Assembly: GCA_900548875.1 (NCBI GenBank)
Contig: URMA01000004.1
Location: 6,488-70,487, forward strand
Direction: 5' to 3'
DNA from: an uncultured Porphyromonadaceae bacterium
GTDB taxonomy: Bacteria; Bacteroidota; Bacteroidia; Bacteroidales; Muribaculaceae
Length of the DNA: 64,000 nt
Below are positions 1 through 64,000 of the stretch, piece by piece. Below the pieces are notes generated by a model. That model did not search any database, was not told the origin of the DNA, and was given only the letters and a program-made list of their open reading frames with translations. Made by a program: the position numbers and the translations under genes. Each line of letters opens with the position of its first letter. Positions within the stretch are counted from its first letter, which is position 1.

Positions 1-1
1 A

Positions 2-949
2 GGCATGGTGCTGTTTCTGGTTTCCATCTCCGGGCTGCTGAAAAAGATACAGACCATTTTCACGCCGCGTATCATCATCACTATTCTCGGACTGATTGGC
101 ATGACGCTCGCGCCGGTGTTCCTCGACCTCATCTTCAAAACCGGCAGTCCGCTGTTCAACTTCGGCTTTACCGTGATAGCCATCCTTGCCACCTTCATTC
201 TGAACAACCTGCTCAAAGGCATCTGGAAGTCGACCACCATCATCTTTACGGTCATTTTAGGCACTGCCGCCTACTACCTGTTCAACGAAATTCCGGCAAT
301 GCCCGACTACGACTACCGCATCACCCTCGACAGCCTGTTTATCCGGCCGGAATTTGAAGCCGGAACGATTCTTTCCTTCCTCATCTGCTTCTTTGCCCTT
401 CTTATCAATGAGTTGGGTTCTGTCCAGTCGGTGAAGGACATGACACAGGCCGACGAGCCGGACAAGCGCATAGCCCGCGGCAACGCCGTTGTCGGACTGG
501 GCAACACCCTGTCGGGAATACTCGGCATCATCGGTCCGGTGGACTTTTCCATCTCTCCGGGCATCATCGCCTCCACCGGCTGTGCCTCGCGCTACACGAT
601 TATCCCCTGCGGAATAGGCCTAGTGCTGTGTGCCCTCAGCCCGTCGCTGGTTTCGGTGTTCACCCTGCTCCCCGACATCATCATCGGCATCATGCTCATG
701 TATATCGTCATCCTTCAGCTTGCCGCCGCCTTCAACCTGATTGTCGACACCGGTTCCGTACGCAATTTCGACCATGCGCTGACCATAGCCATTCCGATGG
801 GCATCGGACTTTTCGTTGCCCTGCTGCCACAGGATGCCGTCGCCGCTCTGCCGGCCATCCTGCAACCCGTGCTGTCAAACGGTTTCGTTGTCGGAGTGCT
901 GATTGTCGTCCTGCTCGAACACCTCGTTTTCAGAAACCGGCGGCGCTGA
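2..949 (+). CDS. NCS2-family (xanthine/uracil-type) permease, C-terminal fragment; 5' end lies outside the window
   Basis: The ORF is open to the window start. The protein is a polytopic membrane protein with NCS2-like motifs (..TGxxSR.., ..FG.., ..VDxxxxRN..). The call rests on family-level recognition only. Confidence 0.5.
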   Translation, partial: GMVLFLVSISGLLKKIQTIFTPRIIITILGLIGMTLAPVFLDLIFKTGSPLFNFGFTVIAILATFILNNLLKGIWKSTTIIFTVILGTAAYYLFNEIPAMPDYDYRITLDSLFIRPEFEAGTILSFLICFFALLINELGSVQSVKDMTQADEPDKRIARGNAVVGLGNTLSGILGIIGPVDFSISPGIIASTGCASRYTIIPCGIGLVLCALSPSLVSVFTLLPDIIIGIMLMYIVILQLAAAFNLIVDTGSVRNFDHALTIAIPMGIGLFVALLPQDAVAALPAILQPVLSNGFVVGVLIVVLLEHLVFRNRRR

Positions 950-1096
950 CAGTCCAACTTTTCGACCATTCTTTTGGCCGAATTTTCCTTTTTGTTTTGC
1001 CATTAGTTTTTTCCGGGCAAAAAACTAAACTTTCAAGTTACAATAATGTTTTTCTATTATTAATTTCGTCCTGCGAAAAAGATTAACATTATTGAT

Positions 1097-2548
1097 ATGC
1101 AACACAAAACCAAGGGATTATTTCTATCTGCACTGACAGTCGTTTTCACGTCACTCTGCAGCGTTGCCAACGAGCCCCTTTCCCTCGACTCTTGCCGGAA
1201 TATGGCATTACGCAACAACAAGACAATGCAAATTGCCCAGGAAAAGCTGAAAGCAGCCGAATATCAGAAGAAGGAAGCCTTTGCCGCCTATTTGCCGGGC
1301 TTTGACTTTACGGGCACCTATTTCTACAATCAGAAGGAACTTTCGTTGCTTTCGGGCGACCAGATGCTCCCCACCAAGTCATTCAATCCGCAGACCGGAC
1401 AATATGACTACAACATTCTCGTCGGCGCCGACGGAACCCCCGTGCTAACCCCCGACGGCCAACCGATTCCGACACAAGTGGCAGTTATCCCGAAAGAAGC
1501 AATGACATTCGACATACATAACGTATTCGGCGGAGCCGTAACGCTCACGCAGCCTATCTTCATGGGCGGAAAAATCATTGCCCTGAACAAAATGGCCGAT
1601 TACGCCAAGGAACTTGCCGGCGAAATGCAGAAAACGGCTGAAAAGGAAGTCATCTACGCCGTCGACGCCGCCTACTGGCAAGTGGTTTCGCTGGGCGAAA
1701 AGAAAAAGCTTGCCGACAGCTACATCGAACTGCTCGACACGCTCCAGCGCAACGTGAAGGCAATGATTGCCGAAGGCGTGGCCACAAAATCCGACCTGCT
1801 CACCGTGGAAGTAAAACTCAACGAAGCCAACATCGACCAGATGAAAGTGGACAACGGACTGTCGCTTTCGCGCATGGCACTCGCCCAAATCTGCGGACTG
1901 CCGCTCGACTCGCAGCCGACACTCGTCGACGAATACAACGACGTGAAGGAATTCAAGTCGCTGCCTTCCAACAGCTACAACATGAACGACGTCTATGCCA
2001 ACCGTTCCGACCTCCGCAGTCTGGAACTGGCGGTGAAAGTGTTCGAACAGAAACAGAACGTGGCACGCTCGGAAATGCTTCCGAACATTGCCCTCATCGG
2101 GTCCTACGGATTCTCCAACCCCAACCTGTTCAACGGATTTGAAAAGAAGTTCAACGGCATGTTCAGCGTAGGCGCCATGGTAAAAATCCCGCTGTGGCAC
2201 TGGGGCGGCAACTACAACAAGTTCCGCAACGCCAAGAGCGAAACCGTCATCAAGCAGCTCGAACTGGAAGATGCCAAGGAAAAAGTGGAACTGCAGGTAA
2301 ATCAGGCCGCCTTCAAGGCCAAAGAAGCCGCCAAGACACTTGAAATGGCAAAATCCAACCTCGACAAGGCTGAAGAGAACCTGCGCCAGGCACAAATCGG
2401 CTACAAGGAAGGCGTGATGCCCATCGACAACGTGATGGCCGCACAGACCGCATGGCTGAAAGCCAACTCCGAACATATCGATGCAGGTATCGACGTGCAG
2501 CTCTGCGACGTCTATCTGTCGAAAGTATTGGGAACCCTTACATACTAA
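1097..2548 (+). CDS. TolC-family outer membrane efflux protein
   Basis: The protein has an N-terminal signal peptide. Two long coiled-coil/beta-barrel repeat halves are typical of outer membrane factor (TolC) proteins. It is the first gene of an operon with HlyD and ABC-2 permeases. Confidence 0.8.
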   Translation: MQHKTKGLFLSALTVVFTSLCSVANEPLSLDSCRNMALRNNKTMQIAQEKLKAAEYQKKEAFAAYLPGFDFTGTYFYNQKELSLLSGDQMLPTKSFNPQTGQYDYNILVGADGTPVLTPDGQPIPTQVAVIPKEAMTFDIHNVFGGAVTLTQPIFMGGKIIALNKMADYAKELAGEMQKTAEKEVIYAVDAAYWQVVSLGEKKKLADSYIELLDTLQRNVKAMIAEGVATKSDLLTVEVKLNEANIDQMKVDNGLSLSRMALAQICGLPLDSQPTLVDEYNDVKEFKSLPSNSYNMNDVYANRSDLRSLELAVKVFEQKQNVARSEMLPNIALIGSYGFSNPNLFNGFEKKFNGMFSVGAMVKIPLWHWGGNYNKFRNAKSETVIKQLELEDAKEKVELQVNQAAFKAKEAAKTLEMAKSNLDKAEENLRQAQIGYKEGVMPIDNVMAAQTAWLKANSEHIDAGIDVQLCDVYLSKVLGTLTY

Positions 2549-2591
2549 CACCTCATTTTTTCAGAATCAAAAAAGGAATTAAAATATAAAT

Positions 2592-3611
2592 ATGGAAAAC
2601 TTGAATTTCAATCAGGAAAGCGAACTGGTGATAAAGAAAAAAGAACGCTCGCTATTCGTTGCCATCGGTGTTGCTATCATCGTTGTTATCATTCTTGGCA
2701 TAATCGGCTTCATTGTCATCAAGCCTGCTCCGGAAATGGCACAGGGACAAGTGGAAGCTACATCCGTACGCGTTTCGGGACTTCTTCCGGGACGTGTTGA
2801 AAAGTTCTATGTAACGGAAGGACAGAGCGTCCACGCCGGCGACACACTTGCCAAAATCCACTCGGCAACCGTCGACGCCAAACTGGCTCAGGCCCTCGCC
2901 ATGCAGGATGCCGCCGACGCACAACGCCAAAAAGCCAATGCCGGCGCCCGCTCGCAAGTGCTGACTGCCGCCTACGACCTCTGGCAACAGGCCAAAGCGT
3001 CGCTCGACATTCACAAAAAGACATACGACCGACTTGAATCGCTCTACAAGCAGAATGTAGTTCCGGCACAGAAGCGCGACGAAGCCAAAGCCGCCTACGA
3101 TGCCGCCGTTGCGGCTGAAAGTGCCGCCCGCTCGCAGTATGAAATGGCAAAGGAAGGCGCACAGCGCGAAGACAAGATGGCCGCGGAAGCCATGGCCAAC
3201 GCAGCCAAAGGCACCGTGCAGGAAGTGGAATCCATTCTGAACGACCAGTACCTGCTGGCGCCATGCGACGGTGAAATTTCCGATATTTTCCCGAACGTAG
3301 GCGAGCTCGTGTCGACAGGTACTCCGATTATGAACGTGCTGAAGACCGACGACCAATGGATGGTGTTCAACGTGCGTGAAACCCGCCTTCAGGATCTGAA
3401 AATGGGAGCCAAGGTTTCCGTCAAGATTCCGGCACTGGGCATCGACAACGCACAGGCAGAAGTTTACTTCATCAAGGACAGAGGCGAATATGCCGTATGG
3501 CGTGCCACAAAAGTAACGGGCGAATTCGACAGCCGTACATTCGAAGTGCGTCTGCGCCCCGTCGAAAAGATCAAGGACCTGCGTCCGGGCATGAGTGTCA
3601 TTCTTGAGTAA
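2592..3611 (+). CDS. HlyD-family membrane fusion (periplasmic adaptor) protein
   Basis: It has a single N-terminal TM helix, an Ala/Gln-rich coiled-coil region and a C-terminal beta-barrel segment. It lies 44 nt after the TolC-like gene. Confidence 0.8.
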   Translation: MENLNFNQESELVIKKKERSLFVAIGVAIIVVIILGIIGFIVIKPAPEMAQGQVEATSVRVSGLLPGRVEKFYVTEGQSVHAGDTLAKIHSATVDAKLAQALAMQDAADAQRQKANAGARSQVLTAAYDLWQQAKASLDIHKKTYDRLESLYKQNVVPAQKRDEAKAAYDAAVAAESAARSQYEMAKEGAQREDKMAAEAMANAAKGTVQEVESILNDQYLLAPCDGEISDIFPNVGELVSTGTPIMNVLKTDDQWMVFNVRETRLQDLKMGAKVSVKIPALGIDNAQAEVYFIKDRGEYAVWRATKVTGEFDSRTFEVRLRPVEKIKDLRPGMSVILE

Positions 3612-3626
3612 ACGGTTGCGGAACCC

Positions 3627-4838
3627 ATGTTCCGCCTCCCTCTTTTCACCATTTTGTGTTTTTTGGAAATTATGTTTAAAACTGCATTTATAAATTCACT
3701 GAAACGCGGCGTGCGCAAGCTCACGGAACGGCGGCTATACATTTTCGCGATGGTAGTCATTCCCCTCTTCGTGACCTTCTTCCTGCTCGGACTGATGAAA
3801 AACGGCCTGCCGAACCACATCCCGACTGCCATTGTCGACCTCGACAATTCGACAGCTTCGCGCGAAGTGGTACGCACCCTCCACAGTTCGGTGGAAGTGG
3901 ACCTCAACCACAAGGTGAACAGCTATGTCGAAGCCTACGAACTGATGCAGAAAGGGGAAATCTACGGATTCTTCATCATTCCCCACAACTTCATGCGGGA
4001 TGCCATGTCGGGACGGGAACCACAGATTGCCTACTACACCAACAGCACGTTCTACGTTCCCGGCTCACTGCTCTACCGCAGTCTGCGCACCACCTCCACA
4101 CTTACTTCGGCTTCCATTGTCAAAGCCTATCTGGTAAGTTCGGGAGCTACCGAGAAGCAGGCGATGGACCTGCTGCAACCGGTTCAACTGCTGACAAATC
4201 CGGTGCACAACCCGTGGACGAACTACTCCATATATCTGGTCAATTCGTTTGCCCCCTGTGCACTGGCACTGATGATACTGCTCGTCACCATATTCAGTAT
4301 CTGCCACGAAGAAAAGATGGGCACCTCACGCGAATGGCTGAAAACGGCCGACGGCTCGATGTATGTGGCTCTGCTGGGCAAACTGCTGCCGCAGACGCTT
4401 ATTTTCGCCACCGTAGGATTTCTGATTCAGTCCATCCTCTACGGCTATTGCCATTACCCGCTCAACTGCAACCCGTGGAACATGATTGGCGCAATGATTC
4501 TGTTCGTGATGGCCACCCAGGCATTCGGAGTGATGATTGCCGGCGTCATGCCCAACCTTCGTTTGGGACTGAGCATCGCTTCGCTCATCGGCATCCTGTC
4601 GTTCTCCGTCGGTGCATTCTCGTTTCCGCTGGAAGACATGTACAGCCCGATTGCCATATTCGCCTACATTCTCCCGGTGCGCTACTACTTTTTGATTTAT
4701 GTGGACCAGGCTCTCAACGGATTCCCCATCTACTTCTCCCGCTTCTACTATGCCGCCCTGCTCGCATTCCTGCTGCTTCCGGCACTGGTGTTGAAACGCT
4801 TGAAGAAAGCCAACATGAATCCGGTCTATGTGCCTTAA
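3627..4838 (+). CDS. ABC-2 type transporter permease (YbhS/YhhJ-like); the start could instead be the internal Met at 3672
   Basis: A large N-terminal periplasmic domain is followed by a 6-TM ABC-2 permease core. The gene sits directly downstream of HlyD. Confidence 0.75.
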   Translation: MFRLPLFTILCFLEIMFKTAFINSLKRGVRKLTERRLYIFAMVVIPLFVTFFLLGLMKNGLPNHIPTAIVDLDNSTASREVVRTLHSSVEVDLNHKVNSYVEAYELMQKGEIYGFFIIPHNFMRDAMSGREPQIAYYTNSTFYVPGSLLYRSLRTTSTLTSASIVKAYLVSSGATEKQAMDLLQPVQLLTNPVHNPWTNYSIYLVNSFAPCALALMILLVTIFSICHEEKMGTSREWLKTADGSMYVALLGKLLPQTLIFATVGFLIQSILYGYCHYPLNCNPWNMIGAMILFVMATQAFGVMIAGVMPNLRLGLSIASLIGILSFSVGAFSFPLEDMYSPIAIFAYILPVRYYFLIYVDQALNGFPIYFSRFYYAALLAFLLLPALVLKRLKKANMNPVYVP

Positions 4839-4850
4839 TACCCCTATCGC

Positions 4851-6053
4851 ATGAAACGTCTGAAAAAATTCTATTTCGACATATACAGAGCATTCAAGAA
4901 CGAATTCAAGTTCGTTATCAAGGACAAGGGTCTGCTGATCTTCCTGTTCCTTGTGCCGCTGCTCTATCCGATTGTTTATGCGCTCATCTATAATCCGGAA
5001 CTGACGCGCGACGTGCCGGTAGCGATTGTCGACGACAGCCGTTCGGTGAAAAGCCGCGAACTGGCACGCAAAATCGACGCCTCGGAATCGGCCATGGTAG
5101 CCGGCTATGCCGCCGACATGGAAGAGGCAAAACGCTGGATAGCCGAAAAACGGTGCTACGGAATTGTGCACATTGACCGCGATTTCGACCGCAACATCGT
5201 CCGAGGCGAACAGGGCACCGTGAGCCTCTACTGCGACATGTCGCTGCTCATCCGCTACAAGTCGCTGCTCGTAGCCCTGACCGAATCGACCATGGACCTT
5301 GGCTCGGATATCCGCATTGAAAAGATGTACAGTCTCGGAGCCGACGCGCCGAAAGTGCCGCCGACAGTATCCAGCACCTATTTTGCTTTGGGTAATCCCG
5401 AACAAGGCTTCGCCACCTTCCTGCTTCCGGCCATCCTTATCCTCATCGTGCAGCAGACCATCATTCTTTCCGTCTGCATGATGGGCGGCGCCATCTACGA
5501 ACGCCGTCGCCGCTACGGAGACGTGGACCCCTACGACACTCGGAATTCAGGAGCCGTCAGCCGTATGCTCGGAAAGGCAATGGCTTTCATCATCCTCTAT
5601 CTCGGCCAACTGGTTTATCTGCTCTATTTCGTACCGAAATTCTTCAGCTATCCGCAGTATGCCAACCTGTTTGAGGTGGTTCTCCTCTGCGTGCCCTATC
5701 TGTTTGCCGCCGTATTCTTCGGAATGACATTGCAGGTCATCGTACGCGAACGCGAGACGTCGTTTGTGCTGATAGTCGTAACTTCGGTCATCTTCCTGTT
5801 CCTTTCAGGCATTCCCTGGCCGCTCTACGACATGAGTCCCCTCTACCGCTTTGTCAGCGCATGCTGCCCGTCAACCTGGGCCATGCAGGCATTTGTACGC
5901 ATGAACGCCAACGGAGCTTCGCTCGGCGATGTCAACCACGAATACATGATGCTGTGGCTGAACGCCATCGGCTACTTCTTCATCGCCCTGTTTATCAACA
6001 AGGCTTCAGTGGGACACCACGTCCGCCAATATTCGCCGGAAAAAGCGCAATAG
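4851..6053 (+). CDS. ABC-2 type transporter permease (second paralog)
   Basis: It has the same architecture as the preceding gene and is the last gene of the operon. An intrinsic terminator follows. Confidence 0.75.
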   Translation: MKRLKKFYFDIYRAFKNEFKFVIKDKGLLIFLFLVPLLYPIVYALIYNPELTRDVPVAIVDDSRSVKSRELARKIDASESAMVAGYAADMEEAKRWIAEKRCYGIVHIDRDFDRNIVRGEQGTVSLYCDMSLLIRYKSLLVALTESTMDLGSDIRIEKMYSLGADAPKVPPTVSSTYFALGNPEQGFATFLLPAILILIVQQTIILSVCMMGGAIYERRRRYGDVDPYDTRNSGAVSRMLGKAMAFIILYLGQLVYLLYFVPKFFSYPQYANLFEVVLLCVPYLFAAVFFGMTLQVIVRERETSFVLIVVTSVIFLFLSGIPWPLYDMSPLYRFVSACCPSTWAMQAFVRMNANGASLGDVNHEYMMLWLNAIGYFFIALFINKASVGHHVRQYSPEKAQ

Positions 6054-6072
6054 TCCGGCGCAACCGAATTAA

Positions 6073-6122
6073 ACCGGCATTATCCCTGTTTCAATGGCAG
6101 GAATAATGCCGGTTTCTCATTC
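6073..6122 (+). terminator. Rho-independent terminator after the efflux operon
   Basis: A hairpin (accggcattat ... ataatgccggt) is followed by a T-rich tract. Confidence 0.6.
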
Positions 6123-6316
6123 TATCCAACCTTCCGACGGACAAGATATGACAACCGACAATTTTCTCATCCAAAATTTGTTAATTGTTTTGAAAATAAT
6201 TTATACCTTTGCGCTTTCTTTTAACCCAAATCCGCCATAAAGGACTGTTTTGGGTTTAGTGGACAGGTGTTTGCCTGCAGGTGAAAAATGATTGTAATAA
6301 CAGGTTTTTAAAGTAA

Positions 6317-8011
6317 ATGGAGATTCTATCTAAAGTTGATTTCAAGCCGAAATTGCTTTCGACTCTGAAAAACTACAACGCAGCGCGTTTTAAGGATGAT
6401 TTGATTGCCGGCATCGTGGTCGGCATTGTGGCATTGCCGCTTGCCGTGGCATTCGGTATCGCTTCGGGCGTCACACCGACAGTCGGCCTCATCACTGCCG
6501 TCATCGGCGGTTTCCTTGTGTCGGCTCTCGGTGGCAGCACGGTGCAGATCGGCGGCCCGACGGGCGCATTCATCGTCATTATCTACGGCATTATCCAGCA
6601 GTTCGGACTGACGGGACTGGCCATCGCCACTTTCCTTGCCGGACTGATTCTTGTTTTTTTGGGAATTTTCCGTCTGGGCACGGTCATCAAGTTTATCCCC
6701 TATCCGATTGTCATCGGCTTTACCTCGGGTATCGCCGTCACCATATTCTCCACACAGATTACCGACTTCTTCGGACTCCAGACGGGAGCCCTTCCGTCGG
6801 ACTTTCTCTCGAAATGGGGCGTATATATCAGCCATTTCGGCACCATGCACTGGCCTACGCTCGTCGTGGGACTCGTGTCGCTGGTCATCATTGCCGGCAT
6901 GCCCTACATTTCCAAACGTCTGCCGGGCGCGCTGATTGCCATTGTGGTAGTGACGGCCGTAGTCTATGTGCTTCGCGAACACTTCGGCCTGACCGGCATT
7001 GAAACCATCGGCGACCGCTTCGCCAACCTGTCGGGAGCCATTCCTACACCCCACTCCATCGGAGTCAACATTGAAACCATCAACGCCCTGCTCCCGTCGG
7101 CATTCACCATCGCCATGCTGGGCGCCATCGAGTCGCTGCTGTCGGCTACCGTGGCCGACGGTGCGACCAGCACAACCACCAACTCCAACACGGAACTCAT
7201 CGGACAGGGCATCGCCAACATCGTCGTGCCGTTTTTCGGCGGTATTCCCGTCACAGGTGCCATCGCGCGTACGATGACCAACATCAGTAACGGTGGACGC
7301 ACACCGGTGGCCGGCATTATCCATGCCATTGTCCTGCTGCTGATATTCCTGTTCCTGATGCCGCTTATCAACCTCGTACCGATGGCCTGTCTGGCAGGCG
7401 TGCTGATTATGGTTGCCTACAACATGAGCGGCTGGCGCACGGTGAAAGCCATTCTCAAGACTCCGAAATCGGATGTTACGGTCATGATTGTTACTTTTGT
7501 ACTTACCGTGATTTTCGACCTCACGATTGCCATTGAAATCGGCCTGCTGCTTGCCATCCTGCTCTTCCTGCGCCGTGTGATGGAGAACACGCAAATCCGC
7601 CACGTCGGTGAGCAAATCGACATTGCCGAAGGTGCGGAAGTGACCACCCACGAGGTGCTCGACCTGGAAAAGGGAGTGGAAGTCTACGAAATCGACGGCC
7701 CGTTCTTCTTCGGAGTGGCCACGAAATTCGACGAAATGATGCGCTCGATGGGCGACAAGCCGAAGGTCCGCATCCTGCGCATGCGCAAGGTGCCGTTCAT
7801 CGACTCCACGGCCATCCACAACCTGGAAATCCTTATCCAGTCGTCGCAGAAGGAAGGAATCCACGTCGTGCTTTCGGGAGTCAACCCGAACGTGCATGCC
7901 GTGCTTGAACGCGCCAACATCGAGGACCTGATTGGCAAGGACCACGTTTGCGACCACATCACCAAAGCCGTGGTAATGGCCAACAAGATTGCCCGCGGCG
8001 AAAAAGACTGA
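6317..8011 (+). CDS. SulP-family inorganic anion (sulfate) permease with C-terminal STAS domain
   Basis: The N-terminal motif IAGIVVGIVALPLAVAFGIASGV and ~11 TM helices fit SulP. The C-terminal ~130 aa have STAS-like features (..IDSTAIHNLE..). Confidence 0.85.
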   Translation: MEILSKVDFKPKLLSTLKNYNAARFKDDLIAGIVVGIVALPLAVAFGIASGVTPTVGLITAVIGGFLVSALGGSTVQIGGPTGAFIVIIYGIIQQFGLTGLAIATFLAGLILVFLGIFRLGTVIKFIPYPIVIGFTSGIAVTIFSTQITDFFGLQTGALPSDFLSKWGVYISHFGTMHWPTLVVGLVSLVIIAGMPYISKRLPGALIAIVVVTAVVYVLREHFGLTGIETIGDRFANLSGAIPTPHSIGVNIETINALLPSAFTIAMLGAIESLLSATVADGATSTTTNSNTELIGQGIANIVVPFFGGIPVTGAIARTMTNISNGGRTPVAGIIHAIVLLLIFLFLMPLINLVPMACLAGVLIMVAYNMSGWRTVKAILKTPKSDVTVMIVTFVLTVIFDLTIAIEIGLLLAILLFLRRVMENTQIRHVGEQIDIAEGAEVTTHEVLDLEKGVEVYEIDGPFFFGVATKFDEMMRSMGDKPKVRILRMRKVPFIDSTAIHNLEILIQSSQKEGIHVVLSGVNPNVHAVLERANIEDLIGKDHVCDHITKAVVMANKIARGEKD

Positions 8012-8018
8012 TTTTTCC

Positions 8019-9365
8019 ATGAACCGACGTATCCTACAGCTTGCCCTGCCCTCTATCGTTTCCAACATAGTGGTGCCGCTGCTCGGACTGATGGACCTTA
8101 CCATTGCCGGGCATCTGGGAGCTACGTCCTTTATCGGGGCGATTGCCGTAGGAGCGATGATGTTCAACCTCACCTACTGGAATTTCGGCTTTCTCCGGAT
8201 GGGGACAAGCGGAATGACGGCACAAGCCTTCGGACGTGGCGACACGTCGGAGGCTTTTCGTGTTCTGGTGCGTGCCGCCACATTGGGAACACTGCTCGGA
8301 CTCGTCATCATTGCCCTGCAGTTTCCGCTGCAATGGCTGCTGCTTCTTGCCATTGGCCCGAGCCCGGAAGTGACAGAACTGGCGCGAAGCTATTTCTACA
8401 TCTGCGTCTGGGGCGCACCTGCCATGCTCGCCACCATGAGCCTGTCGGGCTGGTTTCTGGGCATGCAGAATTCCGTCTATCCGATGACGGTTTCGATTTT
8501 TGTCAACATCCTCAACATCACGGCGAGCCTGGCATGCGTGTTTCTGCTCGACATGGGATTCCGCGGCGTTGCCGTGGGCACGCTCGTGTCGCAATGGGGA
8601 GGGCTGCTGCTTTCGCTGTTCATGATGACCCGGCTGATACGCCGCCACGGCATCCGCCTTCCGCAATCGGATACGGGGAGCAGAAGCGCGGCATGGATGC
8701 GTATGCTCGATGTGGCGGACATGGGGAAATTCTTCACCGTCAACCGCGACATCTTTCTGCGCAGCCTCTGCCTGATGCTGGTCACGCTGTTTTTCACTTC
8801 GGCCGGAGCACGGAGCGGCGACCTCACGCTGGCCGTCAATGCTCTGATTATGCAGCTTTTCGTGCTGTATTCCTACTTTATGGACGGGTTTGCCTTTGCC
8901 GGCGAAGCCTTGGTAGGACGCTACACGGGCGAACGCAACGCCACCGAACTCCGGCGCTGCATCCGCGGACTTTTCCTGTGGGGCACGGTTGTCATGACCG
9001 TCTTTGCCCTCGCCTACGGACTGGCAGGCAGCGAAATCATGTCGCTGCTCACCGACGACCACGCCGTAGTGCAGCATGCCGCCGGCTACCGCTGGTGGAG
9101 CGTCGTCATTCCTATTGTCGGTATGGGTGCTTTCATTTGGGACGGTGTCTATATCGGCCTGACCGCCACCCGCCAGATGCTCATTGCCCTGTTCTCCGCC
9201 ACGATTGCCTTTTTCGGGCTCTACTACGGCCTGTCGCTTCTCTCGCCCGACGGATTCTTTGCCGACCCGAACAACATCCTTTGGATTTCCTTCATCGCCT
9301 ACCTCTTCACCCGCTCCGCCGCCCAGTCGCTGATGGCTCCCCGCCTCCGCCGCCGGGCGTTTTAA
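8019..9365 (+). CDS. MATE-family efflux transporter (DinF/NorM-like)
   Basis: The N-terminal motif LALPSIVSNIVVPLLGLMDLTIAGHLG is characteristic of MATE proteins, and there are 12 predicted TM helices. The start was chosen at MNRRIL just after the SulP stop. The ORF track extends to 7989. Confidence 0.8.
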   Translation: MNRRILQLALPSIVSNIVVPLLGLMDLTIAGHLGATSFIGAIAVGAMMFNLTYWNFGFLRMGTSGMTAQAFGRGDTSEAFRVLVRAATLGTLLGLVIIALQFPLQWLLLLAIGPSPEVTELARSYFYICVWGAPAMLATMSLSGWFLGMQNSVYPMTVSIFVNILNITASLACVFLLDMGFRGVAVGTLVSQWGGLLLSLFMMTRLIRRHGIRLPQSDTGSRSAAWMRMLDVADMGKFFTVNRDIFLRSLCLMLVTLFFTSAGARSGDLTLAVNALIMQLFVLYSYFMDGFAFAGEALVGRYTGERNATELRRCIRGLFLWGTVVMTVFALAYGLAGSEIMSLLTDDHAVVQHAAGYRWWSVVIPIVGMGAFIWDGVYIGLTATRQMLIALFSATIAFFGLYYGLSLLSPDGFFADPNNILWISFIAYLFTRSAAQSLMAPRLRRRAF

Positions 9366-9423
9366 TCAGCCTTCCCGAAAGGTTTTCCCAATGATAGAAA
9401 GGCGGAAGAAAACTTTGCGGCGA

Positions 9424-9459
9424 AACTTTGCTGTTTTTCGGCTGAATATACTAATTTTG
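9424..9459 (+). promoter_or_regulatory. Bacteroidetes sigma-A type promoter for aspS (-33 TTTG at 9427-9430; -7 TAATTTTG at 9452-9459)
   Basis: There is an exact TAnnTTTG match. TTTG lies 21 nt upstream. The elements sit ~65 nt upstream of the aspS ATG. Confidence 0.55.
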
Positions 9460-9522
9460 CAGAATGTTACGATATTGCCCTAACTGGGCTGAATGTTGAA
9501 AAATTATCTAAACTCAAATAGT

Positions 9523-11280
9523 ATGTATAGAACGAAAACTTGTGGAGAACTTCGTCTGGCAAATGCCGGTGAAGTTGTTACATTGGCAGGTTGGGTACAA
9601 CGTACGCGTAAAATGGGCGGTATGACTTTCGTCGACCTCCGCGACCGCTACGGCATTACTCAGCTCGTGTTCAACAACGAGGTAAACGCCGAGTTGTGTG
9701 AGGCTGCCAACCATCTCGGACGTGAATTTGTGATTCAGGTTACCGGTACGGTTTCCGAACGTTCGAGCAAAAACGCAAACATCCCGACGGGTGAAATCGA
9801 AATCATTGCAAGCGAGCTGAAAGTGCTCAACAAGAGCGACGTTCCGCCGTTTACAATTGAAGACAACACCGACGGCGGCGACGACTTGCGCATGAAATAC
9901 CGTTACCTCGACCTTCGCCGTACAGCAGTCCGCAAGAATCTCGAACTGCGCCACAAGATGACAATGGAAGTGCGCCGTTACCTCGACAGCAAGGGCTTCC
10001 TCGAAGTGGAAACTCCGATGCTCATCGGTTCTACTCCGGAAGGCGCACGCGACTTCGTTGTTCCGTCGCGCATGAACCCGGGACAGTTCTACGCTCTACC
10101 TCAATCACCGCAAACGCTGAAGCAGTTGCTGATGGTGTCGGGCTTCGACCGCTATTTCCAAATCGTGAAATGTTTCCGCGACGAAGACCTCCGCGCCGAC
10201 CGTCAGCCGGAATTTACGCAAATCGACTGCGAAATGAGCTTCGTGGAGCAGGAAGACATCATCGAAACATTTGAAGGCATGGCCAAACACCTGTTCAAGG
10301 AACTGCGCGGCGTTGAACTGACTGAACCGTTCATCCGCATGCCGTGGGCCGATGCCATGAAATATTACGGAAGCGACAAGCCAGACTTGCGTTTCGGCAT
10401 GAAGTTCGTCGAACTGATGGACATCATGAAAGGTCACGGCTTCTCCGTATTCGACAATGCCGCTTACATCGGCGGTATCTGTGCCGAAGGAGCAGCTACC
10501 TACACTCGCAAGCAGCTCGACCAGCTCACTGAATTCGTTAAACGTCCGCAAATCGGCGCTAAGGGTATGGTTTATGCCCGTGTAGAAGCTGACGGCAACG
10601 TGAAGTCGAGCGTCGACAAGTTCTATACACAGGAAGTGCTCCAGCAGATGAAGGAAGCCTTCGGTGCAAAACCGGGCGACCTTATCCTCATCCTCAGCGG
10701 CGACGATGCTATGAAGACCCGCAAACAGCTTTGCGAACTCCGTCTTGAAATGGGACGCCAGCTCGGACTCCGCGACAAGGACAAATTCGCTTGCCTTTGG
10801 GTGGTTGACTTCCCGATGTTCGAATGGAGCGAAGAAGAAGGCCGCTTGATGGCTATGCACCATCCGTTCACTCACCCGAAAGACGAAGATATTCCATTGC
10901 TCGACACTGACCCGGCAGCCGTACGCGCCGATGCCTACGACATGGTTATCAACGGTGTTGAAGTAGGTGGTGGTTCTATCCGTATCCACGACTCTGCTTT
11001 GCAGGCTAAGATGTTCGAAATCCTCGGCTTCACTCCGGAAAAGGCACAGGAACAATTCGGCTTCCTGATGAACGCCTTCAAGTTCGGTGCGCCTCCTCAC
11101 GGAGGTTTGGCTTACGGTCTCGACCGTTGGGTATCGCTGTTTGCCGGATTGGATTCTATCCGCGACTGCATCGCATTCCCGAAAAACAACAGCGGACGCG
11201 ATGTCATGCTCGACGCTCCTGCCGCACTCGACCAGAAACAGCTCGACGAGCTTAACCTCGTTATCGACATCAAGGAATAA
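9523..11280 (+). CDS. aspS: Aspartate--tRNA ligase
   Basis: The N-terminal OB-fold motif ([11 protein letters not shown]...[22 protein letters not shown]) and the class II aaRS motifs (..[16 protein letters not shown].., ..GGGSIRIHD..) are both present. Length is 585 aa. Confidence 0.95.
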
Positions 11281-11304
11281 CATTTCGTTCCTGTCAACAT
11301 ATCC

Positions 11305-11342
11305 CTGCGCCGCACTCCACCGAGTCGCGGCGCAGTTTTTTC
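11305..11342 (+). terminator. Rho-independent terminator after aspS
   Basis: A GC-rich hairpin (ctgcgccgc ... gcggcgcag) is followed by TTTTTT. Confidence 0.7.
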
Positions 11343-11349
11343 ATAGGGT

Positions 11350-11500
11350 TAGCGGTTAGGGGTTATAGGTTAGAGTATATTTTTCTGACAGAGAACAGAA
11401 GAACATAATTTCCCCTATTTGCCACGAAAATCCGCCGACAACACTAACCTATAACCTCTAAACCATAACCCAAGTATGTCTTTTTGTTCTTCTGTCTAAA
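11350..11500. repeat. MITE-like small repeat element with GACAGAAGAACA-type terminal inverted repeats (one copy of a dispersed family)
   Basis: Left end is ..ctgacagagaacagaagaacat.. and right end is ..gtctttttgttcttctgtctaaaag. There are internal inverted ggttataggttagag / ctaacctataacctc blocks. Related copies occur at 37.2-37.9 kb, 42.3-42.6 kb and 56.74-56.82 kb. Confidence 0.6.
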
Positions 11501-11544
11501 AGTTAAAAAGCCATCGACCGCATATCGCAAACAGAAAAACTGCA

Positions 11545-11665
11545 TTTTTCATTTGTCTTTTCTCTCAACTTGCACCATCTTTTCATAAGATAGGCGGCGT
11601 TTCGGAAATACAAAATTGAATAAATTCATTTTGTATTTCTCTCAACTTGCACTATCTTTGTACCC
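11545..11665 (+). promoter_or_regulatory. Tandemly duplicated promoter cassette upstream of the nif3-like gene (downstream copy -7 TATCTTTG at 11653-11660)
   Basis: There are two copies of ..tctctcaacttgcacYatcttt.. The upstream copy reads tcttttc (degenerate -7). The downstream copy is an exact TAnnTTTG 19 nt before the ATG. Confidence 0.5.
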
Positions 11666-11678
11666 GAAATTGTGATAA

Positions 11679-12773
11679 ATGAAAATTCGCTGTATTTTAG
11701 ACGCGATTGAGGAATTTGCCCCTCGCGCTTTGCAGGAAGACTACGACAACGCAGGACTGCAGGCAGGCGATTCGGCAAAGGACTGTACGGGAGTGCTCTT
11801 GACGCTTGACGTGACCGAAGGTTCGGTGGAAGAAGCCATAGAGCGCGACTGTAACCTTATCATATCTCATCATCCCCTACTTTTTAAAGGCGTAAAATGT
11901 ATTTCTCCCGCTACAGAAACGGGCAGAATCCTCATGAAAGCTATTCGGAACGGAGTGGCCATCTATGCGGCGCACACGAATTTGGACAATGCCTGGGGCG
12001 GCGTGTCGTTCCGCATGGCGGAAAAACTGGGCATGACCTCCGTACGGGTACTGCAACCGCAGGAAGGACGCCTTTCCAAAATTGTGACATTCGTACCCGA
12101 CTCTCACCGTCAGGCAGTGGAAGAGGCGCTGTTTGCCGCAGGAGCAGGCTGCATAGGCAACTACGACTCTTGCAGCTATACGCTTCAAGGCATGGGCTCT
12201 TTCCGTCCGCTGGACGGCGCAAACCCGTATGTGGGCGAGCGCGGAACGGTACACCACGAAGCGGAAACGCGCGTTGAAGTCATCATCCCGTCGTGGCTGA
12301 CTGCGAAAGCCGTCAGTGCCCTGCTGAAAGCCCACCCCTACGAGGAACCGGCCTACGATGTCATCCCTCTGGCAAACGCCGACCGCTACAGCGGCTCGGG
12401 AGCTGTAGGCGAAATTGAGCTGACCACCGTCGGGAAGCTGCTGGAACGGCTTCAAGCCGTGTTCGGCACAAAAGCGATCCGCTACTCTGGCGACAAGGAA
12501 AAGGCGGTGAGCCGCGTGGCTCTTTGCGGCGGAAGCGGTGCATTTCTCACCGGCGACGCTATTGCTGCCGGTGCCGACATCTACATCACAGGGGACCTTA
12601 AATATCACGACTTTACCACCTTTGCCGGACAGATTGCGCTTGCCGACATCGGACACTACGAAAGCGAACAGTGTGCGAAGGAGATTTTCGGCGGCATCCT
12701 GCGCGAACGCTTCCCGCAACTGCCTGTCGTGATGGCTGAAACAGACATAAATCCGATTAATTATCATATTTAA
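11679..12773 (+). CDS. Nif3-like dinuclear metal center protein (YqfO/GTP cyclohydrolase 1 type 2 homolog family)
   Basis: Both the N-terminus (..NAGLQAG..) and the C-terminal half match the NIF3 family. Length is 364 aa. Confidence 0.85.
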   Translation: MKIRCILDAIEEFAPRALQEDYDNAGLQAGDSAKDCTGVLLTLDVTEGSVEEAIERDCNLIISHHPLLFKGVKCISPATETGRILMKAIRNGVAIYAAHTNLDNAWGGVSFRMAEKLGMTSVRVLQPQEGRLSKIVTFVPDSHRQAVEEALFAAGAGCIGNYDSCSYTLQGMGSFRPLDGANPYVGERGTVHHEAETRVEVIIPSWLTAKAVSALLKAHPYEEPAYDVIPLANADRYSGSGAVGEIELTTVGKLLERLQAVFGTKAIRYSGDKEKAVSRVALCGGSGAFLTGDAIAAGADIYITGDLKYHDFTTFAGQIALADIGHYESEQCAKEIFGGILRERFPQLPVVMAETDINPINYHI

Positions 12774-12776
12774 GCT

Positions 12777-13547
12777 ATGGCAACAGAGAATACTAAAGAA
12801 AAGAAAGAATTGACTGTCGAAGAACGCCTTAAAGCCGTTTACGACCTCCAGACACTGTTATCGGAAATCGACCGCATCAAGACGCTCCGCGGCGAACTTC
12901 CTCTCGAAGTGAAGGACTTGGAGGACGAAATCGAGGGACTGAAAACCCGTATCGCCAAATTTAAGGAAGAGGCTGAAGAACTGCGCAAGAGCGTAAACCA
13001 AAAGAAAGTCGAAATCCAACAGGCTCAAGCTGAAATTGCAAAATATTCGGAACAACAGAACAACGTACGCAACAATAAGGAATTCGACTTCCTCGCCAAG
13101 GAAATCGGCTACAAGCAACTGGAAATCGAACTTTGCGAAAAGCGTATCCGCGAATATAGCGAACAGGCTGACCGCAAACTTCAGGATGTTGCCGATGCAG
13201 AAAGCAACCTCGACGACAAGGAACACATCCTTGAAGAGAAAAAATCGGAACTCGACGAAATCATCGCCGAAACAAAGCAGGACGAAGAAAAGCTCCGCAT
13301 CCGTGCCAAGGAACTGGAAGCCAACATCGAGCCGCGTCTTCTCAAAGCCTTCAAGCGCATCCGTAGCAACGCCCGCAACGGTCTGGGCATCGTAACTATC
13401 CAACGTGGTGCCTGCGGCGGCTGCTTCAACCGTATCCCGGCACAGCGCCAGATGGAAATCAAGATGCACAAGAAAATCATCGTTTGCGAATACTGCGGAC
13501 GTATCATGATTGACCCGGAACTCGCCGGCGAACCAGAAACAGTATAA
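12777..13547 (+). CDS. Coiled-coil protein with C-terminal C4 zinc ribbon (COG1579-like), the usual partner of Nif3
   Basis: The long Glu/Lys-rich coiled coil ends with CGGCFNRIPAQ...CEYCGRI (CxxC...CxxC). The start lies 4 nt after the nif3 stop. Confidence 0.75.
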   Translation: MATENTKEKKELTVEERLKAVYDLQTLLSEIDRIKTLRGELPLEVKDLEDEIEGLKTRIAKFKEEAEELRKSVNQKKVEIQQAQAEIAKYSEQQNNVRNNKEFDFLAKEIGYKQLEIELCEKRIREYSEQADRKLQDVADAESNLDDKEHILEEKKSELDEIIAETKQDEEKLRIRAKELEANIEPRLLKAFKRIRSNARNGLGIVTIQRGACGGCFNRIPAQRQMEIKMHKKIIVCEYCGRIMIDPELAGEPETV

Positions 13548-13566
13548 CGGAATTTTCAATCAACCC

Positions 13567-13618
13567 CATAAAACGCGTCAGCCTCCCGAACTCGGTTCAG
13601 GAGGCTGACGTTTTTTAT
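13567..13618. terminator. Bidirectional intrinsic terminator
   Basis: A perfect long palindrome (aaaacgcgtcagcctcc ... ggaggctgacgtttttt) is flanked by A-rich and T-rich tracts. Confidence 0.7.
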
Positions 13619-13689
13619 GGCCGGTAGGTGCTCAAAAACACGACAAAACACCAGAATCTACAATAATATTGCGAAAAAAGTAAACATCT

Positions 13690-14892
13690 ATGATTAGTGT
13701 GAAAGTAAAATTCCGTCCTTCAACCGTCGTGGGTAAGGAAGGCGTTATCTATTATCAGATTATCCAAAACCGTATCGTTCGCCAACTGACAACAAGCTAC
13801 CGAATCTTCCCCTGTGAATGGGACGGACCGAACGCACGGCTCATTATCGGCAACACGGCCCGAAGCAACCAGCTGCTTTCGCTGAAAAGCCACATTGATT
13901 GGGACCTCCGGCGAATCAATATGATTATCAGCCGGTTGACACAAGACAATCAGCCCTTCTCCGCCAACGACATCATTGCAGCGTTTCAAACCCGGACTGA
14001 CGAACTGTCGTTAGCCAATTTTATGGAAAGCATTATAGCCCAACTGAAACAGATGGGCAAATTGCGAACAGCCGAAACCTATACGGCAACCCTCCGCAGC
14101 TTCATGCGGTTTCGCAACGATGCCGATGTGCTGTTGGACGAAATAACACCCGAACTGATTGCAATGTACGAAGCCTATCTGCAAAACAACGGAGTGGTAA
14201 GAAACACCAGCTCATTTTATTTGCGCATTTTCCGTGCCGTCTACAACCGTGCTGTCGGGAAAGACCTCGTCCGGCAACGGAATCCATTTAAGAATGTCTA
14301 TACGGGAGTGGACAAAACCGTGAAACGGGCCCTTCCCCTCTCTGCCATCCGTCGGATAAAAAATCTCGACTTGACCCGGCTTCCGAAATTGGAATTTGCC
14401 CGTGACATGTTCCTATTCTCATTCTACACGCGAGGGATGTCGTTCATCGACATGGCTTTTCTAAAAAAGACCGATCTCCAGAACGGATATTTGAAATATC
14501 GCCGCCACAAAACCAAACAACAGCTCCTTATCCGTTGGGAAAAATGCATGCAAGAAATTCTCTCATTGCACCCAACCGACAAAGCAAGCCCCTATCTTCT
14601 CCCCATAGTGAAACAGCCCTACGACAATGCCAGGAAATGTTATCGGAATACAATGGCTTCCATCAATGTTCAGCTAAAAAAGATAGCTGAACTTACCAAC
14701 GTAGCCTTTCCATTAAGCCTCTATTGTGCCCGCCATTCATGGGCAAGCATAGCACACAGCAAAAACATACCAATTTCCATTATCAGCGAAGGTATGGGAC
14801 ACGACTCTGAAGCAACCACATTAATCTATTTAGCATCAATCGACAATACCACCATCGACAACGCCAACGCTAAAATATTGAAAGATTTATAA
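13690..14892 (+). CDS. Site-specific tyrosine recombinase/integrase (Bacteroides-type, with N-terminal arm-binding domain)
   Basis: The C-terminal catalytic region carries RHSWAS...H..E and a LIYL tyrosine. Length (400 aa) and the N-terminal region are typical of Bacteroidales integrases and invertases. It sits at the boundary of a low-GC island. Confidence 0.85.
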   Translation: MISVKVKFRPSTVVGKEGVIYYQIIQNRIVRQLTTSYRIFPCEWDGPNARLIIGNTARSNQLLSLKSHIDWDLRRINMIISRLTQDNQPFSANDIIAAFQTRTDELSLANFMESIIAQLKQMGKLRTAETYTATLRSFMRFRNDADVLLDEITPELIAMYEAYLQNNGVVRNTSSFYLRIFRAVYNRAVGKDLVRQRNPFKNVYTGVDKTVKRALPLSAIRRIKNLDLTRLPKLEFARDMFLFSFYTRGMSFIDMAFLKKTDLQNGYLKYRRHKTKQQLLIRWEKCMQEILSLHPTDKASPYLLPIVKQPYDNARKCYRNTMASINVQLKKIAELTNVAFPLSLYCARHSWASIAHSKNIPISIISEGMGHDSEATTLIYLASIDNTTIDNANAKILKDL

Positions 14893-14917
14893 AGAGTTTT
14901 GTTTAGAAAATTACAGC

Positions 14918-14934
14918 ATCTCTATTTAAGAGAC
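14918..14934. repeat. Inverted repeat IR-L (atctctatttaagagac) of a putative invertible DNA switch
   Basis: The 15 bp core tctctatttaagaga is the exact reverse complement of the core at 15090-15104. Confidence 0.55.
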
Positions 14935-14947
14935 GTATTAATTATCA

Positions 14948-14955
14948 CAAAATTA
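14948..14955 (-). promoter_or_regulatory. Consensus -7 promoter element TAATTTTG on the minus strand inside the IR-bracketed segment. It currently faces the recombinase, i.e. the OFF orientation relative to the island operon.
   Basis: The match to TAnnTTTG is exact. It lies 13 nt from IR-L. After inversion it would lie ~14 nt from IR-R, reading into the 15136 gene. Confidence 0.45.
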
Positions 14956-15088
14956 GAAAATTCTTTCATATAAAAAAAATTCAAATCAATTTTAAGTACA
15001 CAATAAATGTAAATTTTTGTTTTGTTTAGAAAATTTCGATAATATCATTTATATTCATCTGATTTAATGTAGGGAACAAACACACTAT

Positions 15089-15105
15089 ATCTCTTAAATA
15101 GAGAC
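15089..15105. repeat. Inverted repeat IR-R (atctcttaaatagagac) of the putative invertible switch
   Basis: It is the reverse complement of the IR-L core. It lies 31 nt upstream of the ATG at 15136. Confidence 0.55.
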
Positions 15106-15135
15106 AATAAAGTCTAATACATAAAAATTACTACT

Positions 15136-16212
15136 ATGTACAATGAGAAAATTGAAGCACTCATTAATGCAGCCTTAACAGATGGAGTATTAACAGAAAA
15201 AGAAAAACAAGTACTTTTCAAAAATGCAGAAGCCCAGGGTATAGATCGTGATGAATTCGAAATGGTCTTAGAAGCACGATTACACGAAATGAAAAAAGCT
15301 GCACAAAAAGAGACAACATCTCCAAAATCTAACAAATTTGGAGATGTCAAAAAATGTCCAGCTTGCGGTGCGCTTATACAATCATTTCAAACTAAGTGCA
15401 GTGAATGTGGACATGAATTTAGTAATATTGGTGCTGTCACTTCTGCCCAGAGATTATTTGATTTACTTCAAGCTGCAGAAATGCGAAAATCAGAGCAAAT
15501 TTCAGCGCATAATCAAGAAAAAGCCAGACGTCTTGAAGAATTATCGAAACGTCACAATAGCGATAGCTCTTTCACTAAAATTTTTGGAGGAAATTCACGA
15601 AAAGAAACTCAAGATGAAGAACGTGAAGATTTGATACGAGAACTCAACAACAATTTAGCCATCATTGAAAAAAGTGCAGAACAAGAGAAGTTAGCTATTA
15701 TCAAAAACTTCCCAGTACCGAATACAGGTGAAGACTTAATTGAATTGCTTGCCATGACAACAAGTAATGCATATGATAACGATGGAGTCATAGGATTAGA
15801 AGAAGAGGCATGGCTACAAAAAACAGATCAAATATATCAAAAAGTTATTGCCTGTTCAGCTAATGACAAACCATTGTTAAAAAAAGCAACTCACATGGTT
15901 ACCTCTCTTATGCGACGTTTGCCTAATCAAGCTAACTATAAACATTTCACAAAAATCCCGACTGAAATGAGGACAATATTAGAGGAGGAGTTAAAAGTTG
16001 AACGAAAACACAAACAAGAACAGAACAAACAACTGATTTTATCAGTTCTGAAAGTCTATGGCACCATTGCTTGCATTGCCTTGTTATTATGTATTATTTT
16101 CTCATATATAGAAGAGCCCAGTGTAGCAGTATTATTTTTTATTATTGCAATTATCACAGTTTTCTTGGGATACAAAGCTTTTAAAAAGAAGAAAAACGAC
16201 AATCTTTTCTAA
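15136..16212 (+). CDS. Membrane protein with an N-terminal TerB-like domain, a C4 zinc ribbon, an acidic coiled-coil region and a C-terminal 2-TM anchor (YdjG-like?)
   Basis: The N-terminal ~60 aa read ..LTDGVLTEKEKQVLFKNAEAQGIDRDEFEMVL.. and fit the TerB/DjlA-N pattern. Next comes KCPACG...CSECGH. The C-terminal ~60 aa form two hydrophobic helices followed by KKKK. GC is ~33%. Confidence 0.6.
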   Translation: MYNEKIEALINAALTDGVLTEKEKQVLFKNAEAQGIDRDEFEMVLEARLHEMKKAAQKETTSPKSNKFGDVKKCPACGALIQSFQTKCSECGHEFSNIGAVTSAQRLFDLLQAAEMRKSEQISAHNQEKARRLEELSKRHNSDSSFTKIFGGNSRKETQDEEREDLIRELNNNLAIIEKSAEQEKLAIIKNFPVPNTGEDLIELLAMTTSNAYDNDGVIGLEEEAWLQKTDQIYQKVIACSANDKPLLKKATHMVTSLMRRLPNQANYKHFTKIPTEMRTILEEELKVERKHKQEQNKQLILSVLKVYGTIACIALLLCIIFSYIEEPSVAVLFFIIAIITVFLGYKAFKKKKNDNLF

Positions 16213-16241
16213 TATTAAATACTAATCAAGAACTAATTACT

Positions 16242-17579
16242 ATGGGATTATTCAGCAACAGAAGTAAGTCTGGTGGGATTCTTAATGTAATACGCTGCGA
16301 CGAACAAGAATATTTAGTATGGAAATGGCGTCCAGAAGGACAAGAAGTAAATTCAACGACTCGAGAGAATTCAATCCGATACGGAAGTTCATTAAGAGTA
16401 AAAGACGGAGAATTAGCCGTTTTTGTCTACAAGCAGAAAGATGGTTCTATGCAAGACTTCATTTTGGGACCTTATGATGGAACTATTAAAACTGCAAATT
16501 TCCCCGTATTGTCAAACATTGTCGGATTGGCATTTGGAGGAGATTCTCCTTTCCAAGCTGAAATATATTTTATAAATCTAGCAGGTAATGTACAAATCAA
16601 GTTTGGAATTCCATACTTTGACGTATACGATCCGCGTTTTCTTGATTTTGGAGTACCTATGTCTGTACGAGGTACTATAACCTTTAATATTACTGATTAT
16701 AAAGGTTTCATCAAACTTAACCGATTAATAAATTTCGAACTTGAAGATTTCAAGAAACAGATAAAGGATGCCGTAACAAAATACGTCAAGCAGGTAGTAA
16801 GTAATTGTCCGTCAGACAATGGGATACCAGTACTGCAAATAGAGCGAAAAATACTTGAAATCAATGACATTGTTGCCGCTTATCTTAGCAAACGACTACA
16901 AGCTGATTTTGGAGTAAACATGAAAGGCCTTGATATAGCCAATATAGAAATTGACAAAGAATCTGATGGGTATAGAGCATTAATAGCAGTTACTGCAGAG
17001 CAAACTGCGAAAACAGTGTTTGCACAAACTGATGTCAACATACAAAATTTGCAAGATACTCAGCGTATCAATGCGAAAAACTCAGAAGAGACATTACGCA
17101 TCCAAAGAGAAGAAGCACAACGTGCCCAACGTTTACAGACAGAAACAAATTTCATGGGCGCACATGCCATAGACCAACAAACAGATGTCTTGAGAACTGC
17201 TGCTTCCAACCTTGGAGAAATGGGGAACTTAGGAAATGGAGGAATGAATCCAGCAGGCATGATGACCGGTATGATGATGGGAACTGCCATGGGAGGACAA
17301 ATGGCCAATATGATGAATCAGATGGGACATCAAGCCCAACAACAGTCCATGACACCACCTCCTCCGCCAACCTCAAATTATATGTTATATGTAAATGGAG
17401 CACAAAGTGGACCGTTTAATCTTGCCCAATTACAACAATTGGCGCAAACAGGTCAATTTACCCCACAAACATACGTTTGGAAACAAGGAATGGCAAATTG
17501 GTTACCAGCTGAACAAATTGCAGAATTGTCAGGAATATTTGTTCAACAAACCCCACCACCTCCTCCTGTTATGCCATAG
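16242..17579 (+). CDS. SPFH/Band-7 (Band_7_1-like) domain protein with a Gly/Met/Gln-rich linker, proline runs and a C-terminal GYF_2 (DUF4339) domain
   Basis: The N-terminal ~280 aa resemble the bacterial Band_7_1 SPFH family (YdjI-like). The C-terminus reads YMLYVNGAQSGPFNLAQLQQLAQTGQFTPQTYVWKQGMANWLPAEQIAEL, which matches the DUF4339 pattern. It is flanked by PPPPP runs. Confidence 0.6.
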   Translation: MGLFSNRSKSGGILNVIRCDEQEYLVWKWRPEGQEVNSTTRENSIRYGSSLRVKDGELAVFVYKQKDGSMQDFILGPYDGTIKTANFPVLSNIVGLAFGGDSPFQAEIYFINLAGNVQIKFGIPYFDVYDPRFLDFGVPMSVRGTITFNITDYKGFIKLNRLINFELEDFKKQIKDAVTKYVKQVVSNCPSDNGIPVLQIERKILEINDIVAAYLSKRLQADFGVNMKGLDIANIEIDKESDGYRALIAVTAEQTAKTVFAQTDVNIQNLQDTQRINAKNSEETLRIQREEAQRAQRLQTETNFMGAHAIDQQTDVLRTAASNLGEMGNLGNGGMNPAGMMTGMMMGTAMGGQMANMMNQMGHQAQQQSMTPPPPPTSNYMLYVNGAQSGPFNLAQLQQLAQTGQFTPQTYVWKQGMANWLPAEQIAELSGIFVQQTPPPPPVMP

Positions 17580-17628
17580 ATATACATAATTAATAAGTAA
17601 ATATATAAACAATTCATATAATTTTAAT

Positions 17629-17973
17629 ATGGACGATAACAGCTTTTCTTCCATCGATCGACTTATGGAGTTTGGTATGAGCATGGGCATTGCACAACAA
17701 ATGATAAACACCATGAATCAATCTTTAAATTCGATGTATGTTCCCAACGCAGGTCAAAAAATAAGTCCAACAAAAAATGGATACTATATCATCATTGACA
17801 ATCGTCAATTAGGTCCACTTAATGAGGATGAAATTTCCATTTTAGCAAAAAATGGCCGCTTGTCAGAAAATGATTTTGTGTGGAAGGAAGGAATGACTGG
17901 TTGGCGATTGGCAAAAGAAATTCCAGAAATATACAAATATATAATTTTATACTACAAACCATATGAAGATTGA
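17629..17973 (+). CDS. Small protein with a C-terminal GYF_2 (DUF4339) domain
   Basis: The motif ..GYYIIIDNRQLGPLNEDEISILAKNGRLSENDFVWKEGMTGWRLAKEIPEI.. matches the tail of the preceding protein. Confidence 0.55.
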   Translation: MDDNSFSSIDRLMEFGMSMGIAQQMINTMNQSLNSMYVPNAGQKISPTKNGYYIIIDNRQLGPLNEDEISILAKNGRLSENDFVWKEGMTGWRLAKEIPEIYKYIILYYKPYED

Positions 17974-18313
17974 CTTTATAAACACGATTATAAGTTGCTG
18001 TTTAACTGCTCTTTTGACATATATATGCTATTCAATATGTAAGTATACTGAATTCCAAACACTGCTTATCATCGGCTCTTCTATAATTTTTATCCTATTG
18101 TCTATACCATCAATAGCTATAAAAATTCCCAATTATTCCAGGACTTCTATTTTACTTAAAATCACATCTGTAATATTTTGGAGTATAGCTATCATTACAA
18201 ACATTATTTTTGCACTTAGCAATTTTAGCAATTCTTCATATATTATTACAAACGGAATAATACTAATATTGTTTATTTTAACATATTCATCTATATATCG
18301 AACTAAACAATAA
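17963..18313 (+). CDS. Small integral membrane protein (3 predicted TM helices), last gene of the island operon
   Basis: It overlaps the preceding gene by 11 nt. The protein is strongly hydrophobic and has low GC. No family was recognised. Confidence 0.45.
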   Translation: MKIDFINTIISCCLTALLTYICYSICKYTEFQTLLIIGSSIIFILLSIPSIAIKIPNYSRTSILLKITSVIFWSIAIITNIIFALSNFSNSSYIITNGIILILFILTYSSIYRTKQ

Positions 18314-18317
18314 CACT

Positions 18318-18372
18318 AAAAACGTCAGAACCCCAAGTGTTTGAAAAAGGCATTTGGGATTTTGACGTTTTA
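18318..18372. terminator. Bidirectional intrinsic terminator at the right island boundary
   Basis: The sequence aaaacgtca ... tgacgtttt forms a palindrome with an inner ccccaagtg/catttggg stem. It serves the island operon (+) and the convergent dehydrogenase gene (-). Confidence 0.6.
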
Positions 18373-18415
18373 TATTATCAGTTGGCGGAAGTGGACGGAG
18401 CCGCTCCCGTGGGGA

Positions 18416-19612
18416 CTATACTTCCAAGTCGCCGTTGATGATTTCGTGCCAGGGCAGACCTTGGATGTTGAGCTGTTCCATGAACGGATCCGGATCGAAC
18501 TCTTCCACATTCCATACGCCCGGACGCTTCCAAAGGCCCTTTAGGAACATCATTGCACCAATCATGGCCGGAACACCGGTCGTGTAGCTTACGGCCTGCA
18601 TGCCGGTTTCTTCGTAGGCGGCATGGTGAGAGCAGTTGTTGTAGACGTAGTAGGTCATCGGTTTTCCGTCCTTACCCTTACCGCTGATGCGGCAGCCGAT
18701 GGATGTTTCGCCGGTATAGTTGGCTCCCAACTCCTTCGGATTAGGCAACACGGCCTTCAGGAACTGGATAGGCACGATTTCCATGCCATTGTAGACAATC
18801 GGCTTGATGCTTGCCATGCCGATGTCCTGAATCACGCGCAGGTGTGTGAGGTATTCCTGTCCGAAAGTCATCCAGAAACGTGCGCGTTTCAGTGTCGGGT
18901 AGTTCTTCACCAGGCTTTCCAGCTCTTCGTGATACATCAGATAGGATTCGCGCGGACCGATGTTCGGATACGTAAGCGGCTTGTGAACCGACAGCGGGTC
19001 AGTTTCCTTCCATTCGCCGTTTTCATAGTATTTTCCGCGTTGTGTAATCTCACGGATATTGATTTCCGGATTGAAGTTGGTGGCGAAAGCCTTGCCGTGG
19101 TTACCCGCATTGCAGTCCACAATGTCGAGATGCTCCATTTCCGAGAAATAATGTTTGGCGGCATAAGCGGTATATACGCCCGAAACGCCCGGGTCGAAAC
19201 CGCAGCCGAGAATTGCCGTCAAACCGGCCTTTTCGAAGCGGTCCTTATACGCCCACTGCCAGCTATACTGATATTTGGCTTCATCAAGCGGCTCATAATT
19301 GGCCGTGTCGAGATAGTTTACACCACATTCCAGACAAGCGTCCATAATTGTCAAATCCTGATAAGGAAGCGCCACATTGATGACGATATCAGGTTGGTGT
19401 TTCTTGAACAGCTCAACCAGTTGCGGCACGCTGTCGGCATCAACACAGTCGGTCACGACATTGTCCTTGCCGATGGCTTTTGCAATATCGTCGCATTTGA
19501 CCTTTGTGCGCGAAGCGAGTACAATCTCGTTGAACACATCGGGATTCTGGGCACATTTGTGCGCCACTACGGTACCTACACCGCCAGCCCCAATAATTAA
19601 GACTTTTGCCAT
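18416..19612 (-). CDS. Saccharopine dehydrogenase family protein, probably carboxynorspermidine/carboxyspermidine dehydrogenase
   Basis: The N-terminus reads MAKVLIIGAGGVGTVVAHKCAQNPDVF..IVLASRT..KC, a Rossmann motif very similar to known carboxynorspermidine synthases. Length is 398 aa. Confidence 0.7.
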   Translation of the reverse strand: MAKVLIIGAGGVGTVVAHKCAQNPDVFNEIVLASRTKVKCDDIAKAIGKDNVVTDCVDADSVPQLVELFKKHQPDIVINVALPYQDLTIMDACLECGVNYLDTANYEPLDEAKYQYSWQWAYKDRFEKAGLTAILGCGFDPGVSGVYTAYAAKHYFSEMEHLDIVDCNAGNHGKAFATNFNPEINIREITQRGKYYENGEWKETDPLSVHKPLTYPNIGPRESYLMYHEELESLVKNYPTLKRARFWMTFGQEYLTHLRVIQDIGMASIKPIVYNGMEIVPIQFLKAVLPNPKELGANYTGETSIGCRISGKGKDGKPMTYYVYNNCSHHAAYEETGMQAVSYTTGVPAMIGAMMFLKGLWKRPGVWNVEEFDPDPFMEQLNIQGLPWHEIINGDLEV

Positions 19613-19667
19613 TTTCTATTAAAATATGAGTTAAACGTAGTTTGAATTATTTTCTCTCTTTTACATG

Positions 19668-21017
19668 TTACATCAACGCCGTGCACACGCCCATGTAGAT
19701 CATCATGCCGATAATGTCGTTGGTGATGGTGATAAACGGACCAGTGGCAATGGCAGGGTCAACTTTCAGCTTCTCCAGCGTCAGCGGTACGAATGTGCCG
19801 AAAATGGCGGCAAACATGACCACGGCAAAGAGCGACACCGATACGGAAATCGTTGTCTGCATGGTGGGATGGAAGAAGAAAAAGTTGTAGGCAAACACCA
19901 ACAGCGAAATGATGCAGGCATTGATCAGCGCCACGCCCATTTCCTTGAAAATCTGCTTGGCGGAATTGCGCAGTTCCAGCGAACCGTTGGCAAGACCCTG
20001 CACCACAATAGCCGACGACTGAATGCCGACGTTTCCGCCCGTACCGCCGATAAGCGGGATGAACAGCGCCATGGCGGGATTCATCGCCAAATTTGACTCG
20101 AAATTTCCCAGAATCAGCGAGTTCGACAAACCGCCAATCATACCGATGAGCAGCCACGGCAGGCGCGCCTTGGTCTGGTCGAGGAGTTTGTCGCTGGTTT
20201 CAACGTCGCTCGAAAGACCGGAAGCCAACTGGTAGTCGCGTTCGGTCTGTTCACGAGCCTCATCCATTACGTCGTCGAAGGTAATCCGGCCTACAAGACG
20301 TCCGATGGAGTCAACGACCGGCATCACAGCGAGATTATATTTTTCAAAGTCAAGCACCACATCGTCGATCGGGTCATCGGCCTTCACATAGAAGGGGTCG
20401 GTGGTCATCACATGTTTAATTTTGGAGATCGACGGGTGGGTAATCAGTTTTTTCAACGGAAGAATGCCGCGGAGCTTGTTGTCGTCGTCCACAACATAGA
20501 CATTGAATATCTCGTCCATATCCTCGGCCTGCTCACGCATGCGCTTTACGCATTCGGGCATGCTCCAGTTTTCATTGACGACAATCATTTCCGTGCCCAT
20601 GATACTGCCGGCAGTACCCTCGTCGTACTTCATCAGGTCGATAATCGAACCGGCCTGTTCCACGTCGTCCACGTGGGAGAGCACCTCTTCCTGGTCCTCC
20701 TTGTCGAGTTCCTGAATAAGGTCGACGGCATCGTCGGTATCCAAGTGTTCGACAAAGTGCTTGGCAATATCCTTGTTCGGAATGTTTTCCAGCAATTGGT
20801 GGCGGACATCTTCGTCCAACTCCATCAACGTGTCGGCAGCCATATCGCCGTCGAGCAGCGACAGTATGAATTCAGCCTCCGGATATTCCAGATGCTGTAT
20901 GAGTTCCGCAATGTCAGCAGGGTGGAAGTCTTTCAGCAACTCACGCACCTTTTCGCTGTCGGACTTCGATATCAGATCCTCAATTTCGCTGAGAAATTCT
21001 TCAGTAAACTCTTTCAT
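19668..21017 (-). CDS. mgtE: Magnesium transporter MgtE
   Basis: The order is an N-terminal MgtE-N domain, tandem CBS domains, then a C-terminal 5-TM domain. Acidic residues are typical. Length is 449 aa. Confidence 0.85.
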   Translation of the reverse strand: MKEFTEEFLSEIEDLISKSDSEKVRELLKDFHPADIAELIQHLEYPEAEFILSLLDGDMAADTLMELDEDVRHQLLENIPNKDIAKHFVEHLDTDDAVDLIQELDKEDQEEVLSHVDDVEQAGSIIDLMKYDEGTAGSIMGTEMIVVNENWSMPECVKRMREQAEDMDEIFNVYVVDDDNKLRGILPLKKLITHPSISKIKHVMTTDPFYVKADDPIDDVVLDFEKYNLAVMPVVDSIGRLVGRITFDDVMDEAREQTERDYQLASGLSSDVETSDKLLDQTKARLPWLLIGMIGGLSNSLILGNFESNLAMNPAMALFIPLIGGTGGNVGIQSSAIVVQGLANGSLELRNSAKQIFKEMGVALINACIISLLVFAYNFFFFHPTMQTTISVSVSLFAVVMFAAIFGTFVPLTLEKLKVDPAIATGPFITITNDIIGMMIYMGVCTALM

Positions 21018-21020
21018 AAC

Positions 21021-21791
21021 CTACTCTCCTTTCAACAGATTGGTCAAACGGATAAATTCAGCCACCGAAAGCTGTTCGGGGCGCTTGTTGAAAATTTCGT
21101 CGGCAAGCACTTCAGGATTTTTGGCCAACGAACGCAAGGAGTTGCGAAGAGTCTTGCGGCGCTGTCCGAAAGAAATCTTGACAATGCTTTTAAACATGGC
21201 CTCATCACAGCCCAATTCGCGCACATTGTTGCGCACCAGACGGATAACTCCCGACTTGACCTTTGGAGGCGGATTGAACACATGTTCGGAAACCGTAAAC
21301 AGATACTCAATGTCATACCACGCCTGCAACAGCACCGACAGGATGCCGTAAGTCTTGGAACCGGGACCGGCGGCAATACGCTCCGCCACTTCTTTCTGAA
21401 GCATACCGCTACAGCACACTACCTGGTCACGATAGTCGAGCACCTTAAAAAAGATCTGCGACGAGATATTGTAGGGATAGTTGCCAATGATACAAAATTG
21501 CCCACTATACATGGAGGCAAGATCCAGCTGAAGGAAGTCCTCACCAATCACTTTCCCCTCCAATTCGGGGAAATGGGCGTGGAGATAATCCACCGACTCC
21601 CTGTCGAGCTCCACCACTTTCAAGTCGTGGCCCTTTGCCAACAAATACTGGGTAAGCACTCCCATGCCCGGTCCAACTTCCAGAACAGGTGTACCTACAT
21701 AATCCTTCAACGTATCGGCAATACGCTCTGCAACTGACAAGTCCGTTAGGAAATGCTGACCTAAGAACTTTTTGGGTTTTACTTTCTGCAT
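21021..21791 (-). CDS. rsmA: 16S rRNA (adenine1518-N6/adenine1519-N6)-dimethyltransferase
   Basis: The N-terminus reads ..KKFLGQHFLTD... A SAM-binding motif (VLEVGPGMGVLT) is present. Length is 256 aa. The start lies 4 nt after the mgtE stop. Confidence 0.9.
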   Translation of the reverse strand: MQKVKPKKFLGQHFLTDLSVAERIADTLKDYVGTPVLEVGPGMGVLTQYLLAKGHDLKVVELDRESVDYLHAHFPELEGKVIGEDFLQLDLASMYSGQFCIIGNYPYNISSQIFFKVLDYRDQVVCCSGMLQKEVAERIAAGPGSKTYGILSVLLQAWYDIEYLFTVSEHVFNPPPKVKSGVIRLVRNNVRELGCDEAMFKSIVKISFGQRRKTLRNSLRSLAKNPEVLADEIFNKRPEQLSVAEFIRLTNLLKGE

Positions 21792-21984
21792 TACAGTGTC
21801 CTTGTTTTAAAAAGACAAGAAGGAATAAATTCCTTTGAATTTCACACACATTAGTTGCGCGCCCTCCTCCGAGCATAGCCTTCAGAGAAAAGCACTGTTT
21901 GTACAGCCGGCAATCCGGAATTTGTTAGAATGCCGCCGCCGTTTTTCAGATAATGCCTCGACTGAACAAAAGGAAATCCGACAA

Positions 21985-22170
21985 TGTCACCTTTCCTTTT
22001 CTCTCAACTTGCACCATCTTTGTAGAAGATAGGATACGCCTTGGCATAAAACTCAAACAAGTTTGGTTTTCTGCACTCGGCTTTCACTATCTTTTAATAA
22101 CATAGGCTGCGTTTCGGAAAAGAAAATTGAGCAAGCTCTTTCCTTTTCCCTCAACTTGCACTATCTTTGC
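21985..22170 (+). promoter_or_regulatory. Promoter region with three repeats of the promoter cassette (-7-like motifs). The downstream exact TATCTTTG is at 22162-22169.
   Basis: The motifs are ..ctcaacttgcaccatctttgtag.., ..ctttcactatcttttaat.. and ..ctcaacttgcactatctttgcaa... The aaacaagtttggttttctgca block is also seen at 46.99 kb. Confidence 0.45.
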
Positions 22171-23219
22171 AATTCGCAAAGATAATTAATATTTTGGAAA
22201 AATTCAACATTAAAAAGCAGATTGGAAATGTCTTCAGAATAGGCATTCCATTAGCCATTGGAGTTGGTTTGTTCTACTGGCTATACACAAATATGGACGT
22301 CAACGAAGTAAAGAATATTCTTCGTTACAATGTCAACTATTTCTGGATAGCCTTGATGATGGTTATCAGTACGTTCAGTCATATTTTCCGGGGCTACCGC
22401 TGGCAACTGCAACTGCGTGCACTGGGCATCAATGCCCCTGCCAACGCACTGGTGGCATCGATATTCGGAACGTATGCCGTCAACCTGATTTTTCCGCGTC
22501 TGGGCGAAGTGTGGCGATGCGGCTATATCGCACAGCGTGAAAAGGCTCCTTTCACGAAAGTTGTGGGCTCAATGGTTGCCGACCGCCTTTCGGATTCCGT
22601 GACGGTGCTGGTGCTGACGTTCATAGCCCTGCTTTTGGCCGGTCCGGCTTTCGACAAGTTTTTCGCCACCTTTCCGCAAGTGAAGGAAAGCCTGTGGCAC
22701 ATTGTCACATCTCCGACCGTGTGGACAGCACTGATTGTCGCCGCAGTGGCGATTGTGTTGATTTTCCGCTTCAGCAAGTCAAACAAGATCATAATGAAAA
22801 TAAAGGGGATGGTGTCCAATATCTGGCAAGGTATCTACGGAATCACCCAAATGGACGGAAAATGGATGTTCCTGCTCTACACAGTACTCATTTGGGGCTG
22901 CTATTTCATCCAGCTCTACGTCTGCTTCTTTGCCTTTGATTTCACCAGTGGCCTGAGCATCGTTGCGGCACTGGTCTGCTTCGTGCTGAGCAGCATCAGC
23001 ATGGGCATACCGACCAACGGCGGCCTGGGGGCATGGCACATCGCCATCATCTTCGGACTCTCGCTCTACGGTGTAGGACAATTCTCCGTCGAGAACCCCG
23101 ACTCGCAGGCTTCCGCCTTTGCCATGCTCGTTTGGGGCTCACAAACGCTCCTGCTGATAGCGTTAGGCATCTATGCCTTTATTTTCATCACATTCGAAAA
23201 AAAGCGTATGAACAAGTAA
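22167..23219 (+). CDS. UPF0104 / flippase-like (lysylphosphatidylglycerol synthase TM-domain) family membrane protein. The true start is probably downstream, e.g. TTG at 22194.
   Basis: It has 8-9 TM helices and a motif ..RGYRWQLQLRALG... The TTG at 22167 in the ORF track overlaps the -7 promoter box, so it cannot be the real initiation codon. Confidence 0.65.
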   Translation: MQFAKIINILEKFNIKKQIGNVFRIGIPLAIGVGLFYWLYTNMDVNEVKNILRYNVNYFWIALMMVISTFSHIFRGYRWQLQLRALGINAPANALVASIFGTYAVNLIFPRLGEVWRCGYIAQREKAPFTKVVGSMVADRLSDSVTVLVLTFIALLLAGPAFDKFFATFPQVKESLWHIVTSPTVWTALIVAAVAIVLIFRFSKSNKIIMKIKGMVSNIWQGIYGITQMDGKWMFLLYTVLIWGCYFIQLYVCFFAFDFTSGLSIVAALVCFVLSSISMGIPTNGGLGAWHIAIIFGLSLYGVGQFSVENPDSQASAFAMLVWGSQTLLLIALGIYAFIFITFEKKRMNK

Positions 23220-23234
23220 AAACAGAAAGGGAAA

Positions 23235-23786
23235 ATGGCAATTATACTGAATGACAGCTTCGAGGAAGACGAGTCGAAGCAGACGGAAACGGAGCCTTCA
23301 CCACAGAAGGACGAGCCGGAAAAGAAAGGGAATGATGCCGACGACAACGAGGACGACATATATATCCGCCCCACATCGAAACGAAGACGCGGAAAAACAA
23401 TCATCACGGTGCTCATCACTGCAGCTGTCGTTCTGGCCGGAGTTTTCATCTACGATGCCTTTTTCAGGGAAATCGTGAAGGACGGATGCGTTCGGGGATA
23501 TATCCTGAAAATCGAACAGGCCAACAACACGTTCGATTCCTACGAAGCTGTAATGGTGCTCGACTATCCGCAGGAAATAAACGACAGCACCACGCTCATT
23601 TTCAACTTTTCCACACAAGACTACGAGACGGCAAAAAAGCTCTACCGCTCGATGAAAAGCGACAGCCTGGTGGTACTGAACTACAAACGGTACAACAACC
23701 GCGTATTCTGGAGAGGGAAAACCAATGTCATTGCCTTTAAAGCCGAGTGCGTAAAGCCGACCCCCAAGTCAAGAAAAAAGAACTGA
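23235..23786 (+). CDS. Hypothetical protein with an acidic disordered N-terminus, one TM helix and a C-terminal globular domain
   Basis: This is an ORF-only call. It is co-directional with the preceding gene and starts 16 nt after it. Confidence 0.4.
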   Translation: MAIILNDSFEEDESKQTETEPSPQKDEPEKKGNDADDNEDDIYIRPTSKRRRGKTIITVLITAAVVLAGVFIYDAFFREIVKDGCVRGYILKIEQANNTFDSYEAVMVLDYPQEINDSTTLIFNFSTQDYETAKKLYRSMKSDSLVVLNYKRYNNRVFWRGKTNVIAFKAECVKPTPKSRKKN

Positions 23787-23789
23787 CGT

Positions 23790-25630
23790 ATAAAAATACA
23801 ATAGGAGCAACACTTCGTATTGCCCCTATCATTATCAAGTGCTAAGCACTGACATAACTTCCCCCTGTTTCCCAACAGAGAAAAGGGTTGATATAATAGT
23901 GATTGGTTTTGTTACCCTAAATTAATCCTTTTTATAATATTGAACAAGCATACACCTGTTTTTTTACGAAAAAATACAGAAAGCATAGACTAAATCAAGA
24001 AAAAAGTTAGAAAAACCACACCGTCCGAAGAACACGACAAAGCCGCCGGGCAATTTCCACCAAGATTCCATATCCACGCTGACAATGACGTCACAAAGCA
24101 GGCAGACGTTCCGGCCCCCAATATTTCTAACATACGGCAAAAATCATTAGCAATAAATATTCAAGAATAACAATATAAAATACAGTCACGTTTTCCACAA
24201 TCAAGCAAGCGAAAAAGAAAAAAGCCGATCGACTCTTCGACCGGATTTAATTCTTTGTTGCTTACAAGAAGCAACTCTTTTTACAAACCTAACATAAAAC
24301 CATTTTTACACTGCATTACGTTTCACAACGGAATGAGTATTTAATACTCCATATTTATTTTCGTAGTGTTAACCATTATTGAAAGTGTTATCTTAACTTT
24401 CACATCACAAAGGTACAACGAAAAACAAGCGTGTGTATGCTCATATAAATAAAAATATAAACTAATATCAGGTAAATATAATATTAATATATTGTAATAC
24501 AATTATTTATTATTATAGTAGAGCCAATCAAATATAAATAATTTTATAAGTATAATAGGGATATAAAACAAGAGGAAATAAGGGAATCTGACGCAGAGGA
24601 GTTAAGTGTTCTTATCATTCATTACCTGTAAGGATCTGCACCGGCCCGAAGAACTATTTTCATCCACATGAAAGGGCATATCCGGCTGACAACGGACAGA
24701 AACATTCACCTGCCCTACTCCCGACAGTTCTGCCACCACACCCAAGCAGCAATGGCCAGAAAACAAAAAAGCTCATCATAAGATGAACTTCAATTGCAGT
24801 TGCCAAAGCAACTTTTTACAAACCTAACATAAAACCATTTTTTCAAATTCATATGCCGTTTCACAACGGCATATAAGAACTATGATACTCCATATAGTGT
24901 TTAACCATTATCAAATCTTTCGATTTGACATTACAAAGATATACCCCATTTTCTCAAATTATACCACCCCATAAATAGCGATATAAGCATTTAAGGCAGA
25001 GATATAAGTACATTCATTTGTCATTCAGATATTTGCGCACAGATAACATAGGGAACAAATATAAATCATTTCACAGCATAACATAATATACCAAGGTAAA
25101 TTGCAATCGATTTCACCCGCCCGGCACCTCGAACTTCCGTGACATCAGCGGACTCCTGGGAGGTAAATTGTAACCGATTTTGCCCGCCAGGCATTATCCA
25201 ACGAGCCCTCCCCCAAGAACGTAGCAGACAGACAAAATAAAAAAGCTCACCAACAAGGATGAGCTTTTGTTTCTTTGTTGCTTACAAGAAGCAACTTTTT
25301 TACAAACCTAACATAAAACCATTAAAGAAATTACTTTCCGTTTCACAACGTCCGAGTAATTAAAAATACTCCATATATCGTAGTGTTTAACCATTATCAG
25401 ATTTTGTCAAGAACAGCTCTTTGTTTTTGACACTACAAAGTTAAGACGATTTCCAACGGATTAAACCACTACATCAATATAAATATAAATAGTTTACGGT
25501 AATATATAAACATATTACTACTGATATGCAATATATTACACTATAATCAGGACAAGATAAATATAAATAAAAATATCAAATCATACAGCTATAAACAAAA
25601 CTGCTCAAACATCATTAAAGGCCATTATTT
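23790..25630. repeat. ORF-free AT-rich region containing three tandem paralogous ~0.5 kb units. Each unit ends in a double hairpin terminator and a conserved ~130 bp module.
   Basis: The conserved module is ..ttgttgcttacaagaagcaac(t)cttttt acaaacctaacataaaaccat ... cgtttcacaacgg ... atactccatat ... gtgtttaaccattat.. It recurs at ~24.25, ~24.79 and ~25.27 kb. Each copy is preceded by a second hairpin (aagctca..tgagctt type) and by a ~100 bp GC-richer block. Confidence 0.6.
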
Positions 25631-27198
25631 CAATCAATCACCCCGATTTTCATGATCTGTTTCTCAAAATTTTCGCGGTCAATGGCCTTGTTTCGCATCT
25701 TATTTCGATAGGCGTAAACCGTGTTTACCGAATATTTGAGGAATTCGGCAATCTTCGTATTGTCATCAAGCCCCATACGATGCAGCGCGTAAATACGCAG
25801 TTCAGCCGTCAGCATGCCCAATTCCGGTACGACAATACGTTCCTCCGGTCTTAACAGCGCATTGACATCATCGACAAAAGTAGTGTAAATTTTCAGAAAG
25901 GCATTGTCAAATTCCCGATAAAAGCCACGATGCTGTTCATCGGAAAAGCGTGCAGACTTCGTCATTTTCAGCAAATCCTCCACCTGCCCGGATACAAGTT
26001 TCCGATTGACAAGTTTCGTAAACGAATCCAGACGTTTCATATAGACGGAGCTCAATTCAAGGAATTGTCCCATATATTCGTCTTTCGCCACGTTGGCATC
26101 ATGAAGCTTCTTTCGGTCCGTAGACAGTTTTCGCATCTGCTTGACAAGGAAAAACACGGTAATCAGCAAACCAATCAGCAACAGACTGACAATCACTATA
26201 TAGGCTACCAACAAATTTTCATGCGACTTGACCTCTGCCCGATGAGCGCCTTCGATAACCGGCAACATGCGGGAAGCATTGTAGACACGCACCTGCGCAT
26301 TACAGAAGGCAGCATCCTCAATTGAGGAAAAAATGTAGCGATAGGCACGCTCAATGTCGCCCTTGTCGTAAACCAACATCGATAATTCGTACATCGACTG
26401 ATTTTCCTTGACAGAACACTGCAAATCGGAAATAGCGGAAAGCGCATAAAACTTCATACTCTCGTCCGTATTGCCTTCAGCATTGAGAGTGGAGGCCAAC
26501 AGACCTGCGGCAATGGCATATTCATTGCTGGTTTCCGGCAATTCGGACAATAAATCACCCAAAACGAGTTTAGCCGACACATTCTTTTTATCCCATAAAG
26601 CCTGCTCAGCCTCATACAGACGGCGCGTAATCGACCCTTCCGGCAAGGAAGCAATCCACTCCTTACGCAATTGATTGGTCGTATTATAATAATGACTGTA
26701 ATAAATACTTCCACGGTTAATGGAATTCAAGGCGAAGGAATAAATGCGATAGCCGCATTCATAATAGGCGGAATGCAAAGAATCGGGCAACTGGCTGAAA
26801 TCAATGGAATTATATTCCGAAGAGACCTCCGAATAAAAGCCCACAATCATTTCCGGACGAAGCCGTTTCAATTTAAGATGAATCGCCTTGCCGGGATTGC
26901 CGAGTGTATCGGCCACGCCGATAGCCTGCGAATAATAATAGACAGCGGAATCGGCCTTGAACAGCGTGAATTCATCGCCCAACTTTTCAAGACAGACCAA
27001 TTGCGCAGACTTGTCAGAACCCGCACGGTTCAAAATTGTCTTCAAACTGTCGATACGGGCATATTTCGCCTTGTCAAAAATGTTTTTTTGGGCAATCATC
27101 TTGTCCAGACGCTGTATTTCAGGCAAATTCGCCGAAGCACTGAACACACCGAGGACAGCAGATAACAGGGTTAGAATAATGGTTAAACGTTTAGGCAT
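25630..27198 (-). CDS. Membrane-anchored TPR-like sensor/regulator with C-terminal HTH (Bacteroidetes DUF6377-like family)
   Basis: The order is signal peptide, ~300 aa TPR-like periplasmic domain, one TM helix (VAYIVIVSLLLIGLLITVFFLV), a cytoplasmic coiled coil, then a C-terminal HTH (..KYSVNTVYAYRNKMRNKA..). Confidence 0.6.
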   Translation of the reverse strand: MPKRLTIILTLLSAVLGVFSASANLPEIQRLDKMIAQKNIFDKAKYARIDSLKTILNRAGSDKSAQLVCLEKLGDEFTLFKADSAVYYYSQAIGVADTLGNPGKAIHLKLKRLRPEMIVGFYSEVSSEYNSIDFSQLPDSLHSAYYECGYRIYSFALNSINRGSIYYSHYYNTTNQLRKEWIASLPEGSITRRLYEAEQALWDKKNVSAKLVLGDLLSELPETSNEYAIAAGLLASTLNAEGNTDESMKFYALSAISDLQCSVKENQSMYELSMLVYDKGDIERAYRYIFSSIEDAAFCNAQVRVYNASRMLPVIEGAHRAEVKSHENLLVAYIVIVSLLLIGLLITVFFLVKQMRKLSTDRKKLHDANVAKDEYMGQFLELSSVYMKRLDSFTKLVNRKLVSGQVEDLLKMTKSARFSDEQHRGFYREFDNAFLKIYTTFVDDVNALLRPEERIVVPELGMLTAELRIYALHRMGLDDNTKIAEFLKYSVNTVYAYRNKMRNKAIDRENFEKQIMKIGVID

Positions 27199-27346
27199 TG
27201 TAAAAAAATATAATTCAGTTTCAAAGATAATTAATTTGGCGACAACTAAATAAGTTTCGTAAATATAAATGCAAGAATTAACTAAAAAACCTGCCGAACA
27301 GAGGTCGAAAACATTTTTTCAGATAGGATTCAAATGAGGATGACAA

Positions 27347-28708
27347 TTGAAAAGCATTAATTACCTTTGCAAAATGATTGACAAGAACTACATATCGCAC
27401 TATAAAGCGACCATCCGGCTCGGTCTGCCCATTGTGGTAGGCCAGTTAGGTGTCATTATCCTCGGTTTTGCCGACACGATGATGGTGGGACACTACGACA
27501 CCCATTCGCTGGCGGCAGCGTCGTTTGTCAACAACCTGTTCACACTCGTCACCATCATGCTTCTGGGATTTTCCTATGGAATCACGCCCCTCGTCGGTGC
27601 GCTGTTTTCACAATGTAAATTCTTCAAGGTCGGCGAAACGGTCAGAAATGCCCTGATAGCCAACAGCATTTATGGCATTCTGCTCACCGGAATCATGCTG
27701 GTGCTCTACTTTTTCATCGACCGCATGGGACAACCGGCTGAACTGCTGTCACTTATCCGTCCCTACTATATCACCATACTCATTTCCATGATTTTTGTCG
27801 TCGTATTCAACGTGTTCCGACAGTTTACCGACGGCATCATGCGCACCTCCATTGCCATGTGGATACTGATAGGCGGCAACATACTGAACATCGTGTTCAA
27901 CTATCTGCTCATCTACGGAAAATTCGGTTTTCCCGAATGGGGACTGCTCGGCGCCGGTATCAGCACGTTGGGTTCACGCATCGTCATGGCACTTGTATAT
28001 GCACTGTTGTTCCTGTCAGCCAAAGCGTTCGCCGGCTATCGCGAAGGATTCTTCAGAGGGCAGACACATCCCGACAGCATCCTGACAATAGCGCGCATAT
28101 CTACGCCCGTCTCCCTGCAAATGGGCATGGAAACAGGCTCGTTCACCATCAGCGCCATCATGGTTGGCTGGTTAGGCGCCATTGAGCTGGCAAGCTACCA
28201 GGTGATGGTCACCATCGGCACATTGGGATTCATGTTCTACTACAGCATCGGAGCGGCCATTGCCATCCGCATCTCGTCATTTATGGGAGCCGCCGACATG
28301 AAGGGAGTGAAAATGGCGGCAACGTCGGGCTATCATATTCTGCTGCTGCTCGGTGCCATCGCCTCCACCGTATTTTTCACGCTCGACGACGAACTGATAT
28401 CCATCTTTTCCGACGACGAAGCCGTACGCACCATGGCAGCCACGCTCATCGCTCCGCTGATACTCTATCAGTTTGGCGACGCCACGCAAATCTGCTTTGC
28501 CAACGCCCTGCGCGGCACTTCACATGTCGTTTCGATGATTTGGATTGCATTTTTCAGCTATATGGTCGTAGGGATTCCTACCGCCTACCTGCTGGGATTT
28601 CCGCTCGGTTTCGGAGAAAAAGGCATCTTTTATTCCTTCTCGGCCGGTTTATTTACCGCCGCCATTCTCTTCTATCTGCAATTCAGGAAAGTGACACGCT
28701 TGGGTTAA
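27347..28708 (+). CDS. MATE-family efflux transporter (second paralog)
   Basis: The N-terminal motif is LGLPIVVGQLGVIILGFADTMMVGH, and there are 12 TM helices. An alternative start is the Met at 27374. Confidence 0.8.
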   Translation: MKSINYLCKMIDKNYISHYKATIRLGLPIVVGQLGVIILGFADTMMVGHYDTHSLAAASFVNNLFTLVTIMLLGFSYGITPLVGALFSQCKFFKVGETVRNALIANSIYGILLTGIMLVLYFFIDRMGQPAELLSLIRPYYITILISMIFVVVFNVFRQFTDGIMRTSIAMWILIGGNILNIVFNYLLIYGKFGFPEWGLLGAGISTLGSRIVMALVYALLFLSAKAFAGYREGFFRGQTHPDSILTIARISTPVSLQMGMETGSFTISAIMVGWLGAIELASYQVMVTIGTLGFMFYYSIGAAIAIRISSFMGAADMKGVKMAATSGYHILLLLGAIASTVFFTLDDELISIFSDDEAVRTMAATLIAPLILYQFGDATQICFANALRGTSHVVSMIWIAFFSYMVVGIPTAYLLGFPLGFGEKGIFYSFSAGLFTAAILFYLQFRKVTRLG

Positions 28709-29415
28709 AACCACAGCGAGAACTGCTGCAACGGCAATTTCCGATTGGCTACGATTACCCCTATTTTCCCATTGGTAAAACTCATGCCGTACTCCATGGA
28801 ACGGACCACTCCCGACCACAAGCTGTAGACTTCGGAACTGGAAGCCATGTTGCGCATGACTATCACTCCGTTTCGGCCAACTACCGTCTGAAGGAATTGG
28901 GCCACAGCCGGAAGATTGTCGGCCGCCACGGCATTGACAATGACAAACGGACGTTCCACCACCTGCAAATAGTTGCTGATACAGTCATCGACATTACCGA
29001 ACGCATGAATGCGCGCACTGTTTCCTTGCACCACGTCCTTCACAATCGAATATTCCCTTGCTTTGGGCTCCAACAGCCACAGCTGCGACTTGCTGGATGC
29101 CGACAAGGCACAAATGGCCGAAACCCCATAATTCGAGCCAAATTGAATGATGGCAGTAGGGTTGAAGAAATTTACCACCCGGAAAATCAGCCGGGCATTT
29201 TTATTCGACAGCACCTTCCGGCTGCTGATGCCCTCCTCCACCATGCGCACGAGCGCCAGATTCCGCCCGTCGCGTATCGTCTGATAGGCATAGTAGCCCG
29301 ACCGCTCGCGCAACACCTTGAGCACAAAACGGAAAGCAAAGGGTGAATGGATTCCATACCCTTTGCTTCTACGGTAACGGTCGAGTGCCGTGTAATATCT
29401 TTTGATTCTCAACAT
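28705..29415 (-). CDS. Hypothetical protein, possibly a Rossmann-like methyltransferase-fold protein, translationally coupled to the YfhO gene
   Basis: This is an ORF-only call. It lies 4 nt downstream of the YfhO gene on the same strand. No confident motif was found. Confidence 0.35.
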   Translation of the reverse strand: MLRIKRYYTALDRYRRSKGYGIHSPFAFRFVLKVLRERSGYYAYQTIRDGRNLALVRMVEEGISSRKVLSNKNARLIFRVVNFFNPTAIIQFGSNYGVSAICALSASSKSQLWLLEPKAREYSIVKDVVQGNSARIHAFGNVDDCISNYLQVVERPFVIVNAVAADNLPAVAQFLQTVVGRNGVIVMRNMASSSEVYSLWSGVVRSMEYGMSFTNGKIGVIVANRKLPLQQFSLWF

Positions 29416-29418
29416 CCG

Positions 29419-31998
29419 CTATTCTTTCTTTTTACAGCAGCCTCCCCTGCCCAGCAGCAGGAACGCGCCGATTAAAGCCAGATAAATCAGCACAACGGAA
29501 GCATAGGCAATAGTTTCTGTCGTGTGAACCGACTGCGGATCAAAGCGGAATACCACCGCATGTTCTCCAGCCGGAAGCTGTAAGGCACGGAGCACGTAGT
29601 TGACCCGGCCGACAGGCACTTCCTTGCCGTCGACAGTAGCCGTCCAGCCCCACGGGAAATAGATTTCAGAAAATACCGCCAGTCCGCCGTTGCGGCTTAT
29701 CGTCTTATAATGGAGTTCGTTCGGCTTATAAACGGTTTCAATAATCGTATCGCCCGGCATAACGGTCTTCGCTTCGCCCAGCACGGAGCGGAACGACTCG
29801 TCGGCAACGGCTCCGACAGCCGTATGCAGCGTGTCGAGCACTGCCATTTCAGCCTGCGCGCCTTTCACATACGTCACTTTGTCGACAAACCAGCCATTTC
29901 CGAGTGCTTCAGGATTGACGTGGGCAGTCGTATCGTCGACGATCAGATATTTGGCGTTCAGCATGTTCAGCACCTCTATGTTGTTTTTGGAAATCTGACG
30001 GTCGATCAAATCCTGATAACGGGTAAGCTTCGCGGCATGGTAACCGCCGATACACTTGTGGAAATACGACGGCATGGCATCGCCAAAACGCGTGAGATCC
30101 ATGACACGGTAGTTCATCGCCGTATCCTTCAGAATCTGCAAGTCTACCGGGCGCGGCTCTATTGTCTGCTGCGCCATCAGCGGCTTCATGGAGAACGACT
30201 TCGTATTGAGATAACGCTTGTCAACCGGATACATATCAATCAGCACCACCACAAGCAACGCTCCACACAGTGCCTCTTTCTTCAAAATGTTCTTGAAATA
30301 CAGCCAGAAGAGACCGGCACCGATAACCAGGAACACAAAACTACGCAACGCATCGGCACTGACCATCGACATGCGGGCGTCCTGAAGGCTTGCATACAGC
30401 GGACTCAGGTCGTAGCCCTGTGCCGAATATTCGGCAAACATGTCTGCCTCCATCTGCGAAATGCCGCTTCCAAACACGCTCGGCACCATCATGCCCAACA
30501 GGCAGAAGAAAATGGAAATGCCGAAAGAAGCAAAGAATTCCTTCGAATGAAGCTTGAAGAAATCGGGTGTCGTCACAATTTTCTGCAAGGCAAGTGCCGC
30601 CAGCAAAGGCATCGTGAATTCGGCTATCACGAGAATGCTCGCCACCGTACGGAACTTGTTGTACAACGGGAAATAGTCGATAAACAAGTCGGTGAGCCAC
30701 ATCATGTTGTGTCCCCACGACAATGCCACCGACAGCACAGTGACGATGAAAAGTGCCCATTTCACAGGACCCTTCACGATGAAAAGGCCTAAAATGAACA
30801 GTGCAAAAATCAGTGCACCCACATATACCGGCCCGTTGGTCATCGGCTGGTCGCCGAAATACTGCGGGAACATTTGCAGGTTACTGTATGTCTGATAGTC
30901 GATTTTTCCTTTCTGATAATCCTCTTTCACCTTCTCGACATCGGCCATCGAGGTCTGCAAGTTCTCGCCGTCGGTCGGAATAATCGTCGCACCGCCCTTG
31001 ATGTTGGGTATCAGCAACGAGAAAGTTTCGCTGAGGCCATAGCTCCATTGCGTGATATAATCCTTGTCGAGACCTCCCTTCGTGGTGTTGGAAGTGGCTT
31101 CAGCCAGTTCCGAATGGCCTCCGCGCATGGTCTGCTTGCTGTACTCATACGTGTTGTAAAGGCTCGGCAAATTGGCGCCGACAGCCAGCAGAGCCGCAAC
31201 GACCAGTACCCCCGTGGCCTTAGCCCATTTTTTCAAGGTCTTTGCACGCTTGTGTTCCACAAAGAAGGCAATGACCAGCGCCACGATGACAAACAGGAAA
31301 TAGTAGGTCATCTGAATATGGTTGGCGGCAATCTGAAGCATGGCAAAAAATGCGGCAAGCACACCGCCACCGACATATTTGCCCCGATAGCAGAGAATTA
31401 TGCCCGCAATTGTAGGCGGAACGTAAGCCAACGTGGAGAATTTCCAGATATGTCCGGCACCGATAATGATGAAGAAATACGACGAGAATCCATAAGCAAT
31501 CGCCCCCAAAAGCGCCACATACCAGCGGGTTCGCATGGCGAGCATCAGGATATAGAAGCCGAGCATCATGATAAATACCAGATTGGCCGGATTCGGCAGC
31601 CAAAGGCTGTAGGCGCGTTCTACGCTGGAAATCAGTTTGGAACTTCCGTAGGATGGCGAAATCTGGAACGTAGGCATACCGGAAAACAGCGAGTTGGTCC
31701 AGCGTGTGGTTTCGCCGGTCGCTTCCGCAAAAGCCGCCGCTTCATGACCGTTGGCCACGCCCTGCATCGTATCATGCTGACGGAGCACATTTCCTTCAAA
31801 CACATCCGGATAGAAGTAGACGAGCGTTATCACAAGAAGAATACCCACGCCCAACAGCGAGCGCAGAAATCCTTTGCTCCCGAACAGGCGGCGGAAACCG
31901 CATCCGCATGTCTTCGGTTCTTTATTTTCTTTCTTTTCTACGGACTCCATATTACTTCGTTTTAAAAATTCATCGTAAAAGTACACAAAAGCCGCCAA
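29419..31998 (-). CDS. YfhO-family integral membrane protein (putative membrane glycosyltransferase)
   Basis: It is ~850 aa. About 13 TM helices lie in the N-terminal two thirds and a soluble domain forms the C-terminus. Size and topology are typical of YfhO. The start may be the downstream Met (MESVEKK, 31950). Confidence 0.65.
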   Translation of the reverse strand: MAAFVYFYDEFLKRSNMESVEKKENKEPKTCGCGFRRLFGSKGFLRSLLGVGILLVITLVYFYPDVFEGNVLRQHDTMQGVANGHEAAAFAEATGETTRWTNSLFSGMPTFQISPSYGSSKLISSVERAYSLWLPNPANLVFIMMLGFYILMLAMRTRWYVALLGAIAYGFSSYFFIIIGAGHIWKFSTLAYVPPTIAGIILCYRGKYVGGGVLAAFFAMLQIAANHIQMTYYFLFVIVALVIAFFVEHKRAKTLKKWAKATGVLVVAALLAVGANLPSLYNTYEYSKQTMRGGHSELAEATSNTTKGGLDKDYITQWSYGLSETFSLLIPNIKGGATIIPTDGENLQTSMADVEKVKEDYQKGKIDYQTYSNLQMFPQYFGDQPMTNGPVYVGALIFALFILGLFIVKGPVKWALFIVTVLSVALSWGHNMMWLTDLFIDYFPLYNKFRTVASILVIAEFTMPLLAALALQKIVTTPDFFKLHSKEFFASFGISIFFCLLGMMVPSVFGSGISQMEADMFAEYSAQGYDLSPLYASLQDARMSMVSADALRSFVFLVIGAGLFWLYFKNILKKEALCGALLVVVLIDMYPVDKRYLNTKSFSMKPLMAQQTIEPRPVDLQILKDTAMNYRVMDLTRFGDAMPSYFHKCIGGYHAAKLTRYQDLIDRQISKNNIEVLNMLNAKYLIVDDTTAHVNPEALGNGWFVDKVTYVKGAQAEMAVLDTLHTAVGAVADESFRSVLGEAKTVMPGDTIIETVYKPNELHYKTISRNGGLAVFSEIYFPWGWTATVDGKEVPVGRVNYVLRALQLPAGEHAVVFRFDPQSVHTTETIAYASVVLIYLALIGAFLLLGRGGCCKKKE

Positions 31999-32097
31999 AC
32001 AGCAAAAAACGCAACTGCATATCAGGCTGTTTGGGGCAAAAAAAGTCCTCTCGCGGCCGGCAAGAGGACAAAATCGGCTAAAATTCGCCGCTATGCG

Positions 32098-32568
32098 TTA
32101 TTTTCCGTCTTGAAACTGAATAGGAATTTCGCGGTTCATGCTCTGGTCAAGCGAAATCAGCGTTTCAGTAGCCACAACGCCATGAATCATCTGAATCTTG
32201 TCGTTGAGCAGTTCCATCAGATGCTGGTTGTCGCGGGCATAAAGCTTGATAAGCATCGTGTACGGACCGGTCGTAAAGTGACATTCCACCACTTCCGGAA
32301 TCTTTTCCAATTCCGGCACCACATCCTTATACATGGAACCCTTTTCAAGTTTCACTCCGATATATGTACATGTAGCATATCCCAACACTTTCGGATTCAC
32401 ATGGTAGCCCGAACCGGTGATGACCTTCAAGTCAATCATCCGTTGGATGCGCTGATGAATCGCCGCGCGCGAAACGCCGCAGACTACAGCCACATCTTTC
32501 GACGGGATACGTGCATTTTTCATTACTATTTCAAGTATTTTTCGATCAAGATTGTCTATTTTTTCCAT
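32098..32568 (-). CDS. Lrp/AsnC-family transcriptional regulator
   Basis: The N-terminal HTH (..LDRKILEIVMKNARIPSKDVAVVCGVSRAAIHQRIQRM..) is followed by a C-terminal RAM domain. The start was set at MEKIDNL to give the typical ~156 aa length. Confidence 0.85.
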   Translation of the reverse strand: MEKIDNLDRKILEIVMKNARIPSKDVAVVCGVSRAAIHQRIQRMIDLKVITGSGYHVNPKVLGYATCTYIGVKLEKGSMYKDVVPELEKIPEVVECHFTTGPYTMLIKLYARDNQHLMELLNDKIQMIHGVVATETLISLDQSMNREIPIQFQDGK

Positions 32569-32795
32569 TTGTTCTCTAATTTTATTCGCAAATATATAGC
32601 ATTTTTTCATAAAAACCACCATAATTGTTTACAAAATATCACGATTATGCGCAAAAACATACAAATTCTGCGGTTTTTTGCCGATTCGGCACGATTTTAA
32701 TCAGTAAAATTCTTTTTTCCCGATTTTTTCATTTTGCTATTTCAAAAAAGTATACCTTTGTCGTCGATTTGTTTTAGGTATAAATTTTTGACATT

Positions 32796-33146
32796 ATGGT
32801 ATTCCAATGCGCTATTATTTTTGGCTGCCTGGCACTGGGCGAACTCATCGTCTGGGCAACAGGCATCAAATTGCCGTCAAGTATCATCGGCATGCTGCTG
32901 CTGACACTTTTCCTGCAATTGAAGTGGATTAAGCTTCGTTGGGTGGAAGGCATTTCCAACTTCCTCGTGAAAAATCTCGGATTCTTTTTCGTTCCGCCGG
33001 GTGTAGCCCTCATGCTCTACCTCGACATCATCAAGGCACAGCTCATCCCTATCCTCGTTGCCTCGATTGTGAGCATGATCATTGTCATTGTTGTTACCGG
33101 ATGGATTCACCAACTCGTCAGAAAATTTCAAAATGGAATACATTAA
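32796..33146 (+). CDS. lrgA: CidA/LrgA-family holin-like protein
   Basis: The protein is 116 aa with 4 TM helices and a typical LrgA sequence. It is divergent from the Lrp-family regulator. Confidence 0.8.
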   Translation: MVFQCAIIFGCLALGELIVWATGIKLPSSIIGMLLLTLFLQLKWIKLRWVEGISNFLVKNLGFFFVPPGVALMLYLDIIKAQLIPILVASIVSMIIVIVVTGWIHQLVRKFQNGIH

Positions 33147-33828
33147 CAACCCCTACTTCCTGCTTGCGCTCACTTTCTGCATCTACGCCATAGCGCAAAT
33201 CATCCAAGTGCGTACACACAGCTCGCTGTTCAACCCGATTCTGGTGACCATCGCACTAATTATCGTTTTCCTGCTTTTCAACGACATCTCGTTTGAAACC
33301 TATACCAAAGCCGGACACTATATCGAGTTCTGGCTGAAGCCGGCAGTAGTTGCGCTCGGCGTGCCTCTTTACAAGCAGTTGTCCACCATCCGCAAACAGA
33401 TTTTGCCCATTATGCTTTCAGCGTTGGGCGGCTGTATTGCCGGTGTCATCTCCGTCGTGCTCATAGCCGACCTGTTCGGAGCATCACGTGAAGTCGTGAT
33501 GTCGCTCGCCGCCAAATCAGTGACCACACCGATTGCCATGGAGGTAACGGCTTCGTTGGGCGGCATTCCGTCGCTGACGGCCGCCGTCGTAGTCAGCATC
33601 GGCATTTTCGGAGGTTTGACAGGATTCAGCGTCATGCGCCTGTCGCATGTCAACAGCCCTATCGCCCAAGGGCTTTCGCTCGGAACGGCCGCCCACGCCG
33701 TAGGAACTTCGCGTGCCATCACCGTCAGCGACCGCTACGGAGCATTCGCCAGCCTCGGCCTTACCCTCAACGGCATTTTCACAGCCCTGCTCACACCAAC
33801 GATCCTCCGATTGTTGGGATATTTTTAA
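33133..33828 (+). CDS. lrgB: LrgB-family (CidB/LrgB) membrane protein
   Basis: It overlaps the lrgA stop by 14 nt and has ~7 TM helices. The start was chosen at MEYINNPYF. Confidence 0.8.
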   Translation: MEYINNPYFLLALTFCIYAIAQIIQVRTHSSLFNPILVTIALIIVFLLFNDISFETYTKAGHYIEFWLKPAVVALGVPLYKQLSTIRKQILPIMLSALGGCIAGVISVVLIADLFGASREVVMSLAAKSVTTPIAMEVTASLGGIPSLTAAVVVSIGIFGGLTGFSVMRLSHVNSPIAQGLSLGTAAHAVGTSRAITVSDRYGAFASLGLTLNGIFTALLTPTILRLLGYF

Positions 33829-33919
33829 ACCAACCTCTATCCATACAAATACAGATGCGGCAACTACCATTCATCGATGATAGCTGCCGCACGTTGTATT
33901 CTATAAATTCGTTTCGGGT

Positions 33920-34930
33920 TTAAATTTCTATCAATTCGTCGTAGCCGAAATCGCGGATGGCGGTTGTGCCGATGACGCTGTCCCAACGCATGGGGCTGAT
34001 GCCGTTGCCGGGGCGTTTTGTGGTGATGTTCTCTTCGGTCAGCACTTCCCCCTTGCGGATATCGCGCGCCGCCACGATACTCTTGCGGGCAATGTCCATA
34101 TTCTTCCGTTCCGAAGGGCTGACATGCTTGTGGCCGTCGCCCAACGCCTGCTCAATGTTGCGGATGGCGTCGACCATTGCTTTCAGTTCGTCGGGTTCGA
34201 GCGAAGCCTTGTGGTCAGGGCCTTCCATCGTCTTGTCGAGCGTAAAGTGCTTTTCAATCACCCTTGCACCCAATGCCACGGCGGCTATCGGCACTTCAAT
34301 GCCTTTCGTATGGTCGGAATAGCCTACCTCCACGCCCAGCGAACGGCGCAAATCGTCCATGGCACGCAGATTGACATCACACATCGGTGTCGGATACTCC
34401 GTATTGCAATGAAGCACAATGACATCGCTGCGCTTCACTCCGCCCTGCTCCAGCACCTGCAACGCCGCTTCCACTTCCTCGATCTCGCACATGCCGGTAG
34501 AAAGAATCACCGGACGGTGTTTCGACGCAATTTTGCGGAGATACGGCAAATTGGTGATTTCGCCCGAAGGAATCTTGTAATAGTCCATGTCGAGCGGCTC
34601 CAGCACGTCAATCGAAACGAGGTCGAACGGCGTACTCATGAAACCGATGCCCACCTTGTCGCAGTATTCCTTCAGCGGCTTGTAGTCGGTAAGCGGCAGG
34701 TGGATGGCCTTGCACATCTCCAACTGACTCTCGGCGGCACCCGTCGTTTCCTTCTGATATTCCGCTTTCGGAGCAAAGGTGGAAATCACCAGTTCGGGTT
34801 TTGCTGTCTGAAATTTCACATAGTCGGCGCCGGCACGCTTCGCCTCGTCGACCATTTTTATTGCCAGTTCATAGCTGCCGTTGTGGTTCACACCGGCTTC
34901 GGCTATGATAATTACTTTCTTATTGTTCAT
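33920..34930 (-). CDS. NeuB-family nonulosonic acid synthase (N-acetylneuraminate / pseudaminic / legionaminic acid synthase-like) with C-terminal SAF domain
   Basis: The N-terminus is ..VIIIAEAGVNHNGS... A TIM-barrel NeuB core is followed by a C-terminal antifreeze-like (SAF) region. Length is 336 aa. Confidence 0.85.
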   Translation of the reverse strand: MNNKKVIIIAEAGVNHNGSYELAIKMVDEAKRAGADYVKFQTAKPELVISTFAPKAEYQKETTGAAESQLEMCKAIHLPLTDYKPLKEYCDKVGIGFMSTPFDLVSIDVLEPLDMDYYKIPSGEITNLPYLRKIASKHRPVILSTGMCEIEEVEAALQVLEQGGVKRSDVIVLHCNTEYPTPMCDVNLRAMDDLRRSLGVEVGYSDHTKGIEVPIAAVALGARVIEKHFTLDKTMEGPDHKASLEPDELKAMVDAIRNIEQALGDGHKHVSPSERKNMDIARKSIVAARDIRKGEVLTEENITTKRPGNGISPMRWDSVIGTTAIRDFGYDELIEI

Positions 34931-35876
34931 CGTTGAAAAACATTACTTCACTGAAATAGCGTGCCATCAGCGCACGGTCGCGCCAGTTGTGGCACGGGGC
35001 TGCCTTTTCGCCGGCAGCTTCGGCAAGCAGCATCGACGGGATGTCGGCACCGGCATGGATGGAACAAACCACACCGCCTCCCAGCCGCGGATTGATTTCC
35101 ATCAGCAGATAGCGGCCCGTAGCCTTGTCGAAAAGAAACTGCAACGTGACAGGTCCACGGAAGCCCAACCGACGCAAAATCGAGTCGGAAGCCTCCAGAA
35201 GTTCGTCGATGCGGCGTGTTTCCGTACGGTCGACTTCGCCGCCGGAGGTGGAAATACGGATACGCGGAACGGCACACAGCACTTCGCCGTCGACCGTCGA
35301 CACGTAACAGTCCACCGTATATTCTTCTCTGTCGGCAATGTATTCCTGAATCAGATAACGGTCGAAATGTCCCACTTTCTCCAGTTCCTCCTGGCTGTTC
35401 ACCACCACAATGCCCTTTGAGGCCGACCCTTCGCGCGGCTTCATGATGGCCGGGAAACGGCAATTGTCGGGTGTATAGGTTTCGGGGATGCGGATGCCTT
35501 CCCTGACAAAGAGTTCGGCCGCCACCGCCTTGTCGAACATGGCATGCGCCACCTCGAACGGCGACACAGGCACAAACACCTGCGGACAGCGTTCCTTCAG
35601 TCGGGAAGCTACCTCAATGGCACCGTCGACAAACGGCAGAACGATGTCGACCGCCTCGTCGGCCACCGTCTGTACCAGATGGTCGAGCGCATCGGCATCG
35701 CGCCAACGGCGGCCCGCAATGATGCGTCCTTCGCAGGCGATAGGCACCGTCGGGATAATTTCATAGCTGAGAATAACGACTTCCACTCCCCGCCGACGTC
35801 CGGCTTCCTTCAGCAGCCGCGCCAGCGAAACGCGCTTCGCGCCGCCCAGCATCAATATCGTGACCTTTCCGTTCAT
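34920..35876 (-). CDS. ATP-grasp domain protein (carbamoyl-phosphate-synthase-L-like)
   Basis: The motif pattern is ATP-grasp (..KPREGSASKGIVVV.., ..EYTVDCY..). It overlaps the NeuB start by 11 nt. The start was chosen at MNGKVTIL. Confidence 0.65.
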   Translation of the reverse strand: MNGKVTILMLGGAKRVSLARLLKEAGRRRGVEVVILSYEIIPTVPIACEGRIIAGRRWRDADALDHLVQTVADEAVDIVLPFVDGAIEVASRLKERCPQVFVPVSPFEVAHAMFDKAVAAELFVREGIRIPETYTPDNCRFPAIMKPREGSASKGIVVVNSQEELEKVGHFDRYLIQEYIADREEYTVDCYVSTVDGEVLCAVPRIRISTSGGEVDRTETRRIDELLEASDSILRRLGFRGPVTLQFLFDKATGRYLLMEINPRLGGGVVCSIHAGADIPSMLLAEAAGEKAAPCHNWRDRALMARYFSEVMFFNDEQ

Positions 35877-36850
35877 CGGTTGTAGATATCGTATTTGTAT
35901 TTGGCAAGATTTTCCGGATTGGAGAACCATTCAATGGTTTCCTTCAGCCCGTCGGCAAGCGAGTACTGCGGCCGCCAGTCGGTCAGGCTACAGATTTTCG
36001 TATTGTCGCCGAACAGGCGGAACACTTCCGAATTTTTCGGACGGATACGCGCCGGGTCCTGCACCCAGGTAATGTCGGCCCCCATCAGTTCGGCGATGAG
36101 GTTCAGCGTGTCCTGCATCGAAATCTCACTTTTGCTGCAAATGTTGATTTCCTGTCCTTCGATTCCTGCAGTTCGGGCAAGGGCGATAAAGCCACGGCAA
36201 GTGTCCTTCACATAGTTGAAGTCGCGTGTCGGTGTCAAGTCGCCCACCTTTATTTCGCGCACGCCGTTGGCAATCTGCGTGATAATCGTAGGAATAATGG
36301 CGCGTGCCGACTGGCGCGGACCGTAGGTATTGAACGGCCGGGCCACTACTACCGGCAGATTGAACGCATTGTGGAAACTCTCAGCAATCGCGTCCGCCCC
36401 GATTTTCGTAGCCGAATAGGGCGACTGCGGCTGCTTCGGATGCTTCTCGTCGATAGGCACATAGCGGGCCGTGCCGTAGACTTCGGAGGTGGAAGTGACA
36501 ATCAGCCGTTCCACTCCGGCTTCACGTGCCGCCTGACAGATATTGAGCGTGCCTTTGATATTCGTGTCCACATAGCTGTCGGGAGCCACATAGCTGTAAG
36601 GAATGGCAATCAGTGCGGCAAGGTGGAATATCGTGTCACAGCCACGAGCCGCCTCACGGCAGAAGTTCGGGTCGCGCACGTCGCCGCTCAGCACTTCCAG
36701 ATTTTCGTGCTTTATGCCGTCGAGCCAACCCCAATAGTTAAACGAGTTGTAAACACTCAAAGCCTTCACTTCACAACCTTCTGCAAGGAGCATCTCCGTC
36801 AGGTGTGAGCCGATAAAACCGTCGGCACCGGTCACCAATACTTTTTTCAT
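35873..36850 (-). CDS. SDR-family NAD-dependent sugar epimerase/dehydratase
   Basis: GADGFIGSH is a Rossmann motif and YxxxK (YSATK) is the catalytic motif. The 325 aa length is typical of NDP-sugar 4,6-dehydratase/epimerase enzymes. Confidence 0.8.
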   Translation of the reverse strand: MKKVLVTGADGFIGSHLTEMLLAEGCEVKALSVYNSFNYWGWLDGIKHENLEVLSGDVRDPNFCREAARGCDTIFHLAALIAIPYSYVAPDSYVDTNIKGTLNICQAAREAGVERLIVTSTSEVYGTARYVPIDEKHPKQPQSPYSATKIGADAIAESFHNAFNLPVVVARPFNTYGPRQSARAIIPTIITQIANGVREIKVGDLTPTRDFNYVKDTCRGFIALARTAGIEGQEINICSKSEISMQDTLNLIAELMGADITWVQDPARIRPKNSEVFRLFGDNTKICSLTDWRPQYSLADGLKETIEWFSNPENLAKYKYDIYNR

Positions 36851-37041
36851 ATTGCAGCTATTATTCTTTTTATGCCCTAAAATTAATCATAACTGCCGAC
36901 AATTCGGGCAAGCAACCCCTCAAAAATGGATAAAAACGCTCAAATGCCCACTTTTTTCACCTCCGCGCAAAAAAAGTAGCCGAAAAATTTGGCAGTTCCA
37001 CAAAAGCGCCCTACCTTTGCAAAGCATTTGAAAAAATGTCT

Positions 37042-37116
37042 TCGGGGTGTAGCGCAGTCCGGTTAGCGCACCTGCTTTGGGAGCAGGGGGTCCCAAGTTC
37101 GAATCTTGGTACCCCG
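37042..37116 (+). tRNA. tRNA-Pro (anticodon TGG)
   Basis: The cloverleaf folds by hand. The acceptor stem is cggggtg/taccccg and the D-arm is gcgc/gcgc. The anticodon stem cctgc/gcagg carries the loop ttTGGga. The T-arm is ccaag-ttcgaat-cttgg. The discriminator is A and CCA is not encoded. Confidence 0.85.
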
Positions 37117-37239
37117 ACAATGAACGACTTAACAGCAATGTTGAGTCGTTTTTTGTTTATCTCCCCCTTTCAACGGATCAACGTTCTCGCACCAATTATG
37201 GGTCAACGTAAAAATCTGAGGGGAAATTTAAGGAAATAG

Positions 37240-37960
37240 TATCTTTGCCAGAAAGAACAAAAAAACGGATAAGAGCATCCTCAAATTTATGTCTTTATGT
37301 TCTTCTGTCGGAGAAATTTATTTTTGACAAAAGAACACAAGAACAGAAATCATATTTTTATAGACACCTGACACACAACACCTTCAACATTATAAAAATT
37401 TTGTCCTTTTGTTCTTCTGTCCCCAAAAACTCTCCCACCAGCACAGAAGAACACTCTAACGCATTTTATTTTTGACAGAAGAACAGAAAGACATATTTTG
37501 AAAGCGCTGCCAAGTGGCGTCCTCCACTTAGAAAGAGGAGGTGGGCGGAGCCCGGAGGAGTATGAACGCCAACATTGGGTTGGAGATTAGCGTTTGTAAA
37601 CTGTAAATCCTTGGAAAATGTTCATGCTCCCCAGTCTGTGTTCATTCCCCTCAGTCGCAAGCGACGGCTCCCCTATCTTAGGTGAGCACAGGCTAACGCG
37701 TTGATTATCTTATATTTGATTTTTCGACAGAAGAACACAAGAACAGAAATCATATTTTTATAAGAGCTTGACACATAGCACTTTCAGCATCATAAAAATT
37801 TTGTCCTTTTGTTCTTCTGTCAAAAAAACTCCCCCATCAACGACCTGAAAACTGCGTTTTCGTTTGCCTCTCCGCTCTGCTTTTCGTATCTTTGGATAAG
37901 ATTGGAGGCGGCTCGGGATAAAAAATATCTGAAACAAGTTTCAATATTTTATTCTCCGCT
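37240..37960. repeat. Cluster of MITE-like modules (GACAGAAGAACA family) immediately 3' of tRNA-Pro. It includes a duplicated ~110 bp unit (37.32-37.43 and 37.72-37.83 kb) and a ~200 bp GC-richer module (37.49-37.70 kb).
   Basis: Repeated blocks are tttttgacaaaagaacacaagaacagaaatcatatttttata...ttttgtccttttgttcttctgtc. The module gaaagcgctgccaagtggcgtcctcc...ttaggtgagcacaggctaacgcg has an inverted partial copy at 42.38-42.47 kb. Confidence 0.6.
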
Positions 37961-38131
37961 CACCTTTTGCTATCTATTCTTATGGAAATTCCAGTAGCAA
38001 ACTTGAAAACTTCGTTTCCGTTTTCCACTGCACTCGCCTTGCACTATCTTTACATCCGACAAAATACAGATAACATATCAGGCAAATATCGGGCCTGGCT
38101 GCAAACCTTTACAAAAACCTACAAACGTACA

Positions 38132-39682
38132 ATGAACCAATTATTACTGACATCTCTACTTGCCGGCATTGCTACAACCGGCATTTCGGCCCAACAGCAA
38201 TCGCCGAACATCGTACTGATTATGTGCGACGACATGGGCTACTCCGATTTGGGCTGCTACGGCAGTGAAATCAAGACCCCGAACATCGACCGCCTCGCCG
38301 AACAGGGCATACGGTTCAACCAGTTCAAGAACACGGGAAGAAGCTGTCCGAGCCGGGCCGCTCTGCTGACGGGCTATTATCAACACGAAGTGGGCATGGG
38401 CTGGATGACGGCCGTCGACGAACATCGTCCCGGCTACCGCGGACAAATTGACCACGAACATCCGACTATTGCCGAAGAACTGAAAAACCGAGGCTACGCC
38501 ACATATATGAGCGGAAAATGGCACGTTACGGTCGACGGAGCGTTCGACAGTCCCAACGGAAGCTACCCGACACAGCGCGGATTCGACCGCTACTACGGTT
38601 GTCTGAGCGGCGGCGGAAGCTACTATACCCCCACTCCGCTCTACAACGACCTTGACCCCATAACGGAATATCCCGACGGATACTACTATACCCACGCGAT
38701 CACCGACTCTGCGGTTGCGTTCATCGAACGCCACGACCTCCGCAAGCCAATGTTCCTCTATGTGGCACACTATGCTCCCCACCTGCCGCTCAATGCTCCG
38801 GCCGAAGCCGTGGAAAAGTGCATGGACCGCTATAAGGCCGGATTCGATGTGCTTCGACGCCAACGCTTTGAAAAGCAGAAACAGCTCGTACTTGTGCCCG
38901 ACACGATGCAGCTGCCGCTCTTCGACAAGGAATTTAACGGGAAACACCCGAAATGGGAAGACCTGACCGACAACCAGCGGCAAAAATGGACCAAGGACAT
39001 GGCCACTTACGCTGCCATGATTGAAATCATGGACGAGGGTGTGGGCAAAGTGGTGGACGCCGTGAAAAAGAAAGGCATGCTCGACAATACGGTGTTCATA
39101 TTCCTCAGCGACAACGGAGCCACCAGCGAAGGCGGATATATCAACCAACTGCGTGCCGATCTCTCCAACACGCCCTACCGCAGCTACAAGCGCTGGTGCT
39201 ATCAGGGAGGGACAAGCACTCCTTTCATTTTCAGCTACGGCAACAAAAAAATGCAAAAAGGCAAAGGAAGCATCTGCAACCAGCCGGCACACATTATCGA
39301 CATCATGCCTACCTGTCTGGCACTTGCGGGCGACACGGCCAACCCACGTCCCGGCACGAGCCTGCTGCCGGCCCTCTACGGCGACAGCCTCCAGCCACGC
39401 ACGCTCTACTTCGAGCATCAGACTTCCTGTGCCATCATCGACGGCAACTGGAAACTCGTCAAGGAAAACCGCGACACCCCCTGGGAACTCTACAACCTGA
39501 CTACCGATCCCTATGAAACCGACGACCTTGCCCGACGCCGCCCGGAAATCGTGGAACAGTTGGAAGCAAAATGGGTAGAATGGGGAAACACCCACAAGGT
39601 ATTCCCGCTCGACACCAAACCCTGGGGCGACCGCATCAAATTCTACCTCGAAAAGAATCCCGACCAGCGGGGAGAGAACTAA
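38132..39682 (+). CDS. Arylsulfatase-family sulfatase with signal peptide
   Basis: The sulfatase signature C-x-P-x-R is present (SCPSRAALLTGYY), together with the ..MCDDMGYSDLGCYG.. metal-binding region. The start was chosen at MNQLLLTSLLAGIA (signal peptide). The ORF track begins at 37967. Confidence 0.85.
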   Translation: MNQLLLTSLLAGIATTGISAQQQSPNIVLIMCDDMGYSDLGCYGSEIKTPNIDRLAEQGIRFNQFKNTGRSCPSRAALLTGYYQHEVGMGWMTAVDEHRPGYRGQIDHEHPTIAEELKNRGYATYMSGKWHVTVDGAFDSPNGSYPTQRGFDRYYGCLSGGGSYYTPTPLYNDLDPITEYPDGYYYTHAITDSAVAFIERHDLRKPMFLYVAHYAPHLPLNAPAEAVEKCMDRYKAGFDVLRRQRFEKQKQLVLVPDTMQLPLFDKEFNGKHPKWEDLTDNQRQKWTKDMATYAAMIEIMDEGVGKVVDAVKKKGMLDNTVFIFLSDNGATSEGGYINQLRADLSNTPYRSYKRWCYQGGTSTPFIFSYGNKKMQKGKGSICNQPAHIIDIMPTCLALAGDTANPRPGTSLLPALYGDSLQPRTLYFEHQTSCAIIDGNWKLVKENRDTPWELYNLTTDPYETDDLARRRPEIVEQLEAKWVEWGNTHKVFPLDTKPWGDRIKFYLEKNPDQRGEN

Positions 39683-39816
39683 CCCCAGTTACCCCCCCCC
39701 AAAACACCCTCTTTAAAATCATAGAATCAGCGGCAAGAGCAATTTCCCAATTACTCTTGCCGCTGATTTTTCAACTTATCTTTAAATTTCAATCAAATCG
39801 TTTGAATAGCCAGAGG

Positions 39817-40353
39817 CTAAAACTCATAGCCGATGTGCAGGGCATATCCTCCTGACCAGTATGCGCCAAAATTCATATCCAAACCACAAGACAAATTCAA
39901 TGCGCTTTTTTCAGTTAATGCAATACGCAATCCCAGCATCATCATTTCATAGAAAGAAACATCCTCAATATTAACAAAAGAACTGCCTATCCGGTATACA
40001 AAAAATGGAGTGACGCGCCTGTCTAAAAAATTAACCCGGGCTTCCGCAAATACCGGCAAATGCCAATAATTATATTTAGGGCTGACTCCCAACGCCAGTC
40101 CGCCTCCCAAAAAGAAATAATCGTTAAACTGATAGCCATGCGTCGTCGACACACTTACCCAGTCACCGTCAACCCAATCGTCTGTATCGCCATCTACATC
40201 GAAAGCATACCCCATGTTCACAAAACAGTTATATCCCCGCAACGTGCGGCGTTGCTCTTTCTTGCTCAAACCAGCATTGTCCGCTGGCTCGTATGCCACT
40301 GCCGGTAGCGAAGCCAATACCGCTAACAGCAATAATAAAATTCTTGTTTTCAT
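39817..40353 (-). CDS. Small outer-membrane beta-barrel protein (OmpA-like / porin family)
   Basis: A signal peptide (MKTRILLLLLAVLASLPAVA) is followed by alternating hydrophobic beta strands and a C-terminal ..YEF. Length is 178 aa. Confidence 0.6.
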   Translation of the reverse strand: MKTRILLLLLAVLASLPAVAYEPADNAGLSKKEQRRTLRGYNCFVNMGYAFDVDGDTDDWVDGDWVSVSTTHGYQFNDYFFLGGGLALGVSPKYNYWHLPVFAEARVNFLDRRVTPFFVYRIGSSFVNIEDVSFYEMMMLGLRIALTEKSALNLSCGLDMNFGAYWSGGYALHIGYEF

Positions 40354-40572
40354 AGTTATATCGCTTTTTGGTTATATTCAAAGGATACAAAAGGCTGTTC
40401 GGAATAAAAAGCCGAAACAAGTTTCAATATTTTATTTCTCCCTTTTCACTGTTTCTTTACAAATATAAGAATTCACACCCTAAAAGACCACAAATCGGCA
40501 TAAATCATCTTGCCATTAAAACACTAATAACCAATTGATTAAAAAAATATTTTTACACTTCTACAAATCAAA

Positions 40573-42237
40573 CTATTTTTCAGGGGCAGAAGATTCGGCA
40601 TTATCTACAAAGTGAGCGATAAATTCTTTTAAAGGCTCTGAGATTCCCAACTTTTTTGAAATGCGCAGTTTTTTCGTGCTGACATAGTTCGGATTCGTAT
40701 ATCCCATACAAATGGCTATTTCAATATAAGAATAACCGCAACACATCAAGCCGACAATGTGCAGTTCGTCGTCCGACAGATCGGGGCACCGCTCCTTGAG
40801 GCGTGACAAAATATTGCCGTATTTTGAATTGACAAAATACTGAAAATCCTTCCAAAAATCATCCGGAAGTCGGGTTTTCTTTATACGCTCCTTGAATTTA
40901 TTGAAAAAAATGCCCGGCTGCTGATTGTAGCGATGGGAAAGATCTATAAAATATCGGATATTGTCAATCACTTGCGACAAAATGCCTTGCAACATCATGG
41001 CATCCTGCGACTTATCGTTAATAATATTTCGCGATGTGGAGACAACCGTTTGCAGCTGTTCGATAAGCAACTGCTGTTCGCGGAGCTTGGCTTTGCGCTT
41101 CAGCCAATAAATCCATCCGAACAATAGAATGACAGCAATAACGGCAACGATGAAATAGGCGAATGTCTTTTCTCTTTTAAGGCTGACGGTCTGCAACAAA
41201 AGTTGCTGACGGTCGAAACGCTTCTCTGTTTCAAACAGTTCCACCTGTCGGGCGTTTTCAATGATTGTATCTGCCAACTTGCTTGAACGGTCATTATAGT
41301 AGAATGCACTTTTGTAATCGTTTTGTGCCAACGCAATTTCCGTTTCCGCCATCAGTCTCTGCAATCGATCGCGATCCGAGAGATTTTCCGTCGGCAGCTT
41401 GCGGAAAAAGTATAAGGCAGAATCCAGATTCCCGATTTTGGCATAGGCACAGCATAAGTCGTAGTCAACATTTGCAACCAACGGTATTTTTTCCTGAAAC
41501 CGGCTGGCCAGACGCCCTATCGCTATCGCCTCCCGATCCTTATTCTCCGACTCATAAGCACGGGCCTTTGTCGCCAATGCCATATATAGTTTCACACTGT
41601 CGCCAACTGTTCTCGCCAAATCAGCCATTATATCCATATAGTAGTAGGCACTGTCCATATTATAGACACGTAAACTGGAAGAAAGACCCGAAAGACAAGA
41701 AAGCTGATATTTCGTATTGCCGGACTTTTTATAATTGGACAACGCCTTCCGCAATTTAGATATATGTTCTTGATTTTGAATATAGGAATAAGTATATACC
41801 TCAGCCATACGGAGATTGACATAACCGATAAAATCATAGTTGGATGTATCAGCTATCGACTCTGCCTGCTTGTAGAAACGCAACGCCTCCTCTTTTTCTC
41901 CCATTTCGTAGAGAACGGCTCCCTTAAACAGAAGGGAACGTGCATAGTTAGCCCTGTTGTCCGTTGATTTATAGTAGTCCACGGCTATATTGATTAGCGA
42001 ATCATTTTTTGCACGGACATTACATTTATACATCGCCTGCGACATCAGCAAACTGTAGAGCGCGCAGTTCTCCCCGCCGGAAAGGCTATCGGGATTGACG
42101 GAACGCAGTATGACATAAGCGTTGTCAGGACGGGTTTCTACCAAACTGTCGGCCAACACCAGACGGCTGTCGACCTTTCGCGAACATCCGACAACACACA
42201 ACGCAAGCAGCAAAGCAAAACAAAGAAGTTTTTTCAT
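40573..42237 (-). CDS. Lipoprotein-anchored TPR-domain regulator with internal TM helix and C-terminal LuxR-type HTH
   Basis: A lipobox (LALCVVGCS) is followed by TPR-like repeats, a TM helix (FAYFIVAVIAVILLFGWIYWL), a coiled coil, then a LuxR/GerE HTH (..LSDDELHIVGLMCCGYSYIEIAICMGYTNPNYVSTKKLRISKKLG..). It is a paralog-like architecture of the 25630-27198 gene. Confidence 0.65.
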   Translation of the reverse strand: MKKLLCFALLLALCVVGCSRKVDSRLVLADSLVETRPDNAYVILRSVNPDSLSGGENCALYSLLMSQAMYKCNVRAKNDSLINIAVDYYKSTDNRANYARSLLFKGAVLYEMGEKEEALRFYKQAESIADTSNYDFIGYVNLRMAEVYTYSYIQNQEHISKLRKALSNYKKSGNTKYQLSCLSGLSSSLRVYNMDSAYYYMDIMADLARTVGDSVKLYMALATKARAYESENKDREAIAIGRLASRFQEKIPLVANVDYDLCCAYAKIGNLDSALYFFRKLPTENLSDRDRLQRLMAETEIALAQNDYKSAFYYNDRSSKLADTIIENARQVELFETEKRFDRQQLLLQTVSLKREKTFAYFIVAVIAVILLFGWIYWLKRKAKLREQQLLIEQLQTVVSTSRNIINDKSQDAMMLQGILSQVIDNIRYFIDLSHRYNQQPGIFFNKFKERIKKTRLPDDFWKDFQYFVNSKYGNILSRLKERCPDLSDDELHIVGLMCCGYSYIEIAICMGYTNPNYVSTKKLRISKKLGISEPLKEFIAHFVDNAESSAPEK

Positions 42238-42289
42238 CGTTCTTAGAGTAGGCTAAAGTTTTTTGATACTGCTTTACAAATTTAGAATT

Positions 42290-42620
42290 TTCTGACAATA
42301 TATCAAATAGGAAGGTTTACAGTTTGTGGTTTACAGAGCTCCGCAAACCGCTGTTGGCGTTCATGACAGAATTTGTTTTCGACATAAGAACACAAGGACA
42401 TAAGATAATCACCCGCGTTAGCCTGTGCTCACCTTAGCGGAGGACGCCACTTGACAGCGCCTTCAAAATTATGTCTTTCTGTTCTTCTGTCGGAAATCTT
42501 TTTGACATAAGAACACAAGGACACAATTCCCCTTGTTTGTCGAGAACAATCCCCCGACTACTCTCACCCATAACCCCTAATCTATAACCCCAATATGTTC
42601 TTCTGTCAGGAGCAACGCTC
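42290..42620. repeat. Second cluster of GACAGAAGAACA-family modules, in inverted orientation relative to the 37.5-37.8 kb cluster
   Basis: The reverse complement of 42.37-42.47 kb matches gacagaagaacagaaagacata.ttttgaa.gcgctg.caagtggcgtcctcc...taaggtgagcacaggctaacgcg at 37.47-37.70 kb. The match has module insertion/deletion differences. There is also a ..ataacccctaatctataacccc.. block, as at 11.45 kb. Confidence 0.6.
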
Positions 42621-42727
42621 CGCGAGGCCGTATAAAAACAAGCAAGGGGCGGTGCCTCACGGCATTGCCCCTTGATAAGCATATTATGAAAACTTTATTT
42701 AAAGGAATTGATTGTTATCTGCTTTAA

Positions 42728-44803
42728 TTAAAAGAAAGTCAATGAATTGTTTTCAATATCCTTGTTTTCTTTCAAGATATCCAAAGCCATCTGTGAAACC
42801 GCACGTGCGCCGATGATCGAAGAATAGCGGTCGGCCAATTGTTGCGGAGTGAGGCTTGAACTTGACTTCTCGATTTTTTTCACTTCATACACGAACACAC
42901 CCTGCTCGCCTTTCACCGGACCGTTGAGCGAACCCTGCTTAGCATAAGGAGCCTGACCGGTAAGGCATTTTTCCATCGCGCGGAGCGGCATGATGAAATC
43001 CTGAGAGAAGGTAACGACTACAGCTGTGTCGACCGGCACATTCACTGCGGCAGCATAGCCCTGAAGACCCTTGCCCTTGCCGGCATTGAACTTAGCCACC
43101 AATGCTTCAGCCTTCTTGTCGTTGCGAACGCGAGTTTCTACAATCGTGCGGACACTTGCATCACTCAGCGGCATATAGCCTGCCGGAATAACTTCGTCAA
43201 GAGTAAGGGCAATCATCTTGTCGTTGCCTTCCTTGTCGAATACCGGAGAAACCGAACCAGCTTCTGCACCAAACGCCCATTGAATCATCTTACGAGTTGA
43301 CTCGATGCGGTTGATTTGCGGGTCGTTGGCCGTGATAGTAGCTTCGAGCGGCTGATAGCCTGCTGCGACAGCGTTTTCTATAAATGACTTGTTTACGTTG
43401 TTCTTGTTAACATATTCCTGCAATCCGGCGCGAAGATTGTCGACAGTCTTGTCGCTCGGATAAACATGGTAGGTAACCTCGGCAATGTCGTACATCTGCT
43501 TCGGCGCAGCTTTTTTCACTACTTTATAGATCAGTGCACCGTATTCGTTGCTGTCGAGCACGAAATAGTCGGCACCGGCTTCCATCAATTTCTTCTTGGC
43601 AGTTTCAGCCTGCTCAGTGTTGCCCATCTGCAAGGTGTTGAGGGCGAAGTTTTCCTGACCGGCAACCGTCTTACCGTTGACTACTTCAGCGAATGCCTTG
43701 CCGGAATTCAACAGGTTGAGCACAGAATCCTGCGATGCCTTGTTGCCCTGAACCTGAACCATGTTGACTGTAATCGTATCAACATCCATCTTCTTGCCCA
43801 AAAGTTTAGTGACGCTGTGAACATCGGCACGGAAAGCCGGAGTAGAAACAGCACCGACAGCAGCTTCAGCAAGGAAGTTCTTGGTTGCTACGTCGACATC
43901 GTTGGCGCGCACCGTACGTTCGGCAATAGAAACTTCCGAAATGTTGCGGATGGCGTTTACACCTTCATTGGCTTTCAGTTTTGCAACCACTGTGTCCATC
44001 AAAGCCTGTGCAGCAGCCAAATCGGCAGCCGACGGAGCAATATTAACAGCAATGTAGTGGATTTTGCGAAGTTCTTCTTCCGTCTTAAACTGATATTTGT
44101 CTTCATTGTAACGGGCCTTCAGATCTTCTTCGCTGACAGGATAGTCCTTGTTGTCGAGAGAAGTGTAAGGAACGTTTACGAGGTCGATAGTCGAAGCTGT
44201 CGACATTTCAGCGGCAAGCGCTTCCTTGTCGAGGTCGTTAGCCTGGATGGCACCTGCGAGCAGCGTACCGAATTTCTGATATTTCAACTGTTGGTCGATA
44301 TTGCGTTCCATTTCCAACCACTGTGCCTTCAGCGGCTCAACATCCTGCGGATTCAAGCCATATTTGCCGGGGTTGAAAAGCATATCGTGAAGCATTGCAG
44401 GAGAATCGGCTCCCATCTGTGCAGCAAACTGGGCTACTGCCGGAATAGCGTTTGCACCTGTCATAGCTTCTGTAAGCTCTTTGTTGGTAACTTGAATACC
44501 CAACGCTTCCACTTCATCGTTCAACAGTTGCTCGTTGATCATTTCGTTGAGCACCTGCATTTGGACTACTGCACCGTCGAATTTCTGGTTTGACTGCTGC
44601 AAACGCTGGTTATACTCTTCATTGCGACGTTGGAAATCGACGATACTGATTTTCGTACCGTCAACGTTCGCTACGGTAGTGCCGCTACCAAAGAATGAGC
44701 GGCCGGAGTTCAAGAAGTCACCGATGATAAATGCCAAAAGGGCTACACCGATAACTACGAGTAACAATACGGATTTACTCCTGATTTTCTCTAATGTTGC
44801 CAT
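42728..44803 (-). CDS. Peptidyl-prolyl cis-trans isomerase, PpiD/SurA-like periplasmic chaperone
   Basis: A short N-terminal tail and TM anchor precede a SurA-N-like domain and a parvulin-type PPIase region. Length is 691 aa, typical of Bacteroidales PpiD-like proteins. Confidence 0.7.
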   Translation of the reverse strand: MATLEKIRSKSVLLLVVIGVALLAFIIGDFLNSGRSFFGSGTTVANVDGTKISIVDFQRRNEEYNQRLQQSNQKFDGAVVQMQVLNEMINEQLLNDEVEALGIQVTNKELTEAMTGANAIPAVAQFAAQMGADSPAMLHDMLFNPGKYGLNPQDVEPLKAQWLEMERNIDQQLKYQKFGTLLAGAIQANDLDKEALAAEMSTASTIDLVNVPYTSLDNKDYPVSEEDLKARYNEDKYQFKTEEELRKIHYIAVNIAPSAADLAAAQALMDTVVAKLKANEGVNAIRNISEVSIAERTVRANDVDVATKNFLAEAAVGAVSTPAFRADVHSVTKLLGKKMDVDTITVNMVQVQGNKASQDSVLNLLNSGKAFAEVVNGKTVAGQENFALNTLQMGNTEQAETAKKKLMEAGADYFVLDSNEYGALIYKVVKKAAPKQMYDIAEVTYHVYPSDKTVDNLRAGLQEYVNKNNVNKSFIENAVAAGYQPLEATITANDPQINRIESTRKMIQWAFGAEAGSVSPVFDKEGNDKMIALTLDEVIPAGYMPLSDASVRTIVETRVRNDKKAEALVAKFNAGKGKGLQGYAAAVNVPVDTAVVVTFSQDFIMPLRAMEKCLTGQAPYAKQGSLNGPVKGEQGVFVYEVKKIEKSSSSLTPQQLADRYSSIIGARAVSQMALDILKENKDIENNSLTFF

Positions 44804-45099
44804 TTATTTTTGTAGTTTTTAATTTTTTACGCATTAAAATAATTGCAGAAGCAACACGAAAACTCATATATATACTTCTACAAAGTAGCACGCAAAGATA
44901 CCAAAATTCATTAATAATACAAAAACTATTCTTTTTTTTCGCTTTTTATTTGAAAAACAACGGGTTTTAGGGGCATTTTAGCGACAATTTTCTGCTATAA
45001 AACATAATATTGCGAACAATGGCCGGACGTCGCTTGTTGTATAGGCGAACATGGCTGCAAAGACTGAATCCCGGCGGAGGTGCGGAAAACCGGCAATTT

Positions 45100-45240
45100 G
45101 AAAAACTGCGTTTTTCACTTGTCTATTCTCTCGGCTTGCACTATCTTTTCATAAGACAGGCTGCGCCTCGGATTAGACAAATTTGAAAAACTGTGTTTTT
45201 CACTTGTCTATTCTCTCGGCTTGCACTATCTTTGCAGGCG
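45100..45240 (+). promoter_or_regulatory. Tandemly duplicated promoter cassette upstream of metK (downstream copy -7 TATCTTTG at 45227-45234)
   Basis: There are two ~70 bp copies of gaaaaactgYgtttttcacttgtctattctctcggcttgcactatcttt... The first ends tcttttc and the second ends tctttgc (exact TAnnTTTG). The distance to the metK ATG is ~130 nt. Confidence 0.5.
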
Positions 45241-45366
45241 GAAATTAAGTATTAACCCTGTGGAAAAATTTGGCTGCTTGCAACCACATTAAAAAATGCT
45301 AAAACTGCAAATCCCCCTCAGATTTCCAGCCAATTTAGCTTTTCCACTTTAAAACAAAATGGAAAG

Positions 45367-46656
45367 ATGAACTATCTATTCACATCGGAATCGGTGTCGG
45401 AAGGACACCCTGACAAAGTGGCGGATCAAATTTCTGACGCCATTCTTGACAAACTGCTTGCTTATGACCCGGAATCGAAGGTTGCGTGCGAAACGCTCGT
45501 GACTACGGGACAGGTTGTAATTGCCGGCGAAGTGAAATCGGAAGCCTACATCGACATGATGGACACGGCCCGCAGCGTAATCAACCGTATCGGCTACAAC
45601 AAGAGCGAATACAAATTCGACGGCGAATCGTGCGGCGTTCTGCTGGCTATCCACGAACAGTCGAAGGACATCAACCGGGGCGTTGACCGTGGAAACAGGG
45701 AAGACCAAGGAGCCGGCGACCAAGGCATGATGTTCGGTTATGCCTGCAACGAAACGGAAAACTACATGCCGCTGACGCTCGACCTGGCTCATGCCATCCT
45801 CCGCGAACTTGCCGCTATCCGCCGCGAAGGCAAGGTGATGACCTATCTGCGCCCTGACTCAAAAAGTCAGGTGACGGTGGAATACGACGAGCACAACAAG
45901 CCGGTGCGTGTTCACACCATCGTTGTCAGCACACAGCACGACGACTTTATCCAACCGGCCGACAACTCTGACGCCGCTCAGGCGGAAGCCGACCGACAAA
46001 TGGTGGACGTCATCTACAACGACGTCAAGAACATCCTGCTGCCGCGCATCATCCGGACATTGCCCAAACGCATACAGAACATGTTCGACGACCAACTGAT
46101 TCTTCACGTGAATCCTACTGGAAAATTCGTTATCGGCGGACCGAACGGCGACACGGGCCTTACCGGACGTAAAATCATCGTTGATACTTACGGAGGCCGC
46201 GGTGCTCACGGCGGCGGTGCCTTCTCGGGAAAAGACCCTTCGAAGGTGGACCGCTCGGCAGCCTACGCCACCCGACATATTGCGAAAAACATCGTTGCAG
46301 CCGGTCTGGCCGACGAAGCTCTCGTGCAGGTGGCCTACGCCATCGGTGTTGCCCAACCGGTCAGCCTGTGCGTAAACACCTACGGAACAGCGAAAGTCAA
46401 CCTGTCGGATGCAGAAATTTCCGCCCGTATCAGCCAACTGTTCGACATGCGTCCGGCAGCTATCGAGGAACGCCTCGGACTGCGCCAGCCTATCTACGAA
46501 GAAACGGCCGCCTACGGACACATGGGACGCAAGCCGGAAGTGATCGACAAGCACTTCAAGTCGTTCTACAACGGCGACAAGGTTGTCAGAGTAGAACTTT
46601 TCAGCTGGGAAAAGCTCGACTATGTCGACAAAATCCGCAAAGCATTCGGACTGTAA
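45367..46656 (+). CDS. metK: S-adenosylmethionine synthetase
   Basis: The N-terminus is ..[24 protein letters not shown]... The GAGDQG motif and the ..[22 protein letters not shown].. signature are present. Length is 429 aa. Confidence 0.95.
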
Positions 46657-46675
46657 TCAACACAACCACCATACG

Positions 46676-46717
46676 AAAAACTCCCGGACAACCATCGTAT
46701 TGCCCGGGAGTTTTTGT
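46676..46717 (+). terminator. Rho-independent terminator after metK
   Basis: A hairpin (ctcccgg ... ccgggag) is followed by TTTTTG. Confidence 0.65.
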
Positions 46718-46735
46718 ATACCCCTAACGCCCATG

Positions 46736-46946
46736 TACGAATAAGCATAAAAATTTAGCTTATTCGTACACTTGATTATAATCTATTGTTTTCCAATTAA
46801 TTAAACCTGTAAAATAATTTCAAAACACGGTCAAAAGCACTATCTCTCCCGCTTATTTCACACTAAAAACGACCATTTCAGCCCTAAAATGACAAAATAA
46901 GCATATTTAAATATGCTTATCTTTACAAATATTGTTATTTTAAATA
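46736..46946. repeat. Direct repeat DR-1 (~210 bp) flanking the AAA/DUF4143 ATPase gene
   Basis: It is ~90% identical to 48516-48726. It begins with the palindrome gtacgaataagc-ataaaaattta-gcttattcgtac and ends with the perfect 24 bp palindrome ataagcatatttaaatatgcttat. Confidence 0.7.
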
Positions 46947-47056
46947 TTATTTCGTATATTTGCAGAACACAGGAGACGCCTCTGCAGAAAACTTAAACAA
47001 GTTTGGTTTTCTGCATCCGGCTTTCGCCATATTTGCAACAACAAAATCACATTCAC

Positions 47057-48517
47057 ATGAAGCAACCCAACGAACTGATTAAGGAACAGGTAATAAAACG
47101 AATGTCGTTCGATAATCCCTGGTGGATTTCCGTCTCCATTTCCAACGACTATAAAGCCATGCAACCACGAGCCTATCTTCCCGATTTCTACGACATGGTT
47201 GCCAACATGTCCATCCGTCGTGCAACAATACTGATGGGGCCGCGGCGTGTGGGAAAAACCGTCATGATTTTTCACACTATTGACCGCCTTATCAAAAGCG
47301 GAATCAATCCACAGAAAATCATCTATATATCCATCGATACACCCATATACAACAATATCTCGCTGGAAGAACTATTTCATTATGCACGCCAAGCATTGAA
47401 ACAGGAGGATTGCTTAGAAGGTTTTTACGTGTTTTTTGATGAAATCCAATATTTAAAAGATTGGGAAATTCACTTAAAATCACTGGTTGACAGCTATCGC
47501 TCCGTGAAATTTGTGGCTTCAGGTTCAGCGGCTGCTGCGCTGAAAATGAAAAGCAACGAAAGCGGAGCCGGACGTTTTTCCGACTTCACCCTCCCCCCTC
47601 TTACTTTTTTCGAATATCTCAAACTCATAGGACAAGGTTCCATCATTGTCAAAAACAACAGTAAAACAATACCGGTTGACACTATCGACATCACGCGCCT
47701 CAACCAGCTTTTCATCGATTACATAAACTACGGTGGCTATCCGGAAGTAGTGGTTTCGGACGAAATACGTGCCAACCCCGGACAATACATCCGCCACGAC
47801 ATTATTGACAAAGTGCTGTTGCGCGACCTGCCCAGCCTTTATGGAATCAAGGACATCCAAGAATTGAACAAACTGTTTGTCCACATAGCTTTTCTTTCCG
47901 GGAATGAATTTTCGTATGAAAGTTTGTCACAAGAAGCCGGAATCAAGAAGGAGACACTCAAAAAGTATCTCGAATATCTCGAAGCCGCCTTCCTCATCAA
48001 AGTTGTCAATCGTATTGACCAAAATGCCAAACGCATGCAACGGGTTACGTCCTTCAAAATATACCTGACCAACCCGTCGCTCCGCTGTGCCTTGTTTACG
48101 CCTATTTCCGACAACGACGAATGCATTGGGAACATGGTCGAAACTGCCATCTTTTCGCAATGGGTACAAGGCGGGAAAAGCGATTTCTATTATGCCAATT
48201 GGGCCAAAGGAAGAGAAAAAGGTGAAGTTGACCTCGTATGGACCGATCCTGCCACCCAAAAGGCTTTTTCGTTAGCGGAAATCAAATGGACTGACCGATT
48301 TGCGGAAACTCCAAGCGAACTGAAATCGCTCTATCATTTTTTAGGAAGCAATCCCGATGTACGAAAAATAATTGTAACATCAAAAACCATCAGCAGAGTG
48401 TATAACAGTTCTAAAGGACAAATTCTGTTTGTTCCTGCAGCACTTTACGCTTATTGGATTTCAGCTTATCTATATAACTCACAGAAAAAGATACATGAAA
48501 AGGATAATGCAATGTAA
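47057..48517 (+). CDS. AAA+ ATPase with C-terminal DUF4143 domain (COG1373-type ATP-binding protein)
   Basis: Walker A is GPRRVGKT and Walker B is ..VFFDEIQY... The C-terminal region matches the DUF4143 pattern. The start was chosen at MKQPNELI. The ORF track begins at 47003. Confidence 0.75.
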   Translation: MKQPNELIKEQVIKRMSFDNPWWISVSISNDYKAMQPRAYLPDFYDMVANMSIRRATILMGPRRVGKTVMIFHTIDRLIKSGINPQKIIYISIDTPIYNNISLEELFHYARQALKQEDCLEGFYVFFDEIQYLKDWEIHLKSLVDSYRSVKFVASGSAAAALKMKSNESGAGRFSDFTLPPLTFFEYLKLIGQGSIIVKNNSKTIPVDTIDITRLNQLFIDYINYGGYPEVVVSDEIRANPGQYIRHDIIDKVLLRDLPSLYGIKDIQELNKLFVHIAFLSGNEFSYESLSQEAGIKKETLKKYLEYLEAAFLIKVVNRIDQNAKRMQRVTSFKIYLTNPSLRCALFTPISDNDECIGNMVETAIFSQWVQGGKSDFYYANWAKGREKGEVDLVWTDPATQKAFSLAEIKWTDRFAETPSELKSLYHFLGSNPDVRKIIVTSKTISRVYNSSKGQILFVPAALYAYWISAYLYNSQKKIHEKDNAM

Positions 48518-48726
48518 AAATAAGCATAAAAATTTCGCTTATTCGTGCATTTGATTATAATATACTATTTTTCAATTAGTTACATATGCAAAATAATTTC
48601 AAAACACGGTCAAAAGCACTATCTCTCCCGCTTATTTTACACTAAAAACGACCATTTCAGCACTAAAATGATAGAATAAGCCTATTTAAACATGCTTATT
48701 TTTACAAATATTGTTATTTTAAACAT
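48516..48726. repeat. Direct repeat DR-2 (~210 bp), copy of DR-1, immediately after the ATPase stop
   Basis: See DR-1. The terminal palindrome is slightly degraded here (ataagcctatttaaacatgcttat). Confidence 0.7.
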
Positions 48727-48746
48727 ATACAAACATACTTAATACA

Positions 48747-48776
48747 GAAAAGCCAAGATCGGAATCTTGGCTTTTT
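48747..48776. terminator. Bidirectional intrinsic terminator
   Basis: The palindrome aaaagccaagat-cgga-atcttggctttt serves the ATPase gene (+) and the convergent 48803-50209 gene (-). Confidence 0.65.
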
Positions 48777-48802
48777 CTATATTGGCACTCTAACTACTGC
48801 AT

Positions 48803-50209
48803 CTACGCCGTCTGCACGATGCGCAGGTGGGCTTTCGGGTAGCGGAGGGTCATGCAGCTGGCTTCGGTCAGCACAATGGCGTCGGTATTACGCACGCCGG
48901 CCGACTTCAGGTTGAGCTCCTCGGTCGAGAACGGAATATGGCTGTATTTCTGCAAATATTCCGGGTCGATAATCATACCGTTGTTTTCCATTCCGCATTC
49001 GTCGAACACCTCCGACAACAGTACATAGAGCTTGCCGAACTTCGAACGGATTTCCGAGAAGTCGATACCCCATTTCACGATATCCTCACCGGCCATCACC
49101 ACTTTCGTGGAGTCCAGTTTGTTGAGCTGTTCAATCAGCCCCGAACCGCCGATGAGCACCTTACGCTTGTTGCCGGCATTGCCCGTGAACGCCTGCCGCA
49201 TCATGGAAATGACGGCATCCTGATTCAATTCACCCGACTTGTAGGTAAATTCGCCGCCGGCCTGTCCCCAGATTCCGCCCGTCAGGAATATTTCCTCATG
49301 CTTGGTCTGATCCTCCACACGGCCCTTGACACCGAAAAGGAAGTTTTTCTCCATGCCCAGACGCATGTCGTAGACCGCCGCTTCCTCCTGGTCGCTGAAC
49401 GTCCACCCCACTTCCTTGTTGGCGATTTTTTGCAGGGTGCTCTGTTCGATCTGCATCTTGAAAATCTGGCAATAGTTCTGGCACTTTACCGGCAACGCTT
49501 CGAACTGCGCCGTCTGCACATCCAATTCTCCGGCGGCACGCCCCATTCTCACGAGCATCGTTCCCGTCGGTATGGTCGGAATACAGTTGGTGAATCCGTC
49601 GGCAGTCTTGCCGTTGGGAGTGACGGCCTCCAAATAGTTTTCACTGGTGGATTTCGACACGACGTACAGCACCAAATCCTGCGATGACTGCGTCACACCG
49701 TCGGGCTCAAAGCCGCGCACGCCACGCACCAACAGCGTTTCCGACTCTTCAAACAAGTCGATATTGTCCACCGTCAGGCGTGCCCGCTGGAAACGCTTGT
49801 CGCCCGTCGTGTCGACACCCGTAAATTCGGAAGTGGTGAGTGCCGATGTCGGACGGGTATCCACCGAATAATAGTCGACCACCATGCTTCCGCTGCGTTT
49901 CGCACCCGCCCAACGCGACAACTGGTCGATAGGCGTAGCCATCGGACGAATCTTGACGATACGGCGGTCGATTTCGTTCAGCAGCAGTTCGGGCGATTCA
50001 CGCTGCGCAAGGGCACGCGTCAGGGGTTCATCCGTCACATGCTTTCCTCCGGCCACACCCGGAATGACAGCCATCGCAAGCGACAGGCCCGAAGAATCGT
50101 AGAACACAAGCACGCCCACCGCCAACAGCACCAGCAGAAACAATAGTGTTTCGGGGCAGAGCAGACGGTCCATCAGTTGTTGAAATTTTTCTTTCGTTGT
50201 GTTTTTCAT
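48803..50209 (-). CDS. Hypothetical membrane-anchored protein (N-terminal cytoplasmic tail + 1 TM + large periplasmic domain)
   Basis: This is an ORF-only call. It is the last gene of a co-directional cluster with the TPR protein and OMP upstream. Confidence 0.45.
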   Translation of the reverse strand: MKNTTKEKFQQLMDRLLCPETLLFLLVLLAVGVLVFYDSSGLSLAMAVIPGVAGGKHVTDEPLTRALAQRESPELLLNEIDRRIVKIRPMATPIDQLSRWAGAKRSGSMVVDYYSVDTRPTSALTTSEFTGVDTTGDKRFQRARLTVDNIDLFEESETLLVRGVRGFEPDGVTQSSQDLVLYVVSKSTSENYLEAVTPNGKTADGFTNCIPTIPTGTMLVRMGRAAGELDVQTAQFEALPVKCQNYCQIFKMQIEQSTLQKIANKEVGWTFSDQEEAAVYDMRLGMEKNFLFGVKGRVEDQTKHEEIFLTGGIWGQAGGEFTYKSGELNQDAVISMMRQAFTGNAGNKRKVLIGGSGLIEQLNKLDSTKVVMAGEDIVKWGIDFSEIRSKFGKLYVLLSEVFDECGMENNGMIIDPEYLQKYSHIPFSTEELNLKSAGVRNTDAIVLTEASCMTLRYPKAHLRIVQTA

Positions 50210-50260
50210 AGCAATAAATAATTTAAGTTAATCAGACGGTTATTTTTCGTTTCACAAAGC

Positions 50261-50608
50261 CTAATCCCACACGCTCCGACGAATATGGCGGAGCAACGGC
50301 AAGTCGGGGTCCTCTTCTATCCCGCCGTCGTCGCAGGGATTTACGGTGTCGAACGAGCGACGGCGCACTTCAATCTGTTCGTTCCTGCCTTCCACATAGC
50401 CCTCCTGACGCGCCTGTGCTACATCGGCTTCATGGCGCAGCCCACGGTAGACCAGTTCGAGCAGACTGTCCGTGACTTCCGGCACACCGCCCACCGCCTC
50501 CACCATACTGTCGAGCACATCCTCCGCTTCCGCATGACGCTCGGCAAGAAACTGCAGCACACGGTCGTCGACGGCCGGCTGCGTTTTTTCCATTTTCTGT
50601 TCTTCCAT
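50261..50608 (-). CDS. Small acidic hypothetical protein
   Basis: The ORF encodes 115 aa and is co-directional between the OMP and the membrane-anchored protein. About 25% of residues are Asp/Glu. The call is uncertain. Confidence 0.3.
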   Translation of the reverse strand: MEEQKMEKTQPAVDDRVLQFLAERHAEAEDVLDSMVEAVGGVPEVTDSLLELVYRGLRHEADVAQARQEGYVEGRNEQIEVRRRSFDTVNPCDDGGIEEDPDLPLLRHIRRSVWD

Positions 50609-50755
50609 ACGTTTTCAGTTTTAAGGTTCAACACTGCAAAGCTACAATGCCCTGCCCCACTGATATCGCAAAAAAGAGCAAACCGCCGGACAAAAAAATC
50701 GGCAGAGCGTTTCCGCCCTGCCGACTTCCAGCCGCCAAACAGCGACCCTTTATCC

Positions 50756-52588
50756 TTAGAAATTCACAGCTGCCCCTACAAGGAAATTGAAGCGCTGCGC
50801 ATACATACCGTAATACAGTTGCTGACGACGGTTCAACAGGTTGTTCAGGCGGCAATAGGCCGAGAACATATCCGTAAACCGGTAAGAAGCACCGAAACCG
50901 AGATCGGAGAAGGTACCCAAATCAATTGTCGTTTCCGACATCATGGCTGCCGGCTCTTCCGAACCTATCATCGGATAGTAGTGCGTATTCAAAACGCGGC
51001 GTCCGCCCATAAAGCGGTAGTCGACATAAAGGTCAAGCTGACGGATTGGCGTTACCTTCAACTTGGCATCCACCACATGCTCCGGACGGTTATCGGCAAG
51101 CTGATAGCCCGACTTCGTGCCTTGAGGAGCAAACGTATAGGCAGCCTTGAATTCCACCTTGTCGGAATAGTTGTAGGCCGTTTTCAATCCCATTTTAGCC
51201 CCGCTCATATTAACTGCCTGATAGGTAGTGGCAGCTGTCGGTTCGGGGAAATTCTTATTGTTGTCGACAGATGTAAAGGCAGTCACCAACGCATCTCTGA
51301 CAACCGCAAAACCGACAAACGGCGTAATGGTAAATCCTTTGAACAGTCCGAAATTCAATCCGGCTTCCGCATCGACCAGCGTGTAGCTTGTCGGAAGCAT
51401 CAGCGACGGGTTCACATAACGGTTGCGCGCTGCCACGTTGTGGAACGTATGAATCTCGTTACCGCCCACTGCCGAAGCATACAGGCTGAACATGCGGCTC
51501 ATTTCCCAGTCGAAACGCACGTCGGGAGCGATACGGAAGAAGGTACCGTTGTCAAACGAAAGGTCGACATGCGCGCCGATACGCAGGTTCATGTTGTCGG
51601 TACGATGGCTGTAGTACGGAGTGACACTCAGCATGCCGAAGCTCTTGCCGCCGGCATCGTTCAGCACCATTTCGTGGTAGACCGAAGGCTGGTCGTCGCG
51701 GAACACCACATCCAGCGCCTCCGTATTGCGATAGCCCAACATCTGGAAACCCAAGTCGACACCCGCGAAATCAGCATCGCCCAACAGGAATTCGGCACCG
51801 CCGTCAAGATTCAGCAGGTTCTCCGTAAGTCCGTTGCCCAGCACTCCGTTTTCGTCCGTAGCGTTCCAGAAGCCGTACTTGTTGCCAAAATAGTTGTATT
51901 CGGCACCGATATAATAACTTACCTGATTGTCGTTCACGCTTTTTCCACGCCACATGGCGTTTACGTTAAACTCATTGACCACCTGACGGGTATTGCCCGG
52001 AGTTCTCAATCCTGCCCCATAGTAGTTGAAACGGTCGAAATGATAGGAAGTTCCTGCCGTCAGCCCCCCCTTGCTGAACATGTTGCTGAAATCCAGTCCC
52101 ACGCGGTCCTCTATCACATACTGGCGGGAATACTTGTACGCCTCATTGATGTTTTTATAGAGTCCGTCGGTAAGGCCGCTCGTCGAATTGTGCTGCAACC
52201 ATACGCCCAACTGCGTCTTGTCCGTCTTAACAATACGGTAACCGGCATTGCCGACAATGTTCAGATAGTTGCCCATTCCGAACGTAGCATAGCCGCGCTT
52301 GTCAAGGTATCTGAATTTTTCGGCGAAATCGTCCACGGTCTGTGTCACCACAAAAGGATCCACCTTGGCCGGAATCGCCCAGTCGCTGTAGTTCAGCGAA
52401 ATTTTCGTCTGCTTTTCTTCGAGCGTGGCCGGGTTTGTGCCCAGACGTGTCGACTTCAGCAGTTCGGGCTGATAGTCAGTTTCCACCACGATTGCCTTAT
52501 GCAATTCCTCGTCGCCCGACTGTGCCATGGCCGGGAAAAGCACTCCCGACAATGCCAATGACATATATACTATTAACGTTTTCTTCAT
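50756..52588 (-). CDS. Putative outer-membrane beta-barrel protein (porin-like, Bacteroidetes-specific family)
   Basis: A signal peptide (MKKTLIVYMSLALSGVLFPAMA) is present. The pattern is amphipathic beta strands rich in Tyr/Gly/Asn. The C-terminal residue is Phe (..GAAVNF). Length is 610 aa. Confidence 0.6.
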   Translation of the reverse strand: MKKTLIVYMSLALSGVLFPAMAQSGDEELHKAIVVETDYQPELLKSTRLGTNPATLEEKQTKISLNYSDWAIPAKVDPFVVTQTVDDFAEKFRYLDKRGYATFGMGNYLNIVGNAGYRIVKTDKTQLGVWLQHNSTSGLTDGLYKNINEAYKYSRQYVIEDRVGLDFSNMFSKGGLTAGTSYHFDRFNYYGAGLRTPGNTRQVVNEFNVNAMWRGKSVNDNQVSYYIGAEYNYFGNKYGFWNATDENGVLGNGLTENLLNLDGGAEFLLGDADFAGVDLGFQMLGYRNTEALDVVFRDDQPSVYHEMVLNDAGGKSFGMLSVTPYYSHRTDNMNLRIGAHVDLSFDNGTFFRIAPDVRFDWEMSRMFSLYASAVGGNEIHTFHNVAARNRYVNPSLMLPTSYTLVDAEAGLNFGLFKGFTITPFVGFAVVRDALVTAFTSVDNNKNFPEPTAATTYQAVNMSGAKMGLKTAYNYSDKVEFKAAYTFAPQGTKSGYQLADNRPEHVVDAKLKVTPIRQLDLYVDYRFMGGRRVLNTHYYPMIGSEEPAAMMSETTIDLGTFSDLGFGASYRFTDMFSAYCRLNNLLNRRQQLYYGMYAQRFNFLVGAAVNF

Positions 52589-52604
52589 AACTGCTCCAAA
52601 CGAA

Positions 52605-55589
52605 TTAGTTCTTCAATTTTTTCAACCTTGATTCGACCATCTCAAAAATGTCGGCTTCCTTGCCCGGATAGTTTTCCTGCAAGCTTTCCAGATATTCGCG
52701 CGCCTGGAACTTGTCGCCCTGCGCCGCATAAATGTCGGAAAGGAGAATAAAGCCGCGAGCCAGCCAGTACTGGTGAGGCGTACCCGAATCCGACAGCTTG
52801 TTCAGCACATCGAGCGCCTTCGAGTTATCGCCCCGCTCATGGTAAAGTTCAGCCAGACGATAGGCGGCAATCGAACCGTAGAGAGTTTCCATGCTCGAAG
52901 TGAGGCTCTTGTAGTCGTCGATAGCCTTCGCCTTGTTGCCCAAAGCCTGATAAGCCGTACCGCGGGAGTAAACCACTTCCGCACGCATATCGCTGTCGAG
53001 CCCCGTTGCAAGCAACGCATCGGCCGCTTCCACCACCTTGGCATCGTCGCCCTTGTCGCGGGCAATACGGAGCATACCCAGCTGTGCCGCCTTCTTGTTG
53101 GCTGCCGTGGTCGCCTTTGTCAAGAGTTTTTCGTAGCTCTGCTGAGCCGCATCAAGATTGCCTTCGGCCAACAGGAGTTCGCCTTCCATAGCCAATGCCG
53201 TTTCAGCGAAACCGCCGTCGGGAGCTTCCTTCAGCGCCTTCTGCACATAGCCGAGAGCTTCTTTTTTCTTGCCATTCTTATAGGCATTCTCGGCAAGATA
53301 ATAGTTGGCCTGTCCGGAATACGGTCCGGAAGGATATTTTTCCAGATAATTTGTCAACTGTTTTGTGCTGCCGTCAGCCACATACGCATTTTCCGCATTT
53401 TCAAAAGTCAGACGGTTCACCTCGTTGGCGTCAATCTTATAGTCGATGTTCACCGAAGCGACAAACTGCGTGAATGCCGACAGGTTGTTGTCCTGAATAG
53501 CCAGCACCTTCAAGTCCTCCAGTGCCACCTTGGCTTCTTCGCTCGTAGGATAGTTGCGCACGAGAGTCTTGTATTCCTCTATTGCCTGGTTGCGCTGCTT
53601 CAAGGTATTCAGCAGAACAGCGTACTGCAACTGGCCCTTTCTTGCTTCGGCAGTCTGCGGATAGTCGTTCAGCAATCGGCGGAATCCCTTCTTGGCGTTG
53701 TCGTAATCTTCCAGTGCGATATAGGCCTGCACCTTTTCATACTGCGCCTTCGAAGCATAGGCCGACGACGGATATTTCTCAATCAGTTCGTTCATAGCGG
53801 AGATTTTCGCATCGTGACGGCGCTGAAGTCCCAGCATGAAACCTTTCTGATACATCGAATAGTCGCTCTGTGCCGTTCCTGCGGCAAGAGCCTTGTCGTA
53901 GTACGAAAGCGCACCGGCATAGTCGCGCCCGTAGTAGCGGCAATCGCCGATACGGTTGTAGGAGTCGGCGAGCAGTTCCTTGTCGAGCGATTTCACGCCC
54001 ACCACCTTGCGGAACGCATCTTCCGCCTGACTGTAATTCTTTTCGGCCATGCACACATAACCGAGGCTGTAGTTGGCAGTGGCATAATTTTCACCGCTTG
54101 TCCCCGTATTGCGCAGGTAGTTCTGGTAATATTTCTTTGCCTTAGCCATATTGCCGGCAGAATAGTTGGCTTCGCCCAGCCACAAGTTCACTTCATTGGC
54201 AATTTCACTGTCATAACTGCCCAACTGCTCCGCCTTTTCAAGATAGGTGATTGCATTCTCGGCATTGCCGTTCTTCTGTTCGCGGACACCCAGACGGTAA
54301 AGCACATTGAGCTTTGCCTTCAGCATCTTGCCCGACGGCTTCTGAATGGCGTTGATTGTTGCCAGCGCGTTGTCGTAGTCCTTGTTTGAGAGGTAAGAGC
54401 TGATGATATAGTCCTCCACATTGGAAGCATATTTCGACTGAGGAAATTTGTTCAGAAAATCGCGGAACACCTTGATGGAATTGGCAAACGGAGCATTTCC
54501 GCCACGGCTCTGCGAAATGGCGTAGTTGTAGAATGCCGTTTCCTGCACGTCGCGGTCGTAATCCATTTTGTAGGCCTTTTCAAAAGCCATGGAAGCGGCT
54601 GTCATGTTGCCGTTGCGAAGGTAAGCTTGACCGATATAGAGATATGCACTTTGAGCCAATGCATCACTTTCCCCTACTACACCGTCCAAGTGTTCCACAG
54701 CCGAAGCATTGTCGCCTTCGCGATATTCGGCCACACCCAAAATATAGAGCGAGGAACGTTGCGGCTCGTCGATGCTGTCTAGATATTTCGTAAGCAGGTC
54801 AATGGCCCGTGCATTGTTGCCCAGGTAATATTCGCTCTCACCGACAATGCGCAGCAGTTCCGCCTCCATTTCCGGCGAAAGTTCCGCTTTTTGCAGTTTC
54901 TTGCCGATGGCCACTACGTTGGCATAGTCGCTCTCGCTGTAACGGATCTGACAGATATAGTATTGGGCGCTCTCGCCCATCTTGCTGCGGGGAGAAACCT
55001 TGCGGAAACCTTCTTCCGCTTTCTTGTAGTCACCTTTGGCATAAAGGATATAGGCCGTGTAGAAATCCACCTCGTTGCTATACTTGGAGTTGCCGCGAAG
55101 ACGTTCAAACCCCCGTTCCGCCTGGTCGTAGTCACCTTTTTTCAGGCAGCAGAACGAAGTGCGGTAAATCAGGTCGGCGGCTTCCGTCTTGCCGAACACC
55201 TTCGCCGACAGCCGATCGTACTCGACATACGCCTTTTCATAGTCGCCCTTGAAGAAATAGTAGTCGCCTATCGTCATCCGAACTTGAAAACGATGGACAG
55301 AGGCCGGATGGTTTTCCAAATAGGCCCGCAACGCCTCCACACTGTCCTTGTCGCCACGCTTGTACTTGGCCATGGCGATATAGTAGTCGACATCCTCGAC
55401 CGTCAGTTCGGGAATGGACTGGCGTTTCGCCTCCTTCAGCTGGTCGATGCAGCCCGTATAATTCTGATTGTTGTACATCTGCACGCCTCGGGCAACATAC
55501 CCTTCCGCATCAGTATTGTTCAGCTGAGCCTGCCCGGGAACGGCCATCGCCGAAGCCAGACACAATAGCGCATAATGGTATTTCTTCAT
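52605..55589 (-). CDS. Large tetratricopeptide-repeat (TPR) protein with signal peptide
   Basis: It has a signal peptide followed by >15 TPR-like repeats (recurrent ..A.Y..G..Y...Y.A...F.. pattern). It is 994 aa and lies immediately upstream of the OMP gene (SprE/PorW-like architecture, unverified). Confidence 0.65.
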   Translation of the reverse strand: MKKYHYALLCLASAMAVPGQAQLNNTDAEGYVARGVQMYNNQNYTGCIDQLKEAKRQSIPELTVEDVDYYIAMAKYKRGDKDSVEALRAYLENHPASVHRFQVRMTIGDYYFFKGDYEKAYVEYDRLSAKVFGKTEAADLIYRTSFCCLKKGDYDQAERGFERLRGNSKYSNEVDFYTAYILYAKGDYKKAEEGFRKVSPRSKMGESAQYYICQIRYSESDYANVVAIGKKLQKAELSPEMEAELLRIVGESEYYLGNNARAIDLLTKYLDSIDEPQRSSLYILGVAEYREGDNASAVEHLDGVVGESDALAQSAYLYIGQAYLRNGNMTAASMAFEKAYKMDYDRDVQETAFYNYAISQSRGGNAPFANSIKVFRDFLNKFPQSKYASNVEDYIISSYLSNKDYDNALATINAIQKPSGKMLKAKLNVLYRLGVREQKNGNAENAITYLEKAEQLGSYDSEIANEVNLWLGEANYSAGNMAKAKKYYQNYLRNTGTSGENYATANYSLGYVCMAEKNYSQAEDAFRKVVGVKSLDKELLADSYNRIGDCRYYGRDYAGALSYYDKALAAGTAQSDYSMYQKGFMLGLQRRHDAKISAMNELIEKYPSSAYASKAQYEKVQAYIALEDYDNAKKGFRRLLNDYPQTAEARKGQLQYAVLLNTLKQRNQAIEEYKTLVRNYPTSEEAKVALEDLKVLAIQDNNLSAFTQFVASVNIDYKIDANEVNRLTFENAENAYVADGSTKQLTNYLEKYPSGPYSGQANYYLAENAYKNGKKKEALGYVQKALKEAPDGGFAETALAMEGELLLAEGNLDAAQQSYEKLLTKATTAANKKAAQLGMLRIARDKGDDAKVVEAADALLATGLDSDMRAEVVYSRGTAYQALGNKAKAIDDYKSLTSSMETLYGSIAAYRLAELYHERGDNSKALDVLNKLSDSGTPHQYWLARGFILLSDIYAAQGDKFQAREYLESLQENYPGKEADIFEMVESRLKKLKN

Positions 55590-55661
55590 TTGTCTATCTC
55601 GTTATTCTATGCTAATTATAACGTTGGTTTTATGCAATCTGTTCAGAAACGCAAATCCGCC

Positions 55662-56645
55662 TTATTTGCGCGAACGCAGCGAATAGGTACGCGAGCGCAG
55701 CATTTGGGTAAACGATTCCAAATCCGTATATTTTTTCTGTTCTTCCGGAGTTATGATGTCACCCACGGAAATATGGTAAGTCGTGTCGTGATGGCTGAAC
55801 ACCTCACTCGGCAGGCGCACGGTGCGAAGTTGCCAGCAGACAACACCGAGGATATTGAACAGCCAGCTGTTCCGTCCATGAAAGAATACAGGAACCACCG
55901 GCACGTTCAGTTGCTGTATCAGCCGCATGACCGACGGCTGCCACGGACGGTCCTCCAATTGCAGTTTCCAGTTCAGTTTCGACATGGCTCCGGCAGGGAA
56001 AAAGCCCAGCGGATGGCCACGTTTTACATGAATCATAGCTTCCTTGATACCGTGCATCGTGATGGCACGCTTTTCCGGATCGTTGGAAGCAAGAGGGTCA
56101 ACGGCAATAAAATTGGGACGCATACCCCGGATATGATTCAGAATCAGATTTACCATCACTTTGTAGTCCTCACGCCGCGATGCGAACAGGTCAATCAGCA
56201 TAATGCCGTCGACCGCACCGAACGGATGATTGGACACGGTGATGAACGCTCCTTCCGGAAGATTCTCCAGCACCTGTGCATTGTCTACTCTGACTGAAAT
56301 GCGGAAATCATCAAGTATGCCTCTGACGAAAGGCGCGCCGGGAGTATTCAGATTTCTATGATGAAAATAGTTGACATCGTCCAACTTCAGAACCTTCATC
56401 AGCCACCGCACAATTTTCGGATGCTTCCGTGCTACAGGAGCCATTCGGCACAAGTCGTAGTAGTCAAGCACCGTCCGCTTTTTCGTTTCGTCGTCTCCGT
56501 CATAATCCGGAGCCTTTCCTGTTATTCGCCCCCTCCGGTCCAACGCCGGCCCTTCGCGATAGGGATTTTCCTGAGTTGCTTTCACAGGCGCCTCTTTCCA
56601 CGGAATAAACAATTCTGTCTGATTAGCCTTGGACTTTTCTTGCAT
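55662..56645 (-). CDS. Lysophospholipid/1-acyl-glycerol-3-phosphate acyltransferase family protein (PlsC-like)
   Basis: The acyltransferase motif is NHPFGAVDG (an HxxxxD-type variant). The ..FPAG.. motif is downstream. Length is 327 aa. Confidence 0.65.
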   Translation of the reverse strand: MQEKSKANQTELFIPWKEAPVKATQENPYREGPALDRRGRITGKAPDYDGDDETKKRTVLDYYDLCRMAPVARKHPKIVRWLMKVLKLDDVNYFHHRNLNTPGAPFVRGILDDFRISVRVDNAQVLENLPEGAFITVSNHPFGAVDGIMLIDLFASRREDYKVMVNLILNHIRGMRPNFIAVDPLASNDPEKRAITMHGIKEAMIHVKRGHPLGFFPAGAMSKLNWKLQLEDRPWQPSVMRLIQQLNVPVVPVFFHGRNSWLFNILGVVCWQLRTVRLPSEVFSHHDTTYHISVGDIITPEEQKKYTDLESFTQMLRSRTYSLRSRK

Positions 56646-56739
56646 TGTTTTACGTCTTTATTAGTATGCAAATATAATATCTTTTGCAGGAACGGCAAAA
56701 AACAACTGAAAGTTTGGCTTTTCTCCCCTCACCTTTCGC

Positions 56740-56820
56740 TATATTATGACAGAAGAACAAAAGAACAGATCTTAAAATTGATAGGCGGGAAAAATTTTGT
56801 TCTTCTGTTCTTCTGTCTAT
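56740..56820. repeat. Short GACAGAAGAACA-family MITE-like element
   Basis: The sequence is gacagaagaacaaaagaacag...ttttgttcttctgttcttctgtc, with inverted ends ~75 bp apart. Confidence 0.5.
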
Positions 56821-56855
56821 ATTAACCTTTCACTATCTTTACCAAAAAAATCAGA

Positions 56856-57941
56856 ATGAACACACTTAAAACCATTTTTACAGCGGCATTGCTTGCCTTT
56901 TGTGCAAGTCCTTCGACTTTTGCAGAACAGTTTGTACCGGCCAACGACAATCATATCACCTACACCGGACGCATAGATTTCAGCAACCCACTCGCCCCAC
57001 GCTTTACGTATCCGGGAGTCAGTGCTGCCCTCAATTTTGAAGGCACGACATTGAAAATGAAGGCAAAACCGGGCAGCGGTTACTTCATGGTGGAAATCGA
57101 CGACCGCCATCCGTTTAAAATCAATTTCACGGAAACCGACACGGTAATGACACTGGCAAACTCGCTGGGCAAGGGTAAACACTCGGCACGCATCTCGTAC
57201 GCCGTGGAGGGCTACAGCTTCAACCCTGAATTCCGCGGATTCTATATTGACGACAACGCACGTCTGCTCGATGCTCCCAAACGCCCGGAACGGCGCATTG
57301 AATTCATCGGCAATTCCATCACCTGCGGCTATGGCATCGAAGGAGAAAACGGCAAGGAAGACTTTTCTTTCCGCACTGAAAACCATTTCTATTCCTATGC
57401 AACACTGACTGCACGCGCGCTGAATGCGGAACACGTTGTAGTGGCACGCTCGGGCTACGGCATTTATCGCAACTATGGTGGTCCGAAAGAAGGAAATCCC
57501 AATTGCATCCCGGCTCTCTACGAACGCACGCTCTTCAACGACTCGACTGTCATGTGGGATTTCAACCGCTTCCGTCCGCAAGTGGTATGTGTGAACCTCG
57601 GCACCAACGATGTCAGCCTGCGTGTCATTGACCGCGAACGCCTGACGGTGGCCTATCGCGACTTCATCAAGCGCCTGCGCGGATATTATCCGGAAGCAAA
57701 AATCGTGATGCTCACCGGCTGCATGGCTTTCGGCGACGGACTGAAGGCGTTGAAGGAAACGCTTGATGCGGTGGTGAAAGAAGCCAACGATAACGGCGAC
57801 AAGAATGTCTACCGCTTCGACATGTCGCAACAGGACGGCACACTCGGCTACGGCTCGGACTACCATCCGTCGATGCGACAGGCACAGAAGATGGCCGACG
57901 AGCTTATCCCCTACCTGCGAGAACTGATGGACTGGGAATAA
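56856..57941 (+). CDS. SGNH/GDSL hydrolase family esterase with N-terminal beta-sandwich domain (CE2-like acetylesterase)
   Basis: It has a signal peptide. The catalytic block is GNSITCGYG (GDS(L)-type Ser). The C-terminal D..H pair is (..GSDYHPS..). Confidence 0.7.
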   Translation: MNTLKTIFTAALLAFCASPSTFAEQFVPANDNHITYTGRIDFSNPLAPRFTYPGVSAALNFEGTTLKMKAKPGSGYFMVEIDDRHPFKINFTETDTVMTLANSLGKGKHSARISYAVEGYSFNPEFRGFYIDDNARLLDAPKRPERRIEFIGNSITCGYGIEGENGKEDFSFRTENHFYSYATLTARALNAEHVVVARSGYGIYRNYGGPKEGNPNCIPALYERTLFNDSTVMWDFNRFRPQVVCVNLGTNDVSLRVIDRERLTVAYRDFIKRLRGYYPEAKIVMLTGCMAFGDGLKALKETLDAVVKEANDNGDKNVYRFDMSQQDGTLGYGSDYHPSMRQAQKMADELIPYLRELMDWE

Positions 57942-57944
57942 CGG

Positions 57945-59831
57945 CTATTCTACGTTTTTCACATATTCGTACAACTGACGATAGAAGGCATGCCGCGACA
58001 AGGTGGCGGCATCGCCGAGAATCACGAGCTTCATACGGGCGCGCGTGACGGCTACGTTCATGCGCCGCAAATCGGAAAGGAAGCCGATTTGCCCGTCGTC
58101 GTTGCTGCGCACAAGACTGATGAAGACCACATCGCGCTCCTGTCCTTGAAATCCGTCAACGGTATTGGCACTCAACAGGTTGCGTACAGGACGCAACACG
58201 CTGCTGGCCTTGATGAGCCGCCGCAGGTACTGCACCTGTGCCTTGTAGGGGGAAATCAGTCCGAAATCTATCCGTTCGTCCAATATGCGTTCTATGCCAA
58301 TGCGCTGCACATAACGCTCCAATTCGGCAATGAAAAATTCACCTTCGGCTTTATTGATACGGCTGTTGCTTGCCGTGACAAACTCCTCCTTGAAATCCAT
58401 TTCCGAGGTATCAATCCACTCCATCGGACGGTCATAATCAAGAATGCCGCGGAAGCGCACATCGGGAGCCGCCACAAGTTTGCCGCCATAGAACCAGTCG
58501 GACGAAAAGCGCATGATGCTTTCATTCATGCGATACTGCACAGTCAGCAGGGAAACCGTCTGCGGCTTGGTTTCTATGATATGCTCCATCAGCGTACGTC
58601 CCAGCCCGCCACGCATGGCCTCGACACACTTCACCGTCGGAGGAAGCTGGCAATGGTCACCGGCAAGCACCACCCGGTCGGCCTTCCGTATAGCAATCCA
58701 GGCAGCAGCTTCAAGAGCCTGACCGGCCTCATCGATAAATAGCGTAGAGAAACGGCGTCCGCCCAACAGACGGTGGTTACTGCCCACCAGCGTTGACGCC
58801 ACGACACGGGCACTTTCGAAAAGTTCGTTGTTGATAGTCAGTTCAAGCTCCACAGCACGGGCACGCAAATGCCGCATACGGTTGCGTACAGCCTCACGCT
58901 CGTCACGCCCGTGACGCCGCATCGTGGATGTCAGTTCGCGCATGGCTTTCCGTACACCCCAGAGTTCAGGATAAAGGGCATGACCTTCAAACTGACGTTC
59001 GTAAGTGAACGACAGCATCTTGTCGTTGACACGCGTAGGATTACCGATACGCAGGACAGGCACACCACGGTCGACAAGTTTCTCGCTAATCCAGTCGACA
59101 GCCGTATTGCTCTGCGCGCAGACAAGCACCTGCGTTTCACGGTGGAGCGTTTCGTAGACGGCCTCGACGAGAGTCGTGGTCTTGCCCGTTCCGGGAGGGC
59201 CGTGAACGATGGCCACATCACGGCAGTTCAGCACCTTGTTGACAGCGGAATCCTGGCTGCTGTTCAGCCAGGGGAAACGGACAGGAAACAACTGACGGAA
59301 ACCGGCAGCCACCGGCCCGCCCAAAATGTCGCGCAACTCGGCCAGACGGGTACCCTTGGCACGAATAACATCTTCCAAGGCTTCGAACATCGCACGATAA
59401 GATGTTTCGTCGAAATACAGCTGCACGCCCAACGACCGCTCACCGGAAATTTCCTGCAGGCAATGTGCTCCGGGCAGAGCAACCACCATACGGTTCCCTT
59501 CCACATAGCTTACGCCGGCGGTAAAGTTCTTGAAACGCACCCGTCCGTCGAAGCCTTCCGTGAAGAAACACACCTGACGGCCATATTCAAACGCATGCTC
59601 CACCTCCGTATCTTCCGGACGGAATATCTCCACGACAAACTGATTGACCGAGTTGTAGTAGTTCCGCCCGACCGTCACCGGATACCAGCACAGTCCGCGC
59701 GCCACTTTCCGCTGTATGCCCGCTTCCTCCGTCTGCCGTTTGAATTCTTCCTTCTCGTACTCATACTCCATCCGCAGAAGCAGCTGCTGCCGCTGGAAAT
59801 GATTGCCCGCTACCGACTGAATTTCACTCAT
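57945..59831 (-). CDS. Superfamily-1 helicase, AAA_11/AAA_12 (Upf1/DNA2/IGHMBP2-like) type
   Basis: Walker A is GPPGTGKT. The DEAGQ (..FIDEAGQALE..) motif is present. The C-terminal helicase motifs are ..VDGFQGQERDVVFISLVRSN.. and ..NVAVTRAR... Length is 628 aa. Confidence 0.75.
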   Translation of the reverse strand: MSEIQSVAGNHFQRQQLLLRMEYEYEKEEFKRQTEEAGIQRKVARGLCWYPVTVGRNYYNSVNQFVVEIFRPEDTEVEHAFEYGRQVCFFTEGFDGRVRFKNFTAGVSYVEGNRMVVALPGAHCLQEISGERSLGVQLYFDETSYRAMFEALEDVIRAKGTRLAELRDILGGPVAAGFRQLFPVRFPWLNSSQDSAVNKVLNCRDVAIVHGPPGTGKTTTLVEAVYETLHRETQVLVCAQSNTAVDWISEKLVDRGVPVLRIGNPTRVNDKMLSFTYERQFEGHALYPELWGVRKAMRELTSTMRRHGRDEREAVRNRMRHLRARAVELELTINNELFESARVVASTLVGSNHRLLGGRRFSTLFIDEAGQALEAAAWIAIRKADRVVLAGDHCQLPPTVKCVEAMRGGLGRTLMEHIIETKPQTVSLLTVQYRMNESIMRFSSDWFYGGKLVAAPDVRFRGILDYDRPMEWIDTSEMDFKEEFVTASNSRINKAEGEFFIAELERYVQRIGIERILDERIDFGLISPYKAQVQYLRRLIKASSVLRPVRNLLSANTVDGFQGQERDVVFISLVRSNDDGQIGFLSDLRRMNVAVTRARMKLVILGDAATLSRHAFYRQLYEYVKNVE

Positions 59832-59961
59832 CGCTGTCCGTTTTTCTCGTTAATTTCTGCAAAGGTAAGCATTTCACCCATACCCACGAAAAAAGTCGGG
59901 GATGCAATCCCAACGACTGCATCCCCGACTCCATATCGGTAAAAGGTCAATCGACAGCTGC

Positions 59962-62502
59962 CTAATGCACCATCACCTTCATCACCTTTTCATTCATCCG
60001 TACAATGTAGACACCGGCAGGAACTGCGAAAGTCTTCACACCTTCCTGCATTTCCGTTGCCAACAGCGTACGTCCTGCCATATCGACAATCGTAAGTTCT
60101 GCCGGAACCGAAGCCGTAACCTGAACAGCGCCCGAAACGCCTACAGCCGTAAATGCATCAGCTTCCACTTCACCGACACCCGACTGGGCATTGAACGTAT
60201 ATTCCGCCATTTCCGAAACGCCCGACTTATAAACGGCCTTAATACCTACCGTATGTTCGCCGGCTGTCAGACCGGTAAAGGCAAACTGTGTTTCTTGCGG
60301 TTCACCTTTCAGTTCACCGTCAAGATATACCTCATAATGGAGCACATTGCCCACATCTACCATTGAATCGGAATCATCGCTCGGACCTACATAGAAGTCA
60401 TCCACCTGAGCCAGGAACGCATCAGTTGAAATATAATTTACAGCCAAATATACTGTCTGACCTGCATAAGCCGACAAATCAAGCGTATAAACCGTCCATT
60501 CTTCATAAGGCAATTCAACTTCATCCAGTACTGTAAATGAATCTAAATCCTGTGATGTAGAGATACAGAAACGAACAGTTTCCGGATATTGTGCATAAGC
60601 TTTCGCTGTCAATTGCCAAACATAACCGTCTCTTATTGTCTGAGCCGGAGAAATCAACCATTTATCGGCTTGAGCCATTTGCGGAGAGAAGAAAATGACT
60701 GTCTTGTCGCCCGTTGGAGCCATAATGGCCGGATCGGTCGGAGCCATTGCCGGAACAGTCTTGTATGGATTGAACACCATCGGCGCGATTGCTGTCGGAT
60801 TGTATGCGTCGCCCGAACCCGGGAAGGAAACGATATTCGAAGCAGAGCCCAAAGCGATAGGATAAACCGGCAACTTGTCGTTGTCAACAGTCAGCCATTC
60901 GCCGAACTCACCGGTCACAAAGTCTCCATAGTCTTCAAAACTGTCAGAGAAGCCCAAATCCTGATTCCATTTCACCAATGCATCATATACAGTTCCTTCT
61001 TCGGTCAAATCAACGGTAATATTATACGGCAAGAACAGATGTTCCTTCAATTCAATATTCTTATCCATATCATCTGACACAACAATTTCTTCACGATATG
61101 TGTCATAAACAGGATTCTCTATCGACAAGGTGTACTTTCCAGCTGGTAACGATTCAAGCACAATTTTTCCGTCCTGAACCTTGGCTGAAATCAAATCGCC
61201 ATTGTCCATATTCAAAATATCAACGTCAAATCCATCTGCGCTTACTTCATTATTTGTTGTCACATTCAACGTTACACGATGACAATTCTCATTACTTATT
61301 GCCAGTTCCATTGTCGAGATTTCTGTTTCCGTCAGTCTGTAAACAGCCTTCACGCCAAAAGTATGGTTGCCTTCTTCCACATTTTCCAGCGTATAGCTGT
61401 AGCTTTCCGTTTCGCCTACTTTCGTACCGTCCTGATAAATCTCAAACTTTTCGTTCGGATTGGCCGGAGATTTCTGCACACGGCGAAGTTTGAATGTCTC
61501 ATCGTAGTACGACGGCTGACCAACATAGAAATCATCCACCATAAGCATGAACGCACCGTAACGGTTTGCGTTCGCTATATAGTGAATGGCAATTTTCACT
61601 GCCTGTCCTGCATAAGCCGACAAGTCATATTCTTTTGCCACCCATTCCTCATATTCGACAGTTTCATAGTTTCCTGCTGATATGATGGTAAAATCGTCGG
61701 CAGTCGGGTTTTCAACGGTTGTGATGCCCACCTGGAAACGTTCGGCATAAACGTCAGCAGCCTTAGCCATAAAACGTAGAATATTGTCATTGCCGACGGT
61801 GATAGTCGGAGAAATCAACCAGTCGTCATTAGCCTCACCCGAATTGGTGCGGACAAAACCCACATACTGGTTACCGCTGTACGGACGCAGCACCGGGTAT
61901 TCGTACCACCAAGTAGGAACAACCGTCAACGGATTCACAATTGTAGCATACTGAAGTGCACCGCGGTTGTTATAGCTTCCGGCCAATATGGCAGCCGCCT
62001 GCTTGTCATTGTCAATACCTGTCCAGTCGCCAAATGAAATAGACCAGTCGGGATGACCTTCAAAATCATCGAAAAACGCCGGTTTTTCCTTATTCCAGGT
62101 CAACGTTACATCGTTTTTGCCGGTAAACACATCATGTTCAATGCTACCTGTCAACGAGAACGGTTGGCGTACAGCCTCCTGCAATTCAATGTCAAGCGTA
62201 ATGTCGCCGGTTACTTCTACGGTCTCGTCATAAACGGCATAACCCTCTTTTTCAACAACGATTCTATGTGTGGCACTATAGACATTCAGCGTGCACTGTC
62301 CGTCAGCCGACAATGTTGTTTCACTTGTACTGTAAGTAAATCCCCAATCAGGAATTTCCAAACCAACCACCAGGCCTTCAACCGACTCGCCTGTGACCGT
62401 TTTTACATTAATCGTCATTTTGTTGTCGCGTGTCTGTGCGGACAGCGAGCCGAACAGCCCACACAATGCGAACAAGGTAAAAATAATGGATAAACGTTTC
62501 AT
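59962..62502 (-). CDS. T9SS-secreted multidomain protein (carboxypeptidase-regulatory-like/Ig-like domains + MAM/choice-of-anchor-type domains) with Por-secretion C-terminal sorting domain
   Basis: It has a signal peptide. The C-terminal ~80 aa (..ELTIVDMAGRTLLATEMQEGVKTFAVPAGVYIVRMNEKVMKVMVH) match the T9SS CTD pattern. Internal motifs duplicate (..DDFYVG.. appears twice). Confidence 0.7.
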   Translation of the reverse strand: MKRLSIIFTLFALCGLFGSLSAQTRDNKMTINVKTVTGESVEGLVVGLEIPDWGFTYSTSETTLSADGQCTLNVYSATHRIVVEKEGYAVYDETVEVTGDITLDIELQEAVRQPFSLTGSIEHDVFTGKNDVTLTWNKEKPAFFDDFEGHPDWSISFGDWTGIDNDKQAAAILAGSYNNRGALQYATIVNPLTVVPTWWYEYPVLRPYSGNQYVGFVRTNSGEANDDWLISPTITVGNDNILRFMAKAADVYAERFQVGITTVENPTADDFTIISAGNYETVEYEEWVAKEYDLSAYAGQAVKIAIHYIANANRYGAFMLMVDDFYVGQPSYYDETFKLRRVQKSPANPNEKFEIYQDGTKVGETESYSYTLENVEEGNHTFGVKAVYRLTETEISTMELAISNENCHRVTLNVTTNNEVSADGFDVDILNMDNGDLISAKVQDGKIVLESLPAGKYTLSIENPVYDTYREEIVVSDDMDKNIELKEHLFLPYNITVDLTEEGTVYDALVKWNQDLGFSDSFEDYGDFVTGEFGEWLTVDNDKLPVYPIALGSASNIVSFPGSGDAYNPTAIAPMVFNPYKTVPAMAPTDPAIMAPTGDKTVIFFSPQMAQADKWLISPAQTIRDGYVWQLTAKAYAQYPETVRFCISTSQDLDSFTVLDEVELPYEEWTVYTLDLSAYAGQTVYLAVNYISTDAFLAQVDDFYVGPSDDSDSMVDVGNVLHYEVYLDGELKGEPQETQFAFTGLTAGEHTVGIKAVYKSGVSEMAEYTFNAQSGVGEVEADAFTAVGVSGAVQVTASVPAELTIVDMAGRTLLATEMQEGVKTFAVPAGVYIVRMNEKVMKVMVH

Positions 62503-62751
62503 TTTTATTTATTCTAATATTCTTTTACAAAATATGGGTCAGACAAAAAAATGGCTTGTTTTTGAAAGGAATTGTATTTATACTCCGACAACCAACAAAG
62601 ATAGTGTTTTTATTGTAGTTCCCCTATACAAATCACAATTATCACAAAAACAAGACAACATCTTTTCTTACAAAAGTTACAGGTGTCGGCAACTTTTTTT
62701 CACTGCCGGCACCTGTTCCTGTTTGCTGGCGACAATTTTGTCAGCCATCTA

Positions 62752-64000
62752 TCATTTCACATATACTTTCACGCGGTTTACAAGGTATATGCCTTCCACA
62801 AGTCCTTCGATAAGCGTCTTGCCTTCGTTCACTTCCACTGAGCGAATCAGACGGCCGCCCAAATCGTAAACAGAAACAATTGCCTTACCCGGAGCAACCA
62901 CTTCGATAGCGTTGTTGACTCCCTTCACATACAGACCGTCGACAGTCACCATACCTACTCCTGAAATCTGTTCCAATGCGATGTCCAGTACGACACTGCC
63001 TTCATCGAATGTGATGCCTGACTTTTGATAGCTATTGTAGCCTTCCAAAGAAGCTGACAATGCATATTCCATAGAGTCGTCGGCAATCTCAAATGAGTAA
63101 GCACCGTTTTCGTCTGTTGTCATTTCCCATTCTGAGAACCAGTCGTCAGACAAAACAACGCGTACACCGGCAAGAGGTTCGTTCGTCTTGGAATCAGTAA
63201 TGACACCGCTGATTGTAAGTTTCTCCAATGCAATGTCGCGGACAATGTCACCGTCGGCAACCGATACGTTTTCTTCCGTATAAGTCTTGTAACCGGCAAC
63301 GTAAGCCGTCAGCGTATAAGCCAATCCGGTTTCTGTCACTTCGAATGAATAGTGTCCTTCAGCATCAGTCATACCAAAGAAAATCACTCCACCCGACTGC
63401 ATCATTACCTGAACGCCTTCAATCGGTTCATTAGTAGCAGCATCTGTTACAACACCACTCACTGTCGGAACGATAGGTTCCAATGCGATATTTTCAACAA
63501 TGCTGCCTTCAGCGAATGTAATACCGCTCTTTTCATACTTGTTGTAGCCTTCCAAAGAAGCTGTCAATGTATATTCTGCTGTATCGTCACCGATAACAAA
63601 CGAATATTTACCATTTTCGTCCGTTGTCACTTCTTCTTCCGTCCACCAGCCGTCGGACAACATTACGCGAACACCCGGAAGAGGTTCGTTTGTCTTGGCA
63701 TCCGTAACGACACCGCCGATAGTAAGTTTGTCCAATGCAATATTGCGGACAATATTGCCTTCAGCTACCGATACGTTTTCTTCCACATAAGTCTGATAAC
63801 CATAATAGCTTGCGCTCAATGTATAGACAAGATCCGGTTCTGAAACTTCGAATGAATACTTGCCCTGATTGTCGGTCATTCCCATAAACATAGTCCAACC
63901 TGACTGCATCATCACCTGAACATAGGCAATCGGAGCGCCGGTCTCAGCATCTGTCACAACACCGCTGACTGTTCTCGCACCATTCGAGAATACAATGTCC
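62752..64000 (-). CDS. T9SS-secreted repeat protein (three or more ~135 aa CarbopepD_reg-like repeats) with Por-secretion CTD; N-terminus lies beyond the window end
   Basis: The C-terminus ..IVSVYDLGGRLIRSVEVNEGKTLIEGLVEGIYLVNRVKVYVK is a T9SS CTD. The repeat ..SGVVTDAxTNEPxxGVxV...ENGKYSF...YTLTAS.EGY... occurs at least 3 times. The apparent Met at 63957 is an internal GTG Val. The frame stays open to the window edge. Confidence 0.7.
   Translation of the reverse strand, partial: DIVFSNGARTVSGVVTDAETGAPIAYVQVMMQSGWTMFMGMTDNQGKYSFEVSEPDLVYTLSASYYGYQTYVEENVSVAEGNIVRNIALDKLTIGGVVTDAKTNEPLPGVRVMLSDGWWTEEEVTTDENGKYSFVIGDDTAEYTLTASLEGYNKYEKSGITFAEGSIVENIALEPIVPTVSGVVTDAATNEPIEGVQVMMQSGGVIFFGMTDAEGHYSFEVTETGLAYTLTAYVAGYKTYTEENVSVADGDIVRDIALEKLTISGVITDSKTNEPLAGVRVVLSDDWFSEWEMTTDENGAYSFEIADDSMEYALSASLEGYNSYQKSGITFDEGSVVLDIALEQISGVGMVTVDGLYVKGVNNAIEVVAPGKAIVSVYDLGGRLIRSVEVNEGKTLIEGLVEGIYLVNRVKVYVK

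Follow-up and report, generated by a model that had tools for sequence, protein, structure and literature searches.

A PDC-S01-type ATPase-nuclease gene between two copies of its putative control region: an accessory, probably autoregulated cassette with recombining repeats

The Locus

A gene for a predicted ATPase-nuclease of 486 amino acids lies in the window (the whole 64-kb stretch of DNA that was analysed) within an accessory segment flanked by metK and by a conserved gene for a capsid-like protein, core genes that converge on it. The gene stands between two direct repeats, DR1 (46733-46947) and DR2 (48512-48726), each 215 nt long, which are 89.8% identical at a spacing of 1779 nt (blastn, E-value 3e-82) and are the only copies of this repeat in the window. 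An earlier note on this DNA, which described direct repeats of ~210 bp and ~90% identity bracketing the gene, is thus confirmed on this point; it had also placed the unit between the metK terminator and a bidirectional terminator, both of which fold strongly (z −5.6 to −6.7). The features of the locus are as follows.

46676..46715, + strand: metK intrinsic terminator (inverted repeat I6; RNA fold −22.9 kcal/mol, z −6.65)
46720..48803, + strand: whole accessory segment, 2,084 nt, present in the window; empty alleles have ~20 nt of unrelated filler instead
46733..46947, + strand: DR1, putative native upstream control region of the ATPase gene, with P1, the lone half-site, P2 and the −33 region
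46735..46769, no strand assigned: P1, distal operator-like palindrome GTACGAATAAGC-N11-GCTTATTCGTAC, with perfect 12-nt arms
46851..46862, no strand assigned: lone fifth half-site GCTTATTTCACA (reverse complement TGTGAAATAAGC), read from the sequence and fitting the half-site consensus
46897..46920, no strand assigned: P2, proximal operator-like palindrome ATAAGCATATTT/AAATATGCTTAT, a perfect 24-mer, followed after ~35 nt by the native −7 box
46955..46962, + strand: putative native Bacteroidetes-type −7 box TATATTTG, just outside DR1, read from the sequence
46964..47038, + strand: dispersed "promoter module" of ~75 nt that separates the native −7 box from the ATG, with ATATTTGC on both flanks
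47057..48517, + strand: ATPase-nuclease gene (486 aa), with AAA_14, a predicted winged helix (~residues 267-337) and a DUF4143 PD-(D/E)XK domain
48512..48726, + strand: DR2, downstream repeat of the putative control region from the last codon onward, with P1' (48514-48548), a half-site (48630-48641) and P2' (48676-48699)
48720..48741, no strand assigned: decayed relic of a third palindrome, recognised by alignment and intact in the solo-repeat allele L202 as TTAAGCATATAAAAATATGCTTAA
48747..48777, no strand assigned: bidirectional terminator, folding on both strands (z −5.6 and −6.0)

The edges of the repeats differ in part from those first proposed. DR2 does not begin just after the stop codon but 3 nt before it, so that the repeat takes in the final ATG codon together with the TAA stop (48515-48517). 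Each repeat does open with a palindrome, P1 in DR1 and its counterpart P1' in DR2. The 24-bp palindrome is perfect in DR1 as claimed, but it is not the end of the repeat, as homology continues for a further 27 nt.

The ATPase-Nuclease

According to Pfam, the protein consists of an AAA_14 domain (PF13173, E-value 2e-31) followed by a DUF4143 domain (PF13635, E-value 5e-25), in agreement with its first description as a Walker A/B ATPase with a C-terminal DUF4143. Conserved residues include the Walker A (G61-K67) and Walker B (D128-E129) motifs as well as E362, D392, and E408-x-K410. Both the order of domains, AAA_14 then DUF4143 with its catalytic residues, and the profile matches place the protein in PADLOC PDC-S01 (COG1373): model PDLC04787 matches residues 51-446 with an E-value of 1e-57, and six other PDC-S01 models also match. 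The family, whose function had been called unknown, is therefore not wholly uncharacterised. DUF4143 is classed as a PD-(D/E)XK nuclease (PMC3424549), and PDC-S01, an unvalidated phage-defence candidate in the literature, has been reported as the fourth commonest "defence" type in prokaryotes (PMC12988326) and as the single locus found most often in rumen genomes. By this database classification, the ATPase-nuclease is a candidate for a role in defence.

A winged helix is predicted at ~residues 267-337, where an AF2 model built from a shallow alignment (mean pLDDT 63, and below 50 in this region) has a helix-helix-helix-strand-strand unit. The top Foldseek match of the model is Orc1/Cdc6 on origin DNA (2qby_A, E-value 2e-6), at a low TM-score of 0.27-0.33, and a weak match to the helix-turn-helix profile ArnR covers residues 276-326 (E-value 0.005). 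A sequence search of the PDB with the ATPase-nuclease returned no relative.

Palindromes and the Putative Control Region

In DR1, P1 and P2 take the form TGTAAAAATAAGC-N11/12-GCTTATTTTTACA and lie 156 bp apart. The pattern AATAAGC-N12-GCTTAT has 6 matches in the window, against 0.09 expected, all of them within DR1 and DR2. The flanks of homologues of the ATPase gene contain the stricter search pattern TAAGC-N8-14-GCTTA 32 times, spread over 21 of 40 homologue clusters, whereas control Bacteroidales DNA has 2 occurrences in 926 kb; there are none in the distal portions of the homologue loci (146 kb) and none in the window outside the repeats. A search for an empty site through capsid-like relatives from other genera was uninformative, as 79 of 80 loci lack metK adjacency (the exception being the species representative L019), and these loci were used as control DNA instead.

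The positions of the palindromes relative to the homologues are fixed, with the proximal one at −63 to −95 and the distal one at −243 to −333, and the window shares its P1-P2 spacing of 156-157 nt with homologues of 58-60% identity. The half-site is nearly invariant, while the spacer is set in length (12 nt in 24/32 and 11 nt in 7/32) and free in sequence, which is the signature of a dimer operator. The palindrome is found upstream of homologues down to 49% identity. The example at that level is carried by an Acinetobacter plasmid, where CACCAAATAAGATCAG-TGTG-CTGATCTTATTTGGTG lies ~50-85 nt upstream of the ATG of the gene, which indicates that the site travels with the gene across phyla. Fixed half-site, spacing and promoter position, together with co-inheritance with the gene as far as the Acinetobacter plasmid, are the features of an autoregulatory operator. 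We infer that the palindrome is the operator of the adjacent encoded ATPase-nuclease, which would bind it as a dimer or higher oligomer. Among the three options that the earlier note had raised (a regulator-bound operator pair, recombination-mediated capture, and a satellite-like element), the operator pair is the best supported, since the palindrome positions are fixed in many lineages and in another phylum.

Because the position of P1 and P2 and their 156-nt spacing are the same in homologues that have no downstream copy (58-60% identity), DR1 appears to be the gene family's own upstream control region. P2 is equivalent to the homologues' palindrome at −63 to −95 once the 75-nt module is subtracted. 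The native −7 box was called with TAnnTTTG, the Bacteroidetes −7 consensus; L006, L140, and L119 have the same box, equally far from P2. The 75-nt module, which supplies a second −7-like box (CATATTTG, 47028-47035), is 82% identical to window positions 22016-22094 (dispersed-repeat family D9) and is missing at the corresponding position in L006 and L200. A degenerate copy of this module had been seen inside the repeat at 46838-46858; that stretch is better read as the fifth operator half-site, GCTTATTT(C/T)ACA, and its equivalent in the DR1 of other strains, AACACTACCCATTCC, bears no resemblance to the promoter module. A sigma-70 promoter and terminator scan was uninformative for this Bacteroidetes genome.

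The palindromes are unlikely to be terminators, since their RNA folds are weak (−6 to −13 kcal/mol) and have no U-tract. An Rfam scan of 44500-51000 gave only the SAM-II riboswitch upstream of metK above threshold, and no credible match in the repeats.

The ends of each repeat are complementary (I7 in DR2, 15/15; I13 in DR1, 81%), and this genome is rich in other dispersed intergenic repeats, both of which would suit a reading of DR1 and DR2 as two MITE-like copies of ~194 bp, each bounded by the 15-nt terminal inverted repeats TGTAAAAATAAGCAT, which landed by chance around the gene. However, these "terminal inverted repeats" are the outer arms of operator palindromes that occupy the same positions in homologues, and the palindrome is essentially confined to the neighbourhood of the ATPase-nuclease family. 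The homology that runs beyond the right "end", the presence of just two copies in the window, and an exact 24-mer from the repeat core with no match in 185,579 species-representative genomes also speak against it, as does the lack of a target duplication (see below). This reading, highly improbable in our estimate, was rejected on these grounds.

Occupied, Empty, and Solo-Repeat Alleles

Contigs that encode an identical capsid-like neighbour protein carry three alleles of the locus: occupied (L193, L194, L196, L197, and L199-L201), fully empty (L195 and L198), and reduced to a single repeat (L202). The empty and solo-repeat alleles were found by an exact look-up of the capsid-like protein; look-ups with metK or with the 115-aa neighbour gave only occupied alleles. 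Strains with an empty site had been proposed as a check on cassette-like behaviour, and these alleles bear that behaviour out.

The spacer of the fully empty allele is 82 nt, and the metK terminator is its sole terminator between metK and the capsid-like gene. In blastn comparisons of the window with L195 and L198, homology ends at 46716/46719 and resumes at 48804, with flanks of 97-99% identity. The indel therefore includes 13 nt to the left of DR1 and 77 nt to the right of DR2, and the latter contains the bidirectional terminator, which serves both the ATPase gene and the convergent capsid-like gene and is missing from the empty alleles. The GC content is 35-45% for the accessory segment and 43-45% for the ATPase gene, versus 54-58% for the flanking genes. 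The ~20 nt that the empty allele has and the occupied allele lacks are counted against the explanation that we favour below.

The idea of a repeat-bounded insertion, with the repeats as its boundaries, does not hold, because the indel is larger than the repeat-bounded unit and has no target-site duplication. For the same reasons the repeats are not transposon ends: a transposon, IS or MITE would have ends that coincide with the indel boundaries and a target-site duplication, neither of which was found at this site with its filler.

The allele with a single repeat has a spacer of 368 nt, compared with 369 nt predicted for a crossover between DR1 and DR2, and its repeat joins the left flank of DR1 to the right flank of DR2. 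In seven strains whose flanks are 96-98% identical, DR1 and DR2 are made up of mosaic blocks that run in both directions, a pattern that shows gene conversion between the two repeats in both directions. The chimeric repeat of L202 and the mosaics are what direct-repeat deletion and concerted evolution by homologous recombination are expected to leave.

As to excision and movement, the Logan contig L004 (1,791 nt), which ends inside both repeats, was considered as a circle and rejected as a de Bruijn graph break in a 48-nt identical stretch. The occurrence of an identical P0005 protein in three contexts was likewise rejected as cassette mobility, as the contexts diverge within a tRNA gene or where contigs end.

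Relatives and the Downstream Repeat

Flanking repeats are present in 9 of ~34 homologue lineages and around none of 315 control genes. Their left edge is never more than ~40 nt from the stop codon; the right edge is variable. The layout of the window recurs in a sister lineage (ATPase 92%, metK 94%), with repeat copies closer to each other within a genome than orthologous copies are between genomes, so the capture that had been suggested was not a recent one. DR2 of this sister lineage has lost 123 nt, P2' included. In the case of L119, the upstream repeat also takes in the final 39 nt of the coding sequence, which is what duplication of the unit should produce. No tandem close paralogues were found among 80 loci, which weighs against the explanation given next.

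The preferred explanation, which we regard as probable on these comparisons, is an accessory and probably autoregulated defence-candidate cassette with recombinogenic repeats that is gained and lost by host recombination. Segment 46720-48803 would be a single-gene module between convergent core genes. Immediately ahead of its Bacteroidetes −33/−7 promoter would stand a pair of operators, separated by 156 bp or ~15 helical turns, together with the fifth half-site. The protein would bind the palindromes through its winged helix and so regulate its own, probably costly, expression. DR2 would repeat the control region at the very end of the coding sequence, most likely as the relic of an old "one-and-a-bit" tandem duplication. 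Since the copies are direct and 1.8 kb apart, they would be open to host homologous recombination, with two outcomes. Gene conversion over short tracts, running either way, would hold the repeats mosaic and at ~87-92% likeness, and an occasional DR1 x DR2 crossover would remove the gene and leave one chimeric repeat. The whole module, terminator included, would be gained or lost through recombination in the conserved flanking genes and not by transposition.

A simple remnant of duplication does not explain why the repeats recur near the stop codon, nor why the palindrome behind it is retained. The two observations suggest that the downstream copy is functional, or that it is made by a process specific to the family. 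If functional, operators on both sides would be bound by the same oligomeric AAA+ protein, looping the 1.8-kb gene or blocking convergent transcription and thus keeping a toxic nuclease off, and the similarity of the repeats would be held by selection as well as gene conversion. Consistent with this, a palindrome is kept 4-26 nt beyond the stop not only in the window but also in L006, L007, L013, L105, L133, L139, L171, and L177, loci that span different genomic contexts, and in relatives of 71-77% identity it is intact despite the decay of other repeat sequence; in P. plebeius it has perfect 13-nt arms. Furthermore, upstream and in DR2 alike, the 156-bp spacing comes close to an integral number of helical turns, and a separate canonical terminator comes after palindromes that are themselves poor candidates for one. 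On the other hand, many homologues have no downstream palindrome, among them a large group at ~59% identity and the Acinetobacter plasmid copy, while the sister lineage has lost P2' and L104 has a DR1 without P1, which indicates that the full set of operator sites is dispensable. We consider a functional DR2 rather unlikely.

Another reading is mobility of the unit itself. The repeats would then be the functional ends (LTR- or att-like) of a self-mobilising single-gene element whose nuclease cuts the flanking palindromes, with a circle carrying one repeat being excised and re-inserted elsewhere, and the repeats arising from over-length rolling-circle or concatemer copies. The restriction of flanking repeats to this family, their constant left edge at the palindrome by the stop codon, the conserved nuclease motif, and the solo-repeat allele, which is the expected product of excision, all agree with such an element. 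So do the contexts of the homologues, which are unrelated and often between convergent genes. Nevertheless, the indel reaches past both repeats, and DR1 is found as a control region in homologues without a downstream copy. Empty sites have no palindrome, which means no att-like target: P. plebeius carries the unit, and its sister species has at that place a 70-nt terminator spacer without palindrome. The window holds one copy of the unit and the 24-mer repeat core has no match in the 185,579 species genomes searched, RecA-type recombination is enough for the solo repeat and the mosaics, and in one lineage the gene lies beside two tyrosine integrases, which suggests travel as cargo. To our knowledge, a PD-(D/E)XK nuclease alone has no strand-transfer activity. 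A self-mobilising element is thus decidedly unlikely in our view, and no evidence was found for the satellite-like element of the earlier note or for a self-transposing one.

A last reading, which we hold to be a long shot, is that PDC-S01 ATPase-nucleases are sequence-specific DNA binders like Orc1/Cdc6, with cognate palindromes that label the locus of each, and that the recurrent repeats at the two ends of the gene are made by the action of the protein at its own palindromes, where cleavage or replication restart may give rise to over-length copies.

Comparison with Known Systems

The locus resembles PDC-S01 in domain architecture and as a single-gene candidate, and its lone low-GC gene, strain-variable presence, and variable contexts are as expected of a defence-type accessory gene; in contrast, the gene here lies between housekeeping genes with no recognisable defence island. 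The literature that was searched describes no cis element, operator or flanking repeat for PDC-S01. Hence, as far as we found, the gene family is known and its cis architecture is undescribed.

The C proteins and C-boxes of restriction-modification systems, and the autoregulated operators of toxin-antitoxin systems, place palindromes of fixed spacing upstream of the promoter of a potentially toxic gene. As there, the sites at this locus travel with the gene between hosts, and the presumed logic is to delay or limit expression after transfer. However, C proteins are small, separate helix-turn-helix regulators, whereas the presumed regulator here is a domain of a large ATPase-nuclease, and C-boxes differ from a region that has two operators 156 bp apart with an extra half-site and is duplicated as a whole downstream.

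Archaeal Orc1/Cdc6 shares the AAA+ module followed by a winged helix (the structural match to 2qby_A) and several inverted-repeat boxes in an AT-rich region adjoining the gene of the binding protein. Unlike Orc1/Cdc6, to which the match is weak at the TM-score and pLDDT given above, the protein here has an additional nuclease domain; there is no sign of origin activity here, and the Acinetobacter plasmid is assigned a separate replicon type.

Integron cassettes likewise have a single gene, an imperfect palindrome right after the stop, a related palindrome upstream, and strain-variable presence. They are promoterless genes with an attC, however, whereas the gene here has its own −33/−7 promoter region, the palindromes have no GTTRRRY core, there is no array, and the indel boundaries are off the palindromes.

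Implications

The 13-nt half-site palindrome and the two operators 156 bp apart offer a concrete, testable handle on the control of PDC-S01, and the occupied, solo-repeat, and empty states within one gut species form a clean natural example. Flanking repeats ease the loss of the gene by recombination, which bears on the turnover of costly defence genes in gut Bacteroidales. The family-specific recurrence of these repeats merits a systematic survey; should they be made by the action of the protein at its own palindromes, a lone defence-type gene would have a means, not recognised before, of duplicating, excising or moving itself.

Layout of the repeat-flanked unit

The 64-kb window holds two direct repeats, DR1 and DR2, with 89.8% identity and a spacing of 1779 nt, and no further copies. 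They bracket the ATPase gene much as the earlier note had described (repeats of ~210 bp, ~90% identical). The unit and its convergent neighbor comprise:

46733-46947, DR1, direct repeat of 215 nt, upstream of the ATPase gene
46735-46769, P1, palindrome GTACGAATAAGC-N11-GCTTATTCGTAC at the start of DR1
46897-46920, P2, perfect 24-mer palindrome in DR1
47057-48517, ATPase gene (Pfam AAA_14 and DUF4143), the sole gene between DR1 and DR2
48512-48726, DR2, direct repeat of 215 nt, downstream of the ATPase gene
48803-50209 (-), SU10_MCP-like gene (phage major capsid fold)

Each repeat starts with a palindrome and carries a second one 156 nt on, which agrees with the earlier description of an initial palindrome and a 24-bp palindrome perfect in DR1; a lone fifth half-site is additional to these pairs. 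The palindromes would make poor terminators: their transcripts form only weak folds and lack a U-tract. The proposed placement of the unit holds: the metK terminator is on its left and, on its right, a bidirectional terminator that it shares with the convergent SU10_MCP-like gene. DR2, however, had been placed after the ATPase stop codon; it begins 3 nt before it, so that the last codon and TAA are inside the repeat.

The upstream control region

Homologous loci were gathered from public assemblies and searched for the strict palindrome TAAGC-N8-14-GCTTA. The flanks of 21 of 40 homologue clusters contain 32 copies of it, against 2 in 926 kb of control Bacteroidales DNA; the distal parts of the homologue loci (146 kb) and the remainder of the window have none. 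The half-site is nearly invariant (wTGTmAAAwTAAGC), while the spacer is free in sequence and 12 nt long in 24 of the 32 occurrences (11 nt in 7). Relative to the ATG, homologues have the palindrome at two fixed positions, -63 to -95 and -243 to -333, and the 156-nt spacing is equal in the window and in 58-60% identical homologues that have no downstream copy. An Acinetobacter plasmid homologue (49% identity) carries the palindrome CCAAATAAG at the equivalent upstream position. DR1 is thus the ATPase family's own control region. Since the ATPase is the only gene common to the palindrome-bearing loci, we infer that its product binds these sites, most simply for autoregulation.

The window palindromes (-159 and -315) lie farther from the ATG because the native -7 box is separated from the ATG by an inserted, dispersed 75-nt promoter module (about 46964-47038), with ATATTTGC on both sides; the ATPase site of the sister lineage (L006, L200) has no counterpart. 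Members of this module family are intergenic and ~75-85 nt long, with a Bacteroidetes -7-like box (..GCACTATCTTTG / CATATTTG) at their end; their appearance is that of promoter modules that move or duplicate. Two of them stand in tandem ahead of the metK riboswitch:

46956-47038, promoter-module copy at the ATPase gene
11527-11606, 21966-22118, 22016-22094 and 45093-45257, related copies
45254-45312 (+), SAM-II (long-loop) riboswitch upstream of metK, 63 bits vs. a gathering score of 44

Several intergenic regions (37274-37850, 42377-42533, 56744-56850) contain clusters of a second dispersed repeat family (TTTTGACAGAAGAACA.. and complement ..TGTTCTTCTGTC).

Occupied, empty, and solo alleles

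Decisive evidence on the cassette comes from contigs encoding a capsid-like protein (the SU10_MCP-like product) identical to that of the window. The occupied allele was found at seven distinct places. Two loci are empty (L195 and L198), with a spacer of 82 nt; their homology to the window ends at 46716-46719 and restarts at 48804, and ~20 nt of unrelated filler replaces the segment. A third locus, L202, has a single repeat in a spacer of 368 nt, close to the 369 nt expected from a DR1 x DR2 crossover; this repeat is chimeric, with the left flank of DR1 and the right flank of DR2. The empty-site and single-repeat strains lacking the ATPase that the earlier note suggested looking for thus exist.

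The indel spans 2,084 nt (46720-48803): on the left it starts 13 nt ahead of DR1, and on the right it covers the terminator that follows DR2. Since it extends beyond both repeats, shows no target duplication, and leaves empty sites (L195, L198) without a palindrome, the repeats are not insertion ends. The proposed cassette-like insertion therefore stands as an accessory cassette, but not with the repeats as its boundaries. Transposon membership was rejected on the same boundaries and lack of target duplication, and tests for integron and MITE membership also failed. The P. plebeius locus agrees: a peptidase gene and ispG flank the unit there, and a sister species has nothing at that site but a terminator spacer of 70 nt without a palindrome. 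Gain and loss of the module are best explained by recombination in conserved flanks. In a viral-classed IMG/VR contig (L191, 193-2831 and 3366-4835), two tandem tyrosine integrase genes are immediately followed, on the downstream side, by a 67%-identical homologue; an integrative element probably carries the ATPase gene as cargo in that lineage.

Age and recurrence of the repeats

The sister lineage (L006, L019; ATPase 91-92%, metK 94%) has the same layout, so the duplication is old; its DR2 is shortened by a clean deletion of ~123 nt. Repeat copies within one genome are more alike than orthologous copies between lineages, and among strains with 96-98% identical flanks, variants of each repeat turn up in the other, so that both are mosaics; this pattern is gene conversion. 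In one locus (L104) DR1 is missing its first 119 nt, and in another (L200) DR1 is of the sister type and DR2 of the window type. L202 retains an intact third palindrome, TTAAGCATATAAAAATATGCTTAA, between repeat and terminator (3830-3870, minus strand as fetched), of which the window has a relic with four changes (48720-48741); the ancestral downstream region thus had at least three operator-like sites.

Flanking direct repeats were found in 9 of ~34 evaluable homologue lineages (the window, L006, L007, L119, L129, L133, L139, L176, and L177) and in none of 315 control genes. In six (the window, L006, L119, L133, L139, and L177) the left repeat edge lies within ~40 nt of the stop codon and the right edge is variable; the L119 upstream copy contains the last 39 nt of coding sequence. 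In L007, L129, and L176 the downstream copy begins 112-377 nt past the stop. Relatives of 71-77% identity keep the palindrome right after the stop, also in cases in which the remaining repeat sequence has decayed. The arrangement in the window can be explained by a single duplication together with gene conversion. Recurrence across the family is a hint of either a function of the downstream copy, which we consider unlikely, or a family-specific process generating flanking repeats, which seems more doubtful still.

Single loci show further arrangements. Downstream of a 60%-identical homologue, L129 has a copy of the control region (-181 to -19; 3685-3807) preceding an AAA_21 (AbiEii/OLD-like) gene (4023-5375), and the operator module may have been recruited there to a second defense-type gene. 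In P. plebeius (L013, 4591-4709), the stretch from the peptidase gene to the ATPase control region contains a 22-nt unit, GGAAAACGCAAGTACGTTTTG, four times over, arranged as nested inverted and direct repeats. In L140, a distant DUF4143 paralogue (1395-2636, ~25% identity) stands in tandem immediately upstream of a homologue (2986-4440) with P1 and P2 operators; the tandem was seen in one species, at L140 and the other loci of the ~59% group.

The encoded protein and its neighbors

The SU10_MCP-like gene is part of a chromosomal cluster that is conserved and also encodes a 115-aa protein (50261-50608, minus strand), followed by 602-aa and 994-aa TPR genes. The gene has relatives of 54-79% identity in 80 species of Muribaculaceae, Barnesiellaceae, and related Bacteroidales. 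No further phage genes are apparent in its vicinity; the product may represent a domesticated capsid or an encapsulin-like compartment.

The ATPase gene (43-45% GC vs. 54-58% in its neighbors) belongs to a known candidate-defense family: its product matches the PADLOC PDC-S01 models (E 1e-57), a very common single-gene phage-defense candidate whose defense role is unvalidated (PMC12988326). DUF4143 is classed as a PD-(D/E)XK nuclease fold (PMC3424549), and the Walker A and B residues, E362, D392, and E408-x-K410 are conserved across homologues. In a mediocre AlphaFold model from a shallow alignment (pLDDT 63), residues ~267-337 form a helix-helix-helix-strand-strand unit, and the top PDB matches are Orc1/Cdc6, ORC, and RuvB; the apparent Orc1/Cdc6-type likeness is a lead only.

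Neither the operator architecture of this family nor a repeat-flanked organization with natural occupied, solo, and empty alleles was described in the literature searched. The control logic of the unit would resemble that of C-protein/C-box and toxin-antitoxin autoregulation, and its protein-plus-boxes layout that of Orc1/Cdc6 with its origin boxes.
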